A stretch of 60,620 nt of DNA, the filler included. It is 4 parts of 4 records of this genome, joined end to end, with 100 filler letters (N's around TTAATTAATTAA, not from the genome) between each part and the next. Parts side by side here need not be neighbours in the genome. Positions count along the whole stretch, not along the records: positions 1 to 19,375 come from SRR31156797_13240; 3 more parts are not named here. One strand, given 5' to 3'. The position numbers were made by a program, and so were the translations under genes. The notes beneath the pieces were generated by a model. That model searched no databases and was not told the origin of the DNA. It saw only the letters and a list, made by a program, of their open reading frames with translations. Below are positions 1-60,620 of this stretch, in pieces (position 1 is the stretch's first letter; each line of letters starts with the position of its first letter).

Positions 1-15
1 ATTGATAGGTTTAAA

Positions 16-27
16 TTGTTAAAGAGC
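16..27 (-). promoter_or_regulatory. rRNA operon boxA antiterminator
   Basis: Minus strand reads GCTCTTTAACAA, just downstream of tandem rrn-type promoters; the 16S gene would lie left of the window. Confidence 0.85.
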
Positions 28-73
28 TTTCTTCCTAAACTTAGTGACTTAGGTCACTTCGGAAGAGGCGGTC

Positions 74-101
74 ATTTTAGCGATATAAACTGTCGTGTCA
101 A
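74..101 (-). promoter_or_regulatory. rrn P2 promoter
   Basis: Minus strand TTGACA-16 bp-TAAAAT followed by a GC-rich discriminator (GACCGCC). Confidence 0.8.
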
Positions 102-203
102 ACACTTTTTTCAGTTTATTTTCGTAAGCTTTTCAGCTTTACAAAACAACCTTGCTGAACTGATTTCGTTTCTTTCGAAGCTTGTCCGTGTCAGCGAGGG
201 GGC

Positions 204-262
204 ATTATAGAGATCGAGTTCACATTGGCAAGGGCTTTTTCATGTTTTTTTTGATTTTTTGT
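204..262 (-). promoter_or_regulatory. rrn P1 promoter with UP element
   Basis: Minus strand TTGCCA-16 bp-TATAAT, discriminator GCCCCC and A-tracts upstream of -35; 130 bp upstream of P2. Confidence 0.8.
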
Positions 263-350
263 TTGTTTGACCATTTTTTACGCACAACGGGCTATAAATG
301 CGACTTAATGGCTTCTAATATGCCTATATTCGCTCAGCAGAGGAGGCAAT

Positions 351-899
351 ATGAGCTCGATTCGTAGTTATAAAGGTATAGCACCAAAAATAGGTTTCCG
401 CGTTTATATCGATCCAACATCTGTGATTGTAGGAGATATAAAGTTAGCGGATGACGCGAGTATCTGGCCTTTAGTTGCAGCCCGCGGTGATGTTAACCAT
501 ATCCATATAGGTGAACGCTCCAATATACAGGATGGCAGTGTTCTCCACGTTACCCATAAAAATGCTGAAAACCCAAACGGCTATCCACTGATTATTGGTA
601 ATGATGTCACGGTGGGGCATAAAGTAATGCTACACGGTTGCACGATTGGCGATCGCGTGCTGGTCGGTATGGGGGCGATTGTTCTAGACGGTGTGGTAAT
701 AGAAAGTGATGTAATGATTGGAGCGGGTAGTTTGGTTCCACCAGGTAAAGTACTTGAAAGTGGTTACCTATATGTTGGTAGCCCAGTAAAACAAGCTCGC
801 CCTCTATCAGATAAAGAACGAGCCTTCTTACTTAAGTCTGCTGACAATTACGTTCAGACTAAAAACGATTATTTAAATGATGTTGAAGACGTTAACTAA
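351..899 (+). CDS. yrdA: gamma-class carbonic anhydrase family protein
   Basis: Hexapeptide repeats, RGDVNHIHIG, NIQDGSVLH and VGHKVMLHGC motifs; AGGAGG RBS. Confidence 0.92.
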   Translation: MSSIRSYKGIAPKIGFRVYIDPTSVIVGDIKLADDASIWPLVAARGDVNHIHIGERSNIQDGSVLHVTHKNAENPNGYPLIIGNDVTVGHKVMLHGCTIGDRVLVGMGAIVLDGVVIESDVMIGAGSLVPPGKVLESGYLYVGSPVKQARPLSDKERAFLLKSADNYVQTKNDYLNDVEDVN

Positions 900-1166
900 T
901 TAGCTAACTACTTCTATTTGTCCTGATTGATTGAAGGCTTCGTCTTCAATCAATTCTTCGGCTAACTCTTCTAAGTCAAAACGAACGTCAGCAAAAACCG
1001 CTAACGCTTGTTCTTTACTATTAATAGAAGCACCTGAAATTTTCTGCAGTTCTTGCATGTTAACCAAACATTCGATCAGAGCGCCCGACTGCTGAGCCGG
1101 AAATACAATAGCTTCTAACTCAGAGTTCCACTCTTGTATGTCTGGAAAAAGGATAGATTGATTCAT
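900..1166 (-). CDS. DUF1488 family protein (YrdB-like)
   Basis: MNQSILFPD start, [12 protein letters not shown], acidic C-terminus; lies between aroE and yrdA. Confidence 0.75.
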
Positions 1167-1996
1167 AACCCTTCCAAATTTTTCCTTAATTCACGCAGGA
1201 TTTGTTTTGTTCCTGGACGTAAGCCGCGCCATAGCATAAAGCTTTCGGCAGCCTGACCCACTAACATTCCCAATCCATCGTAGGCGTGTGCACAACCATT
1301 TTCTAATGCCCAATGATTGAAGATGGTTAATCCTTTTCCATACATCATATCGTACGCAACACTATTAGAAGCAAAGATAGTCGGTGAAACCGCAGGCAGC
1401 TCTCCACCTAAGCTTGCAGACGTTGAGTTTATGATGACATCAAACTCACGGTTGATTTCACTCATCGATAAAGCATCAACATTGCCTAAATGTTGAAAAG
1501 ATTCCGCTAGCTGCTCTGCTTTACTAAAAGTACGGTTGGTGACCGTAATACTCGCCGGCTCTTTATCTAATAGAGGCTTCATTACTCCTCTTGCAGCACC
1601 ACCAGCACCAATTAGAAGAATTTTCGCTCCTTTTAACGGCACCTGATACTGCATCAGATCTTGCACTAAGCCTTCACCATCAGTGTTATCACCCAGAATT
1701 TCACCATCATCGAGTTTCTTTAAAGTATTCACAGCCCCCGCTAGCTGTGCTCTCTCTGTTAAGCGGTCAGCAAACTGATAAGCATCTTCTTTAAAAGGAA
1801 CGGTAATATTGCACCCTCGCCCGCCATGAGCGAAAAAGTCTTTTGCCGCAGCAACAAAACCATCAACTGGCGCTAACTGAGCGGTATAGTCCATCGTTTG
1901 ATTTGTTTGACGGGCAAAAAGAGTATGAATAAAGGGTGATTTACTGTGTCCGATGGGATTACCAAATACAGCGTAGTGATCCGTAAGAAAGTCCAT
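1163..1996 (-). CDS. aroE: shikimate dehydrogenase
   Basis: [28 protein letters not shown] and GAGGAA motifs. Confidence 0.97.
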
Positions 1997-2015
1997 ATCC
2001 TTGCCTCTGGGGAAA

Positions 2016-2062
2016 TAAAAAAGGGTCGCATGCCCGTTGCATCAACAGCATTTAACGACCCT
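2016..2062 (-). terminator. probable intrinsic terminator between hemF and aroE
   Basis: Minus strand AGGGTCG...CGACCCT stem with an inner ATGC-GTTG/CAAC-GCAT helix, followed by a T run. Confidence 0.55.
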
Positions 2063-2082
2063 ATCATTCAGTACAATTTCTG

Positions 2083-3006
<924 letters not shown>

Positions 3007-3043
3007 CTATCGTATTTCTATCGCATTCCCATCGCAGAGTGAG

Positions 3044-3601
3044 TTAGCCCTGTCTTAATATTTGTAGAGTTCGTGCATCACGAATTTCACTTGGTTTATT
3101 ACGACCACCTGTTACGCCACGTAAAATGGCAACGAGTTTGTCACCAAGCTGTTGTTCGACTTCTTCCGTCGTCATGCAAGAGGGTTGTCCCGTCAAGTTA
3201 GCGCTGGTTGAAGTCAGTGGTTTACCGTATGCATTACACAATTGCTGCACTAAAGGGTGGTCGGTAACACGAACAGCAATACTATCAAACTGACCGCTGA
3301 CCCATTGAGACACTTTATTACTAGCAGGTACAACCCAAGTTACTGGGCCAGGCCACGTCGCTTTAATTTGTCGTAGCTGTTCTTCTGTAAGCTGACTTTC
3401 ATCGATATAAGGAAGCAACTGTTCATACGAAGCCGCGATCAGGATTAAACCTTTCTCTACTGGTCGCTGTTTCAACTGAAGCAGCTTCTCAATAGCTTCA
3501 GGATTGTCAGGGTCGCAACCGACACCAAATACACCTTCAGTCGGGTAAGCAATCACCTCTCCAGACTGTAAAGCATGTAAAGTTTGTTCAAAATTATTCA
3601 C
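3044..3601 (-). CDS. tsaC: L-threonylcarbamoyladenylate synthase
   Basis: [20 protein letters not shown] and STSAN motifs; GTG start. Confidence 0.95.
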
Positions 3602-3740
3602 GGAAACTTCCTAAGTTGAGCTGACAAGCATTTTGAGGTTACTTGGGTAACTATTGCTATTTGCGCTAAGTTTACAAATTATCCAGTGTGACAGCTAAAG
3701 TTAATTCATCATAAATTATGTCTTAACGTTACCCAGAGCT

Positions 3741-3778
3741 GCGCAAACGTTTGCTTGTGATAAAAATCCTCGTATAAT
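3741..3778 (+). promoter_or_regulatory. PurR box overlapping the purEK promoter
   Basis: GCGCAAACGTTTGCTT (3741-3756) resembles the PurR operator and overlaps TTGCTT-16-TATAAT. Confidence 0.8.
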
Positions 3779-3841
3779 GCGCGACGTTCGCTCACGTAAT
3801 TGTTCGTTATCGTAATAAAAAGACGCTTGAAGGAGTTTGAG

Positions 3842-4327
3842 ATGAAAGTCGGTATTATCATGGGTTCCAAATCTGACTGGCCAACGATGAAGCTTGCAGC
3901 AGAAATGCTGGATCAATTTGGTGTTCCTTATGAAACTAAAGTAGTTTCAGCACACCGTACCCCTCAACTTCTTGCTGATTACGCAACCAGCGCTAAAGAA
4001 CGTGGACTGAAAGTTATCATTGCTGGTGCCGGTGGTGCAGCTCATTTGCCAGGCATGACCGCAGCATTCACCAGCCTTCCAGTATTAGGTGTTCCTGTGC
4101 AATCTCGTGCTCTTTCGGGCGTTGATTCGCTGTACTCCATCGTTCAAATGCCAAAAGGGATTGCTGTTGGCACCCTAGCCATTGGTGAAGCTGGTGCGGC
4201 TAACGCGGGTATTCTGGCGGCGCAAATCATCGGCACTTTTGATGAAGAAGTGATGGCAAAAGTAGAAGCGTTCCGTACGACTCAAACTGAAACCGTATTG
4301 GCAAACCCAAATCCAGCTGAGGAATAA
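3842..4327 (+). CDS. purE: N5-CAIR mutase
   Basis: [14 protein letters not shown] and [12 protein letters not shown] motifs; start moved to the ATG after AGGAG. Confidence 0.97.
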
Positions 4328-4330
4328 TCC

Positions 4331-5464
4331 ATGCACGTATTGGTATTAGGTTCCGGTCAGCTTGCACGCATGATGTCACTGGCTGGCGCTCCACTTAATA
4401 TTGAGATTTCTGCATTTGATGTGAACAGCAAAAACGTCGTTCACCCTTTAACTCAAGCGGTTATCGGTCATGGCTTAGAGCAAGCGATTGAGAATGCAGA
4501 TGTGATTACGGCGGAGTTTGAACACATTCCTCACGATGTTCTCGATATATGTGAACGTAGTGGAAAGTTCCTGCCAAGCACGGATTCCATCAAAGCCGGT
4601 GGCGATCGCCGTATTGAAAAAGCTTTGTTGGATACAGCGGGTGTTCGCAACGCAAAATACACTGTTATTAATAGTCGTGAAGACCTCGACACTGCCATTG
4701 CCCATGTCGGTATTCCAATGGTATTGAAAAGTGCCTTGGGCGGTTATGACGGCAAAGGCCAATGGCGCCTGAAGAAAGCTGAAGATGCCGATACTATCTG
4801 GCCTGAAATGGCAGAGTGTCTAGCAGCTTCAGACAATCAAGCGATAGTGGCTGAAGAGTTTGTTCCATTTGATCGCGAAGTATCATTGGTGGGTGCTCGT
4901 GGCAAAAATGGTGAAGTCGCGGTTTACCCACTGGCTGAAAATGTCCATGTGAATGGAGTTCTGAGCCTATCAACAGCCATTGACGCACCAGAGCTGCAAG
5001 AACAAGCGAAAGAGATGTTCACCGCGGTAGCAAATAGCTTGAATTACGTCGGTGTACTGGCGCTAGAGTTTTTTGATGTACAAGGCAAACTGCTGGTCAA
5101 CGAAATTGCTCCTCGCGTACATAACTCAGGCCACTGGACTCAACAAGGTGCGGAAACTTGCCAGTTCGAAAATCATCTTCGCGCCGTTTGTGGTATGCCT
5201 TTAGGTAGCACTAAGCTAGTGCGAGAAACGTCAATGATTAATATTCTTGGCGAAGATTCATTACCGGAAAGCCTGCTAGCAATGGAAGGTTGCCACATTC
5301 ACTGGTACGGAAAAGAAAAACGTCCGGGCAGAAAAATGGGCCACATTAACGTAACGGCAGACTATCACGGTGAACTGGTCCGTAAGCTGTGTGAGCTGGC
5401 TGAAGTATTAGACGCTGATGCATTTCCTGCGGTGCAAGAAGTGGCGAAGCAATTCCAATCATAA
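4331..5464 (+). CDS. purK: N5-CAIR synthase
   Basis: [16 protein letters not shown] and [14 protein letters not shown] motifs. Confidence 0.97.
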
Positions 5465-5482
5465 TTGGAACGGATGAATTAG

Positions 5483-5508
5483 AAACGGCGCTTTAAGCGC
5501 CGTTTTTT
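5483..5508. terminator. bidirectional terminator between purK and yrdD
   Basis: AAACGGCGCT-TTA-AGCGCCGTTT hairpin plus T run, between convergent genes. Confidence 0.8.
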
Positions 5509-6073
5509 ATTGTTCCTGAGTGTGCCCACACTTACGGTCAGCACATTGATGCTTGGTTCCACTGGCCAGTTTCTTTTCGACCAGTAATGGAAAACCACAT
5601 TTCTCACACTTCCCCGAAACTGGCGGCAGATTTACCGCGAACTTACACTTGGGATAGGTATCACAGGCATAAAACGTCTTACCAAAGCGCGTTTTACGCT
5701 CAGCTAAATGGCCTTTGCCACATTCAGGACACGCATAAAGCTGAGTTGGTTTTTCATCTTCTGCCGGAGAATCCTGTGATTCGATATGATGACATTGTGG
5801 GTAAGCACTACAGCCAATAAACATCCCGTATCGACCTTGACGCAGGACTAACTCACTACCGCATTCAGGGCAAGGCACACCCAATTCTTTAACGATATGT
5901 CCATCATTTTGATGTAAAGGCTTGACGTAGTCGCAGCTAGGATATTGCGTACAACCTAAAAACGGGCCGTGCTTGCCATGGCGAAGCTGCAATGCTCCGC
6001 CACATTTAGGACAAGGATCGTTCAGCGCATGTTCATGGGCTGAAAACAACTGATTATCAATTTTACCGCTCAT
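5507..6073 (-). CDS. yrdD: topoisomerase I C4 zinc-ribbon repeat protein
   Basis: Repeated CPxCG...GxFxGCxxYPxC units. Confidence 0.88.
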   Translation of the reverse strand: MSGKIDNQLFSAHEHALNDPCPKCGGALQLRHGKHGPFLGCTQYPSCDYVKPLHQNDGHIVKELGVPCPECGSELVLRQGRYGMFIGCSAYPQCHHIESQDSPAEDEKPTQLYACPECGKGHLAERKTRFGKTFYACDTYPKCKFAVNLPPVSGKCEKCGFPLLVEKKLASGTKHQCADRKCGHTQEQ

Positions 6074-6077
6074 ACGA

Positions 6078-6554
6078 TTAATGCAGAATACCTTGCTCTT
6101 TGCTGTACAAAAGCTCTTCCATTAGCGTATAAGCGTTCTCATTCCCGGGAACATTGAATAACACCATTAGAATGATCCACTTAAGGTCATCCAACTCTAA
6201 CTCGTGGGTTTCTAACCCCATGACTCGGTCCATAACCATTTCACGAGTTTCTGTTGTTAACACCTTGATTTGTTCCAGAAATAGGATAAAACCGCGAGAC
6301 TCTATATTCAGACGTTCCATCTCTTGCGCTGTAAAAATACGCATCGATGTTGACGCACTGGTCGAAATTGCTGACTTCGCGTCAGTCTGTTGCAATGCCG
6401 CTAACTCTTCTAACCAGTTAAGGGCCTTATAGATGTCTTTTTGGTGAAACCCTGCTCGAAGCAATTCATCTTCAAGCTCATCTTGATCTACTTGCAACTC
6501 TGCATCGCTATGGATATAAGTTTCAAATAGATACATCAGAATATCCATCATCAT
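6078..6554 (-). CDS. smg: Smg / DUF494 protein
   Basis: [10 protein letters not shown] and [14 protein letters not shown]; downstream of dprA. Confidence 0.93.
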
Positions 6555-6556
6555 AG

Positions 6557-7672
6557 CTAGCCCCTCCCCTTACGAATATAGCCACCGGAAACTGCAACAA
6601 CATGTCCTGAAAGCTCAAGCTCTAGGAGCTGCATCATGACTTCTTGGACAGGTATATGGGTCCTGTTTGCAAGAATATCAACTGGTGTAGCTTCTTCTCC
6701 TACGTTAGCTAACAGCTCAGGAAATGGCAATTCTTCTTCGCTATTTGGAGGTAAAAAAAGTGAATGCTGAGAATTTTCTTGGTAACTTTTGGTAAAGTCG
6801 AGCATCGATTCAACTTCATCAAGAATATGTTGAACGTCCTGAACTAAACAGGCTCCTTGCCGAATCAACCGGTTACTACCAATACAATTGGGATTTAAAA
6901 TCGAACCGGGAACCACAAATACTTCTCTATCCTGCTCTGTGGCGTAGCGAGCAGTAATTAGAGAACCGCTTTTTTCAGCTGCTTCGACAATCAAAACGCC
7001 GATTGATAAGCCGCTAATGATTCGATTGCGCCGCGGAAAGTACGTGGGTCTGGGTTTAGCATTAGGACGAAACTCAGAAACCAAAGCACCACTATCACAA
7101 ATTCTTGCTGCAAGGCTCTTATGTCTCGCAGGATAAATTGATGACAAACCCGATCCTAATACCGCAACGGTTTTTCCTCCGCCTGTTAAAGCGCCATCGT
7201 GGGCATAGCCGTCAATCCCTAACGCCAAACCACTCGTCACTACCAAATCGTTTTCTACTAATTGGTGAGCAAACTGCGAGGCGATTTTAAGGCTATCAAT
7301 ACTGGCATTACGGCTGCCAACAATCGCGATCTGCGGTTGTTGGATAGATTCCAATTGCCCTTGGACGAAAAGGACACTGGGGGCTGAAGAAATTTGCTTA
7401 AGAAGTGGAGGATAGGTTTCACTGGCGGACGTCACGATATGGCGTTGGTTATCTCCACTAAGCCAATTGAGAGATTCTTCTACATCTCTTTCTGCGTCAT
7501 GCACTAAGTAATGAATTTGCTCTGAACTGAAACCAAGCGCTTGCCATTGGTTCGGGGAATATTGAGCCAAATTGGTGATCGAATCGAGACTTAGAAGGCG
7601 TTGTAGTTTCTTATGACCTAACTTAGGGGTGAAACTCAATGTTAACCATGCAGAAAGTGCTTTTTCATCCAT
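6557..7672 (-). CDS. dprA: DNA-processing protein DprA
   Basis: [28 protein letters not shown] and SGSLITA motifs. Confidence 0.96.
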
Positions 7673-7688
7673 GCCAGCGACTCAATAT

Positions 7689-8753
7689 CTAAAAGTGAGA
7701 GAGAGGGGAAACTGCAATCGCATTAGTCGCTATCGCCGAGGGACTGCGAGTGATCAGCGCTAAGCTAAAATGAGAATAAGGCCGAATGACCATTAACTCA
7801 CCCACGTTTTCATCCGGCAGTTGCACAGCTTCATCAAACCACGATTCTTCGTATCGCAAATGACCAGATCGCCCAAAGACAAAATGGCCATCCTGTTTAA
7901 TACTCAACATACTGCCCTGCTTGAGACCATCTTCAACGCCTCTATCTAAAATCACAATCTGGTTTTGTGCGACCAGCTCCGAGCCCTGTAAAGAACCTAA
8001 TATTTGGGCTTCAACGTTTTCTGGAGAGGGATGTGGATTAAAGGTTGTGGTCAAGTTGAGAGTATTTGTATCGAGAATCGGAAGAACAAGGTCATTGAGC
8101 ATAATTTCTTGTCGCTGCTCTTGGACATGGAGTTCCGATATCTCTTCTGCGGAATAAACGAGTTCTCCGGTTGCGATCAAACGCAATACCGCAATCGATC
8201 TGCTTCTACTTTTAAACTGGTGCGACAACCTATAAACACCCCACTTAAGATGAGAATGCTGCCCTGAAAAATACAGTTTATCGAGCCCCGTCATGTACTG
8301 ACGCCCTTCGTCGTTACCCACAACGCGACTACTAATTTCGACGTCTGCGAGATCTATCAATCGGTCCGATTGTAAATACGGAATTACTAAGCCTAGCTCA
8401 ACGGTGGGTAAAGGCTGTTTGGGGATTTGTTTTGCCTGAGGTTTTAACGTGATGACCGATTTGGATTTCAGTTTGGGTTGACCATTTCGCCACACAAGAT
8501 GAATGCGATCGCCGGGATAGATCCGGTGCGGATTATCAATGTTCGAGTTGATATCCCATAGCTGAGGCCATAACCAAGAGTCATTAAGGTACATGGCGGA
8601 AATATCCCACAAAGTATCGCCTTCAACCACAATGTAAGTCGTTGGTGCATTGTCCTTTAATACTAAGCGAGAAGATTGCTGAGCAGTTACGGGAAAAGTA
8701 GTCGCATTTAACGCCAAAATCAGTAAAAAAGAGTAACCTTTCCATCTCGCCAT
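7689..8753 (-). CDS. LysM peptidoglycan-binding protein (TsaP-like)
   Basis: Signal peptide, then LysM YIVVEGDTLWDIS...WPQLW..N..IDNPHRIYPG; start set at the ATG after GAGG. Confidence 0.85.
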   Translation of the reverse strand: MARWKGYSFLLILALNATTFPVTAQQSSRLVLKDNAPTTYIVVEGDTLWDISAMYLNDSWLWPQLWDINSNIDNPHRIYPGDRIHLVWRNGQPKLKSKSVITLKPQAKQIPKQPLPTVELGLVIPYLQSDRLIDLADVEISSRVVGNDEGRQYMTGLDKLYFSGQHSHLKWGVYRLSHQFKSRSRSIAVLRLIATGELVYSAEEISELHVQEQRQEIMLNDLVLPILDTNTLNLTTTFNPHPSPENVEAQILGSLQGSELVAQNQIVILDRGVEDGLKQGSMLSIKQDGHFVFGRSGHLRYEESWFDEAVQLPDENVGELMVIRPYSHFSLALITRSPSAIATNAIAVSPLSHF

Positions 8754-8890
8754 AACCTCATATCCTGCGTTAAATGAATGAGAATGATTTTGATAAATCT
8801 CGATGGATGCTGTCATTTGACTCATAAAATGTCTAGAATTGACCCAACAAGCTTTATCCCGTTTCGGCCAAGTTCAATATTCGAGTGTAT

Positions 8891-9400
8891 ATGTCTGTAT
8901 TACAAGTATTAACATTCCCAGATGACCGCCTTCGTACAGTTGCGAAGCCAGTTGAAAAAGTGACACCAGAGATCCAAACCATCGTCGATAACATGATTGA
9001 TACCATGTACGACGAAGAAGGTATTGGTCTTGCTGCTACGCAAGTAGACATCCACCAGCGTATCGTCGTTATCGACATCTCTGATAGTCGTGATGAACCA
9101 ATGGTATTAATCAATCCAGAAATCATCGAAAAGCGCGGTGAAGACGGTATTGAGGAAGGCTGTCTATCAGTACCAGGTGCTCGCGCTCTAGTGCCACGAG
9201 CTGCCGAAGTGACGGTAAAAGCACTGAATCGCGAAGGTGAAGAGTACACATTTGAAGCTGATGACCTATTGGCAATTTGTGTTCAACACGAATTAGACCA
9301 CCTAGAAGGTAAGTTGTTTGTTGACTATCTTTCGCCGCTAAAACGCAAGCGTATTAAAGATAAGCTAGAAAAAATCAAACGCTTCAACGAAAAGAACTAA
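8891..9400 (+). CDS. def: peptide deformylase
   Basis: [13 protein letters not shown] and QHELDH motifs. Confidence 0.98.
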
Positions 9401-9422
9401 TAAAGATTATAGAGAGGTTACC

Positions 9423-10370
9423 TTGAGCCAATCATTACGTATTGTCTTTGCAGGTACTCCGGACTTCGCCGCCCGTCATCTGGCGGCGTTGTTGTCTTCG
9501 GAGCACGAAGTTATTGCGGTTTACACGCAACCAGATCGCCCAGCCGGTCGTGGTAAGAAGCTGACTGCCAGCCCAGTAAAAACATTAGCCCTTGAGCATG
9601 ATGTTCCGGTTTATCAACCAGAAAACTTTAAATCAGATGAAGCAAAACAAGCGCTTGCTGATCTGAACGCTGATCTGATGGTTGTGGTGGCTTACGGCTT
9701 ACTATTACCTCAAGCGGTATTAGATACGCCTAAGCTTGGTTGTATCAATGTACACGGTTCTATCCTGCCACGCTGGCGCGGCGCAGCTCCAATTCAACGC
9801 TCTATTTGGGCAGGCGATCCGGAAACGGGTGTTACCATCATGCAGATGGATATCGGCCTGGATACAGGTGACATGCTGAAAATCGCCACGCTACCAATTG
9901 AAGCAACAGATACTAGTGCATCGATGTACGAGAAACTGGCAGAGCTCGGTCCACAAGCACTGGTTGAATGTATTTCAGATATCGCTAGCGGTACCGCCGT
10001 TGCTGAAAAGCAAAATGACGAACTGGCCAACTACGCGAAAAAACTCAGCAAAGAAGAAGCTCGTATTAACTGGAATGACGATGCTGCCCACATCGAACGT
10101 TGTGTTCGTGCTTTCAATCCATGGCCGATGAGCCATTTTGAAGCGGCAGAAAACAGCATTAAAGTCTGGCAAAGCCGTGTTGTGGATCAAAGCAGTGATA
10201 AACCTGCTGGCACCATAATACAAGCAGACAAAACCGGTATTTATATCGCAACAGGTAATGGCGTATTAGCGTTAGAACAACTTCAGGTACCTGGCAAAAA
10301 GGCTATGCCAGTACAAGATATTCTTAACTCCAGAGCGAGTTGGTTTGAAGTTGGCACGCAACTAAGCTAA
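9423..10370 (+). CDS. fmt: methionyl-tRNA formyltransferase
   Basis: FAGTPDFA and [16 protein letters not shown] motifs; TTG start. Confidence 0.98.
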
Positions 10371-10441
10371 TTAGTCATCAATTAAGTCAGTACATTAACT
10401 TAGGGACAGAGATGTCCCTATTGAATTTTAAGGGTTACACC

Positions 10442-11722
10442 ATGAATGTTCGCGCAGCAGCTGCCAACGTCCTGTTCCAAGTGGTCGACAAAGGTCATTC
10501 ACTTTCCCACGCTCTTCCCGCAGCTCAGAAAACCATTCGCCCAAGAGATCACGCTCTACTGCAAGAAATTTGCTATGGCGCTCTACGCTATTTACCTCGT
10601 TTAGAATCTATCGCCAATGAGTTGATGGATAACCCTCTAAAAGGTAAAAAGCGTGTTTTCCACCACCTGATTCTAGTCGGAATTTATCAACTTAGCTTCA
10701 TGCGTATTCCATCGCATGCAGCGGTAGCCGATACTGTAGAAGGAACGAAAACACTTCGTGGAGAAAGTCTAAGTGGATTGATCAACGCAGTGCTGCGAAA
10801 TTACCTACGTAATCAGGAAGAGCTCGATCAAATCGCGGTCAGCCATAACGCAGGTAAATATGGTCACCCGAGTTGGATTCTGAAGATGCTTCAGGAAAGC
10901 TATCCGGAGGAATGGGAAGCCATTATTGAGGCAAACAACAGTAAGGCTCCCATGTGGTTACGAGTAAACCGTCACCATCACACTCGTGATGAATATCAGC
11001 TATTACTGGATGAAGCTGAAATTGAATACACCATTCACCCTGAAGCCGCTGACGCAATAAGACTCAACGCTCCTTGTGATGTTACCTTGTTGCCTGGATT
11101 TGAAAAAGGTTGGGTGTCGGTTCAAGACGCTGCCGCTCAGTTGGCAATTGATTACCTTAAGCCACAAGAAGGTGAACTCATCTTAGATTGTTGCGCTGCT
11201 CCGGGTGGTAAAACCGCACATATCTTAGAGCACACTGAAGATACCGAAGTGGTAGCGCTAGACAGCGATGCAACGCGCCTGAACCGAGTACATGACAACC
11301 TAGAACGCTTACACCTAAAGGCAGATGTGATCTGCGGTGATGCACGTTACCCACAAGAGTGGTGGCAAGGTGATCAATTTGATCGTATTTTGCTTGATGC
11401 GCCATGTTCAGCAACTGGGGTTATTCGTCGTCATCCTGATATAAAATGGTTACGCCGCGCTAACGACATTGAAGCTTTGGCAGAGTTACAGCGCGAAATT
11501 TTGCAGGTAATGTGGCAACAATTAAAGCCTGGTGGTACGTTAGTTTACGCAACATGTTCAATTACGCCTCAAGAAAACGTTCTACAAGTCAAAGACTTCT
11601 TGGCTCGTACTGAAGATGCGCAACTGATTGATTCAGATCCAGAGCAACCTGGTCGTCAAATTCTTCCAGGTGAGCAAGATATGGATGGCTTCTACTACGC
11701 GGTTATGGTTAAAAAAGCGTAA
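10442..11722 (+). CDS. rsmB: 16S rRNA m5C967 methyltransferase
   Basis: NusB-like N-terminus, [18 protein letters not shown] and YATCS motifs. Confidence 0.96.
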
Positions 11723-11781
11723 GTAATTGAATCAAAGGCAGCCAAGTGCTGCCTTTGACTTTAAATAATAAGAGAACAGGT

Positions 11782-13158
11782 ATGAAAATCATCATTCTTG
11801 GTGCGGGGCAAGTGGGTGGCACATTAGCCGAGAACTTGGTTGGCGAAAACAACGATATTACTGTCGTCGACAAAAACAGCGACCGCCTCAGAGAACTGCA
11901 AGATAAATATGATTTGCGAGTGGTCAATGGGCATGCTAGCCACCCTGACGTATTACGTGAAGCAGGTGCGCAAGACGCTGACATGTTAGTTGCAGTGACA
12001 AACACTGACGAAACCAATATGACCGCTTGTCAGGTTGCATTTACTCTATTCAATACTCCTAACCGTATTGCTCGTATTCGTTCACCTCAGTATCTTGCTG
12101 AAAAAGAAGCCCTATTCCAGTCAGGTGCCGTTCCTGTCGATCACCTGATCGCCCCTGAAGAATTGGTTACTAGCTATATTGAACGCTTGGTTCAATATCC
12201 GGGCGCACTGCAAGTGGTCAGTTTTGCAGATGAAAAGGTCAGCTTAGTTGCAGTAAAAGCCTATTACGGTGGTCCGCTTGTGGGTAATGCCCTTTCAGCG
12301 CTGCGTGATCACATGCCGCACATTGATACTCGTGTTGCCGCAATTTTCCGTCAGGGCCGACCGATTCGCCCTCAAGGAACCACAATAATTGAAGCCGATG
12401 ATGAAGTTTTCTTCGTCGCAGCAAGTAACCACATTCGCTCCATCATGAGTGAGCTGCAACGCCTTGAAAAACCTTACCGTCGTATCATGATCGTCGGTGG
12501 TGGTAATATCGGTGCCAGCTTAGCGAAACGTCTGGAACACTCATACAGCGTGAAACTTATCGAGCGTAACTATCAACGCGCTGAGCGCCTTTCGGAAGAG
12601 CTAGAAAACAGTATCGTTTTCTGTGGTGACGCCGCAGACCAAGAACTACTGACCGAAGAAAACATCGACCAAGTAGATGTCTTTATCGCGCTAACCAACG
12701 AAGATGAAACCAACATCATGTCTGCGATGCTGGCAAAACGTCTTGGTGCGAAAAAGGTGATGGTACTGATTCAGCGTGGTGCCTATGTTGATTTGGTTCA
12801 GGGTGGTGTGATTGATGTAGCTATTTCTCCACAGCAAGCAACCATTTCGGCACTGTTAACGCACGTTCGCCGTGCTGATATTGTCAACGTATCGTCTCTG
12901 CGTCGTGGTGCTGCAGAAGCGATCGAGGCGATTGCTCATGGTGATGAAACCACATCGAAAGTAGTTGGTCGTGCTGTTAGTGATATCAAACTGCCACCGG
13001 GTGCCACCATTGGTGCCATCGTTCGTGGTGAAGAAGTCCTGATAGCGCATGATAGAACCGTGATTGAACAGGATGACCACGTTGTGATGTTCCTTGTGAA
13101 TAAGAAATATGTACCAGACGTCGAAGCGTTGTTCCAACCAAGTCCATTCTTCTTATAA
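11782..13158 (+). CDS. trkA: Trk potassium uptake NAD-binding subunit
   Basis: [12 protein letters not shown] start, a second GGGNIG RCK motif and FQPSPFFL end. Confidence 0.97.
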
Positions 13159-13173
13159 GGTTCTGGCGTCGTT

Positions 13174-14619
13174 ATGCTCAATTTACGCCCCATCCTATTT
13201 GTAATAGGGCTAGTACTTTCCAAGCTAGCCCTATTCATGTACGTACCAACAATCGTTGCCTTTGTGACTGGTACGGGTGGCTTTCTCGACTTTGCACAGG
13301 CCGTGATTATTACCCATATTGCGGCTTTCATATGCCTTACGTTAGGGCGAACATCGAATTTTCGTCTTAACGTGAGGGATATGTTCCTCATCACCAGCTT
13401 GGTATGGACCATCGCCAGTGCGTTTGCCGCGTTGCCGTTTGTGTTCATCAACCACATCAGTTTCACCGACGCCTATTTTGAAACCATGTCAGGCCTGACA
13501 ACAACGGGCTCAACCGTGCTTAGTGGGTTGGATACCATGGCACCAAGCATCCTGCTTTGGCGTTCAATCTTACAGTGGTTAGGCGGGGTCGGGTTTATTG
13601 TAATGGCGGTAGCCGTTCTACCCATGCTTAACGTGGGTGGTATGAAGTTGTTCCAAACGGAATCTTCCGATTGGTCAGATAAAAGCAGCCCACGAGCGAA
13701 AACGGTGGCGAAAAACATCGTTATTGTCTATCTGGTTTTAACTCTGCTGTGCATCATAGGCTACATGCTGACAGGAATGGGGCTATTTGATGCGATAAAT
13801 CATGCATTTACCACGCTATCAACAGGGGGTTACTCCACTTCCGATAGTTCAATGAACAAATTCTCTAATGGCGCGCATTGGGTAGCAACACTATTCATGT
13901 TCTTAGGCGGATTACCGTTCTTGCTGTTTGTGGCGACGATAAGAAAGCGCAGCCCAAAAGTGTTGCTCAAAGATGCTCAGGTACAGGGCTTCTTTATCCT
14001 CTTCATTGCAGCAAGCTTAGTCATCGCTATCTGGTTAAACATCCATAACAGTTATCCGATTATGGATGCACTGCGCGTTTCAATGTTCAATATCGTATCT
14101 GTAGTCACGACAACGGGTTACGGATTGGATGACTTTACGGCTTGGGGAGCACTGCCAACCACACTGTTTGGCTTTATAATGATGGTCGGTGCCTGTTCAG
14201 GTTCAACCGCTGGTGGGATTAAAATCTTCCGTTTCCAGATCTGTTTTGCCCTGCTAAAAAACCAAATGATGCGCCTAATCCACCCTCAAGGGGTATTTGT
14301 CCAACGCTATAACCAACGCCCAGTAAACGAAGATATCGTCCGTTCAGTGGTCGCCTTTGGCCTCACATTTGCTATCACCATCATATTGATAGCAGGCTGT
14401 CTTGCGGCTATGGGACTTGATCCGGTGACGAGTATTTCAGGCTCAATCACTGCTGTTGCAAACGTAGGTCCGGGCATGGGCAACGTGATTGGTCCAACCG
14501 GTAATTTTGCCCCATTACCAGATGCTGCGAAATGGGTACTGAGTTTTGGCATGCTTATGGGACGACTAGAGATTTTGACGATTCTGGTGCTCTTTTTCCC
14601 CGCCTTCTGGAGACGCTAA
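13174..14619 (+). CDS. trkH: Trk potassium uptake membrane subunit
   Basis: Four pore loops (TTTGST, STGGYS, TTTGYG, NVGPG) and GRLE near the C-terminus. Confidence 0.95.
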   Translation: MLNLRPILFVIGLVLSKLALFMYVPTIVAFVTGTGGFLDFAQAVIITHIAAFICLTLGRTSNFRLNVRDMFLITSLVWTIASAFAALPFVFINHISFTDAYFETMSGLTTTGSTVLSGLDTMAPSILLWRSILQWLGGVGFIVMAVAVLPMLNVGGMKLFQTESSDWSDKSSPRAKTVAKNIVIVYLVLTLLCIIGYMLTGMGLFDAINHAFTTLSTGGYSTSDSSMNKFSNGAHWVATLFMFLGGLPFLLFVATIRKRSPKVLLKDAQVQGFFILFIAASLVIAIWLNIHNSYPIMDALRVSMFNIVSVVTTTGYGLDDFTAWGALPTTLFGFIMMVGACSGSTAGGIKIFRFQICFALLKNQMMRLIHPQGVFVQRYNQRPVNEDIVRSVVAFGLTFAITIILIAGCLAAMGLDPVTSISGSITAVANVGPGMGNVIGPTGNFAPLPDAAKWVLSFGMLMGRLEILTILVLFFPAFWRR

Positions 14620-14621
14620 CC

Positions 14622-15176
14622 ATGAAAATATTTCGCCTTATGCTGCTAACGGCTTTATCAGTATTAACAACAAATGTACTCGCCAGTGAGATAGTTCAAC
14701 TGGAAGATGGGCGAAGCATTCAGTTAAATGACGACTTTACTTGGCAATATGTAGAGTCGGCTAATTCGAAAGCAGGCGAGAAAGTTCCTGTCATCGCAGC
14801 TCCAATCGTCACAGCAAAAGCAGGGACAACACTGATCATTGGTAGCAACAAACCCAGCTTAAAACTTTCCGACTCCGGTGTGGAGATGGTTTTAGGCTCA
14901 GCTCAGTACGCAGATGGCAAAGTCATTATACCAACAGCGATTACCAACCAAAGCTCTCAACCCGTCATTAGCATTGTACTTAATATAGAATTGCTGGATG
15001 AAAATGGACACAGTCTCGCTACACAGAGCAGTACGATTTGGCAGTCAATTAAACGTATGGCAGAAACTTACTTACGCCCGAAAACAGCAGCAGAAGGTAA
15101 GGCTATTGAAATCGAAGCGCCTGAAGCAGACCGCTATCAAATTCTGGTGACGCTTGAAAATCTGGAAACGCGTTAA
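14622..15176 (+). CDS. exported DUF3157-like protein
   Basis: Signal peptide followed by VQLEDGRSIQLNDDFTWQYV. Confidence 0.7.
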   Translation: MKIFRLMLLTALSVLTTNVLASEIVQLEDGRSIQLNDDFTWQYVESANSKAGEKVPVIAAPIVTAKAGTTLIIGSNKPSLKLSDSGVEMVLGSAQYADGKVIIPTAITNQSSQPVISIVLNIELLDENGHSLATQSSTIWQSIKRMAETYLRPKTAAEGKAIEIEAPEADRYQILVTLENLETR

Positions 15177-15179
15177 TCC

Positions 15180-15824
15180 CTAAATTGGCTGCACATACAG
15201 ATAAATAGCCAGAAAGTGGCAGGCGCATCCAGCTAAAACAAACCCATGCCAAATAGCATGATTATACGGAATGCGTTTCGCCACATAGAAAATAGTCCCT
15301 AGCGAATACACCACACCACCAGCAGCAAGCAAGGTTAACCCACCAACATCCAAATTCAGGGCTAATTGATAGATCACTATCAGAGACAACCACCCCATTG
15401 CCAGATATGAGATAAGAGAAAAGCGTTTGAAACGATAAACAAAGGCTAATTTCATAATGATGCCCAGTAAAGCTATCGACCAAATCACAGCCATAAGTCC
15501 AAATGCCAATGGCGTGCGTAAGCCAACCAATAAGAAAGGTGTGTAACTTCCGGCGATGAGGAGATAGATCGCACAGTGGTCAAAGGTTTTTAACCAGCGT
15601 TTGGCTCTCTGATGAGGGATCGCATGATAAAGAGTAGAAGCAAGAAACAGAGCAATCATACTGCCACCATAAACACTCATACTGACAATAGTCAGGCTAT
15701 CAGCACTATGATCGACAGCTTTGATAAGCAGTAACACCAAACCTACAATACCAAGAACTAAGCCAATACCATGGCTAATGGCATTCGCCATTTCTTCCTT
15801 AAAACTGTACTCACTAGCTGACAT
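15180..15824 (-). CDS. hemolysin III / PAQR family membrane protein (YqfA/TrhA-like)
   Basis: [30 protein letters not shown] and HAIWH motifs. Confidence 0.92.
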
Positions 15825-15917
15825 ACTCAACCTATCATAATGATCAACGATGGCGACTAGTATGACACAATTGAGCGTACAGTTGTAAGCTCAATTTGTT
15901 AATTTTAAGTTAAGGCA

Positions 15918-16709
15918 TTAAGAGTGAGAATCGAGATACTGTAATATCTTTTGTCCAGCCGCTTGTGGCGACTCATCACTTTCAATGGTCATATGACGCT
16001 TTAGCTCACTTAAACCAAGAAAGCTCGACAGCATACCACTGACTCCACGCTGATGACGGTCAATATCAAACCACATTTGTAACGATGCCTCGTCACGATA
16101 GGCGATAATTTCGAGTTCACGCCAACGACCATGAAAAGGGCCAGTGGTTGGCACAAACTCAAACTCCTGAACGAAAGGCAACTTAAAACCCTTAGCCGCT
16201 TCGCATTCAACTTGACGTAAACGCAGCCCCTGCTCTTCTAGCTCAGAGAAAATACCATCCATTAATGGATCCGGACGTACGGTCAGAATATCTTTATCGG
16301 TTGGGTCAAGTGCCATAGCGATATCAAGCCCAGTTTCAAGCCAAACTTTGGCATCACCAATGGTGATAGGCGTATTCCACGGCACATCAAGTTCGACATC
16401 AAAGTCACGAGTCTCACCGGGTTGAATAGTAAATGCATAAGGTAGTGACCAATCTGCTAAAACGTAAGTCCGGGGCTCTTTACGTTTGCGATGGCTATCA
16501 GGCTTATCTCTATTTTCAGCCACTTCTTCGATGTAACGACAACACAGCTTCAGTTCTATGTTATCAATATTCTGAGCACTCGAGCCGCCATAAACATGAA
16601 TCGTAAACTTGACTGGCTGACCAGGGTACAGCACTTCTTGCTGGAGAACTGAATCCACTTTTGCAGAGCCAATCCCGAAGCTGGCGAGGGTTTTCTTGAG
16701 AAATGACAT
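15918..16709 (-). CDS. Spo0M family protein
   Basis: LASFGIGSAKVD, VWLETGLDI..ALDPTDKD and PFVQEFEFVP; GGAGG RBS before ATG 16709. Confidence 0.85.
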   Translation of the reverse strand: MSFLKKTLASFGIGSAKVDSVLQQEVLYPGQPVKFTIHVYGGSSAQNIDNIELKLCCRYIEEVAENRDKPDSHRKRKEPRTYVLADWSLPYAFTIQPGETRDFDVELDVPWNTPITIGDAKVWLETGLDIAMALDPTDKDILTVRPDPLMDGIFSELEEQGLRLRQVECEAAKGFKLPFVQEFEFVPTTGPFHGRWRELEIIAYRDEASLQMWFDIDRHQRGVSGMLSSFLGLSELKRHMTIESDESPQAAGQKILQYLDSHS

Positions 16710-16829
16710 AGACACCTCCATTGATGAGTCACCAGTGTAAAGCGGAATGAATTCAAAACTCAATAGCTATACTTGGGTATACAATCACACAACAGGTTGA
16801 TTTTTTTTATAACATTCATTGGTTAACTA

Positions 16830-16858
16830 TCGACCATTTGCAAACTAGATGCTAATCT
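16830..16858 (+). promoter_or_regulatory. putative extended -10 (RpoS-like) promoter
   Basis: TCGACC-17 bp-TAATCT, with TG at -15/-14 and C at -13. Confidence 0.45.
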
Positions 16859-16864
16859 AACTTT

Positions 16865-17041
16865 GATATGAATTAGTATCGTTACTCCTAGACAATTAAG
16901 TGGATTGGCGATTGCCAGAAGGAGCCATCCTTCATACACCTCGGTGCCCCTGAAGAGCAGCTCATAGTTGCCTAGGTCCATTACATCGGCAATGGATATG
17001 CCTGACTGTTAGGTAAATGAATGCGCCCAACAACTGTCAGG
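16865..17041 (+). ncRNA. putative structured cis-regulatory leader RNA (family not recognised)
   Basis: Closing helix 16887-16896/16967-16976 encloses four small hairpins; then a TCCATT/AATGGA hairpin and a CCTGAC/GTCAGG hairpin over the RBS and start. Confidence 0.5.
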
Positions 17042-17188
17042 TTTTCGCACACGAACCGTAGTGCTATGCGTCGTCGCACAGGCTTTGCTGCTGCTCCGGT
17101 TGCGAAAAAACTTGCTCCTGCAAAAACTCTTGTTGAGACAAATGCACTAACTGCATCGCCCGAGACAAAAGTCAGCCAGGCTGCTTAA
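17021..17188 (+). CDS. unannotated 55-aa basic Ala/Arg/Thr-rich small protein
   Basis: MRPTTVRFSHTNRSAMRRRTGFAAAPVAKKLAPAKTLVETNALTASPETKVSQAA; AGGT RBS 6 nt upstream; stop directly followed by a terminator; below the ORF track's length cut-off. Confidence 0.65.
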   Translation: MRPTTVRFSHTNRSAMRRRTGFAAAPVAKKLAPAKTLVETNALTASPETKVSQAA

Positions 17189-17191
17189 TAG

Positions 17192-17224
17192 AAAAGCGTA
17201 GTGAAAACTACGCTTTTTTCTTTT
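17192..17224 (+). terminator. intrinsic terminator after the small ORF
   Basis: AAAAGCGTAGT-GAAA-ACTACGCTTTT followed by T runs. Confidence 0.85.
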
Positions 17225-17293
17225 CTACTCTTTCCTACATTTGATACCTTTAGCTTACTAAAATAAAACCATTGTAAAGTTGTGGAGAAAGCT

Positions 17294-17569
17294 ATGACTA
17301 TGAAGTGTCACCGTATTGAAGAATTGCTGGAACTGCTCGAGCCAGAATGGCAAAAAGATTCAGACTGTAATTTACTGCAGTTCATCGTGAAATTAGCGGC
17401 TGAAGCCGGATACAAAGGTGATTTGGCAGAACTGACCGATGATGTTCTTATCTATCACCTAAAAATGCGTAATAGCAGCAAAGATGAAGTTATCCCTGGA
17501 ATCAAAAAAGATTACGAAGACGATTTCAAAACCGCACTATTGCGTGCTCGTGGCGTGATTAAAGATTAA
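17294..17569 (+). CDS. yihD: YihD / DUF1040 family protein
   Basis: [26 protein letters not shown] and [11 protein letters not shown]. Confidence 0.92.
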
Positions 17570-17584
17570 ACCGCAAACGCATTT

Positions 17585-17613
17585 AAAAGAGCGACTTTTC
17601 AGTCGCTCTTTTT
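17585..17613 (+). terminator. intrinsic terminator after yihD
   Basis: AAAAGAGCGACT-TTTC-AGTCGCTCTTTT. Confidence 0.8.
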
Positions 17614-17803
17614 GCTGTAATGTGCATGTAAAAAATAATTTGTTGTTAAAGATTGATTGCCTTAAAGAAATGAAAATGTTGTTGACGTTATAATCGCCAA
17701 CCTAAAACTAATAATCATCCTTCTTTGCCGGTCATGGAAGGGGAAGCAATGTCGAAGAGTACAGTCACAAGAAACTGTACCAACAAGCCCAAAGGAATAG
17801 TTA

Positions 17804-19228
17804 ATGAGTCAGGATAAGATAGACATCAAAGATGTGACTCCAAAAGTTTTTAACCCCAAAACCCATAAAGGGCAAGGTGGAGACAGATTCAATCCGAGCA
17901 AGGGTATCTATGTTCGTGAGAGCAAAGGTACCTACCAAAAACTGCGCCGCTATGGTGGTTGGTTCCTGCTACTCCTCTTCGGTTTAGTTCCTTGGATCTC
18001 TTTCGGTGACCGCCAAGCGATCCTATTAGATATTGGAAACCAACAATTCAACTTTTTTGGCACCACACTTTATCCGCAAGATTTAACATTGCTTGCACTC
18101 CTGTTTATGATTGCCGCTTTTGGATTGTTCTTCCTCACCACCTTTTTAGGTCGAGTATGGTGTGGCTACCTCTGTCCTCAGACCGTATGGACCTTCATGT
18201 ACATCTGGTTTGAAGAAAAACTGGAAGGCAGTGCCAACAAACGTCGCAAACAAGACTCCGGCAAAATGACCGCTAAGCTAGCGATACGTAAAACCTTAAA
18301 GCACCTTGCTTGGTTTGCTATTGCGTTAATCACCGGTTTTACCTTTGTCGGCTATTTCGTTCCTGTTCGTGACTTAGTGATCGACTTTTTCACTCTAGAT
18401 GCGACATTCTGGCCAGTTTTCTGGGTCATGTTCTTTGCTATTTGTACCTACGGTAACGCCGGATGGATGCGTTCAATCATGTGTATACACATGTGTCCTT
18501 ATGCGCGCTTCCAGTCAGCCATGTTCGATAAAGATACCTTTATTGTTGGTTACGACACCCAACGTGGTGAACAGCGTGGTCCTCGCTCGCGTAAAGCGGA
18601 TCCAAAAGAGCTGGGGTTAGGTGACTGTATTGATTGTGACTTGTGTGTTCAGGTGTGCCCAACCGGTATCGATATCCGTGATGGTCTGCAATATGAATGT
18701 ATCAACTGCGGCGCTTGTATCGATGCTTGTGATACCACCATGGAGCGTATGGGTTACCAAAAAGGGCTCATAAATTACACCACAGAACATCGCTTGTCGG
18801 GCAAACACACCAAAGTTATGCGACCAAAACTCCTTGGCTATGGTGCCGTATTACTGATCATGTGTGGCTTATTCGTGGCTCAAGTCGCTGCGGTTGACCC
18901 AGCAGGTCTGAGTGTAATTCGTGACCGTAATCAGCTATTTAGAACCAATAGTACTGGCGAGGTAGAGAATACCTATACCCTGAAAGTCATTAACAAAACT
19001 CAGCAAACTCAAGAGTACGTGCTGAATGTCTCTGGACTGAGTGACGTATCTTGGTATGGCAAGCAAACTATCCAAGTAGAGCCCGGTGAAGTACTCAACT
19101 TACCGATGAGCTTAGGTGTAAAACCCGATAGCTTAAGTTCTCCTGTTGCGACAATTCAGTTTATACTCAGCGACGAAACAAACCAATTCACGATAGAAGT
19201 TGAAAGCCGGTTTATCAAAAAGCTTTAA
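17804..19228 (+). CDS. ccoG: cytochrome c oxidase accessory protein CcoG/FixG
   Basis: GRVWCGYLCPQT, CPYARFQ, CIDCDLCVQVCPTGIDIR and CINCGACIDAC motifs. Confidence 0.93.
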   Translation: MSQDKIDIKDVTPKVFNPKTHKGQGGDRFNPSKGIYVRESKGTYQKLRRYGGWFLLLLFGLVPWISFGDRQAILLDIGNQQFNFFGTTLYPQDLTLLALLFMIAAFGLFFLTTFLGRVWCGYLCPQTVWTFMYIWFEEKLEGSANKRRKQDSGKMTAKLAIRKTLKHLAWFAIALITGFTFVGYFVPVRDLVIDFFTLDATFWPVFWVMFFAICTYGNAGWMRSIMCIHMCPYARFQSAMFDKDTFIVGYDTQRGEQRGPRSRKADPKELGLGDCIDCDLCVQVCPTGIDIRDGLQYECINCGACIDACDTTMERMGYQKGLINYTTEHRLSGKHTKVMRPKLLGYGAVLLIMCGLFVAQVAAVDPAGLSVIRDRNQLFRTNSTGEVENTYTLKVINKTQQTQEYVLNVSGLSDVSWYGKQTIQVEPGEVLNLPMSLGVKPDSLSSPVATIQFILSDETNQFTIEVESRFIKKL

Positions 19229-19246
19229 ACTTCATCATAAGAAAGG

Positions 19247-19273
19247 AAAAGGGCTCAGTAATGAGCCCTTTTT
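19247..19273 (+). terminator. intrinsic terminator after ccoG
   Basis: AAAAGGGCTCA-GTAA-TGAGCCCTTTTT. Confidence 0.75.
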
Positions 19274-19278
19274 AATCA

Positions 19279-19375
19279 ATGACTCAAGCAACCTTTCACT
19301 TTGACGCTTTAACACCAGACCTAATGTGGTATGCATTAGAAAGTATTGGGGTTAGAGCCGAATCCGGTTTCCTTG
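19279..19375 (+). CDS. srkA: Ser/Thr kinase SrkA/RdoA, N-terminal fragment (contig end)
   Basis: MTQATFHFDALTPDLMWYALESIGVRAESGFL resembles the YihE/RdoA N-terminus; near yihD. Confidence 0.8.
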
Positions 19376-19475
19376 NNNNNNNNNNNNNNNNNNNNNNNNN
19401 NNNNNNNNNNNNNNNNNNNTTAATTAATTAANNNNNNNNNNNNNNNNNNNNNNNNNNNNNNNNNNNNNNNNNNNN
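19376..19475. other. artificial contig linker
   Basis: 100 nt of N with TTAATTAATTAA (stops in all frames) at 19420-19431; base composition shifts across it. Confidence 0.98.
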
Positions 19476-19730
19476 GCGGCCCGGCCCTCCCTTCAAGGCC
19501 TTCAGGAGCAGTTCAAACTCCTCGCGGCAGTCGCCGCAGCGATCCAGATGTTCCTGCACCAGAGGGATCATCTCGGCGGCGGACTTCCCGCTCAGCATAT
19601 GTTCGCAGAACTCCTCCAGCTGATCGTAACAGCTCCCGCAGTCTATCTCCTCGGCCGCGGTTCCCTCCACCATGGCCTTCATCATCTTCAGCTGCGTCCA
19701 GCCGGGTTTCATGGGCCGTCCCGCTTTCAT
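19476..19730 (-). CDS. zinc-binding anti-sigma factor (ZAS), 3' truncated
   Basis: EIDCGSC and HLDRCGDC (HxxxCxxC); ATG overlaps the sigma stop (ATGA); GGAGG RBS. Confidence 0.8.
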
Positions 19731-20413
19731 CTTCGTACCTCCGCCCCTTTGACGCTGCGGGAATCCCAAATCATACCTGTAAAAACCATCATTGTGCCCG
19801 AAAGGATCTCCTTTCGGCTCATGCCCGTCTCCTCCAGGGCCTGCTTCAGTTTCTTCCGGGCGTCATGCAGCAGTTTGTAGAGGGCGTTGCGGTTCGTCCC
19901 CAGCCGCAGGGCCGCCTCTTCAAGGGGGATGCCGTAGAGGGCTACCATCTTCAGTGCCCGCTTCTGCTTCTCGCTCAGCCGCTCCTCAATCATGCGGTTG
20001 AGCATCTCCGCCGTAGAGCGCCTCATCATATTCATCTCAGGGCTAAGATAGAAGCGGCTCATTTTACGGGGATCGAAGAGAACCGAGTCCAGCAGCTGCT
20101 CATCCAGCGAGACGTCCTGCCAGCGCTTGCGGCGGAGTTCCGAGAGGGTGAGATTGACCGCCACCTTTACGGCCCAGGTCGTGAAACGGGCCTTGCCCGA
20201 GAAGCTGTCCCGCTCCCTGAGGATCCGGATCAGCGCGTCCTGACAGAGATCCTCCAGGGTTTCCCTGTCCATGCGGCGGGCTCTCAGAAAGGAACGCTCC
20301 AGGGCCCGCTGGAGGAGACGCCTCAGCCGCTCCAGAGCCTCCGCATTGCGGGGATGCTCCTCGTCCAGAAAGGCCAGCCACTCCCGATTGCTCCACTCAT
20401 TATTCTTTTCCAT
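19727..20413 (-). CDS. ECF RNA polymerase sigma factor
   Basis: Region 2 EDLCQDALIRIL...FTTWAVKVAVN; region 4 EEAALRLGTNRNALYKLLHDARKKLK. Confidence 0.92.
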   Translation of the reverse strand: MEKNNEWSNREWLAFLDEEHPRNAEALERLRRLLQRALERSFLRARRMDRETLEDLCQDALIRILRERDSFSGKARFTTWAVKVAVNLTLSELRRKRWQDVSLDEQLLDSVLFDPRKMSRFYLSPEMNMMRRSTAEMLNRMIEERLSEKQKRALKMVALYGIPLEEAALRLGTNRNALYKLLHDARKKLKQALEETGMSRKEILSGTMMVFTGMIWDSRSVKGAEVRR

Positions 20414-20496
20414 AACTATGATTATAGAACAGAATGCCCATAAGTTAAAAAAATCATTCGTAAGGCAATCGAGATTAAAGTAGTCTCATTAATGAT

Positions 20497-21501
20497 ATGG
20501 AAAAAATGATCAGCCTGAAAGATGTAAACAAAAGCTTCGCTTCCAACAGGATTCTAAAGGGTATCAACCTGGATATCCGCAAGGGAGAGTTCCTCTCCCT
20601 CATCGGCCCCTCGGGTGCCGGAAAGACAACCCTCCTGAGGATACTGGCGGGCCTGTGTGCGGCAGACGGGGGACTGCTCGAACCCTCTGACGAGCTGGCA
20701 GAGCACCCGCCGGTTCTGGTCTTTCAGGACTACCAGCTCTTCCCCTATCAGACGGTGAGGCAGAATATAGCCTTCGGACTGAAGGCCCGGAACATTCCGC
20801 GTCGGGACATAAGAAACAAGGTGGACAGCCTGGCCTCCTACTTCGGCCTTTCGGGCAGACTCAGGGCCTATCCGGGGGAGCTCTCGGGAGGGGAAAAGCA
20901 GAGGACGGCACTGGCCAGAGCCCTCATACTGGAACCGAGGCTCCTGTTGCTGGACGAGCCCTTTGCCAATCTGGATCAGAATCTGAAGGGAAGAACCGCG
21001 GCCTATCTCTCGCGCATCCAGAAGGAACTGGGGCTGACCGTCCTCTCGGTGACCCATGACCAGAGCGAAGCCCTGATGTACTCGGACCGGATAGGCATCC
21101 TTCTGGAGGGAGAGCTGAAGGAACTGGGGCCCGTCCACAAGGTCTACTACCACCCCGGGAGCCTGAAAAGCGCCCTCTTCATGGGGCCTGTGAATCCCAT
21201 ACCCGAAAGCCTGAAAAGCTATTTCGGACTCAGGGAGGAACAGAAGGTATACGCCCGGGCCGAGTCCATTGAGCTGGTCCCCGCGGCCCGGGGAAAGGGC
21301 ATCGTCGTCAGCCGCCTCTTTTCCGGTCAGTCGACGGTCTATGAACTGGACATAGAGGGCCATGAGTTCAGGGTGACCAGCACCGACGGCGGGTTGAATC
21401 CCGGAGAGAGGACCGATGCGAAGCTGAAGGATTACTTCCTCCTCCCGGAGGAGAAGGAATGGAAAGACATAAGGATACGCCAGGGGCCTTCGGGTCTGTG
21501 A
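20497..21501 (+). CDS. ABC transporter ATP-binding subunit (YnjD/PotA-like)
   Basis: GPSGAGKT, LSGGEKQR and LLLDEPF motifs. Confidence 0.9.
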   Translation: MEKMISLKDVNKSFASNRILKGINLDIRKGEFLSLIGPSGAGKTTLLRILAGLCAADGGLLEPSDELAEHPPVLVFQDYQLFPYQTVRQNIAFGLKARNIPRRDIRNKVDSLASYFGLSGRLRAYPGELSGGEKQRTALARALILEPRLLLLDEPFANLDQNLKGRTAAYLSRIQKELGLTVLSVTHDQSEALMYSDRIGILLEGELKELGPVHKVYYHPGSLKSALFMGPVNPIPESLKSYFGLREEQKVYARAESIELVPAARGKGIVVSRLFSGQSTVYELDIEGHEFRVTSTDGGLNPGERTDAKLKDYFLLPEEKEWKDIRIRQGPSGL

Positions 21502-21555
21502 CACAATAGATGGCCGGAGCCCCTGGGAGGCCCCGGTAGGATGAGGAGAAAAAAC

Positions 21556-22809
21556 ATGAGCAGAATGAAAACCCTATGGATTCTGATCGCTATGGCGACG
21601 GCCCTCTCGCCCCTGTGGGCTATGGGAAAGCAGGAGGCCCAAGACACGGCATCGGCCGAGCGGCGTTCGGCGGATTGGCTGACATCAGAGTGGAGTGAGA
21701 TAGAGCAGGCGGCGGCCGGCACGACCGTGACCTTCTATATGTGGGGCGGCAGCGCCGCCATCAACAGCTGGATAGACAATACGGTCGCTCCCGCTCTGGA
21801 AGAGACCTACGACCTTAAGCTGAAGCGGGTCCCCATGGACGCCTCGGTCTTCGTGAACCAGCTTCTGGCGGAAAAGGCGGCTGGAAAGGACAAGGGAAGC
21901 ATCGACCTGGTCTGGATCAACGGAGAAAACTTCAGACGCTCCAGGGACGAGGGGCTTCTCTACGGCTCCTTCGCCGAAAGGCTTCCCCACTACGCCCTTG
22001 TGGATCCCGAATCCGTAGCCTATGACTTCGGAACCCCCGTAGAGGGCTGGGAGGTCCCTTACGGCCGCGCCCAGTTCGTCCTGGAGTACGACAGCGCCCG
22101 CACCCCCGATCCCCCCCGCAGCTTTAGGGAACTCCTGAGCTGGGCTGAGAAGAACCCGGGTCGCTTCACCTATCCCCAGCCTCCCGACTTCACGGGCAGC
22201 GCCTTCCTCCGCCAGGCCCTCTACGCCGCGGGAGGGGGAGTGGAGAACTTCACAGCGCCCTTCGACAGGGATCTGTTCAAACAGAAGGCCTCCCCCCTCT
22301 GGGCCTATCTGAACCGGCTGAAGCCCTACCTCTGGGAGAGGGGGGAAACCTACCCCGCCGACAAGGCCAGGCTGGACGGACTCTTCGAGCAGGGAGAGGT
22401 AGACTTCAATATGACCTATACCCAGGCGGAAGCCTCGGGGAGGATAGCCGACGGGCGCTACCCCGATACGGTCAGGACCCTGGTGTTCGAAGAGGGCTCC
22501 ATCTCCAACACCCACTTCACCAGCATCCCCTGGAACGCGCCCAACGTCCCCGGCGCCATGGTCCTGGCGAACTACCTGCTCTCGCCGGAGGCCCAGTACT
22601 CCAAGAACATCCCCGGCAACTGGGGAGACTTCACGGTCCTGGATATGGAGAGGCTCGATCCCGAGTGGAGGCAGAGATTCGCCGGACTGGATCTGGGCGC
22701 CGCCACACTGCCCCTGGAAGAGCTGAGCGGCAGGGCCGTTCCCGAGATCAGCCCGGACTATGTGGAGGCCATAGAGGATCTCTGGATACGGGAGGTCCTC
22801 GAGAAATGA
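21556..22809 (+). CDS. ynjB: ABC substrate-binding protein, YnjB family
   Basis: FYMWGG, GSIDLVWINGENF, GRFTYPQPPDFTGSAF and ANYLLSPEAQ; spirochaete-style leader; exact start uncertain (21541-21565). Confidence 0.8.
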   Translation: MSRMKTLWILIAMATALSPLWAMGKQEAQDTASAERRSADWLTSEWSEIEQAAAGTTVTFYMWGGSAAINSWIDNTVAPALEETYDLKLKRVPMDASVFVNQLLAEKAAGKDKGSIDLVWINGENFRRSRDEGLLYGSFAERLPHYALVDPESVAYDFGTPVEGWEVPYGRAQFVLEYDSARTPDPPRSFRELLSWAEKNPGRFTYPQPPDFTGSAFLRQALYAAGGGVENFTAPFDRDLFKQKASPLWAYLNRLKPYLWERGETYPADKARLDGLFEQGEVDFNMTYTQAEASGRIADGRYPDTVRTLVFEEGSISNTHFTSIPWNAPNVPGAMVLANYLLSPEAQYSKNIPGNWGDFTVLDMERLDPEWRQRFAGLDLGAATLPLEELSGRAVPEISPDYVEAIEDLWIREVLEK

Positions 22810-23663
22810 AGCGCCCTGTCCTGATGCTCCATCTGCTTCCCCTGGCCCTGCCCTACCTCCTCTTTCTCGGTGGAGGTCTGATCTATACCCTGTTTCACTC
22901 TCTGGGCGTCGGAGCCGTGGCGGAGTACGAAGGAGCGGGACTGGACGCCTACAGGGAGCTTCTGGGGGATCCCCTGTTCCTCAGAAACGCCCTCTTCTCC
23001 CTCAAGATCGCCCTCCGCTCCGCCGTTGGGGCCCTGTTCCTGGGCAGCCTGCTGGCATTCGGGATATGGCGGCTGCCGTCGAAGGTCCGCCCCCTGGCCG
23101 AGATCTACAGGCTCCCGCTGATCCTTCCCCACATCACCGTGGCCTTCCTCATCCTCTTCCTCTTCTCCCGGAGAGGCTGGGTTCCGGCCCTGTTCCAGGG
23201 CATGGGCTTCTCGGCCCAGAGCCCGGGGGGGATCATCAACAACCCCGCGGGAACGGCCATGGTGCTGGCCTATATTTACAAAGAGATCCCCTTCGTCATC
23301 CTGATGGAACTGGCGGTTCTCCAGACCATCCCGGAGGATATGATCGCCACGGCCCGCCAGCTGGGCGCGGGGAACGGGCAGATCTACAGGAGCATCGTCC
23401 TTCCCCAGCTCTATCCCGTGATGAACACCCTGTTCGTCATACTGCTTCTCTATACCTTCGGTGCCTTCGACATCCCCTTTCTCCTGGGGACCTCCCGCCC
23501 GTCCATGCTGAGCATCGACATCTACCGCCTCTACTTCGAGAGGGATCTCGTCCACCGTCCCCTGGTGATGGCCCGGCTCGTCCTGATGTTCGCCTTCTCC
23601 CTGCTTGTCCTGACGGCCTCGGGAGCCCTTTCCCGCCGCTTCCGGAAAGGAGGACGCCCGTGA
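22806..23663 (+). CDS. ABC permease (YnjC N-half-like)
   Basis: Six hydrophobic segments, KEIPF and ARQLGA EAA-like loop; ATGA overlap with the upstream stop. Confidence 0.85.
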   Translation: MKRPVLMLHLLPLALPYLLFLGGGLIYTLFHSLGVGAVAEYEGAGLDAYRELLGDPLFLRNALFSLKIALRSAVGALFLGSLLAFGIWRLPSKVRPLAEIYRLPLILPHITVAFLILFLFSRRGWVPALFQGMGFSAQSPGGIINNPAGTAMVLAYIYKEIPFVILMELAVLQTIPEDMIATARQLGAGNGQIYRSIVLPQLYPVMNTLFVILLLYTFGAFDIPFLLGTSRPSMLSIDIYRLYFERDLVHRPLVMARLVLMFAFSLLVLTASGALSRRFRKGGRP

Positions 23664-24454
23664 GATACGCATCCCGCTTCATCGTCACGGCCCTGCTGAC
23701 CGTCCTGTTCGTCCTCCCCCTCCTCCTTCTGGGGATGCTGGCCCTGGCCTCCCGATGGAGCTATCCCGCCCTTCTGCCCGAGTCCCTCAGCCTCAGGAGC
23801 CTGAACTTTATCATCCGCCAGAGCCCGGGCTTCGGAGAGGCCCTGCTGAGCAGCCTGACCTACTCCCTGGCCGCAGCGTTTCTGGCCTTCTGCCTCTGCC
23901 TCCTGCCCGCCCGGGCCCTGGGGAGGGAGAGCTTCCGGCTGAAGGGGCTGACGGAGGCCCTGTTTCTGTCCCCCATCCTGCTCCCCGTGATGACCTTCAG
24001 CATGGGGCTCCACATCATCTTTCTCCGCATGGGCCTGAGCGGCAGCCGCCTGGGGGTGATACTGGTTCTTGTCCTCTACAACGCCCCCTATATGCTGAGG
24101 GCCCTGACAGAGGGGTACAGGCAGATCCCCCGGGAGCTGAGCCAGACCGCCGCCAACCTGGGAGCCGGCCTGCTCCGCACCCTGGCTTCCGTCGAGATCC
24201 CCGGGCTGCTTCCGGCCCTGTCCGCGGGATTCCCCATCCTCTTTCTTACGGCCTTCAGCGAGTACTTTCTGGTTTTTCTGATCGGAGGGGGCGCCGTTCC
24301 CTCCCTCACGGGCTACCTCTACCCCTTTATCAGGGGCTCAGACTACCCCGTATCCTCGCTGCTGGTGCTGATCTTTCTGCTGCTGCCCGTCCTTCTCTTT
24401 CTCCTTCAGGAGGGGCTGCTGCGCCGCATCTACAGAACAAGGAGCATCTCATGA
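23660..24454 (+). CDS. ABC permease (YnjC C-half-like)
   Basis: WSYPALLP and AANLGA EAA-like loop; GTGA overlap; AGGAGG RBS. Confidence 0.85.
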   Translation: MRYASRFIVTALLTVLFVLPLLLLGMLALASRWSYPALLPESLSLRSLNFIIRQSPGFGEALLSSLTYSLAAAFLAFCLCLLPARALGRESFRLKGLTEALFLSPILLPVMTFSMGLHIIFLRMGLSGSRLGVILVLVLYNAPYMLRALTEGYRQIPRELSQTAANLGAGLLRTLASVEIPGLLPALSAGFPILFLTAFSEYFLVFLIGGGAVPSLTGYLYPFIRGSDYPVSSLLVLIFLLLPVLLFLLQEGLLRRIYRTRSIS

Positions 24455-25137
24455 AAAAAATCATAATCCGCCTGCTTCTGCTTGTCGCTATCGTGGGGGG
24501 CATGGCCCTTCTGTTCCGCTTCACCCCTCTGGGAGAGCGGGTTGACCTCTCGCGGATCGGAGAGCAGAAGGACAGCCTTCTGCTTCTGGTGAAGGAGCAT
24601 TACGCAGGCTTCGTCATCGTTTTCATCCTCGTCTACATAGCCGTGGTGGCCCTCTCCATACCGGGAGCGACCATCCTCTCCCTCTCAGGGGGATTCTTCT
24701 TCGGCCCCTGGTTGGCCACGCTCTATATCAACATAGGAGCAAGCTCCGGAGCCTTCCTCATCTTCCTGATCGCCAGACAGCTTCTGGGGAATAAGGTGCA
24801 GGAGCAATACGCCGAACAACTGGATCGATTCAACAGGGATATGAAGGCAAACGGAAGCAACTACCTCCTCACCCTGAGGCTCATCCCCGTCTTCCCCTTC
24901 TTCCTGATCAACCTGCTGGCCGGCGTCAGCGCCGTCCGCCCCCGGACCTTCCTGTGGACCACATCCCTGGGGATCCTGCCGGGCTCCTTCGTATTCGCCT
25001 GGCTCGGCCATGCGGGGGCCAGCCTGAGCCCCGGAGAGACCCGTTTCCCCTCCGAAGCGCTGATAGCCCTGATCCTGCTGGGCCTCTCCAGCCTGATCCC
25101 CGTTCTGATACGGAAACGGAAAGGAGCGAGATCATGA
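24451..25137 (+). CDS. TVP38/TMEM64 (DedA superfamily) membrane protein
   Basis: ALSIPGATILSLSGGFFFG and LRLIPVFPFFLINL; ATGA overlap. Confidence 0.9.
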   Translation: MKKIIIRLLLLVAIVGGMALLFRFTPLGERVDLSRIGEQKDSLLLLVKEHYAGFVIVFILVYIAVVALSIPGATILSLSGGFFFGPWLATLYINIGASSGAFLIFLIARQLLGNKVQEQYAEQLDRFNRDMKANGSNYLLTLRLIPVFPFFLINLLAGVSAVRPRTFLWTTSLGILPGSFVFAWLGHAGASLSPGETRFPSEALIALILLGLSSLIPVLIRKRKGARS

Positions 25138-26573
25138 AACACAGCCATGACGTCATTATCCTGGGAGGGGGCGCCGCCGGTCTGACCGCCGCGTCAGGCA
25201 TGGCCCAGCTGGGGATGAAGGTCGCCCTGGCGGAGAGCTCCCATATGGGAGGAGACTGCCTCCACTTCGGCTGCGTCCCCAGCAAATCCCTCCTCAAGGC
25301 GGCCCGGGTGAGGGAGCTGAGCCGCCGCTCCTCCGATTTCGGCCTGCCGTCCCCCGAGCTCCCGGAACCGGAGGCCGATTCTCTGAACAAGAGGATAGCC
25401 GGAGTGATATCGGGGCTTCGGGAACACGACTCTCCCGAGCGCTTCAAAGGGCTCGGATGCGATGTGTTCCTTCAGGCGGGACGCTTTCGCAGCGACCATG
25501 AGATAGAGCTGGAAGACGGCAGCCTGATCGGCGCCGGGAATATCATCGTCTCCACCGGGAGCAGCCCCCGCATCCCTCCCATACCGGGACTGTCAGAAGC
25601 CTCGCCCCTGACCAACAGAGACATCTTCAGCCTGGAGACCCTTCCGAAGCGCCTGACCGTTCTGGGCGCCGGCCCCATCGGCGTGGAGATGAGCCAGGCC
25701 TTCGGCAGGCTGGGCGTAGAGATTACGCTGGTGGACGGGGCTCCCCAGATCCTCCCGAGGGAGGATGAGGATATGAGCGCAGTCATCGCGGACGAGCTGC
25801 GCCGGGAGGGCGTTAGGCTGCGGCTCGGTGTAAAGATCAGTGGAGTCAGGCGGAACGGGGACGACAGGATCGTCAGCATTGAGTCTTCATCGGGCAGCGA
25901 AGACCTTGTGTCGGACCATATACTGGCCGCCCTGGGGCGGCAGGGGAACACGGAGGAGCTGAACCTGGAGGCCGCCGGGCTTGCTCCCGAGAGGAGCTTC
26001 CTTCCTGTGGACCGGAAGCTCAGGACCGCAAGAAAGCATATAATGGCCCTGGGAGATGTGAACGGCAGCTACCTCTTCACCCATACCGCCGGAGCGGAGG
26101 GCTCCTTCGCCGTGCGCCGTCTGGGGCTGAAGCTTCCGGGAAGCTTCAGCTACCGGAACACCCCCTGGTCCACCTACTGCGATCCCGAGCTGGCGTCGGT
26201 GGGATACAATGAGAAACGGGCCCGGGAGGCGGGAATCCCCTACCAGACGCACAGCCTGCCCTTCGGAGAGCTGGACAGGGCCCGGGCCGAGGGAGAGGGG
26301 CGGGGCGCCATGAAGGTCCTGACCGGCAAACGGGACAGGGTCATAGGCGTCCAGATCGCCGCCCTCCACGGAGGAGACCTCCTCCTTCCCGCGATCTATG
26401 CGGTCAGGGAAGGCTGGAAACTGTCCGCCTTCCTCGCTCCCGTGGTCCCCTACCCCAGCCATGGAGAGATCTATAAAAAGCTGGCGGGAAATGTCATGGG
26501 GCCGCGTCTGTTCAACCCCAGAACCCGCAGCATACTGCGCGCCCTGTACGGATACAGAGGAAGGAGGGATTAG
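25134..26573 (+). CDS. class I pyridine nucleotide-disulfide oxidoreductase (MerA/LpdA-like)
   Basis: GGGAAG FAD motif, GGDCLHFGCVPSK redox disulfide and GAGPIG NAD(P) motif. Confidence 0.9.
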   Translation: MKHSHDVIILGGGAAGLTAASGMAQLGMKVALAESSHMGGDCLHFGCVPSKSLLKAARVRELSRRSSDFGLPSPELPEPEADSLNKRIAGVISGLREHDSPERFKGLGCDVFLQAGRFRSDHEIELEDGSLIGAGNIIVSTGSSPRIPPIPGLSEASPLTNRDIFSLETLPKRLTVLGAGPIGVEMSQAFGRLGVEITLVDGAPQILPREDEDMSAVIADELRREGVRLRLGVKISGVRRNGDDRIVSIESSSGSEDLVSDHILAALGRQGNTEELNLEAAGLAPERSFLPVDRKLRTARKHIMALGDVNGSYLFTHTAGAEGSFAVRRLGLKLPGSFSYRNTPWSTYCDPELASVGYNEKRAREAGIPYQTHSLPFGELDRARAEGEGRGAMKVLTGKRDRVIGVQIAALHGGDLLLPAIYAVREGWKLSAFLAPVVPYPSHGEIYKKLAGNVMGPRLFNPRTRSILRALYGYRGRRD

Positions 26574-26576
26574 ATC

Positions 26577-27188
26577 ATGATGGACGGACTGACCAGACGG
26601 GCCAAAGAGGCGATCCTGATCCCCGTCGCCCGGGGAATGGGAAAGGTTATGACACCCAACGGGGTGACCCTTCTCTCCCTGTTCCTGGGGCTGGCGGCCT
26701 GCCCCTTCGTCCTGGTCCGCAAGCCTGGCTGGGCCCTTCTCTTCTGGGCCCTCAACCGGATCACCGACGGCCTGGACGGCACGGTCGCCCGGATCAGCGG
26801 CAGGCAGAGCGATTTCGGGGCCTACCTGGACATCATGGTCGACTTCCTGATCTACGCCGCCCTCCCCCTCTGCCTTACCCTGGCCTATCCGACCGCCCTG
26901 CTTTGGCCCGCCCTGGGGCTTATGCTGGGGCTCTTCTATATCAACGGGGCCTCCTGGATGTACCTGTCGGCCCTTCTGGAGAAGAACAGGGCGGGGGCCT
27001 CCTCCTCAGGGGAAATGACCTCGGTCACCATGCCCTCCTCACTGATAGAAGGGACGGAGACCATAATACTCTACACCCTCTTTCTGATCTTTCCGGATTC
27101 CCTGGCCCTCCTCTTCTCACTGATGAGCCTTCTCCTTGTTCCCGGAATCGTCTACCGCCTGTTCTGGGCCCGGAAACACCTGAACTGA
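26577..27188 (+). CDS. CDP-alcohol phosphatidyltransferase family protein (YnjF-like)
   Basis: TPNGVT, DGLDGTVAR...GAYLDIMVD and IEGTETI. Confidence 0.9.
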   Translation: MMDGLTRRAKEAILIPVARGMGKVMTPNGVTLLSLFLGLAACPFVLVRKPGWALLFWALNRITDGLDGTVARISGRQSDFGAYLDIMVDFLIYAALPLCLTLAYPTALLWPALGLMLGLFYINGASWMYLSALLEKNRAGASSSGEMTSVTMPSSLIEGTETIILYTLFLIFPDSLALLFSLMSLLLVPGIVYRLFWARKHLN

Positions 27189-27252
27189 CAGAATCCGAAT
27201 AGAAAGGCCCCATGAGCAGGCTGAGATATTCCATTGTGACAGAGATCCTCTA

Positions 27253-27312
27253 TTGACATTATAATCCATGGACTATATTTTATATTCCATGGATTATTAT
27301 CCCGTGGAATAT
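27253..27312 (+). promoter_or_regulatory. sigma70 promoter covered by three TCCATGGA-type palindromes (probable MarR operators)
   Basis: TTGACA at 27253; ATAATCCATGGACTAT, ATATTCCATGGATTAT and TTATCCCGTGGAATAT. Confidence 0.65.
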
Positions 27313-27330
27313 TCATACAGGAGATGCGAT

Positions 27331-28170
27331 ATGATTGAAAAACAGAGGGTACATCTGATCTACTTCAGCCCGGGGGGGACCACCAGGACAAGCGTGAGGA
27401 CCATCGCCGAGGGTATGGGGGATGTGAAAATTGTCGAGCATGACATGCTTAAGGCGGAAAACCGGAAGAAAAAGCTCAAATTCGGCAGGGATGACCTCGT
27501 CGTCTTCGGCATGATGACCGCCACGACCATGTTCGGCCCGGTCAAAGAGATCCTGAGCTGCCTGCGGGGAAACGGCACGCCCCTGGTCGGCATCGTCATG
27601 TTCGGCAACGGCTACTACGGAAGTTCCCTGAGGGCCATGAAGAGCCTGACCGAGAAGAGAGGCTTCCGCTTCGTCGCCGGCGGCGCCTTCATCGGCCAGT
27701 CCAGCTTCCGCCCCGATATCGCAGCCGGCCGCCCGGATGACAAGGACAAAGAGATACAGCGTCGCTTCGGTCGGGAGATCTACGACAAGGTGGTGGTCCG
27801 AAGCGATTACTGCTTCAAAACAAGACTGAAGATCCACTGGGCCAGCGACAATCGCTTTGCCAGCTTCAAATGCGCCGTAGTATCGATCCTGCCGGCGAAT
27901 CAGAATTTCCGGCTTCCCAGGATCCTCAATACCATAGAGTTTACAGACAAGTGCATAGCTTGCGGAAAATGCAGCCGCCACTGTCCCGTCGGAGCCATCG
28001 ATCACAGGACGAAGACCATCGACTACGAGCTCTGTCTGGGTTGCGCCGGCTGTGTGAACACCTGCCCGTCAGGAGGATTGGAACTCAGGAATCCGAATCT
28101 GATAAAGATGATGAACGGCCTGGCTGTAACGAGACGGGACAGAAAGGAGCCCGTCCTCTTTCTGAACTAG
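27331..28170 (+). CDS. flavodoxin-fold / 2x[4Fe-4S] protein (EFR1-family ferredoxin)
   Basis: YFSPGGTT flavodoxin-like start and two CxxCxxCxxxCP motifs; AGGAG RBS before ATG 27331. Confidence 0.85.
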   Translation: MIEKQRVHLIYFSPGGTTRTSVRTIAEGMGDVKIVEHDMLKAENRKKKLKFGRDDLVVFGMMTATTMFGPVKEILSCLRGNGTPLVGIVMFGNGYYGSSLRAMKSLTEKRGFRFVAGGAFIGQSSFRPDIAAGRPDDKDKEIQRRFGREIYDKVVVRSDYCFKTRLKIHWASDNRFASFKCAVVSILPANQNFRLPRILNTIEFTDKCIACGKCSRHCPVGAIDHRTKTIDYELCLGCAGCVNTCPSGGLELRNPNLIKMMNGLAVTRRDRKEPVLFLN

Positions 28171-28291
28171 AACCGATGGGAGAGGAGGATGCCCATGGCT
28201 CCCGATGCCCTGCGGTTGTAATCCAAAGCGGATCAGGAAGGGTGACACCATCGTATAGCCACAACCCCGAATTCGGATATAATGAAGCCCT

Positions 28292-28723
28292 ATGGCACAT
28301 AAAGATCTGGTAATCAAAGCGGACTATCCCATCGAGCAGAAGAATGTCGTCCTGATCAGCTGTATCGCCCAGGAGATCGCGGCGGAGATGAACAGAAAAC
28401 TCCAGCCCTTCGGGATATCCTCTCTGCAGCTGAGCATGCTCCACGCCCTGAGCAAGTCGCCCGAAGGGAAGCTGACGGTCAATCAGATCAAGGCCGTGCT
28501 GGTGGAAGAGAGTCCCAATGTCTCCCGGGCCCTGAACAAGCTTATGGACCGCGATCTGATCAGAAAGGAGAGGGACAGCGAAGACCAGAGGGTTGTCCAT
28601 ATCCTGCTGACCGAAGAAGGGCGGCGGATGCATAGCGATGCGGACCTGAGGCTGGCGGGCAAGGGGCTCCCCCTGACGGAGGAGGAGAACAGACAGCTCT
28701 ACCAACTCCTTATTAAGATTTGA
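28292..28723 (+). CDS. MarR family transcriptional regulator
   Basis: NVSRALNKL...RDSEDQRVVHILLTEEG. Confidence 0.92.
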   Translation: MAHKDLVIKADYPIEQKNVVLISCIAQEIAAEMNRKLQPFGISSLQLSMLHALSKSPEGKLTVNQIKAVLVEESPNVSRALNKLMDRDLIRKERDSEDQRVVHILLTEEGRRMHSDADLRLAGKGLPLTEEENRQLYQLLIKI

Positions 28724-28774
28724 CCCCCCCTCCGACGGACGCCCGGGCGTCAGCTCGGCAAGGCAAAGGCCTCC

Positions 28775-30115
28775 CTAGAAATAATAACTCATGCTCATAC
28801 TGAAGCTGTGCTTCACCGGGGAAAGGAAGCTCTCCCCCTTCTCATCGTCGTCCCAGGAGCTTAGGGCGCTGTAGCGGAGCTCAGCCGTCAGGCTGCCGTC
28901 GGCATCCAGATTGAACTCAGCCGAGGGCGTGACGACGAGGGAGGCCGAGTCGGGGGAGCTGATCATGTTGATGTTGAAACTGCAGTCCTTTTCATACCAG
29001 GGGATCCCGATATTCAAGAGGATGTAGTGCTTCGCAAAGTACAGAGGCGTATACAGGGCCGTGTAGGAGATGAGATGACTCGGGTCATCGGCCTTAAGAG
29101 CGGAAGCATAATCCCGTCTCTCTCCATCGCTCCAGCCCTCGCCGTTGTAGAAGTACTCCAGGGCGCCGCTGATCCCGGAGGCGAAATAATACTCTGCCCC
29201 CGCAAGCCCTGAAAAGACGGGGCCGTCCTCCCGTTCCGACTTCCCGCCGTCGGGATCGGGACTGTTCCGCCGGGATCGGCTGCGCAGGACCGATTCGCCG
29301 TAGAGCCCGATGCCGAGGAGATCCAGGTAGAGGGCGGCCGCCGCGGCGTGGGGATAGGCGTCCGCCGGATCCGAGTCCTTCTCCTCCCCGCCGTAGAGTC
29401 CCATCAGCTTGATCTCCAGGGCGGGCATCTGAAGGGTCGCCTCGGCGCCGGCGAGGACCTCGCCGTAGCCCCAGGAGTCCCCTTCGGAGGGAAGGATGCC
29501 GTAGAGCTTCAGGTCCAGCCACGGAAGGATGCTGTTCCTGTAGCTCAGCCCGTCCACTCCCTGCAGATAGGCGGCGGGATCGGTGGGATCCTTGGGAGGA
29601 TTGGCCAGATCCGAAGGATTCCAGCCGTAGCCGTAGCCGGTGAGGAAACTCTGCCTCCCGGCGGTGATGCGAACGCCGTCATCAGGCATCCATGAGACGC
29701 CGGCCCTCATGATATCCGCCGTGTAGACGTAGGCTCCCGCCGCATGGCTCAGATCCGAGACGGCTCCGGTCGCCAGAGGATCGCCTCCCGACAGGAGGGC
29801 CGCCGTCCCGGTCATCAGGTCGCCAACGGGATACTGGGCCAGTTTGATCCAAAGGTCGAGGGCCGCGCTCTCGCCCGCTTCGTCCAGCTTGAGGTGTATC
29901 TCGTTACGGAACATCAGATCATCCAGTTCCATGCGGTTGTCCCGGTTCAGAGCGGACTCATAGTCATCCTCTCCCGGAACATGAAAGACCAGCTCGGGTG
30001 AGAGTTCTCCGCTGAACCGGGGCTCAGCAAGCAGGCGGACCGTCGGAATCAGGGTGAGGATAAAAAACAGGGAGGAAAGGATCAGAAAGAAAAAAAAGGA
30101 TCGGTCTTTTATCAT
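28775..30115 (-). CDS. putative outer-membrane beta-barrel protein
   Basis: Signal peptide, GRQSFLTGYGYGWNPSD, EYFYNG, alternating strands and a C-terminal aromatic SYYF. Confidence 0.65.
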   Translation of the reverse strand: MIKDRSFFFFLILSSLFFILTLIPTVRLLAEPRFSGELSPELVFHVPGEDDYESALNRDNRMELDDLMFRNEIHLKLDEAGESAALDLWIKLAQYPVGDLMTGTAALLSGGDPLATGAVSDLSHAAGAYVYTADIMRAGVSWMPDDGVRITAGRQSFLTGYGYGWNPSDLANPPKDPTDPAAYLQGVDGLSYRNSILPWLDLKLYGILPSEGDSWGYGEVLAGAEATLQMPALEIKLMGLYGGEEKDSDPADAYPHAAAAALYLDLLGIGLYGESVLRSRSRRNSPDPDGGKSEREDGPVFSGLAGAEYYFASGISGALEYFYNGEGWSDGERRDYASALKADDPSHLISYTALYTPLYFAKHYILLNIGIPWYEKDCSFNINMISSPDSASLVVTPSAEFNLDADGSLTAELRYSALSSWDDDEKGESFLSPVKHSFSMSMSYYF

Positions 30116-30140
30116 AGGGATGTCTCCTTGTCGGCACCGG

Positions 30141-30917
30141 TCAGCGGATGGATTCCAGATAGGCAGTGGAGAAGAAACGCTCCTCAACCTCGCCGCTTTG
30201 GTACTCCATGGACTCGGTCTCCATAAGGGACACGGACCTGCGGGTCAGGCTGGTCATGGTCACCTTGAAGGGGTAGTAAAGGTCTCCCACCGGTCTGTAA
30301 TCCTCCAGATCCATCAGCTTGATGGGAGCGCCCTTGTCATGGTACTCCACCCGGATGTAGCGCAGCTCATCCTCACTGATCCAGACCACCATCTTCTCAT
30401 AGTCCGCCCCTTTGCCATCGGGTTCCAGGATGAGGCGGTGGCAGGACCGTCCGCCTATCCTTTCCGTTCCGTCATAGACGGGCCTGTAATCTTCGCTGAA
30501 GCTCTCGCCCCCCTCCCCCATATCGGCGTAGGAGAAGTCGCTGCCCGCTGCCGAGTTCTTCCGGGCCGAGGAGCTGAGTTTCCTGACCCGCCCGGTCGAA
30601 GCGAAGCGGACCCACATATCGTCGCCCAGCATAAGATAGGCCGTGCCCGCCACGCGACGGGGTTCCCGGAACACCGTAAGGGAGCGGGCCCTGCCGTCGG
30701 GATCGTCCAGGGTATAGCCCTCCATCACCTGCGGAGCCTGGGCCCTGCCGTTTTTTACGACCGTCAGAGTGCTTCTGCTGTAGACGCCGTCCATCTCGAA
30801 AGCCTCATCGGCCTTGTCTATAATAGCCTGGGCGTCCTGCCTGTTCTGGGCCTCCAGCGCCTGAAGGCAGAACAGGACCAGAGCCGCCGTTATTAACAAT
30901 CTCGTCACATTCTTCAT
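30141..30917 (-). CDS. LolA-like outer-membrane lipoprotein-sorting protein (TP0789-like)
   Basis: Signal peptide, F.EP..VAGTAYL, RVRKLSS, GSDFSYADM and FSTAYL. Confidence 0.85.
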   Translation of the reverse strand: MKNVTRLLITAALVLFCLQALEAQNRQDAQAIIDKADEAFEMDGVYSRSTLTVVKNGRAQAPQVMEGYTLDDPDGRARSLTVFREPRRVAGTAYLMLGDDMWVRFASTGRVRKLSSSARKNSAAGSDFSYADMGEGGESFSEDYRPVYDGTERIGGRSCHRLILEPDGKGADYEKMVVWISEDELRYIRVEYHDKGAPIKLMDLEDYRPVGDLYYPFKVTMTSLTRRSVSLMETESMEYQSGEVEERFFSTAYLESIR

Positions 30918-30923
30918 ATCCAA

Positions 30924-33692
30924 TCACTCCTTGTTCCGATGCTCATCCCCGGCCTCAGACCGGGACCCAAGTCTCCAGCCCCATCTCTCCACCACCAGCG
31001 CCAGGACGGCCGGATAGAAGCAGACCGAATAGATAAAGGCCAGGGCCATGGCCAGGGTCAGTACGATTCCGGTGCTCCTCATGGCCCTCATCACCGAGGG
31101 GATGAAGGAGGCGAAACCGATCATGGTGGTTATGGTGGTCAGGGCCACGGCCGTTCCCGTTCCCGCCAGGGTCCGCTTCATCCCTCCGGGCCCTTCAAGA
31201 CGGTAGCGGTGGCCTATGTGGACCGCGTCGTCGATCCCTATCCCCACCAGCAGGGGGATGGAGATTATATTGACGAAGTCCAGTCTGATATCCAGGATTC
31301 CCATAATCCCGTAGAGAGACAGAAAGGCCATCAGCAGGGGCAGATAGGTCAGGAAGGTGAGCTTCAGGTTTCTGAAGTCCCCCAGAAGGATAATGAAAAC
31401 CACCAGCAGGGCCGCCGCGACAGCGCGGCGTCCGTCGCTTTCGGCGATGGCCACGAGCTGGTCCGCCGCCAGGATCATCCCCGTGCCGCCGTCGGTCACC
31501 GTGGCCACCTGGGCGGTGAAAATATTCCGATAGCGCCCCTCCCAGGGATTCATCCGGGGATTGATGGTCATCAGGGTGGTATCGTCCTTCTTAGAGAAGA
31601 AGCTGTTGCGAATCATATCGGGCAGATCCTCTCTGGATATCGAGCTCGTACCGGCCATATCGGAGACCTTCCGCTTCAGGACCGGCGAAAAGAGGGCCTG
31701 GAAATCCGTGAGGGCGTCGCCCTCATAATCTCCCGTCTCCAGGCGGTCGAACAGGCTGTCGAATGCCGAATCCCGAACCTTCGCACCGTCATTGTCCAGG
31801 CCGGTGGCCCTGTTGAGAACGAAGGCCAGGCGATCGCTGCCCCCCAGCACGGCCAGGTCTCCCAACTCCACCAGATTGGCTTCCAGCCGGTAGAGCTCTT
31901 CCAGCAGCAGCTCCCCGTCGGGATCGTCCACCGCCCCCCGGGAGTCCAGCCGTTCTCTGATCTCTTCCAGATAGGGCAGACGCCGTCGCCGCTGCTCCTC
32001 CGTCGGAAGCCACTGGGTCACCGCATTGACCGACTTCACAGAGTCCAGATCCTCCAAGGCCTCCACCATGTCAGGCAGCTCATCACTGTCATCGCTGAGA
32101 AAAAAGAGCACATCCGGAGCGAAGCCGAACTCGTCGGTCATAACATCCTGCAGCTCAACCGATTCCAGCCCCTCCGCCTCCATATTCATCAGATTGTCTT
32201 CCAGTTCCACCCTGTGGGCCTGGGTCCCCAGAGCCAGTCCGACGGCCAGAAGGACGGCCAGCCACAGCACGGGTTTTCCGGTCACCCGGCTTCCCAGGCC
32301 CCCCGCGAAGTCGGAGCGCACCCGCCTGTGTCTGCTGAGCATGGGATCGTCCTTGCCCCTTCTCTCCAGCCACTTCTGTCTCACTCCCAGGATGCCGGGG
32401 ATCAGAAGCAGCATGGCCGCCAGCTCGCAGAGGATGCCCGTTCCGGCGACCACCGCCAGCTCCCTGACCATCTCGCTCTCGGCCAGAAGCAGGGCGTAGA
32501 AGGCCGCCGCCGTGGTCAGGGCGCCGGTCACGATCCCCCGACCGCTCTTCAGAAAGGCCTCTTCCAGAGCGGGCAGGAAATCCGATCCCCCGTCCCTCTC
32601 CTGTACGTAAGAGGTCATCAGATGGATGGCGTAGTCCACCCCCAGCCCCACCAAAGCCACCATATACATGGCGGTCATGATATTCAGGCGGTGCAGGATA
32701 AAGCCGGTCATGCCGGTGGTCCAGAGTATCCCCAGGACCAGGGGAAGGCCTATGATCAGGGGGGTCGTCCTTATACGGAAAACGATCACCATCAGGATCA
32801 GGATCAGGACCATGGCGATAAGCATGGAGAGGGCCAGCCCTTGTTCGGAGGTCACCATCTCGTCCCGGCCCACGACAACCATCCCCGTGACTCCGGCCTT
32901 CAGCCCCCGGGCGGCGGCCACCGACTTCACCCCCTCCTCCAGACGGTTCACACCGGGAACCAGGGCCCCGATATCGTTAACCGTAAAGCGGGGATTGAGA
33001 AACAGGATGGCCATGTCCTCATTCCGGCTCAGATAATAGCTTTCCCCTACCAGATAGCGGTCAAGGGAGTTCTCTATACCGTCCCTCCGGGGCAGCTGCC
33101 CTTCCAGAGCGTCCGAGAGATCTCCCAGTATCCGTTCCACGCCGCCGACCCAGGCGACCAGCTGGGCCTCGTCGTCATCCATGGCCTCGCCGTCTCCGGA
33201 GTACTCCCTCTCCAGATCGTCGTTCAGAGCCCTGAGGAAGGGAACAAGGCCGGGATCGGCATACATATCACGCATCCTCTTCAGGTCCTTCTCTTTGGTC
33301 AGCAGAAAGCCGTGCTCCTTCAGAAAATTCTCGTCCACCTTGCTGTAGATTCCGTCCAGAATGTCATCGTATGAGGGATCGGAAAACTCCGCGTTCATGG
33401 CGTCGACGGCCCGCTTTACAGCCTCCTCGGCCTCTCCATCCGGCAGCTCCCGCCCGTCCACGACCACGACGATGGAAGACGAGAAGGGGTAATCGGCGGT
33501 GATCTTCTTCAGATCCCGTACCTGCCGCGTATTCTGGGGCATCATGGAGAAGAAGGTCATCTCCATCTCCACCCTGGACGCGCCGATGAGCATAACCAGG
33601 GTGATCAGAAGCACCAGCAGCGCCACCCGCCCGGGATGGGAACCGGCCCACAGGGCCCATCGGCCCAGATATCTGCCTTCGATTCTATTCAT
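30924..33692 (-). CDS. MMPL/RND family transporter
   Basis: Two TM repeats with GLGVDYAIH and GIGIDDAVH, and large periplasmic loops. Confidence 0.9.
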   Translation of the reverse strand: MNRIEGRYLGRWALWAGSHPGRVALLVLLITLVMLIGASRVEMEMTFFSMMPQNTRQVRDLKKITADYPFSSSIVVVVDGRELPDGEAEEAVKRAVDAMNAEFSDPSYDDILDGIYSKVDENFLKEHGFLLTKEKDLKRMRDMYADPGLVPFLRALNDDLEREYSGDGEAMDDDEAQLVAWVGGVERILGDLSDALEGQLPRRDGIENSLDRYLVGESYYLSRNEDMAILFLNPRFTVNDIGALVPGVNRLEEGVKSVAAARGLKAGVTGMVVVGRDEMVTSEQGLALSMLIAMVLILILMVIVFRIRTTPLIIGLPLVLGILWTTGMTGFILHRLNIMTAMYMVALVGLGVDYAIHLMTSYVQERDGGSDFLPALEEAFLKSGRGIVTGALTTAAAFYALLLAESEMVRELAVVAGTGILCELAAMLLLIPGILGVRQKWLERRGKDDPMLSRHRRVRSDFAGGLGSRVTGKPVLWLAVLLAVGLALGTQAHRVELEDNLMNMEAEGLESVELQDVMTDEFGFAPDVLFFLSDDSDELPDMVEALEDLDSVKSVNAVTQWLPTEEQRRRRLPYLEEIRERLDSRGAVDDPDGELLLEELYRLEANLVELGDLAVLGGSDRLAFVLNRATGLDNDGAKVRDSAFDSLFDRLETGDYEGDALTDFQALFSPVLKRKVSDMAGTSSISREDLPDMIRNSFFSKKDDTTLMTINPRMNPWEGRYRNIFTAQVATVTDGGTGMILAADQLVAIAESDGRRAVAAALLVVFIILLGDFRNLKLTFLTYLPLLMAFLSLYGIMGILDIRLDFVNIISIPLLVGIGIDDAVHIGHRYRLEGPGGMKRTLAGTGTAVALTTITTMIGFASFIPSVMRAMRSTGIVLTLAMALAFIYSVCFYPAVLALVVERWGWRLGSRSEAGDEHRNKE

Positions 33693-34329
33693 TCTCACCC
33701 TCCCCGCCTTCGTCTTTTTCGGGAGCGATCGCCGCCCAGATAGAGTCGCAGACCCTGGGCCCGAGCTCCAGATAGTCCTTTCTCCGGGTGAATCCGCTCA
33801 ACAGGATGGCGCCCTCGTAAAAAGCGGTCACCTCATAGGCCACTGCCTCCGTATCCGTATCCCGACCGATCTCCCCCCTGACCACGGCGGCGTTCAGAAG
33901 ATCCGTCAGGCTCCCGCGAAAGCCGTCGTAGATCCGGGCTACCTTCTTTTGGAATTCGGGGAATTTACGGATGGCCAGGACCAGCAGATAAAGGAGATTG
34001 ACATAGTCATCCAGCATGTCGTCGAGCCCCATTATCCGGCTGACCCTTCCAATGAGCTCGGGCATACGGAAAAGGTTGTCCAGGATCGTTTTGACAGGGA
34101 GCTCCCTGATCAGGAAGTCATCGGTCAACGCCCCCATGATGTCTTCCATCAGATGGTTCACCGCTCCCAGGAAAAGCTCGTCCTTCCCTCCCTTGAAGTG
34201 ATGATAGATGGCTCCCTTGGTCACTCCCAGGGCCCTGGCGATATCGTTGAGAGAGGATTTCTCATAATCGTGGAGGATAAAGAACCTGAGGGCTTCCTTC
34301 TGCAACTCTTCTCTGGATGTCTTGCTCAT
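33685..34329 (-). CDS. TetR/AcrR family regulator
   Basis: SLNDIARALGVTKGAIYHHF HTH. Confidence 0.93.
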   Translation of the reverse strand: MSKTSREELQKEALRFFILHDYEKSSLNDIARALGVTKGAIYHHFKGGKDELFLGAVNHLMEDIMGALTDDFLIRELPVKTILDNLFRMPELIGRVSRIMGLDDMLDDYVNLLYLLVLAIRKFPEFQKKVARIYDGFRGSLTDLLNAAVVRGEIGRDTDTEAVAYEVTAFYEGAILLSGFTRRKDYLELGPRVCDSIWAAIAPEKDEGGEGENE

Positions 34330-34336
34330 TCCTAAA

Positions 34337-34394
34337 ACCTACCTTTGGTATGTTTTTACATACCTATGGTATGTTTATAAACATCACAAGTCAA
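34337..34394 (-). promoter_or_regulatory. tetR operon promoter with two tandem operators
   Basis: Minus strand TTGACT-17-TACCAT; palindromes ACCTACC-TTT-GGTATGT (34337-34353) and ACATACC-TAT-GGTATGT (34358-34374). Confidence 0.75.
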
Positions 34395-34582
34395 TGCCGC
34401 AAAGGGGCAAATAGGGAAATCGGGTACAAAAATTATCCGGAACGGCCTTGGGCTCAGCTTTAGACAGGGGGATTCTCTACGGTTTCCTGCCAACGATTCT
34501 CCCCGATGCCACCAGGGATGGGGGGTGGTCCTCACTGCGGACACCACGAAAGATAAAATAACACAAGTTTTTTATTAGCGCC

Positions 34583-34609
34583 TTAAGTTCTTACGAGGCG
34601 GCCCGATAT
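34583..34609 (+). promoter_or_regulatory. putative sigma28 (FliA) promoter of flagellin
   Basis: TTAA-15 bp-CCCGATAT upstream of flaB. Confidence 0.55.
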
Positions 34610-34695
34610 ATCGGCAGCATTCAGAATAGCTTTAATTAATATTAAATTTTATGGGATCCGCCCCCGATACAGAAAATGTCGGGCAAGTTTCCGGC

Positions 34696-34733
34696 CAGGC
34701 AAGGATGCCTGAAATGTAATAACCCATGGAGGG
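34696..34733 (+). promoter_or_regulatory. CsrA-binding sites in the flagellin leader
   Basis: CAGGCA-AGGA-TGCCTG hairpin with GGA in the loop, plus ATGGA overlapping the RBS. Confidence 0.65.
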
Positions 34734-34739
34734 AATTTA

Positions 34740-35243
34740 ATGATAATCAATCACAACATGAGCGCTATTAACTCTCAGAGGACACTGAACATCGCGCAGA
34801 CCAACTCGGCCAGCAACATGTCGAAGCTGTCCTCCGGTATGAGAATCAACAAGGCCGGAGACGATGCCTCCGGTCTGGCCGTTTCCGAGAAAATGAGATC
34901 CCAGATCCGCGGTCTGAACCAGGCTTCCCGGAACGCCGCCGACGGTATCTCTTTTATCCAGACAACCGAAGGTTTTCTGCAGGAGACCACCGATATCATC
35001 CAGAGAGTTCGTGAGCTGGCGGTTCAGTCTTCCAACGGCATCTACACGTCCGAAGACAGAATGCAGATCCAGGTAGAGGTTTCCCAGCTGGTGGACGAGC
35101 TGGACAGAGTCGCTTCCCACGCTCAGTTCAACGGTATGAACATGCTTACCGGTCGCTTCGCAGCAGACAACGGCAACAACACCGTAACCGCCTCCATGTG
35201 GTTCCACATCGGTGCCAACATGGACCAGAGAGAGCAGGTGAAC
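34740..35243 (+). CDS. flaB: periplasmic flagellar core flagellin FlaB, truncated at contig end
   Basis: [39 protein letters not shown] and the spirochaete-type [13 protein letters not shown]. Confidence 0.95.
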
Positions 35244-35343
35244 NNNNNNNNNNNNNNNNNNNNNNNNNNNNNNNNNNNNNNNNNNNNTTAATTAATTAAN
35301 NNNNNNNNNNNNNNNNNNNNNNNNNNNNNNNNNNNNNNNNNNN
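35244..35343. other. artificial contig linker
   Basis: N run with TTAATTAATTAA. Confidence 0.98.
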
Positions 35344-35653
35344 CGGCGCGCAATTGGTAACCGCCAGAATCCTAAGCGGAGAAGCGGAACGCGGAATCAT
35401 GAGCTGTGGATCGGGGATCGGGGCGCATATGGCCGCCAACAAGGTCCCGGGAATCCGCGCCGCCCTCGTGCATGACATCCTGACGGCGCGGGAGTGTGTC
35501 GAACAACTGGACGCCTCGGTGATGTGTTTCGGCGGCGAAATCATCGGCGAGACAATGGTCTACACATTGGCCCAACGGTTTTTGCAGGCTCGTTTTAAAG
35601 ACGACGCGACATCCAAAGCCCTGGTCGCAAAAATCGAGGGGCTGGACCCATGA
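35344..35653 (+). CDS. RpiB/LacAB family sugar-phosphate isomerase, 5' truncated
   Basis: RGIMSCGSGIG..MAANKVPGIRAA. Confidence 0.85.
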
Positions 35654-36102
35654 TCGTTGTCATCGGCGCAAGTCACCCCGAATTGGAGCTGAAGGCAACG
35701 GTCATCGCCTTTATCGAGGAACGGGGACACACCGCGCTGGATGTCGGTTGCATGGATACGGACGATATGGATTTCGTTGCCGTCGTCAAAGCCTTGGCCG
35801 CCAAAGTCAAAACCGGCGAAGCGAACCGTGGAATTCTGATCGGCGCAACCGGTGCGGCAGAGGCGATGGCTGCAAATAAAATCCCACAAATTCGAGCCGC
35901 CGTTTGCCATGACATCCAATGCGCCCATCAAAGTGTCGAGCATGACGACGCCAACGTTATGGTTCTGGGGGCCGCGGTGATCGGATCTTGGGTGGCCAAG
36001 GACCTAGTCCATTCGTTCTTGGATGCGTCGTTCTTTGGAACGAATGCCTTCAAAAGCCGCTTGGTGCAACTCGCTGAAATGGAAGCGGCGTGGTCTGACT
36101 GA
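35650..36102 (+). CDS. second RpiB/LacAB family protein with a degenerate active site
   Basis: RGILIGATG..AMAANKIPQIRAA..HD...AHQSVEHDDANV; ATGA overlap. Confidence 0.85.
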   Translation: MIVVIGASHPELELKATVIAFIEERGHTALDVGCMDTDDMDFVAVVKALAAKVKTGEANRGILIGATGAAEAMAANKIPQIRAAVCHDIQCAHQSVEHDDANVMVLGAAVIGSWVAKDLVHSFLDASFFGTNAFKSRLVQLAEMEAAWSD

Positions 36103-36138
36103 TCGCAAGCCGCTGAATAATCAAAGGGGAAATTTGCT

Positions 36139-37023
36139 ATGAAAGCCGGATTTATCGGACTTGGCGTTATGGGACACGGCATGGCGCTCAATCTCATCAA
36201 GGCCGGTCATGCGTTATCGGTGTGCGATCTCGATTCTGAAAAGGTCAAAATTCTGGTCGACGCCGGAGCACGCGACGGCGGAACGCCATCCGGCGTGGCG
36301 GACGGTGCCGAGGTGGTCGTGATATCGGCGCCCGATACGGCCGATGTCGAGGCCATCTTGTTCGGTGCCGACGGCATCGCGGCCGTTGCCAAGGCCGGTG
36401 CGGTCGTTATCGATTGCAGTTCGATCTCGGCGACGGCGACCCGGGAATTCGCGACACGACTCGCCGAATCCGGGATCGACCTGTTGGACGCGCCGGTCAG
36501 CGGCGGCGCCAAGGGGGCTGCCGACGGCACGCTGTCGATGATGATCGGCGGCGACGCGGCCGCCATCGAACGGGCCCGTCCGGTGCTCGAAGCCATGGGC
36601 AAGAAGCTGAAACATATCGGCCCCAGCGGCGCCGGACAGGTCGCCAAGGCCTGCAATCAGCTGGTCATCGCCGGCACCATGATGGCCTGCGCCGAGATGG
36701 TCGCCCTGTGCCGCAAGATGGAGATCGATCCGGCGCCGGTGCGCGAGGCCCTGCTGGAAGGCGCCGCCCGAAGCTTCGTCCTGGAAAACCATGCGCAAAA
36801 AATGATCGACGAGAACTTCGCGCCGGGTTTCCGGGCCCGGTTGATGTTGAAGGACCTGAAATTGGCGACGACGGCGGCAAGCAACGTCGGCGGCTTCATG
36901 CCGATGACCGGGCTGGTCGCACAGATGATGCAAGCGGTTTGCAACAGCGGCCGGGCCGATCTCGATCATTCATCGTTGGGTGCCCTGGTCCAGGACATGT
37001 GGACGGAAGGCGACGAGACCTGA
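36139..37023 (+). CDS. NAD(P)-dependent beta-hydroxyacid dehydrogenase (GarR/GlxR-like)
   Basis: GFIGLGVMG, DAPVSGG, GQVAKACNQ and FAPGF...MLKDL motifs. Confidence 0.88.
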   Translation: MKAGFIGLGVMGHGMALNLIKAGHALSVCDLDSEKVKILVDAGARDGGTPSGVADGAEVVVISAPDTADVEAILFGADGIAAVAKAGAVVIDCSSISATATREFATRLAESGIDLLDAPVSGGAKGAADGTLSMMIGGDAAAIERARPVLEAMGKKLKHIGPSGAGQVAKACNQLVIAGTMMACAEMVALCRKMEIDPAPVREALLEGAARSFVLENHAQKMIDENFAPGFRARLMLKDLKLATTAASNVGGFMPMTGLVAQMMQAVCNSGRADLDHSSLGALVQDMWTEGDET

Positions 37024-37073
37024 GCCTTTTTCCCGAACCCGTACCCGCCCCCCGTTTTGGTTTCTGATCGCGC

Positions 37074-38801
37074 CTAGTGGATTTCGGGTTCGGGAACCTC
37101 ATCCTCGTTGAATTCGAGATAGTCGAAATCGCAGCCGTCGTTGGCCTGGGTCACGTGCTCGATGAACATCTTCGTATAACCGCGCGCAAACGTGTTCCTG
37201 GGCGGGACCCATTCGGCCCGGCGGCGTTCGATTTCCTGTTCCGGAACCTTCAGTTCAAGACGCCGTTCATGGACGTCGATTTCGATGATGTCGCCGTTTT
37301 CGACCAGGGCCAGCGGTCCGCCGACGAAGCTTTCCGGGGCGATATGAAGGACGCAGGCGCCGTAGCTGGTTCCGCTCATGCGGCAATCCGACAGCCGCAG
37401 CATGTCGCGCACACCCTGTTCCAGCAGCTTCTTCGGTATCGGCAGCATGCCCCATTCCGGCATGCCGGGGCCGCCCTTCGGGCCGGTGTTACGAAGCACC
37501 ATGACGTGATCGGGCGTAATGTCGGTGTCGTCGCGGTCGATGGTCGCTATCATCTCGTCGTAGCTGTCGAAGACGACGGCCGGCCCGGAATGCTTGAGGA
37601 ACTTCGGATCGCAGGCGGCGCCTTTCATGACGGCGCCGTCCGGGGCCAGGTTTCCGTACAGCACCGAGGTGCCGCCTTCGGCATAGATCGGGTTGTCGAG
37701 CGGGCGGATGACATCGTCGTCGTAAACTTGCGCGCCTTCGATGTTGTCGCCCAGGGTTTTGCCGTTGACGGTGGCACAATCCAGATGGAGGGAATCGCGG
37801 ATCACGTTCAGTGCGCCGCGAACGCCACCGGCGTAGTACCAGTCCTCGGCCAGATACTTGCCGGCCGGCCGCAGGTTCAGAATGACCGGCACCTTGGCGG
37901 CGGCGGCGTGGAAGTCTTCAAGCTGCAGGTTGACGCCGCACCGCCTGGCCATGGCGACCAAATGCACGAAGGCGTTGGTCGAACCGCCGAACGCCATCAG
38001 GGCGGCACAGGCGTTTTCGAATGCCTGTTTTGTCATCAGATCGCGCGGTTTGATATCCTGCCAGACCATTTCGACGATGCGACGGCCACAGCCGCTGGCC
38101 ATGCGATTGTGGTTCGAATCGACGGCCGGGATGGTCGACGACCCAGGAAGTGCCATGCCCAGCACTTCGCCGATCGTCGTCATCGTCATGCCGGTTCCCA
38201 TCGTCATGCACAGGCCCGGCGACCGGGCAATGCCTTCCTCGATCTCGCGCCAGTCGCATTCGGTGATGTTGCCGGCTCGAAGCTCGGCCCAGTATTTCCA
38301 GGTGTCGCTGCCGCTTCCAAGCGTCTCGCCCCGCCAGTTGCCGCGCAGCATCGGCCCGGCCGGCATGAAGATGGTCGGCAGATTCATGCTGGCGGCGCCC
38401 ATGAACAGGCCCGGGGTCGTCTTGTCGCACCCGCCCATCAGGACCGCACCGTCGAACGGATGATGGCGCAGGATCTGTTCGACTTCGATCGCCAGCAGGT
38501 TGCGATGGAGCATCGGGGTCGGCCGCTCGAAGGCCTCGGCGAGGGTCGAGGCCGGCATCTCGATCGGTATTCCTCCGGCCTGCCAGACGCCGCGTTTCAC
38601 CTCTTCGGCGCGATCCCGGAAATGGGTATGGCAGCAGTTCATTTCACTCCAGGTATTGATGATCGCGATGACCGGCTTGCCCATGAATTCTTCACGGTCG
38701 TAACCCATTTGCAGCATGCGCGACCGATGGCCGAACGCCCGCAGGTCGTTCACCCCGAACCATCGGTGGCTGCGCAAGGATTCGGGTTTTCTTTTGGTCA
38801 T
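37074..38801 (-). CDS. IlvD/Edd family sugar-acid dehydratase (L-arabinonate dehydratase-like)
   Basis: GCDKTTP, GLCMTMGT, GGSTNA, GPKGGPGMPEWG and SDCRMSGTSYG motifs. Confidence 0.88.
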   Translation of the reverse strand: MTKRKPESLRSHRWFGVNDLRAFGHRSRMLQMGYDREEFMGKPVIAIINTWSEMNCCHTHFRDRAEEVKRGVWQAGGIPIEMPASTLAEAFERPTPMLHRNLLAIEVEQILRHHPFDGAVLMGGCDKTTPGLFMGAASMNLPTIFMPAGPMLRGNWRGETLGSGSDTWKYWAELRAGNITECDWREIEEGIARSPGLCMTMGTGMTMTTIGEVLGMALPGSSTIPAVDSNHNRMASGCGRRIVEMVWQDIKPRDLMTKQAFENACAALMAFGGSTNAFVHLVAMARRCGVNLQLEDFHAAAAKVPVILNLRPAGKYLAEDWYYAGGVRGALNVIRDSLHLDCATVNGKTLGDNIEGAQVYDDDVIRPLDNPIYAEGGTSVLYGNLAPDGAVMKGAACDPKFLKHSGPAVVFDSYDEMIATIDRDDTDITPDHVMVLRNTGPKGGPGMPEWGMLPIPKKLLEQGVRDMLRLSDCRMSGTSYGACVLHIAPESFVGGPLALVENGDIIEIDVHERRLELKVPEQEIERRRAEWVPPRNTFARGYTKMFIEHVTQANDGCDFDYLEFNEDEVPEPEIH

Positions 38802-38933
38802 TTATGGCTCCGTTATCTTGTAGTTGTCTTGCCGAGGTACGGGTCGGCCGCGCGCGAAGGCCGGGCGTTTTGGGTCGAAGGTCCATCCTTGGACCAAGAA
38901 CCGTTGTCGCGCTCGGTCAGGCCGCAATCGGCG

Positions 38934-40247
38934 TTAAATGATCGTCGGCCATGGGACCATGTCCCCGGCTTCGTTGAACTGGATGGGTTGTGGCGTGCTT
39001 CGAACCTGTACGTCGTCCTGGTCGGACAAGTCCGGCAGATACGCCTCCGATATCCAGATATCCTCCAAATCCTTGGTGTTCTTGATGTGGACGATGCGGG
39101 CGCCGCCCGGCGAAGCGAGGCGCGCCGTACGGAGCGCAAAGGCCAGCGCGCTTCGATCATTTTCGGCGATCATCGGGATTTTCGCCGGCAATAACGCAAG
39201 GGCGGTCAGCGCATTCGTATAGGTGACGGCGAGGTCGATCTTGTCGGCACACCGCTTGGTGACGAAGTCGGCCATACCGAGCCCCATGGAACTTCCGGCG
39301 GTCGCCTCGGTCAGGTCGCGCACGATGATCCGCTGGATGGGGGGCACGTCGAAACCGGGCAATCCCCAAGCAGAGCGACCGGTTACGTTAGAGTCCATTC
39401 CGCCGCCGCTTATATCCTTGCCGATTTCGTCGACGATCAGGACGTCGATGTCCGGCACAAGTAGTCGCCCCATGATCGCTTTCGCATGCCGGAGAAGATC
39501 GCTTTCACGCTCCATGATGCGATCGGGCCCGATGCCTTCTATCGCGGCGACTTGGCCATAGGCGTTCTCGACCAGCCCGACGCCGAACAGAATCGGCGCT
39601 TTTGCAAGGAACACCCGCCCGGCGGCAGGAATGGCTTGATCGAAATGATCGAAGCCAAGCTGATGAAAAACCGTCGCGCCCTTATGCTTGCCAAGCCCGA
39701 TCACCATCATCTTGGCGAGGCCGCTTTCGTATTTGCCCTTGAATGCGGTATGTGCCTTGATGCGATTGCAGACCACGATGCCGTCGGACTGGAAGGCCAA
39801 TTTGTCGCAAAAGACGCGAGCCCCGCCAGCGATGGATCCCAGTTCGACGACTTCCATGCTGGATCGAATCGGCGCACCGACGGCGCCTTCGGTTATGCCC
39901 AGCTTTTCCAACACCGCGATCTGACCTTCGGCGGTGCCGCCGCCGTGGCTGCCCATTGCCGGCACCAGGAACGGTTCAGCCCCCATTTTCCTAAGTTCCG
40001 AAACGATCGCGCACAGGGTCTCAACCATGCCTTTGATGCCGCGGCTGCCGGCGGTAATCGCGATTTTCTTTTGGTGAAAATCGAGCCCGGAAAATTGCGA
40101 CAGTTGCTGGCACACAGCTTCTTCGATATCGGCCACATGATTGTCCGCGAAGTGTTGGCGAACCGGCATCATTGGCGGCAGGTCTACCTGCAATCCGCCG
40201 GCGATTGTCGGTGCGATATTGCTGATATCAAGGCTATTCGTAGACAT
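38934..40247 (-). CDS. LarA/DUF2088-superfamily protein (putative nickel-pincer-dependent isomerase)
   Basis: AITAGSRGI, PAMGSHGG, NRIKAHTAF, ESGLAKMMVIGLGK and IGKDISGGGMD, a motif set I associate with lactate-racemase-domain proteins. Confidence 0.65.
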   Translation of the reverse strand: MSTNSLDISNIAPTIAGGLQVDLPPMMPVRQHFADNHVADIEEAVCQQLSQFSGLDFHQKKIAITAGSRGIKGMVETLCAIVSELRKMGAEPFLVPAMGSHGGGTAEGQIAVLEKLGITEGAVGAPIRSSMEVVELGSIAGGARVFCDKLAFQSDGIVVCNRIKAHTAFKGKYESGLAKMMVIGLGKHKGATVFHQLGFDHFDQAIPAAGRVFLAKAPILFGVGLVENAYGQVAAIEGIGPDRIMERESDLLRHAKAIMGRLLVPDIDVLIVDEIGKDISGGGMDSNVTGRSAWGLPGFDVPPIQRIIVRDLTEATAGSSMGLGMADFVTKRCADKIDLAVTYTNALTALALLPAKIPMIAENDRSALAFALRTARLASPGGARIVHIKNTKDLEDIWISEAYLPDLSDQDDVQVRSTPQPIQFNEAGDMVPWPTII

Positions 40248-40315
40248 GGCGCCCACTTTCCTTCAGCAAGCGGCGGTGGCGGCGATGGCGCCGCGGGAAA
40301 TCACGGGGCATGCCG

Positions 40316-41080
40316 TCACGTTTTGAATTCGGCACATTTTCCGTGGATGTTGCCAAGCAGGCCGGCCAGGCCGACGCTGTCGGAACCGGCGACGAAAATG
40401 CGGAAGCCCTTTTCAATCCAAGGCGGCAGAAAATCCAAATTCGGGGTCAGGATTCCGGGCGCCTTGCCATGCTTTTCGCAAGCGGCCAGGACCTTGTCCA
40501 AATTCGCTTCGAATGCCGGGTCCTTGAATTGGCGCGGGATGCCCATGTTGATGCTGAGGTCGAAAGGCCCGACAAACAATACGTCGACGCCTGGCACGGC
40601 GGCGATCTCGTCGGCGTTTCCGACCGCTTCGGTGGTTTCGATCTGAACCATCGTCACCAGATTATCGTTGGCCTTGGCGAAATAGTCGTCGAAATTCTGG
40701 GCAAAACCGCTGCATGGCGGCGACCCGGCGACGCCGCGAATGCCTTCGGGCTGATAACGCAAGGAAAGCGCCGCCTGTTCGGCCTCGGCCGCGGTATTGA
40801 CATAAGGCACCATGATCCCGGCCGCACCGAGATCGAGGACTCGCTTGAAAGTCGTTGGATCGTTCCCGGCGATGCGAACGATCGCCGGCGCGTTCCCAAG
40901 GCGTGCCACCTGTACTTGGTGGACCAGTTCGCTGTAATCGCCGGAACCGTGCTCGCAGTCGATCCAGGTCCAATCGAACCCGGCGTTGCTGATCATTTCG
41001 ACGGTCAGGCTGGAACCCAACTGGGCGGCGATGGCAAACATCCGTTCGCCGCTCAAAACTCGTTCGCGAATGAATTTCAT
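40316..41080 (-). CDS. HpcH/HpaI class II pyruvate aldolase
   Basis: WIDCEHG, VLDLGAAGIMVP, QIET and LFVGPFDLS motifs. Confidence 0.92.
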   Translation of the reverse strand: MKFIRERVLSGERMFAIAAQLGSSLTVEMISNAGFDWTWIDCEHGSGDYSELVHQVQVARLGNAPAIVRIAGNDPTTFKRVLDLGAAGIMVPYVNTAAEAEQAALSLRYQPEGIRGVAGSPPCSGFAQNFDDYFAKANDNLVTMVQIETTEAVGNADEIAAVPGVDVLFVGPFDLSINMGIPRQFKDPAFEANLDKVLAACEKHGKAPGILTPNLDFLPPWIEKGFRIFVAGSDSVGLAGLLGNIHGKCAEFKT

Positions 41081-41225
41081 GGTGTCTAAAACCTCTTAAA
41101 AGTTATTGCTCTTTTTCACCTTGATCTGAACCTTACGGGCCGGTTCGAAACGGGTCCCTCGAAATCGGCCGACCGGCCCAACGTTCAACCGCCAACACAA
41201 ATCCTGAATCCCGGGAATCTGTGGG

Positions 41226-41918
41226 CTATATCGGTTCCCCCTTGAAAATCCGCATCTTGGAATTTCTGACATGGGTCTTCATGGCTGTCCGTGCCCGCTT
41301 TGCATCGCCATTGATGATGCTCCCGAGAACGGTTTCGTGTTCGGCAATCAGTTTTCCCTTTCGTTTTTCAAACGGCGCCGCCGTCATGCGTCGGGTGAAT
41401 TCAATGGAAAACAAAATGTGCTGTTCGACCGCGCGGAACGATTGGACAAAGAACTGGTTGTGTGTGGCCTCGGCAATTGCCTGATGAAATTTGAGATCTT
41501 CCAGAATCCCGCCGGTTGGCGTTTCGAACGCCACGCAAATCATCTCGAAGCGTTCACGCAGCAAATCCAAATCCTTCTCGGTCCGGCGTTGCGCCGCCAC
41601 AAAGGCTGTCTCGCCTTCCAGGAAGTCGCGGAAATCATAGCAGTCTTCTATCTCGGCGATGCTGCCGACGCCCCTGATCTGGCCAGTTTCCGCCAGCGAC
41701 CGTTTGATCACGTAACTGCCGGATCCCTTGCGGGATTCGATATAACCTTCGGTGCGCATACGAGCCAACGCCTCGCGAACCACTGGTCGCGAAACACCGT
41801 AAATACCGCACAACTCCTTCTCGGGCGGAAGCCGGGTGCCTTCCGGGAAGCTGCCGCTAAAGATGGCGCTTAGGAGTTTTTCATAGAGGCGCTCGCCAAG
41901 CGTTACGTTCTCACTCAC
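41226..41918 (-). CDS. GntR/FadR family regulator
   Basis: RLPPEKEL...GVSRPVVREAL and an FCD domain (DLKFHQAIAEATHN). Confidence 0.93.
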   Translation of the reverse strand: MSENVTLGERLYEKLLSAIFSGSFPEGTRLPPEKELCGIYGVSRPVVREALARMRTEGYIESRKGSGSYVIKRSLAETGQIRGVGSIAEIEDCYDFRDFLEGETAFVAAQRRTEKDLDLLRERFEMICVAFETPTGGILEDLKFHQAIAEATHNQFFVQSFRAVEQHILFSIEFTRRMTAAPFEKRKGKLIAEHETVLGSIINGDAKRARTAMKTHVRNSKMRIFKGEPI

Positions 41919-42482
41919 GGTTTTGGGTGCCCCTCCTGTTCAAATGAACTCTTCCGCCGATCCCGAAAAAAAGCATAACAGGCGCCCCCGGAAAATCAAT
42001 AAAGTTGTCCGACACATTTTTCTGGCAAGCGAAGGGCTCGAAATCAAGTTTCGACTTGGAAAATCTATAAAATTGTTATTTTGCAATCGGCTATGAAAAA
42101 AATATGTATTTAAAAATCGGGCAATATGTCGCCCAAAAAAAATTTTGGCCAATCTTCTGTGCCGTTATTTGATTGACAAATTTGTTAACGGCAAATAGCG
42201 TTTGTTGCAATAGCAAGAGCGGACAATACCGCCAAATAAAAAAAGGGAGATAGGCTTCTTGTGCCCGGGAGGCAGGCGGTTGTGGCTTGAACGCAACCGT
42301 GGGCGATTCCCAACAAGAGCAGCATCTTCACCTATTGGATTTGGGTCTGTCCCAATCCTGGTCGGCTAGTCAAAGCCGGGGGAGAGATTGGTGAAACGCG
42401 ATCATCGGCAGGTTGCCCGCCAAATCGGCGCCGGCCAAAGCAATAAATCTCGGAATTCCAATTCAACGTCGGGAGATTTTTA

Positions 42483-43433
42483 ATGCGCAAATCACTGTTA
42501 AGCATTGTTGTCGGAATGGGTGCCGTTCTTGTTGGATCGACGGCCATGGCCGAGAATATCCATATGGCAACCGGGTCCCAGGGCGGATCGTGGTATCCGC
42601 TGGGCGGCGCGATCAAGAGCGCCTTCGAGAAAGAACATGCGGGCATGACCATGTCGGTCCAGCCGGGCGGTGGCATTTCCAACATCGTCGGCGTCGAAGC
42701 CGGCAAGTTTCCGGTGGGCTTTGCCAATTCGACCTCGACGGTCGATGCCGGTGCCGGTCGCCCGCCGTTCAAAAAAGCCGTGAAGAACGTATGTAACGTA
42801 GGCGTTTTGTATCCGCAGTGGTTCCAAATCATCGTCCGCAAGGACAGCGGCATCAAGTCCGTCGCTGACTTCAAGGGCAAAAGGATAACGACACAGCAGA
42901 AGGGTCATACCGGCGAACAACTGACCCGCGCGATGTTGGCTTTGAACGATCTCAGCTATGATGACCTGAAGAGCGTGTCGCACGTGTCTTACAACGACTC
43001 GGTCAACGATATGAAAAACGGTAACGCCGACGTCTTCACGCTCGGTACCGCTTTGCCGGCGGGTGCGGTGATGGATCTTGCCTCGGCGCGTGAAATCTCG
43101 ATCGTCCCGGTCAGCGACGACGTGATCAATGGCTTCAAGGCCAAGAACGCGGCGTTCACGAAGCGCATCGCCAAGGCCGGCAGCTATCCGGGCGTTGATG
43201 CCGATGTTCCGGCTTTGACCTACGACACCCACATGATCGCGGCATGTGACTATCCGGCCAAGAACATCGAGATGATCCTCGATACGATCGCCGCCAATCT
43301 GAAGACTCTGTCGGCGGTGAACAAGAACCTCGCGACCCTGACCATCGAAGGCATGGCCTCCGACCTGGGCGTTCCTTACCATCCGGGCGCGATCGCGTTC
43401 TACGCCAAGCACGGCGTCAAGGTTGGCAAGTAA
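42483..43433 (+). CDS. TAXI family TRAP substrate-binding protein
   Basis: ATGSQGGSWYPLG, GGGISN, LYP and PYHPGA..FY motifs. Confidence 0.92.
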   Translation: MRKSLLSIVVGMGAVLVGSTAMAENIHMATGSQGGSWYPLGGAIKSAFEKEHAGMTMSVQPGGGISNIVGVEAGKFPVGFANSTSTVDAGAGRPPFKKAVKNVCNVGVLYPQWFQIIVRKDSGIKSVADFKGKRITTQQKGHTGEQLTRAMLALNDLSYDDLKSVSHVSYNDSVNDMKNGNADVFTLGTALPAGAVMDLASAREISIVPVSDDVINGFKAKNAAFTKRIAKAGSYPGVDADVPALTYDTHMIAACDYPAKNIEMILDTIAANLKTLSAVNKNLATLTIEGMASDLGVPYHPGAIAFYAKHGVKVGK

Positions 43434-43453
43434 CCTCCGTTCGACTGAGCAAT

Positions 43454-43482
43454 CCGGCGGCGGAACTCGTTTCCGCCGCCGG
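43454..43482 (+). other. intercistronic stem-loop without a U tract
   Basis: CCGGCGGCGGAA-CTCGT-TTCCGCCGCCGG, a perfect 12-bp stem. Confidence 0.7.
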
Positions 43483-43515
43483 TCATAATCAGCCAGAATA
43501 AAAAACGAGGCCATC

Positions 43516-45375
43516 GTGGATCGTGCGAAGCAAATGATCGTTGTCGTGATCGAGGTGATCGCGGCAACGTATTCCGTTTATCACATGTGGGTTGCGTTTG
43601 CCGGGCCGCCGGCGCCGTTCGTGCTGCGGAGCCTTCATGTCGGCATTGCCATGTTCCTTGCCTTCATGATGATCTCGGCCAAAGGAAAAAAACGTGAATT
43701 TCCTTCGCTGATGGGATTTTTATTGGCGCTGGCGGCATTGGCCGCCGCCGGTTATCCCATCGTCATGCAGGACTACTTGTATGATCGCTTTATCTATGTC
43801 GACCCGCTAATTCCGGGCGACTGGATCTTCGGCGTCCTGATCATTCTGCTGATCCTCGAAGCTACGCGCCGACTGGTCGGCCCTGCCCTTCCGGTCGTCG
43901 CAATCACATTCCTGGTCTATGGGTTGTTCTTTGCCGAGATCGATGGCTCGGTGGTCATGGAGCAGGTCTTTATCACTACCGAGGGCATCTTCGGCATTCC
44001 GGTTGCCGTGTCGGCCACGTACATGGTTCTGTTCATTATCTTCGGCTCCCTGGTCGATCGCATGGGCATCGGAAAATTGTTTATGGATTTCGCCGTCGCG
44101 CTGACCGGCCGATCGGCCGGCGGTCCGGCAAAGGTTGCGGTCGTCACCAGCGGTTTGTTCGGCACCGTTTCGGGTTCGGCCGTCGCCAACGTGATGACGA
44201 CCGGCACTTTCACCATCCCGCTGATGAAGGGCATCGGCTATCGCCCGGCGTTTGCCGGCGCCGTCGAGGCCGTCGCTTCGACCGGCGGCCAGATCATGCC
44301 GCCGATCATGGGCGCCGCCGCTTTCGTCATGGCCGAGTATCTGGGTGTCAGTTATTTGACGGTTGCCGCCTACGCCATTATTCCGGCGGTTTTGTATTAC
44401 GTTGCCGTGTTCGCCTCGGTCCATTTCGAGGCTCGGCGGCTCGGCATCCGAGGACTCCCCGACGACCAGATCCCAAACCTTTGGGGCGTGCTGCGTGAGC
44501 GCGGACACCTGTTCTTGCCGCTGGTCGTCATTATCGGCGTGCTGCTCTATGGCTACAGCGCGGCATACGCGGCGCTATGTGGCGTGATGTCGGTGGTGCC
44601 GACGGCGCTTCTGCGCAAGTCGACGCGGCACTACGTGACGCTAAAATCGGTTTACGAGGCGATGGTTAACGGCGCCCGGAATACCCTGCCGATCGCGCTC
44701 GCATGCGCCTCGGCTGGTATCGTCGTCGGCGTCATCGACATCACGGGCCTGGGTTTGTCGTTTGCCAATATCGTTATCGGCGCAGCCCATGAACAGCTGA
44801 TCTTTGCGCTGCTGCTGACCATGGTTGCGGGTATCATCCTCGGCATGGGCATGCCGACGACGCCGGCCTACATCGTCCAGGTTGCACTGCTGGTTCCTGC
44901 CCTGGTCAAGCTGGGGGTGGCGGTTGAAGCGGCCCACCTGTTCGTCTTCTACTTCGCCATCTTGTCGGCGATCACGCCGCCGGTGGCAATGGCGGTTTAC
45001 GCGGCCAACGCGATTTCCAAGGCCGATATATGGAACAGCAGTTGGGCTGCGGTGAAGCTTGGTCTGGCCGGGTATATCGTGCCGTTTATGTTCGTCTTCG
45101 GTCCGGCCTTGATGATGATCGGAACGCCGGTGGAAATCATCACCACGGCGGCGACGGCGATCACCGGGGCGATCTGCCTTGCCGGTGCCCTGAACGGGTA
45201 TTTCTTTAGACTTGCCTCTGTCTGGGAACGTTTGGTCTTGTTTGCGGCCGCAGTGGTGTTGATCAATCCGGGCCTGATCACCGATATCGTCGGTATCGGC
45301 TTGGTCGTCGTGATCATTGGCATCCAGTATTTGAGACGGGACGACGTCGAAGCCGTTTCCGACAAAAGCTGGTAG
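43516..45375 (+). CDS. TRAP transporter fused permease (4TM/12TM)
   Basis: GGPAKVAV, SGSAVANV, GGQIMPPIMGAAAF and GMGMPTT motifs. Confidence 0.93.
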   Translation: MDRAKQMIVVVIEVIAATYSVYHMWVAFAGPPAPFVLRSLHVGIAMFLAFMMISAKGKKREFPSLMGFLLALAALAAAGYPIVMQDYLYDRFIYVDPLIPGDWIFGVLIILLILEATRRLVGPALPVVAITFLVYGLFFAEIDGSVVMEQVFITTEGIFGIPVAVSATYMVLFIIFGSLVDRMGIGKLFMDFAVALTGRSAGGPAKVAVVTSGLFGTVSGSAVANVMTTGTFTIPLMKGIGYRPAFAGAVEAVASTGGQIMPPIMGAAAFVMAEYLGVSYLTVAAYAIIPAVLYYVAVFASVHFEARRLGIRGLPDDQIPNLWGVLRERGHLFLPLVVIIGVLLYGYSAAYAALCGVMSVVPTALLRKSTRHYVTLKSVYEAMVNGARNTLPIALACASAGIVVGVIDITGLGLSFANIVIGAAHEQLIFALLLTMVAGIILGMGMPTTPAYIVQVALLVPALVKLGVAVEAAHLFVFYFAILSAITPPVAMAVYAANAISKADIWNSSWAAVKLGLAGYIVPFMFVFGPALMMIGTPVEIITTAATAITGAICLAGALNGYFFRLASVWERLVLFAAAVVLINPGLITDIVGIGLVVVIIGIQYLRRDDVEAVSDKSW

Positions 45376-45417
45376 CCGCCGCTTAGGTGCGATTGACCAC
45401 AGCAAGACGATTGCGGC

Positions 45418-46230
45418 TTAGTTGCCGGCCGCCTTTTTCGGGCTGATCCCCGTGTGGGTCTTGAACAGGCGGCTGAAATAGTAGGGATCGCCGTATCCAA
45501 GAAGATTGGCCGTTTCCTTTACCGAACGCCCGGTATTCAGATAGTCCTTGGCCCGTTCGATGCGCCGGAATTGTTGGAAACGCGCCGGCGTGTAGCCGAT
45601 GTACTGCCGAAAAATGCGAATGAAGTAGTCGCGGCTGTAGGGCAATTCGTCCAAAACCGCGTCGACATGGTCGCGATCGACGATGTCGTCGCCGATGCGG
45701 GTTGCGGCGTTGGCAACATGCCACGGCAGGCTGTTGCCACCCTTCCAGCCTTCGAAGGCCTCGCTGATGAATTCAAGCAGCAGAGTTTGGAAAAGATGGT
45801 GCTGCTGCAACGAGTTGCTCTCCCGCGGGCTGACCTCGAGATAGAACTCGACAAGCGGTCGCAAACGATCCCAACGGGAAAACACAACATGATTGCGCAC
45901 CGAAATAAGGGAGAACAGGTCGACTTCATTGAACAGCACGAGATTGAAATGTTGGGCCGTTCCCGTGTACAGGTCCGGGCCCGTGTTGCGCCCGCGATAC
46001 CGCGTGCCGGCCGGGATGAACAAAGCCTCGCCCTCGGTCAGCGTGAAGGGGCGATCGTCCAACAGATAATGAGCCGTCCCGGTCAGGCAGATCAGAAGGT
46101 CCTGGCAATCGATCCGCTTGTCGACCCGCCAGCGCCGGCCATGGTGCATACGGATCAACGTGCGCGGCAGGGACAGGTTCAGATTGCCGAAAGGAAGGAC
46201 GTTCACCGGGTTTTCAACGAAATTGTCCAT
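45418..46230 (-). CDS. AraC family transcriptional regulator
   Basis: Cupin-like N-terminus and a C-terminal GYGDPYYFSRLFK..TGISP HTH. Confidence 0.9.
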   Translation of the reverse strand: MDNFVENPVNVLPFGNLNLSLPRTLIRMHHGRRWRVDKRIDCQDLLICLTGTAHYLLDDRPFTLTEGEALFIPAGTRYRGRNTGPDLYTGTAQHFNLVLFNEVDLFSLISVRNHVVFSRWDRLRPLVEFYLEVSPRESNSLQQHHLFQTLLLEFISEAFEGWKGGNSLPWHVANAATRIGDDIVDRDHVDAVLDELPYSRDYFIRIFRQYIGYTPARFQQFRRIERAKDYLNTGRSVKETANLLGYGDPYYFSRLFKTHTGISPKKAAGN

Positions 46231-46595
46231 CTTTTTCCCCGTTCCGCTCCATTGTGATCCTTGAATATTTCCGTCACCATAAAACCATGCGGAATTGGCA
46301 ATCGTCTCGGTTGCCGCGACGGTTTCTCCAGGATGGAGGGCTAAAACCGCAAAAACAACAAGAATCCGGGTTTAAAACGGAAAATCGGGAGGTCGGATCG
46401 GCGCCACGAATCGTGGCTCACGCCGAAGGTTTGATTGTTCCCTTTTTTCCCGCCCCGGATGCTGACAACGGGATAAGGCTGGATAAAATCGTTGTTTCAA
46501 TAGGCGTTACGGCGAATCGGCTGTTACCCGGCATCGATCCGTTACAGCGAATTTTCGTACCGTAACCTTTGAAACACGAAACGGGGAGAAGCCAG

Positions 46596-48035
46596 GTGTC
46601 CGTCGGGGACGACACGGCAAGAAATCTGAAGATTGCCTATATCGGCGGCGGGTCGCTGAACTGGGCACACATCTTCATGAACGACATGGCGCGGGAAACG
46701 CGGCTTGGCGGACATGTCGATTTGTTCGATATCGACCCCGAAGCGGCCCAGCTCAACGAGCGCATCGGTGCCCGTGTCGGCGACCTGCCGGAGGTCGACG
46801 GTCGCTGGACTTTCGCCGCCGTCGAGACGCTGGAGGCGGCCCTGGCCGGGGCCGATTGCGTGGTCATCTCGATCCTGCCCGGCGATTTCGACGACATGGC
46901 ATCTGACGTTCATGTGCCGGAACGTTTGGGCATCGTACAGCCGGTCGGCGATACCACAGGCCCCGGCGGATTGATCCGCGCGCTTAGGGCCATTCCCATG
47001 TTCGAGGAATTCGCCCATGCCATCCGCCGGCATTGCCCGCGGGCGTGGGTGATAAATTTCACCAACCCGATGACCGTACTGGTGCGAACCCTTTATCGCG
47101 TTTTTCCGAAGATCCGGGCCTGGGGATGCTGCCACGAGGTCTTCAACACGCAGAAGCTTTTGGCTGCCATGTTGGCGGACCACCTGGGGCGGCCTGTCGG
47201 CGATTTTCGCCAGATCCAAACCAATGTTCTCGGCATCAACCATTTCACCTGGATCGATCGGGCCAGTTGGCGCGGCATCGATGTGCTGCCGGTCTGGGCC
47301 GAATACGCGCAGCGGCATCGGGCGAGTGGATGGCCGCCGGACGGGCGCGATGTTGGCGATCCGCATTCGAACTGCTTCGATTGCCTGAACCGGGTGAAGT
47401 TCGATCTTTGGACGGACTTCGGGATTATCGCCGCCGCCGGCGACCGGCATCTGGCTGAATTCCTTCCGCAAGCCTGGTATGCCGCGGACAACGAAGCCTG
47501 GGGTTTCGGTTTGACTCCGGTCGATTTCCGTATCGCCAAGCAGGACCGGCAAAGAGCCGAAGCCCATCGTCTGGCAGATGGCGAGACGGCCTTTGTGCTT
47601 CACGAGTCGGGCGAGGCTTTTTCCGAGCAGTTGGTGGCCCTGTGCGGTCTCGGCGATATCGCGACCAACGTCAACCTGCCGAACCGAGGCCAAATCCAGG
47701 GCCTTCCCGAAGATGCGGTGGTCGAGACCAATGCCGTTTTTTCGGCGGACGGCGTCGCCCCCATTGCCGCCGGGCGATTGCCGCGGATGCTCGAGAACCG
47801 GGTTCTGACCCACGTACAAAACCAGGAATTGACGGTCGAGGCCGCGCTCGGGCGCGACCTCGAACTTGCCTATCGCGTTTTCATGCACGACCCGGCTTTG
47901 GCGGCCGTCGGTTTGGCCGACGGCCGCGCTTTATTCGACGACATGGTGCGCAATACGGCACATCGGCTTCCGAAGGGTTTGGGCGGCCGGGACGATTCGA
48001 CCGGCGCGAGTGGCGCCATTCGCAATGTGGCGTGA
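46596..48035 (+). CDS. GH4 glycoside hydrolase, probable alpha-galacturonidase
   Basis: KIAYIGGGS, GDTTGPGG, INFTNPM, GCCHEV and GINHFTW; GTG start after GGGGAG. Confidence 0.85.
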   Translation: MSVGDDTARNLKIAYIGGGSLNWAHIFMNDMARETRLGGHVDLFDIDPEAAQLNERIGARVGDLPEVDGRWTFAAVETLEAALAGADCVVISILPGDFDDMASDVHVPERLGIVQPVGDTTGPGGLIRALRAIPMFEEFAHAIRRHCPRAWVINFTNPMTVLVRTLYRVFPKIRAWGCCHEVFNTQKLLAAMLADHLGRPVGDFRQIQTNVLGINHFTWIDRASWRGIDVLPVWAEYAQRHRASGWPPDGRDVGDPHSNCFDCLNRVKFDLWTDFGIIAAAGDRHLAEFLPQAWYAADNEAWGFGLTPVDFRIAKQDRQRAEAHRLADGETAFVLHESGEAFSEQLVALCGLGDIATNVNLPNRGQIQGLPEDAVVETNAVFSADGVAPIAAGRLPRMLENRVLTHVQNQELTVEAALGRDLELAYRVFMHDPALAAVGLADGRALFDDMVRNTAHRLPKGLGGRDDSTGASGAIRNVA

Positions 48036-48118
48036 CTGAGATGAAAAACCGGGACGACAAGTCGGCAAACGAACGATAAGGATCGAATACGGATCCATTT
48101 TAAGGTGCGACCAGAAAG

Positions 48119-49000
48119 ATGTATGAAAACAGAATTCTCGGATTTGCCTATGTAACGCCCTTTGTAATCGGGCTGCTTACGTTTACGGCCTTTCCGTTCA
48201 TCGCCTCTTTGGGCTTGAGCTTCACGGAATACAATCTCATCGAGAGCCCCATATGGATAGGCCTCGAGAATTTCGAGTTCATGTTTTTCCATGACTCGCT
48301 GTTTTGGAAGTCCCTGTCCGTAACCATGGCATACGTTTTCATAACGGTGCCCCTGAAGCTCGCATTCGCGCTCTATATCGCACACATCCTCAATTACAAG
48401 CTGAAGGGCATCAACCTGTTTAGGACCGGGTATTACGTGCCGTCGATCCTCGGCGGCAGCGTCGCCATCGCGGTTCTTTGGCGCTACATGTTCGCCGACT
48501 ACGGCGTTATCAATCTGATCCTCAACGCGATCGGTCTGGATCCCATCCCCTGGTTCGGCGAACCGGGCTGGGCCTTGTTCACCATCACCCTCCTCCGATT
48601 GTGGCAGTTCGGATCCGCCATGGTGATCTTCCTGGCCGCCCTTCAGAACGTGCCGCAATCGCTTTACGAAGCGGCAATGATCGACGGCGCCAGGAAATGG
48701 CAGGCCTTCACCCGGATCACCATTCCCCTGATCACGCCGGTCATCTTCTTCAATTTTGTCATGCAACTGGTCCAGGCCTTCCAGGAGTTCAACGGGCCTT
48801 ACATCATCACGCAGGGAGGTCCGCTGAAATCGACATATCTGTTGCCACTGTACGTTTACGACGCGGCGTTCAAGAACTTTGAAATGGGGTACGGCGCGGC
48901 GCTGGCCTGGGTCCTGTTCTCTATCGTCATGGTGTTCACGATCATTGCGTTCATGACCTCGAAATTCTGGGTCTTTTACTCCGGCGATAAGCAAAGCTGA
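48119..49000 (+). CDS. togM: oligogalacturonide-type ABC permease (TogM-like)
   Basis: MYENRILG start, PSILGGSVAIAVLWR, EAAMIDGA and WVFYS end. Confidence 0.75.
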   Translation: MYENRILGFAYVTPFVIGLLTFTAFPFIASLGLSFTEYNLIESPIWIGLENFEFMFFHDSLFWKSLSVTMAYVFITVPLKLAFALYIAHILNYKLKGINLFRTGYYVPSILGGSVAIAVLWRYMFADYGVINLILNAIGLDPIPWFGEPGWALFTITLLRLWQFGSAMVIFLAALQNVPQSLYEAAMIDGARKWQAFTRITIPLITPVIFFNFVMQLVQAFQEFNGPYIITQGGPLKSTYLLPLYVYDAAFKNFEMGYGAALAWVLFSIVMVFTIIAFMTSKFWVFYSGDKQS

Positions 49001-49017
49001 GGAAGGGGAAAAAGACC

Positions 49018-49917
49018 GTGAGAAAACTGCAGCAATTCGATATCTCACCCGAGGCTTTGGCCGAGGTCCGCAAAACGGAACGCCGACAGCGTATCAACGC
49101 GACGATCCGCTATCTGATATTGGGCGCCGTCGGGTTCGCGATGATCTACCCGCTGTTGTGGCTGATCGGCGCTTCTTTCAAGACCAACCACGAGATTTTC
49201 ACCGAGATCGGCTTCATACCGATGAACCCGACCTTCGAAGGTTATGTCGAAGGCTGGAAAACGTCCACCGAATACACCTTCGGCCGGTTTTTCATAAACA
49301 CCTTCTGGATATTGATCCCGAAGGTGATTGCGACCGGCATTTCCTCGACCCTGGTGGCGTACGGTTTCGCCCGGTTCGATTTCCCCGGCAAGAAGGTGCT
49401 GTTCACCATTCTGATCGCGACGCTGTTGTTGCCGAACGTGGTAACCCGCATTCCCCAGTACCTGCTGTTTCGCGAATTGGGCTGGCTCGACACCTACCTG
49501 CCGCTTTGGTTCCCGCAATTGTTCGCGGTCGACGCCTTCTTCGTCTTCATGCTGATCCAGTTCCTGCGCGGCGTCCCCCGGGACATGGAAGAGGCTGCGA
49601 TGATCGACGGCTGCCGTCCGTTCCAGGTCCTGCTGTATGTCGTCATTCCGATGCTGAAGCCGGCCATCATATCGGTCTGCCTGTTCCAGTTCATGTGGTC
49701 GATGAACGATTTCCTGGGGCCGCTGATCTACATCTCGTCGGTCGAAAAATACCCCATCGCGCTGGCCTTGAAGATGTCGATATCGACGACCGAGGCCTTC
49801 GAATGGAACCGCATCCTGTCGATGACGGTCCTGGCGCTGACGCCGTCGCTGGTCGTCTTCTTCCTGGCCCAGAAGTATTTCATCGAAGGCATATCAACCA
49901 CCGGCCTGAAGGGTTGA
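49018..49917 (+). CDS. togN: oligogalacturonide-type ABC permease (TogN-like)
   Basis: GWKTSTEYTF, RGVPRDMEEAA.IDGC and FQFMWSMNDF. Confidence 0.75.
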   Translation: MRKLQQFDISPEALAEVRKTERRQRINATIRYLILGAVGFAMIYPLLWLIGASFKTNHEIFTEIGFIPMNPTFEGYVEGWKTSTEYTFGRFFINTFWILIPKVIATGISSTLVAYGFARFDFPGKKVLFTILIATLLLPNVVTRIPQYLLFRELGWLDTYLPLWFPQLFAVDAFFVFMLIQFLRGVPRDMEEAAMIDGCRPFQVLLYVVIPMLKPAIISVCLFQFMWSMNDFLGPLIYISSVEKYPIALALKMSISTTEAFEWNRILSMTVLALTPSLVVFFLAQKYFIEGISTTGLKG

Positions 49918-49929
49918 TGAGGAAACAAC

Positions 49930-50077
49930 ATGTCAGAGGTCATTCTCAACAGTCTCGAAAAAGTCTACCCGAACGGCTTCAAGGCGGTTCACGGCATCAA
50001 CCTGGAAATCCGCGACGGCGAGTTCATGGTCCTGATCGGTCCGTCGGGCTGTTCGAAGTCCACCACGTTGCGGATGA
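49930..50077 (+). CDS. togA: carbohydrate ABC ATPase (TogA-like), truncated at contig end
   Basis: [17 protein letters not shown]...[13 protein letters not shown]. Confidence 0.75.
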
Positions 50078-50177
50078 NNNNNNNNNNNNNNNNNNNNNNN
50101 NNNNNNNNNNNNNNNNNNNNNTTAATTAATTAANNNNNNNNNNNNNNNNNNNNNNNNNNNNNNNNNNNNNNNNNNNN
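50078..50177. other. artificial contig linker
   Basis: N run with TTAATTAATTAA. Confidence 0.98.
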
Positions 50178-50378
50178 AGTACTGTTCATAACTTTCCGCG
50201 CTTCCATGGGTGATTGTTCCGTTCCGAAAACTTCCATCGAACGAACCACCTTTTCTTTTTCAGCCTGCTTAATGGCTCTGTCCTGAGCAGCCATTTTAGC
50301 AGTAGTGGTCGATTGGCTAAAAACTGTTGATGTGCCGAAAAACAGCAACAACAGCCATAAAATTGTAATTTGCTTCAT
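50178..50378 (-). CDS. exported protein, N-terminal fragment
   Basis: Sec signal peptide MKQITILWLLLLFFGTSTVFS-Q; frame runs into the contig end. Confidence 0.7.
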
Positions 50379-51213
50379 AAGAAATTGTTTTTAGTTAGTA
50401 AATAATCAAGTTTGATTTGTTTTAAGTTAAAAATTTATTTTTTGCTATTCGCGATACAAAATAAGATTCCCGGAATTAGCTAAGGGGGAATCAAATTTAC
50501 TTTAGATTGTTGTTTCATTTTCATGGATTTTGTTCACGAAATTCGTTCATTAATTTTGGTGATGATTTTGAATGGAAAAATTTGGTCGTTTTCCTACAAG
50601 TCCCTTTTCATACAGGTTCGGTGAGAAAATGTTGAGAATGTTTTAAAAGCAGATACATGAAAATTATGTGACAGGCATTGTAAGACCGGAAACAAATTGG
50701 GTAAATGTGTATCTCTCTCAATGTTAAGGAGTAAGCTTTTAATCATGTATGATTTGATTTAGTACTTGCAATGCAAAAATAAAACAATTGTAATATTTTG
50801 ACATTTTTTTTGCATTTTTTTTTCAAGAGCTTCATAAAAGGGCATTTACAACTCAAAACATTGATTTTGGATGATTTGCCAAATTCCTTACCAATGGTTT
50901 ATTGAATACGCCCTTTTTCTTCTCCTTTTTTTAAACGAGCAATGCTCCTGAAAAATACTACTTGTTGTTAATCAATGATTTAACATCCTGAACGATGCTT
51001 TAATAAAAGCAAAGGTCGCTAATTTCAATTTCATAACCAACACAGTCAAAGTTAAAATCATCAATTATCTGGCTTTTCAGGCATTTGACCCGGATGCCAC
51101 CAAAACTTAAATTCCTGATTTAAAGTTGTCATTTAATCCTTCCCTGTTACTAAAAATTCAGTTCATGTTTCCATGTTTATGCGTTAATTTGCGGCCTGTT
51201 TAAAACCCCTTTT

Positions 51214-52128
51214 ATGAAAAATCAAATCAGGGTATTTATTTCACGTCTTGAAAGCACAGGTATTTTACCCTGGGTAATGTTTTCTGTCCTGGTTCTGATA
51301 TGGGGGAGTTCATTTATTTTAATCAAACGGGGTCTTGAGGTGTATTCCAGTTTGGAAGTAGGTGCCATAAGAATTGTTATCTCCTTTCTGATTTTGCTAC
51401 CTTTTGCATTAAAACGCCTTTACCGGATACCTCGTAAAAAGATCATCACCATTGCCCTAATTGGCCTGATTGGTACAGGATTTCCTGCTTTTCTTTTTGC
51501 AAAGGCCCAAACCCATATCGATAGTTCGCTTGCCGGTATCCTTAACTCTCTTACCCCATTATTTACGCTGTTACTGGGATTGATTTTCTTCAGCCAAAAA
51601 ACACGCTTCATTAATGTTACCGGCGTTTTTCTTGGTTTGATTGGCGCTGTTGGTTTGATCTACTCCACCAGCAATGGTTCGTTTGAATTTCATTTTTCAT
51701 ATGCCATTTATGCCATTATCGCTACGGTGTTGTACGCCATTCAATCAAACATGATAAAATATTATCTGAATGAGGTGCCATCGCTCACAATTGCATCACT
51801 GGGATTTTTTTTCATTGGCATTCCATCCGTATTTTTGCTTTTTTTCTTTACTGATTTTACTCACTTGGTAGTTAACCATCCCAAAGGCCTGACAGCTTTT
51901 TTATACGTTGCATTACTCGGCTTTTTGGCATCTGCAATTGCCATTATTATTTACAATAAGCTGGTGCAGATAACAAACGCAGTGTTTGCGACCTCGGTAA
52001 CGTATTTTGTACCGGTGTTGGCTTTGATTTGGGGCATTGCCGATGGTGAAAGGTATTCTTTGGTGGCATTTTTATTTGCCGTTGTTATCCTCCTGGGCGT
52101 GCTTTTGGTAAACAGACCGGCGAAATAA
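51214..52128 (+). CDS. DMT/EamA family transporter
   Basis: IWGSSFILIK, AGILNSLTPLFT and about 10 TM segments. Confidence 0.9.
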   Translation: MKNQIRVFISRLESTGILPWVMFSVLVLIWGSSFILIKRGLEVYSSLEVGAIRIVISFLILLPFALKRLYRIPRKKIITIALIGLIGTGFPAFLFAKAQTHIDSSLAGILNSLTPLFTLLLGLIFFSQKTRFINVTGVFLGLIGAVGLIYSTSNGSFEFHFSYAIYAIIATVLYAIQSNMIKYYLNEVPSLTIASLGFFFIGIPSVFLLFFFTDFTHLVVNHPKGLTAFLYVALLGFLASAIAIIIYNKLVQITNAVFATSVTYFVPVLALIWGIADGERYSLVAFLFAVVILLGVLLVNRPAK

Positions 52129-52194
52129 AGAATACTAATGATATGGTTTTGAAATTCGTAACCCATGATCTTATCAAAAAAACCTTTAAAACAA

Positions 52195-52224
52195 TTTGTT
52201 AGTTAGAAATATTTTATACTTTTG
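52195..52224 (+). promoter_or_regulatory. Bacteroidota housekeeping promoter for rplU-rpmA
   Basis: TTTG-18 bp-TACTTTTG (TAnnTTTG consensus). Confidence 0.7.
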
Positions 52225-52266
52225 CACTCCTTTTTTCAAAACAGGTTTATCAATTCATAATTAGAA

Positions 52267-52584
52267 ATGTACGCAATAGTAGACATAGCAGGACAGCAGT
52301 TTAAAGTTGAGAAAGACAAAGAAGTTTTTGTTCACCGCCTGGAAGGTAATGAAGGCGATACTGTTGATTTCGAAAAGGTAATGCTCATCGAGGACGGAGA
52401 TGCAATCAATGTTGGAAAACCTTTCGTTGACGGAGCAAAAGTTTCAGCTACCATTTTATCACATATTAAAGGTGATAAAGTAACGGTTTTTAAGAAAAAA
52501 CGCAGAAAAGGTTACCAGGTAGAAAACGGCCACCGCCAGCAATTCAGCAAACTGAAGATTGAAGGCATTACGGCAGGCGCATAA
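52267..52584 (+). CDS. rplU: 50S ribosomal protein L21
   Basis: MYAIVDIAGQQFKV and FKKKRRKGY..NGHRQ. Confidence 0.98.
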   Translation: MYAIVDIAGQQFKVEKDKEVFVHRLEGNEGDTVDFEKVMLIEDGDAINVGKPFVDGAKVSATILSHIKGDKVTVFKKKRRKGYQVENGHRQQFSKLKIEGITAGA

Positions 52585-52614
52585 TTTTATCGAAACATTT
52601 AAAAATTAAATATT

Positions 52615-52893
52615 ATGGCACATAAAAAAGGTGCAGGTAGTTCAAACAACGGCCGTGAATCCCACAGTAAACGACTGGGCGTAAAAATTTACGGAGGCCA
52701 AAATGTAAGAGCTGGTAATATTGTTGTCAGGCAACGTGGAACTGCCCATAATCCAGGATTAAATGTTGGGATGGGTAAAGATCACACACTGTTTGCCCTT
52801 GTTGATGGCACAGTTGAATTTCGCAGAAAAAAAGACAACAAATCATATGTGAGTATCATTCCAGCCAGTGAAGAAACACCTGCTGCAAACTAA
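52615..52893 (+). CDS. rpmA: 50S ribosomal protein L27
   Basis: [24 protein letters not shown]. Confidence 0.98.
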
Positions 52894-52914
52894 AGACTTT
52901 CCGCATGGAAATTG

Positions 52915-52952
52915 AAATCTCCTGTTTTGGTTGAAAGCAGGAGATTTTTTTT
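52915..52952 (+). terminator. intrinsic terminator after rpmA
   Basis: AAATCTCCTG...CAGGAGATTT followed by a T run. Confidence 0.75.
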
Positions 52953-52978
52953 GTTAATACCATTACATAAAATTCATT

Positions 52979-54244
52979 ATGCTTCAGATAAATACCATCC
53001 GTCAAAATCCGGGTCACATTATTGAGCGGTTGAAAATCAAAAATATGGATGCATCCGCGCTGGTGGATGAAATCATCAACCTGGATGAAAAACGGCGCGA
53101 TTTGCAAAAACAACTTGACGAAACGCTAGCTGAATCCAATAAAATTGCCAAATCCATCGGGCAACTTTACAAAACCGGCAAAGCCGATGAAGCCGCACAA
53201 ATGAAAGCACGTTCAGCCAAACTCAAGGAAGAATCAAAAGCCATGGGTGGTGAACTGGATGAGGTTACTACAAAACTCAACGAAACATTGGTGCAGTTAC
53301 CGAACATTCCACATGAAAGTGTGCCTGCCGGTAAATCGGAAGAAGATAATGAAGTTATTGCCAGTGAAGGAGACATTCCGGAGAAAAAGGAATTGCCCCA
53401 CTGGGACCTGATCAAAAAATACGATATCATCGATTTTGAATTGGGAAACAAAGTTACCGGGGCAGGATTCCCGTTTTACAAGGGAAAAGGCGCCAGACTG
53501 CAGCGCGCACTGATCAACTTTTTTCTGGATGAAGCCATAGCAGCCGGTTACCTTGAATTCCAGCCACCACTGCTGGTAAACGAGGATTCAGCTTACGGAA
53601 CCGGTCAACTTCCTGATAAAGACGGCCAGATGTATGCCGCCCCTGAAGATAAGCTTTACCTCATTCCTACTGCTGAGGTTCCGATTACCAATATTTACCG
53701 CAACACAATGCTCAAAGAAACGGATATGCCCATCAGGAATGTTGCATATTCTAACTGTTTTCGTCGTGAGGCCGGATCGTGGGGAGCCCATGTTCGTGGC
53801 CTGAACCGCCTGCATCAGTTCGACAAGGTGGAGATCGTTCAAATTCGTAAGCCTGAAGAATCATACGATGCACTTGAAGAGATGCGCGCATATGTTTCAA
53901 CTTTATTGCGCAAACTGGAGCTGCCTTTCAGAATATTAAGACTTTGTGGTGGCGATCTGAGTTTTACCTCAGCCCTCACCTACGATTTTGAAGTCTTCTC
54001 AGGTGCCCAGGAACGCTGGCTGGAGGTGAGCTCAGTTTCAAATTTCGAAAATTATCAGTCGAACCGCATGAAGCTTCGCTTTAAAAATAAAGATGGCAAA
54101 AACGAACTGGCGCATACACTCAACGGTAGCGCACTGGCGCTACCGAGGATTGTAGCCGCACTGCTCGAAAACAACCAGACTCCTGATGGGATTAAGATTC
54201 CTGAATTACTTGTTCCCTACACAGGTTTTGATACAATTGACTAA
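52979..54244 (+). CDS. serS: serine--tRNA ligase
   Basis: LIPTAEVP, FRREAG, RLHQFDKVE, EVSSVSN and HTLNGSALA motifs. Confidence 0.98.
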   Translation: MLQINTIRQNPGHIIERLKIKNMDASALVDEIINLDEKRRDLQKQLDETLAESNKIAKSIGQLYKTGKADEAAQMKARSAKLKEESKAMGGELDEVTTKLNETLVQLPNIPHESVPAGKSEEDNEVIASEGDIPEKKELPHWDLIKKYDIIDFELGNKVTGAGFPFYKGKGARLQRALINFFLDEAIAAGYLEFQPPLLVNEDSAYGTGQLPDKDGQMYAAPEDKLYLIPTAEVPITNIYRNTMLKETDMPIRNVAYSNCFRREAGSWGAHVRGLNRLHQFDKVEIVQIRKPEESYDALEEMRAYVSTLLRKLELPFRILRLCGGDLSFTSALTYDFEVFSGAQERWLEVSSVSNFENYQSNRMKLRFKNKDGKNELAHTLNGSALALPRIVAALLENNQTPDGIKIPELLVPYTGFDTID

Positions 54245-54264
54245 GATAAAATTACATGGTGGCT

Positions 54265-54300
54265 AAGCCCTGGCTAAGCTAATGCTGGTCAGGGTTTTTT
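54265..54300 (+). terminator. intrinsic terminator after serS
   Basis: AAGCCCTGGCTA...TGGTCAGGGTTTTTT. Confidence 0.65.
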
Positions 54301-54381
54301 AATAATTTTTAGCGCCTTATCTTCCACCTGTACATAATATTTATGTTGCTTTGTTGGTTTATTACCCGAAAAATGCACACA

Positions 54382-56250
54382 ATGAGATATTTCATTCCAC
54401 TGATATTTATATTTTCAATTTTGCTTTCACCTAGCCTGATGGCGCAGGATGTGCCAGCTTTTCCCAGGGCCGAAACAGCAAAATCGAAGGTGGAGAAACC
54501 CGATAACGAAAAACTGGCATCAGAATATTTCAGGAATAAGGAATATGAAAAAGCACTCGTACTTTACGAACAGCTTTTTGAAGAAAAACAAACCCGGTTT
54601 TTCTATACCTATTATATCTATTGCCTCATCGAACTGGGTGATTATAAAAAAGCCTACAAGGTGGTGAGAAAACAACAGCGCGTGAGTCCTGAAACATTGC
54701 GCTATATTGTGGATGAAGGATTTTTATATTCCCTCGATGGAAATCAACAAAAAGCTGAAAAACTATTTGACGAAGCCCTTGATAAACTAACGGCAAACCG
54801 AAGCCAGATTAGTGACCTGGCCAATGCATACAACTATCGTGGACAAACCGATTATGCCATCAGAACCTACCTGAAAGGCCGGGACCTCATTGCAGATTAT
54901 GCTTTTAATCTGGAGCTGGCGCGGATTTATGACCGGTTGGAAAATTATGATGAGATGGTTAATGAATACCTGGATCTTATTGATAGCGATTTGAGCAGGA
55001 CCAAATACGTTCGTGGGAGGCTGCAATCGGCACTTGAGGACGATGATGAAGGTTTGGTTGCTGAAGCAATCAGAACAGAATTATTGCGCCGTGTTCAGAA
55101 AAATCCGGATAAGATTTACTTTTCCGAAATGCTGATCTGGTATTCCATCCAGCAAAAAGATTTCGAGATGGCCCTCTTGCAAAGCAAATCCCTTGATCGC
55201 AGATTTAACGAAAGTGGTAACCGTATCATTGAGCTGGCAAACATTTGCCTCTCAAACCAGGCTTACGATGAAGCGGTTGATGCATTTGAATATGTAATTT
55301 CCAAGGGTGAGTCAGAACCCTTTTACCTGGATGCACGCATCGGCCTGCTAAATGCGCGATACTTAAAAGTAACCAACAGTTTCGACTACACTAATGAAGA
55401 CCTCACAGCACTGGAAACGGAATATCATAAGGCACTGGATGAATTTGGCGAAAATTCGTCAACAGTTCCCATCATGAAATACCTGGCGCATTTACAGGCT
55501 TTTTATCTGGATAAAATTGACGAATCCATCCAACTACTGAACAAAGCTGTGGATATGCCCAATGTTAGCCCGCAATTGATTGCTGAATGCAAAATTGAAC
55601 TGGCAGATATCTTACTTTTTTCTGGCGAACAATGGGATGCTACACTTTTATATTCCCAGGTTGATCTTGATTTTAAAAACGACCCGATAGGCCACACGGC
55701 CAAATACAAAAATGCAAAATTATCCTATTACATTGGCGAATTTAGCTGGGCCAAAGCACAACTCGATGTTTTGAAAGCGGCAACATCCAAACTCATTGCC
55801 AACGATGCGATGAATCTTGCCCTGCTGATCAGCGATAACATTGATATGGACAGCTCTTACACCGCATTGCGTTATTTCTCTAAAGCCGACCTTTTGATGT
55901 ATCGCAATAAATACGATGAGGCATTATCGACCCTGGATTCAATTCAGATGGTCGCATTGTGGCATCCGCTTCACGATGAGGTGCTTTTCCGCAAGGGAGA
56001 AATCATGATGGAGCTGGGTAATTTTGAAGTTGCAGACAGTTTGTACAAACAGGTTTCGGAGATGTACCCGGATGATATTCTTGCCGATAATGCACTGATG
56101 CAGCGGGCAGAATTGTATGATTTTGTGTTTAACGATCCGGATACAGCCATGACCATATACCAGCAATTGATGCTCGATTATCCGGGCAGTTTATTTGTGG
56201 TGGAAGCCCGGAAACGGTTCAGGGAACTTCGTGGGGATGAGTTGAACTAA
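54382..56250 (+). CDS. exported tetratricopeptide-repeat protein
   Basis: Signal peptide, many TPR-like helix pairs and a YPGSLFVVEARKRFRELRGD end. Confidence 0.85.
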   Translation: MRYFIPLIFIFSILLSPSLMAQDVPAFPRAETAKSKVEKPDNEKLASEYFRNKEYEKALVLYEQLFEEKQTRFFYTYYIYCLIELGDYKKAYKVVRKQQRVSPETLRYIVDEGFLYSLDGNQQKAEKLFDEALDKLTANRSQISDLANAYNYRGQTDYAIRTYLKGRDLIADYAFNLELARIYDRLENYDEMVNEYLDLIDSDLSRTKYVRGRLQSALEDDDEGLVAEAIRTELLRRVQKNPDKIYFSEMLIWYSIQQKDFEMALLQSKSLDRRFNESGNRIIELANICLSNQAYDEAVDAFEYVISKGESEPFYLDARIGLLNARYLKVTNSFDYTNEDLTALETEYHKALDEFGENSSTVPIMKYLAHLQAFYLDKIDESIQLLNKAVDMPNVSPQLIAECKIELADILLFSGEQWDATLLYSQVDLDFKNDPIGHTAKYKNAKLSYYIGEFSWAKAQLDVLKAATSKLIANDAMNLALLISDNIDMDSSYTALRYFSKADLLMYRNKYDEALSTLDSIQMVALWHPLHDEVLFRKGEIMMELGNFEVADSLYKQVSEMYPDDILADNALMQRAELYDFVFNDPDTAMTIYQQLMLDYPGSLFVVEARKRFRELRGDELN

Positions 56251-56416
56251 TAAAACTATTCCCTCCTCAATTTGAATAAATGCATCTTTTTTTTTGATAA
56301 TGAGTTTGTTACAAGTTTCCGTTATCCGTTAGTAGTAATTTTTCTAAATTCATTTTCAAATCAAATTTCCATAATCACCTTTTTTCGATTTACAAATAAC
56401 AATAAACTCACAAACA

Positions 56417-57175
56417 GTGAGCGTAAAACCAAAAAAGCATCTCGGCCAGCATTTTCTCACCGACGAAAACATCGCCAGGAAAATTGTTGATAGCCTGACA
56501 AACACCAATCATGTTTTGGAAATTGGTGCCGGGACAGGCGTTTTAACCAAATACCTGATCAAATCTGTTGAAAATCTTAAAATCATTGAAGTTGACCAGG
56601 AATCTGTAGATTTTCTAAACCAAACGTTTCCGGAAATCCAATCAAATATTATTGAATCTGATTTTTTGAAACATGACCTGAACGCGTTTTTTGACCAGGA
56701 ATTTACAATCATCGGGAACTTCCCCTACAATATTTCCAGCCAGATATTTTTCAGAATTATCCAACACAGGCAATTCATCCCCGAAACTGTAGGTATGATC
56801 CAAAAAGAAGTTGCCGAACGCCTGGCTGCGCCTCCCGGAAATAAAACCTATGGTATCCTGACGGTCATCCTCGGTGCTTTTTATGAAATTGAATACTTGT
56901 TTACCGTCAGCGAAAATGTTTTTAATCCACCACCAAAAGTAAAATCTGCAGTTGTGCGCCTGAAAAGAAAATCGAATTTTGAACTGGAATGTGACGAAAG
57001 GCTTTTTATGCGGGTGGTGAAAACCGCATTTAACCAACGCCGGAAAACCCTCCGGAATTCACTAAAGAGCCTGCTGAAACCCGACACCGACAAATCGGCT
57101 GAAATTTTTTCAAAGCGCCCTGAACAACTACATTTTTTGGAGTTTGTAAAACTGACCAACCTACTCACAGATTAA
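56417..57175 (+). CDS. rsmA: 16S rRNA dimethyladenosine transferase
   Basis: KKHLGQHFL, LEIGAGTG, GNFPYNISS and PPPKVKS motifs. Confidence 0.97.
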   Translation: MSVKPKKHLGQHFLTDENIARKIVDSLTNTNHVLEIGAGTGVLTKYLIKSVENLKIIEVDQESVDFLNQTFPEIQSNIIESDFLKHDLNAFFDQEFTIIGNFPYNISSQIFFRIIQHRQFIPETVGMIQKEVAERLAAPPGNKTYGILTVILGAFYEIEYLFTVSENVFNPPPKVKSAVVRLKRKSNFELECDERLFMRVVKTAFNQRRKTLRNSLKSLLKPDTDKSAEIFSKRPEQLHFLEFVKLTNLLTD

Positions 57176-57403
57176 TTCCATATTTCAATCAGCAAATTTC
57201 CATTCAACATTTCCTTTCAAAGATTTGGGAGAAGTTTACCACCAATCACTGATAACTTACTAAATCATAATGCTTAGCAGGATACTTTCAAAAATTTTAT
57301 TTGCTGTTAAAAAAGACAAAATGCTATATTTAGGTAAACAATTACCGGATTGTCTCGTTGTTCAGAACGAATCTAAATTAATAATCAAAAATCACATCTA
57401 GTT

Positions 57404-58045
57404 ATGTTAAACACAGCAGTAAAAGATTTACAATTCCCCAAACTTCCATACACATACGATGCTCTTGAGCCATACATCGACGCTCAAACTATGGAGTTGC
57501 ACTATACAAAGCACCACAAAGGATACTACGATAAATTTATGGCAGCCATGAAAGGAACTAACTTTGAAGAAATGGGTTTCTCAGAGTTGCTAAACCAAAT
57601 TTCTAAGGCTCCTGTGGGAATTAGAAATAATGCAGGTGGTTTTTACAATCATGATTTGTTTTGGAAGGTTATGGGAAAAAGCCCGATAGCGGCCGAAGAG
57701 AGCAAAACACAAGGTGATCTCATGCAGGCCATTAAAAGTTCATTTGGTTCTTTGGATAATTTTAAAAAAGAGTTTAGTGATGCTGCAGCCACTCGTTTTG
57801 GTAGTGGATGGGCATGGTTGATTGTTGATGCAACCGGAAAGCTAAAAGTTACTTCTACGCCTAACCAGGACAATCCCATGATGGATGTTGCTGAAGAAAG
57901 AGGAATGCCCATACTTGGATTGGATGTTTGGGAACATGCCTACTATTTGAAATACCAGAACAGGCGCCCTGAATACATTAAAAATTGGTTTAATGTTGTA
58001 AATTGGGAAGAAGTAGCCAAAAACTTTAAAAATGTTAAATGGTAA
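57404..58045 (+). CDS. sodA: Fe/Mn superoxide dismutase with Mn-type signature
   Basis: HYTKHH, NNAGGFYNH, NQDNP and DVWEHAYY motifs. Confidence 0.9.
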   Translation: MLNTAVKDLQFPKLPYTYDALEPYIDAQTMELHYTKHHKGYYDKFMAAMKGTNFEEMGFSELLNQISKAPVGIRNNAGGFYNHDLFWKVMGKSPIAAEESKTQGDLMQAIKSSFGSLDNFKKEFSDAAATRFGSGWAWLIVDATGKLKVTSTPNQDNPMMDVAEERGMPILGLDVWEHAYYLKYQNRRPEYIKNWFNVVNWEEVAKNFKNVKW

Positions 58046-58154
58046 ACAAACGAATTATTATTCCGTTATCCTATTGAAGTACTTAATTATTAAATCGACA
58101 CTGATCGATTTGTGGTAAAGTAATTTTTTTTCATAGCTCACTAATTTGGTTAAT

Positions 58155-58196
58155 AGCAAATGGCCGTACCCGCCCGGGACGGCCTTTGCTGCTTTT
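58155..58196 (+). terminator. probable terminator between sodA and dnaE
   Basis: AGCAAA-GGCCGT-CCG...CGG-ACGGCC-TTTGCT imperfect hairpin between convergent genes. Confidence 0.55.
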
Positions 58197-58291
58197 AGGA
58201 GCCTGTTCTTTTGCAATTTAGCTTTAAGCCTCTATTAAATTTCTCTATTTACTTTACGCGGTTGGCCTAATGGTGTCCCCTGAGGTTCAAT

Positions 58292-60619
58292 TTACGCCTT
58301 ATTAATAATGAAATCTACCTCGGGCAATTGCTGAATAGCTTTAAGAAAATGGACCGGGTCTACCTTCACTTTATTAGCGTTCATATCGAGCTTGGTACCA
58401 TCCGAATCATGGATGTGAAAACTCAAATGACATTCGCCTTTGTGTTTTTGGGAAAGATCGAAAATTTCGTCAACCAACTCCGGTTGGAGATCTTCAACTG
58501 AAATTCGAAGCTTGATGTGTTTGGCTTGCCTTTCCAGGATTTCGGGCAGGAGTTTAATGTCAGAGATTTTAAATTCAAAATCCTCCTCTGAGCGAAACCT
58601 TGACCTGGCCGTACCTGAAATCAGCAGAAAAAAACCTTCGGTGAGAAAATTCTTGTACTTCAGGTAATCTTCCGAAAAGAGTCTAAGCTCAATTGTATCA
58701 TCAAAATCCTCGATGGTAAAAATTCCCCAGGGTTTATCGCCTTTTGTCATCCGGTGAGCGGTGGCAACCACCATACCGCCAAATGAAATCGGTTTTTTAG
58801 CAAAATCCTTTAGCCTGTCCTTAAAATCAGCAATCTTATGTGTGCTGAAGTTTTCAATTTCCAGCCGGAATTCATCCAACGGATGGCCGGAGATGTAAAA
58901 GCCGGTAACCTCCTTCTCGTTACGCAATTGCTCAATATTTGACCATGGTTTACATTCAGGCATGGGCGGATCATTAATCTCAACCTGTTCAGTATCGCCA
59001 AATAAGGACACCTGTTGCGAATTTTGCTCCTCCTGGTACCGGATGGCAAAGCGCATCAGTTTTTCGATAAATATCGAATCTTCTGAATTTTCCTGGTAGA
59101 AAAACTGTGCACGGTGGGTGTTATCAAAAGAATCGAATGCCCCGGCTCGTGCCAGCGCCTCAAAGCTTCGTTTGTTTACCACTTTCAGGTTTACGCGCTT
59201 GGCAAAATCAAAAACGCTCTGATAGTGCCCATTCTGATTCCGCTCTTCAATAATCGACTCCGCCACTGCACTTCCAAGGCCTTTGATTGCCGCCATACCA
59301 AAACGAATATTGCCGTTTTTGTTTACCATAAACCGCTGCTCCGATTCGTTCACATCAGGGCGGAGCACTTCAATACCCATGCGTTTGGTTTCTTCGATGA
59401 AGAAGGTGATCTTACTGATATCATTCAGGTTGCGACTCAGCACCGCAGCCATAAATTCAGCGGGATAATGCGCCTTGAGGAATGCCATGCGATACGAAAC
59501 ATAAGCATAGCAGGTAGAGTGCGATTTGTTAAAAGCATATTTGGCAAATTCGAGCCAGTCCTTCCATATTTTGGCCACCACCTCCTTTTTATGCCCACGT
59601 TCTTCGGCACCTTTATAAAACTTGGGTTCCAATTCATTTAGCAACGCCACTTTTTTCTTACCCATCGCCTTACGCAGGTTATCAGCCTGGCCACGTGTAA
59701 AGCCTGCAAGCTTCTGCGACAGCCGCATCACCTGCTCCTGGTAAACGGTAATCCCAAAAGTTTCCCTGAGATACTCTTCCATATCGGCGATGTCGTACTC
59801 TACTTTTTCCTTGCCGTGCTTACGTTTGATATAATTGGGGATATACTCCATCGGGCCCGGACGGTAGAGCGCGTTCATCGCGATCAAATCCTCAAACCGG
59901 TTGGGTTTGAGCTGACGCAAATTCTTCTTCATGCCGTCTGACTCAAACTGGAAAATACCGGTTGTATCTCCCCTGCTGTATAATTCATACGTCATTTTGT
60001 CGTCGTGGGGAATGTTTTCGATTTCAATTTCCACTCCTTTTGATTTCCGGATGTTTTCCACGGCATCCTTAATGATGGAGAGGGTTTTCAATCCCAGGAA
60101 ATCCATTTTGAGCATCCCGGCATCTTCGATGTGTGAACCGTCATATTGGGTAACCAGCAGGTCGGCATCTTTGGCGGTACTCAGTGGAATATGGTCGATC
60201 AGGCTGTCTTTACTGATTATGATGCCGCAGGCGTGTGTTCCTATGTTCCGGATTGTGCCCTCCATTTTTTCAGCACTGACGAGGGTATTTTTTACCAGCG
60301 GATCATTGGAGGATGTTTTTTCCTTCAACAGCTCCGGAGTTTCCTTGTAGGCCTCTTTAAAGTCGGTGCCCGGTTTTGTGGGGATGAGTTTCGCCAATCG
60401 GTTGGCCTCCGATAACGAAAGTTGCTTAACCCTGGCCACGTCACGAATGGCCATTTTAGGAGCCATTTTACCAAAGGTGATGATATGTGCTACCCGATCA
60501 TGGCCATATTTATCAACAACCCATTTCAGGATGCGATCGCGGCCATCTTCATCAAAATCGATATCGATATCAGGCAGAGATATCCTGTCGGGATTCAGGA
60601 AACGCTCAAACAGCAGGTC
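58292..60619 (-). CDS. dnaE: DNA polymerase III alpha subunit, 5' part outside the window
   Basis: Frame is open to the window edge: FERFLNPDRISLPDIDIDF, LKMDFLGL, YAFNKSH and an OB fold. Confidence 0.97.
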   Translation of the reverse strand, partial: DLLFERFLNPDRISLPDIDIDFDEDGRDRILKWVVDKYGHDRVAHIITFGKMAPKMAIRDVARVKQLSLSEANRLAKLIPTKPGTDFKEAYKETPELLKEKTSSNDPLVKNTLVSAEKMEGTIRNIGTHACGIIISKDSLIDHIPLSTAKDADLLVTQYDGSHIEDAGMLKMDFLGLKTLSIIKDAVENIRKSKGVEIEIENIPHDDKMTYELYSRGDTTGIFQFESDGMKKNLRQLKPNRFEDLIAMNALYRPGPMEYIPNYIKRKHGKEKVEYDIADMEEYLRETFGITVYQEQVMRLSQKLAGFTRGQADNLRKAMGKKKVALLNELEPKFYKGAEERGHKKEVVAKIWKDWLEFAKYAFNKSHSTCYAYVSYRMAFLKAHYPAEFMAAVLSRNLNDISKITFFIEETKRMGIEVLRPDVNESEQRFMVNKNGNIRFGMAAIKGLGSAVAESIIEERNQNGHYQSVFDFAKRVNLKVVNKRSFEALARAGAFDSFDNTHRAQFFYQENSEDSIFIEKLMRFAIRYQEEQNSQQVSLFGDTEQVEINDPPMPECKPWSNIEQLRNEKEVTGFYISGHPLDEFRLEIENFSTHKIADFKDRLKDFAKKPISFGGMVVATAHRMTKGDKPWGIFTIEDFDDTIELRLFSEDYLKYKNFLTEGFFLLISGTARSRFRSEEDFEFKISDIKLLPEILERQAKHIKLRISVEDLQPELVDEIFDLSQKHKGECHLSFHIHDSDGTKLDMNANKVKVDPVHFLKAIQQLPEVDFIINKA

Positions 60620-60620
60620 G

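Follow-up and report, generated by a model that had tools for sequence, protein, structure and literature searches.

A stable helix that closes the ribosome-binding site, to be opened by a small RNA or a protein acting on one of its arms, is familiar from rpoS with DsrA or RprA and from ymdA with CsrA. The leader described here would work in the same manner by analogy, sharing no sequence or structural homology with either, and it differs from both in that the 3' arm of its closing helix lies inside the coding region. VcdRP of Vibrio cholerae, Spot 42/SpfP and SgrS/SgrT are likewise Hfq-bound RNAs of ~300-350 nt that encode a small protein, and in spfP and ryhP the start region is reported to be folded, as it is here. 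The peptides of VcdRP, Spot 42/SpfP and SgrS/SgrT are 15-43 aa long, whereas the peptide here is unrelated to them, has 55 aa and, together with its leader, fills the whole RNA. A further likeness is to the yjdF motif, a multi-stem leader that is conserved and occurs almost exclusively ahead of a single gene family of unknown function; unlike orphan candidates of that type, the leader here is confined to one family and has lost its junction in some lineages.

Results

A conserved transcription unit before yihD

The window, a stretch of 60,620 nt that joins parts of four records of one genome, holds at 16830..17224 an extended -10 promoter, a leader of ~155 nt, a 55-codon ORF and a terminator (Table 1), and all four lie where the initial annotation of this gap in the ORF track had placed them. 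The promoter is absent from the output of a simple sigma-70 scan; TGnTAnnnT is present in 68/68 distinct upstream sequences, with the -10 region ending in CT in 65 of the 68 and a C preceding the hexamer in 39. Judged by its sequence it is an extended -10 promoter of the sigma-70/sigma-S type, from which we infer a transcript start near 16865. At the other end, the GC core of the terminator lies 6-11 nt past the stop codon in 28/28 loci (median stem energy -10 kcal/mol), each with the U tail that is expected of Hfq-dependent RNAs. The folding z of the whole unit is -4.28. Contigs from the RNA runs X1, X2 and X4 overlap the unit in part, giving neither ends nor strand, and the raw-read RNA run X18 yielded 0 reads; DNA carry-over in these runs is possible because the X1 contig spans the promoter and enters spo0M.

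Table 1. Coordinates of the unit and of the gene that follows it, counted along the window
Feature	Position	Strand	Description and basis
Promoter	16830..16858	+	-35-like TCGACC 16830-35, 17-nt spacer, extended -10 TG-C-TAATCT 16850-58 (TG 16850-51, TAATCT 16853-58); sequence
P0, hairpin at leader 5' end	16865..16880	+	GATAT...GTATC; comparison of 72 distinct sequences
Three-way junction domain P1-P3	16887..16976	+	Covariation, folding
P1	16887-97 with 16966-76	+	Long-range helix; covariation
P2	16906-09 with 16914-17	+	
P3	16922-24 with 16961-63	+	GAG with CTC around a variable stem
Linker	16977..16999	+	Contains GGCAATGGA (16988-96); conservation
P5, SD-sequestering helix	17000..17042	+	Codons 2-7 paired to 5' arm GCCTGAC.GTT.GGT
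55-codon ORF	17021..17188	+	Basic product with Ala-Ala end; conservation, dN/dS, predicted model
Intrinsic terminator	17190..17224	+	Stem 17190-17219, then T tract
yihD (DUF1040)	17294..17569	+	Pfam PF06288, E = 7e-45; downstream, same strand

We found yihD 3' of the unit and on the same strand in 30/30 loci that were identified by the RNA model alone and in 20/20 further short loci, none of these 50 having been chosen through yihD. The spacer between the two (17220-17293) is not conserved, and the simple scan returned 0 sigma-70-like promoters on its + strand. Our search for the ORF recovered it in 43/46 Vibrionaceae yihD loci, while 34 yihD loci from other families gave 0 tblastn hits with E < 1, and the unit is absent beside enterobacterial yihD genes. 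The covariance model matched 72 out of 151 Vibrionaceae genomes, exactly once in each and always upstream of yihD, and the genera with the unit are Vibrio, Aliivibrio, Photobacterium, Enterovibrio and Grimontia, pathogen lineages included. The promoter word, the ORF and the terminator are kept across loci well beyond what chance would give, and these data support the initial view that the region is transcribed on its own, its structured leader being conserved and its microprotein real.

Covariation in the leader

Pairing holds in 97.4% of cells across 72 distinct leaders, and 21/37 pairs change on both sides, compared with 11.7 +/- 1.5 such pairs in shuffles (0/500 reach 21) and 5-12 in slid controls. 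In P0, 96.6% of cells are paired, and each of the 7 pairs has a two-sided change somewhere among the 72 sequences. P1, the helix of CCTAGACAAT with GTTGCCTAGG that had been proposed from the window alone, is confirmed and covaries strongly, with compensatory changes on both sides at 8/10 pairs and at most six pair types per position. P3 is a hairpin closed by GAG/CUC in 36/36 sequences. Inside the junction the unpaired GGA at 16902-04 is invariant, and conservation reaches at least 97% both there and at further bases of the junction; the domain thus has the covariation and the conserved unpaired positions of an aptamer-like fold. Conservation of at least 97% also holds for GGC.A.GGA in the linker, whose GGCA can pair with TGCC at 16999-17002 and would then place a second invariant GGA (16994-96) in a loop; the GGCA/UGCC helix is 97.2% paired and carries no covariation. 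The junction is absent from part of the family: in L128/L080-type lineages 84 model positions, the whole junction, are missing and P0, the GGA linker and P5 are kept, and P5 is likewise kept without a junction in L025-, L017- and L042-type loci as well.

Other helices of the initial annotation fared less well. The TGGC/GCCA helix (P2) is kept, although it is almost invariant, and CAC/GTG is specific to the lineage of the window. GAAGGA/TCCTTC and GAG-cag-CTC are not conserved, relatives pairing the GAG and CTC of P3 instead, and TCCATT/AATGGA has no covariation, two of its pairs being broken in 14/72 and 18/72 sequences. To call the leader almost fully paired was an overstatement: alone it has a folding z of -1.63, which is not unusually stable, and 11/200 shuffles fold as well. 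Two elements had been overlooked, the 5' hairpin (16865-80) and the SD-sequestering helix (17000-14 with 17025-42). Comparison with Rfam 15, suggested at the outset, found no family for the leader: the whole window gave 0 matches at gathering thresholds, and 16700-17320 searched with E up to 10 gave no more than 9 matches, all of them chance or terminator-like, of which the top one scored 18.9 bits against a gathering threshold of 50. An upstream ORF starting from ATGGAT (16993) was considered and rejected, as the U of its AUG differs in 14/72 sequences and 1-base insertions shift its frame.

A helix predicted to close the ribosome-binding site

The SD, AGGT at 17011-14, is part of P5, and the start ATG at 17021 lies in its 10-nt loop. 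P5 is an imperfect helix, interrupted by a bulge and by an internal loop that is conserved, and 97.5-99.6% of its cells are paired across the 72 distinct sequences. Three of its pairs have compensatory changes, seen by eye, in the Aliivibrio-like group; P5 is invariant within Vibrio, and a single clade of 8-9 sequences supplies the changes, the alignment having been fitted to the model. The non-coding 5' arm is nearly invariant, and codons 6-7 (GTC AGG) have 0 synonymous changes in 35/35 sequences. The SD reads UAGGU, or GAGAU in the Aliivibrio-like group, and contains no GGA. In the calculations the fold that combines P1 and P5 is at most 0.5 kcal/mol above the minimum free energy in 31/72 sequences, and the outer 5-6 bases are identical words in P1 and P5.

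A basic small protein under purifying selection

The median dN/dS of the ORF is 0.25 in frame versus 0.95 and 1.66 in the shifted frames; the in-frame ratio is 0.23 over codons 2-27 and 0.34 over codons 28-55. Its most variable positions are third codon positions, and each other frame contains stops in 66/67 sequences. By these sequence comparisons the ORF is a true gene, and purifying selection acts on the entire peptide, Ala-Ala end included; the coding signal sought in relatives (43/46 loci) is thus there. Ala-Ala ends 65 of the 76 distinct members and is written with all four Ala codons. Such an end is a feature of SsrA-like degrons for ClpXP.

The peptide has a net charge of +8 and is predicted to be disordered, its AlphaFold2 model being mostly coil and of low confidence (pLDDT 66, pTM 0.16). 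The absence of a transmembrane segment, noted earlier, holds: no stretch made up of hydrophobic or small residues (A, G, I, L, M, F, V, W, C) exceeds 5. A type I toxin or membrane microprotein was rejected on this ground and on the charge. Searches of Pfam, NCBIfam and PDB identified no relative of the peptide, the best PDB profile hits (E 0.29 and 0.89) being taken as chance, and ESM Atlas returned unnamed clusters only, with recognition below a useful level. All names on the listed family records are 'hypothetical' or 'uncharacterized'. Binding to nucleic acid or to the ribosome would be a guess.

VC0038 of Vibrio cholerae

From size and gene order we take the unit to be the orthologue of VC0038 in V. 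cholerae N16961, even though no V. cholerae name is among the family members listed (37 and 69). VC0038, annotated 'hypothetical protein', lies at complement(36527..36694); its 168 nt, stop codon counted, equal the ORF length here. Its neighbours are those of the window: VC0040 hemolysin/HlyIII, VC0039 SpoOM-like, VC0037, a hypothetical gene of 279 nt (the size of yihD) next to VC0038, and VC0036 FixG-like; the gap to the next gene is 96 nt compared to 105 nt here.

Published data bear on this gene. VC0038 was enriched 3.71-fold at OD 0.2 and 24.9-fold at OD 2.0 in Hfq co-immunoprecipitation (Huber 2020 Table S2). RIL-seq gives 398 chimeras of VC0038 with MicV, a sigma-E sRNA, in which fragments span 36503-36846 and so match the predicted span from transcript start to terminator; the MicV chimeras fall at ~nt 7-50 of the coding region. 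In a 2010 listing, the VC0038 leader is candidate regulatory 5'UTR (r5'UTR) no. 59. The part of Butz 2021 Table S1 that covers VC0038 gives 1.60 (p 0.24), 1.32 (p 0.65) and -2.29 (p 1.4e-4), presumably for early, mid and stationary phase in a csrA mutant versus wild type; this effect may be indirect because rpoS is down ~7-fold in the same mutant. Given an annotated gene and a leader listed since 2010, the unit is not the undescribed system for which it was first taken. Our literature search found no description of its structure or function.

Discussion

We propose that the unit is probably the mRNA of a small protein specific to the Vibrionaceae and orthologous to VC0038, with translation off by default and opened by a trans-acting factor. 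RNA from the sigma-70/sigma-S-type promoter would begin near 16865; its leader is made up of P0, the three-way junction P1-P3, the GGA-bearing linker and P5, which pairs the SD and the bases after the start codon. Translation would be off by default because the ribosome-binding site is closed in the most stable fold, and a factor that opens or remodels P5 would turn it on. That factor is most likely Hfq with a small RNA, favoured because the MicV chimeras map to ~nt 7-50 of the V. cholerae coding region; together with the Hfq enrichment they fit the protein- or sRNA-binding leader that was among the functions first suggested. We found no conserved complement of the MicV seed (CRCUGCUUUU) at the chimera site, and when the seed alone was compared the best complements fell on the KAA codons at the end of the ORF or were scattered elsewhere. 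Locating the MicV gene by the seed pattern was abandoned, as three Vibrio genomes gave 62 plain matches and a promoter-plus-seed pattern fell inside a membrane-protein gene.

The opener may instead be CsrA, through the pair of invariant GGA motifs. A leader bound by CsrA/RsmA has at least two GGA motifs, one or more of them in the loop of a hairpin; here they are at 16902-04 and 16994-96, the second of which can sit in such a loop. No GGA overlaps the SD, which differs from typical CsrA-repressed sites. The product would be a disordered +8 peptide, its conserved Ala-Ala end perhaps making it a short-lived ClpXP substrate. A ribosome that finishes the ORF may also lower termination and so link yihD expression to the ORF, since the terminator is 6-11 nt past the stop and yihD is always next.

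Openers of other kinds have less in their favour. If the junction bound a small molecule, GCCUGAC would be free to close the SD while P1 is formed, and when P1 opens its 3' strand UCAGGC would pair with GCCUGA and free the ribosome-binding site. Strong P1 covariation and invariant unpaired junction bases suit such an orphan riboswitch, as does the ability of the P1 3' strand to pair with the 5' strand of P5, at 96.1% of cells versus 6-42% when slid, column 131 being C or U, either of which pairs with G162, in 71/72 sequences. However, the covariation of this open helix is not above shuffles in the 72 sequences, the open fold is a median of 5.7 kcal/mol less stable, and the leader matches no Rfam family. 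The junction does not recur before related genes, nor is it kept wherever P0, the GGA linker and P5 are kept, as the L128/L080-type lineages show; because the element is single-copy, always precedes the same gene and has lost its junction in some lineages, we regard the metabolite riboswitch that had been suggested, in both of its states, as improbable. The suggested thermosensor, in which warming would melt P5 and free the ribosome-binding site, draws on the imperfect helix with its conserved internal loop and bulge around the SD and the bases after the start. P5 alone is calculated at -14.0 kcal/mol at 37 °C and still at -9.8 at 50 °C, however, and the predicted unpaired probability of the SD bases is 0.25-0.29 from 15 to 50 °C, so that the helix stays folded in silico over this range and a thermometer is highly improbable. 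We thus consider riboswitch and thermosensor less likely than a trans-acting opener.

It has also to be asked whether the peptide or the RNA is the product. The whole 356-nt unit could be a leader of yihD and the peptide only translated filler: a ribosome at the stop codon would cover the 5' arm of the terminator, and the polymerase would read through. The position of the terminator, the constant company of yihD and an unconserved spacer in which the simple scan found no promoter are what such a translation-coupled attenuator would have, and in RIL-seq the VC0037 fragments extend to 36491, leaving 12 nt to 36503, where the last fragment of VC0038 lies. Were the ORF just a spacer, however, purifying selection along the whole peptide up to its Ala-Ala end would be unnecessary; constraint is not limited to the codons near the terminator, and RRR (codons 17-19), the sole codon run in the ORF, is ~35 codons away from it. 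Rumoiensis-type ORFs of 41 aa stop ~25 nt before the hairpin, and the enterobacterial yihD manages without the unit. An attenuator is therefore quite unlikely in both its parts, and it is compatible with the default-off mRNA rather than exclusive of it. Similarly doubtful, with a small chance of being right, is a dual-function RNA, an Hfq-bound transcript that also base-pairs in trans as a regulator or as a MicV sponge. The strong Hfq enrichment, the sRNA-like 3' end with a conserved GC hairpin and U tract, and codons 8-11 (TTT TCG CAC), which lie beyond P5 and are almost without synonymous change, point that way, and of the two RIL-seq rows compared, out of four for VC0038, one has it in second position, with the VC2357 CDS (41 chimeras). 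In the main row, by contrast, VC0038 stands first, the usual place of the target in such chimeras; the authors class it as a coding sequence and not as an sRNA, and our analysis found no target complementarity.

The default-off mRNA of a small protein thus remains our preferred reading. A bolder extension, which we consider unlikely, is that the leader represents a new class of regulatory RNA, whose junction senses a metabolite or a protein, for example the peptide itself, and, jointly with Hfq and MicV, controls the output of a basic, short-lived peptide acting with its fixed neighbours YihD and CcoG, for example in cbb3 oxidase assembly under envelope or stationary-phase stress, while the RNA could also act in trans.

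The structural model proposed here consists of 5' hairpin, junction, GGA linker and sequestering helix; the gene itself is already annotated in V. cholerae as VC0038, which shows that small genes annotated elsewhere may lie concealed where an ORF track is empty. No literature passage examining VC0038 was found, even though published tables have its mRNA strongly bound by Hfq and partnered with a sigma-E sRNA. For the Vibrionaceae that carry it, the unit is a single-copy element with non-coding bases that are better conserved than many proteins.

A complete transcription unit between spo0M and yihD

Between spo0M and yihD, the + strand of the window encodes a small, complete transcription unit, in the gene order HlyIII, Spo0M, unit, yihD, CcoG, and the coordinates that the initial annotation gave for its parts were correct when read from the sequence. 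The promoter motif TGnTAnnnT occurs in all 68 distinct upstream sequences, with a -10 hexamer ending in CT in 65 of them and a C directly 5' of the hexamer in 39, both features of sigma-S-preferred promoters. The GC core of the terminator (GCGCAG/CUGCGC) is itself conserved among relatives and begins 6-11 nt (median 7; 28/28 loci) past the stop codon.

Features of the unit and of its neighbours (P0 to P5, leader helices)
Feature	Position	Strand	Remark
Spo0M-family gene	15918-16709	-	divergent from unit; Pfam Spo0M, E = 4.6e-69
-35-like TCGACC	16830-35	+	17-nt spacer to -10
Extended -10, TG-C-TAATCT	16850-58	+	
Leader		+	~155 nt, between promoter and ORF
P0 hairpin	16865-80	+	predicted 5' end of leader
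P1 long-range helix	16887-97 with 16966-76	+	
P2		+	TGGC/GCCA
P3	16922-24 with 16961-63	+	GAG with CTC; closes stem of variable length and sequence
P5	17000-14 with codons 2-7	+	GCCUGAC.GUU.GGU; start codon in 10-nt loop
Shine-Dalgarno AGGT	17011-14	+	
55-codon ORF	17021-17188	+	
Intrinsic terminator	17190-17219	+	
yihD/DUF1040	ATG 17294	+	Pfam E = 7e-45
CcoG gene	17804-19228		next after yihD; TIGR02745, E = 6.8e-173

An ATCGA(T/C) word (e.g. ATCGATTAnATATCGAyC) is repeated upstream of and across the -35 (16800-16840), recurs at the same place in the relatives' loci L055, L078, L084, L086, L108 and L113, and is common to the divergent spo0M and sORF promoters; it could be a binding site for a transcription factor. 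In the closest named relatives (L002, L003 and L005) a long inner hairpin is inserted in the terminator stem after the ORF stop, that of L005 being a 36-nt stem-loop of -16.3 kcal/mol; the stem in the window, like that of L001, is of the short form. The terminator-yihD spacer (17220-17293 in the window) ranges from 62 to 156 nt among Vibrio species and is not conserved. Since a simple scan of the + strand of 17220-17293 gave no sigma-70-like promoter, expression of yihD may rely in part on read-through. An Rfam scan of the whole 60.6-kb window (1-60620) gave no family at gathering score and thus, by that scan, no recognised tRNA, rRNA, riboswitch or sRNA family.

The 55-codon ORF and its product

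Judged by its pattern of sequence change, the 55-codon ORF is a real gene. We collected 80 loci by anchoring on yihD and sorted them by title into 46 from Vibrionaceae (44 Vibrio, 1 Photobacterium, 1 Grimontia) and 34 from other families. A full-length peptide homologue on the same strand upstream of yihD was found in 43 of the 46, beyond which L017 and L042 gave split matches; the 34 non-Vibrionaceae loci gave no match with E < 1. A later search added a family member from Photobacterium SKA34 (P0090). Exactly 55 aa is the length in 57 of 76 distinct members, length differences being whole codons. Most variation in the ORF alignment falls at third-codon positions, and the final two Ala codons are invariant in amino acid with all four Ala codons in use. 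Pairwise comparison of 67 distinct 168-nt ORFs (2211 pairs) gave a median dN/dS of 0.25 in frame; the two shifted frames gave 0.95 and 1.66, and each of them is interrupted by stops in 66 of the 67 sequences. These data bear out the small protein proposed in the initial annotation.

Synonymous change is almost absent from codons 6-11 (17036-17050, listed as GTC AGG TTT TCG CAC): GTC and AGG are fixed in 35/35 sequences, and 30 of 31 Ser codons are TCG. Because this freeze extends beyond the 3' arm of P5, RNA-level constraint reaches past the sequestering helix.

The conserved core of the protein is its N-terminal part, MRPxxVR[FY]..(N)RS..RRR..F..AP, and the window's peptide has a net charge of +8 and no hydrophobic stretch. 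AlphaFold2, given a 76-row alignment, predicted coil and two short helices at low confidence (pLDDT 66, pTM 0.16). No Pfam or NCBIfam family matched, and neither a PDB relative nor a named Atlas cluster was found. A profile searched against 1.84 billion representatives returned 34 proteins at E <= 0.001, 33 of them 39-83 aa long; a 299-aa repeat protein, aligned only over profile positions 13-38, was judged spurious. All 22 short matches with sequence examined belong to the family. Listed records are named only 'hypothetical' or 'uncharacterized', and the named ones come from Vibrio, Aliivibrio, Photobacterium and Enterovibrio. A C-terminal Ala-Ala fits the degron rule for ClpXP, and its presence in 65/76 distinct members suggests that the peptide is turned over by ClpXP.

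Leader structure and distribution

Folding of the entire unit is more stable than that of shuffled sequences (z = -4.28; 0/100 as good). The leader alone is not outstanding (z = -1.63; 11/200 as good), so the case for structure rests on comparison with relatives. We aligned 36 leaders with MAFFT and fitted 76 (72 distinct) to a covariance model. With MAFFT, pairing holds in 94.8% of cells and two-sided changes occur at 17 of 42 pairs, against 7.8 +/- 1.5 in shuffles (0/500 reach 17) and 6-12 in slid controls; the larger alignment, which leans towards the model, gave 97.4% paired and 21 of 37 two-sided changes, against 11.7 +/- 1.5 (0/500) and 5-12. The two alignments support P0, P1, P2, P3 and P5. 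Three helices of the initial annotation fail in relatives: GAAGGA/TCCTTC, GAG-cag-CTC and TCCATT/AATGGA, the last of which shows no covariation and has two pairs broken in 14 and 18 of 72 sequences. P3 folds as a GAG/CTC-closed stem in 36/36 sequences. Most of the signal lies in P1, where a single position can show as many as six pair types. P5 is invariant within Vibrio; its three compensatory pairs all come from an Aliivibrio-like clade (8-9 sequences), one being a synonymous CGC-to-CGU change that matches G-to-A in the Shine-Dalgarno arm. Invariant unpaired bases include GGA 16902-04, GGA 16994-96 and GGC.A.GGA.

The initial annotation had not recognised the RNA, and no Rfam family matched the leader. 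Of 151 sampled Vibrionaceae genomes, 72 have exactly one match to its covariance model, R1, as do 3/5 genomes of a second set. Among 30 loci located solely with the RNA model, yihD is downstream in 30/30 and spo0M upstream in 29/30; 20 further short loci all have yihD downstream. Scores fall into Vibrio (~140-184 bits), Aliivibrio-like (~90-117) and Photobacterium-like (~30-40) groups, the last still carrying GGA, P2, a short P3, GGC.A.GGA and P5. A few Vibrio lineages (L017, L025, L042, L080, L128) have lost the whole junction but retain P0, P5 and the GGA linker; in rumoiensis-type loci the leader is simpler and the ORF encodes 41 aa. Given this pattern, the universal core is the GGA linker plus the sequestering helix.

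Published data on the probable V. cholerae orthologue

VC0038 of V. cholerae N16961 is the orthologue of the window ORF by size and gene order: it is 168 nt long, complement(36527..36694), with VC0037 at complement(36152..36430) (Huber 2020, PMC7148568, supplementary table), and the row runs VC0036 (FixG-like), VC0037 and VC0038 (hypothetical), VC0039 (SpoOM-like) and VC0040 (hemolysin) (PMC7858070). The region upstream of VC0038 is candidate regulatory 5'UTR no. 59 in Table 2 of Livny and Waldor 2010 (PMC2836559). VC0038 was enriched in Hfq co-IP 3.71-fold at OD 0.2 and 24.9-fold at OD 2.0 (PMC7148568, Table S2). In two of the four VC0038 rows of the RIL-seq table, its CDS formed 398 chimeras with the sigma-E sRNA MicV (low-cell-density sheet, FDR 5e-271) and 41 with the VC2357 CDS (Huber 2022, PMC9732341, supplement 1). 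The MicV fragments (mean 36645-36688, extremes 36503-36846; same supplement) imply that the VC0038 leader is at least 152 nt long and that the RNA ends ~24 nt past the stop codon, matching the window prediction of a 156-nt leader and an end 31-36 nt past the stop. The MicV site covers about nt 7-50 of the coding region; transferred by equal ORF length, it is window 17027-17070, which spans the P5 3' arm and the synonymously frozen codons 8-11. The frozen codons coincide with the mapped chimera site. The same table lists 7489 chimeras between the sRNA Vcr043 and the extreme 5' end of the CDS of VC0036, the CcoG orthologue, and 1494 for VC0037, so Hfq and sRNAs engage heavily with the entire VC0038-VC0037-VC0036 row.

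For VC0038, RNA-seq in a csrA mutant gave 1.60, 1.32 and -2.29 (p = 1.4e-4) (Butz 2021, PMC7858070), the last column presumably being stationary phase. VC0039 has -2.8 in that column of the table, the two genes shifting together (-2.8 and -2.3).

RNA evidence for the source organism comes from Logan contigs only. A 249-nt contig from metatranscriptome X4 is identical to 16887-17135, and contigs of runs X1 (16700-17102) and X2 (16700-17039) both run through the promoter into spo0M; raw-read run X18 gave no reads on the unit. These contigs show presence in RNA libraries, not a transcript.

Proposed mechanism

In 31 of 72 leaders the P1+P5 fold comes to within 0.5 kcal/mol of the minimum free energy, and P5 alone (-14 kcal/mol) is temperature-insensitive in the model. 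We therefore read the default, as modelled, as a ribosome-binding site that would be closed by P5, with a trans-acting factor expected to open it. A riboswitch-like exchange between P1 and P5 is sterically possible, since the P1 3' strand (UCAGGC) is the exact complement of the P5 5' strand (GCCUGA) and this alternative helix is 96.1% pairable. However, it shows no covariation beyond shuffles, its fold is weaker by a median 5.7 kcal/mol, and the three-way junction is dispensable in some lineages.

As the factor that would open P5 in trans, the published binding data favour Hfq together with an sRNA. The two invariant GGA motifs and the stationary-phase effect provide a lead to CsrA, although that effect could also be indirect through RpoS. 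The tight stop-terminator spacing and fixed yihD neighbour further suggest translation-coupled read-through, which would add a regulatory layer on yihD.

No description of the leader structure or the protein was found in the literature searched, including passages of the VcdRP paper and of a 2026 V. parahaemolyticus transcriptome preprint, whose supplements may list the unit. On present evidence this is not a new kind of system. Rather, the unit is an uncharacterised structured, ribosome-site-sequestering mRNA leader with an Hfq-bound small-protein mRNA, both of known kinds.
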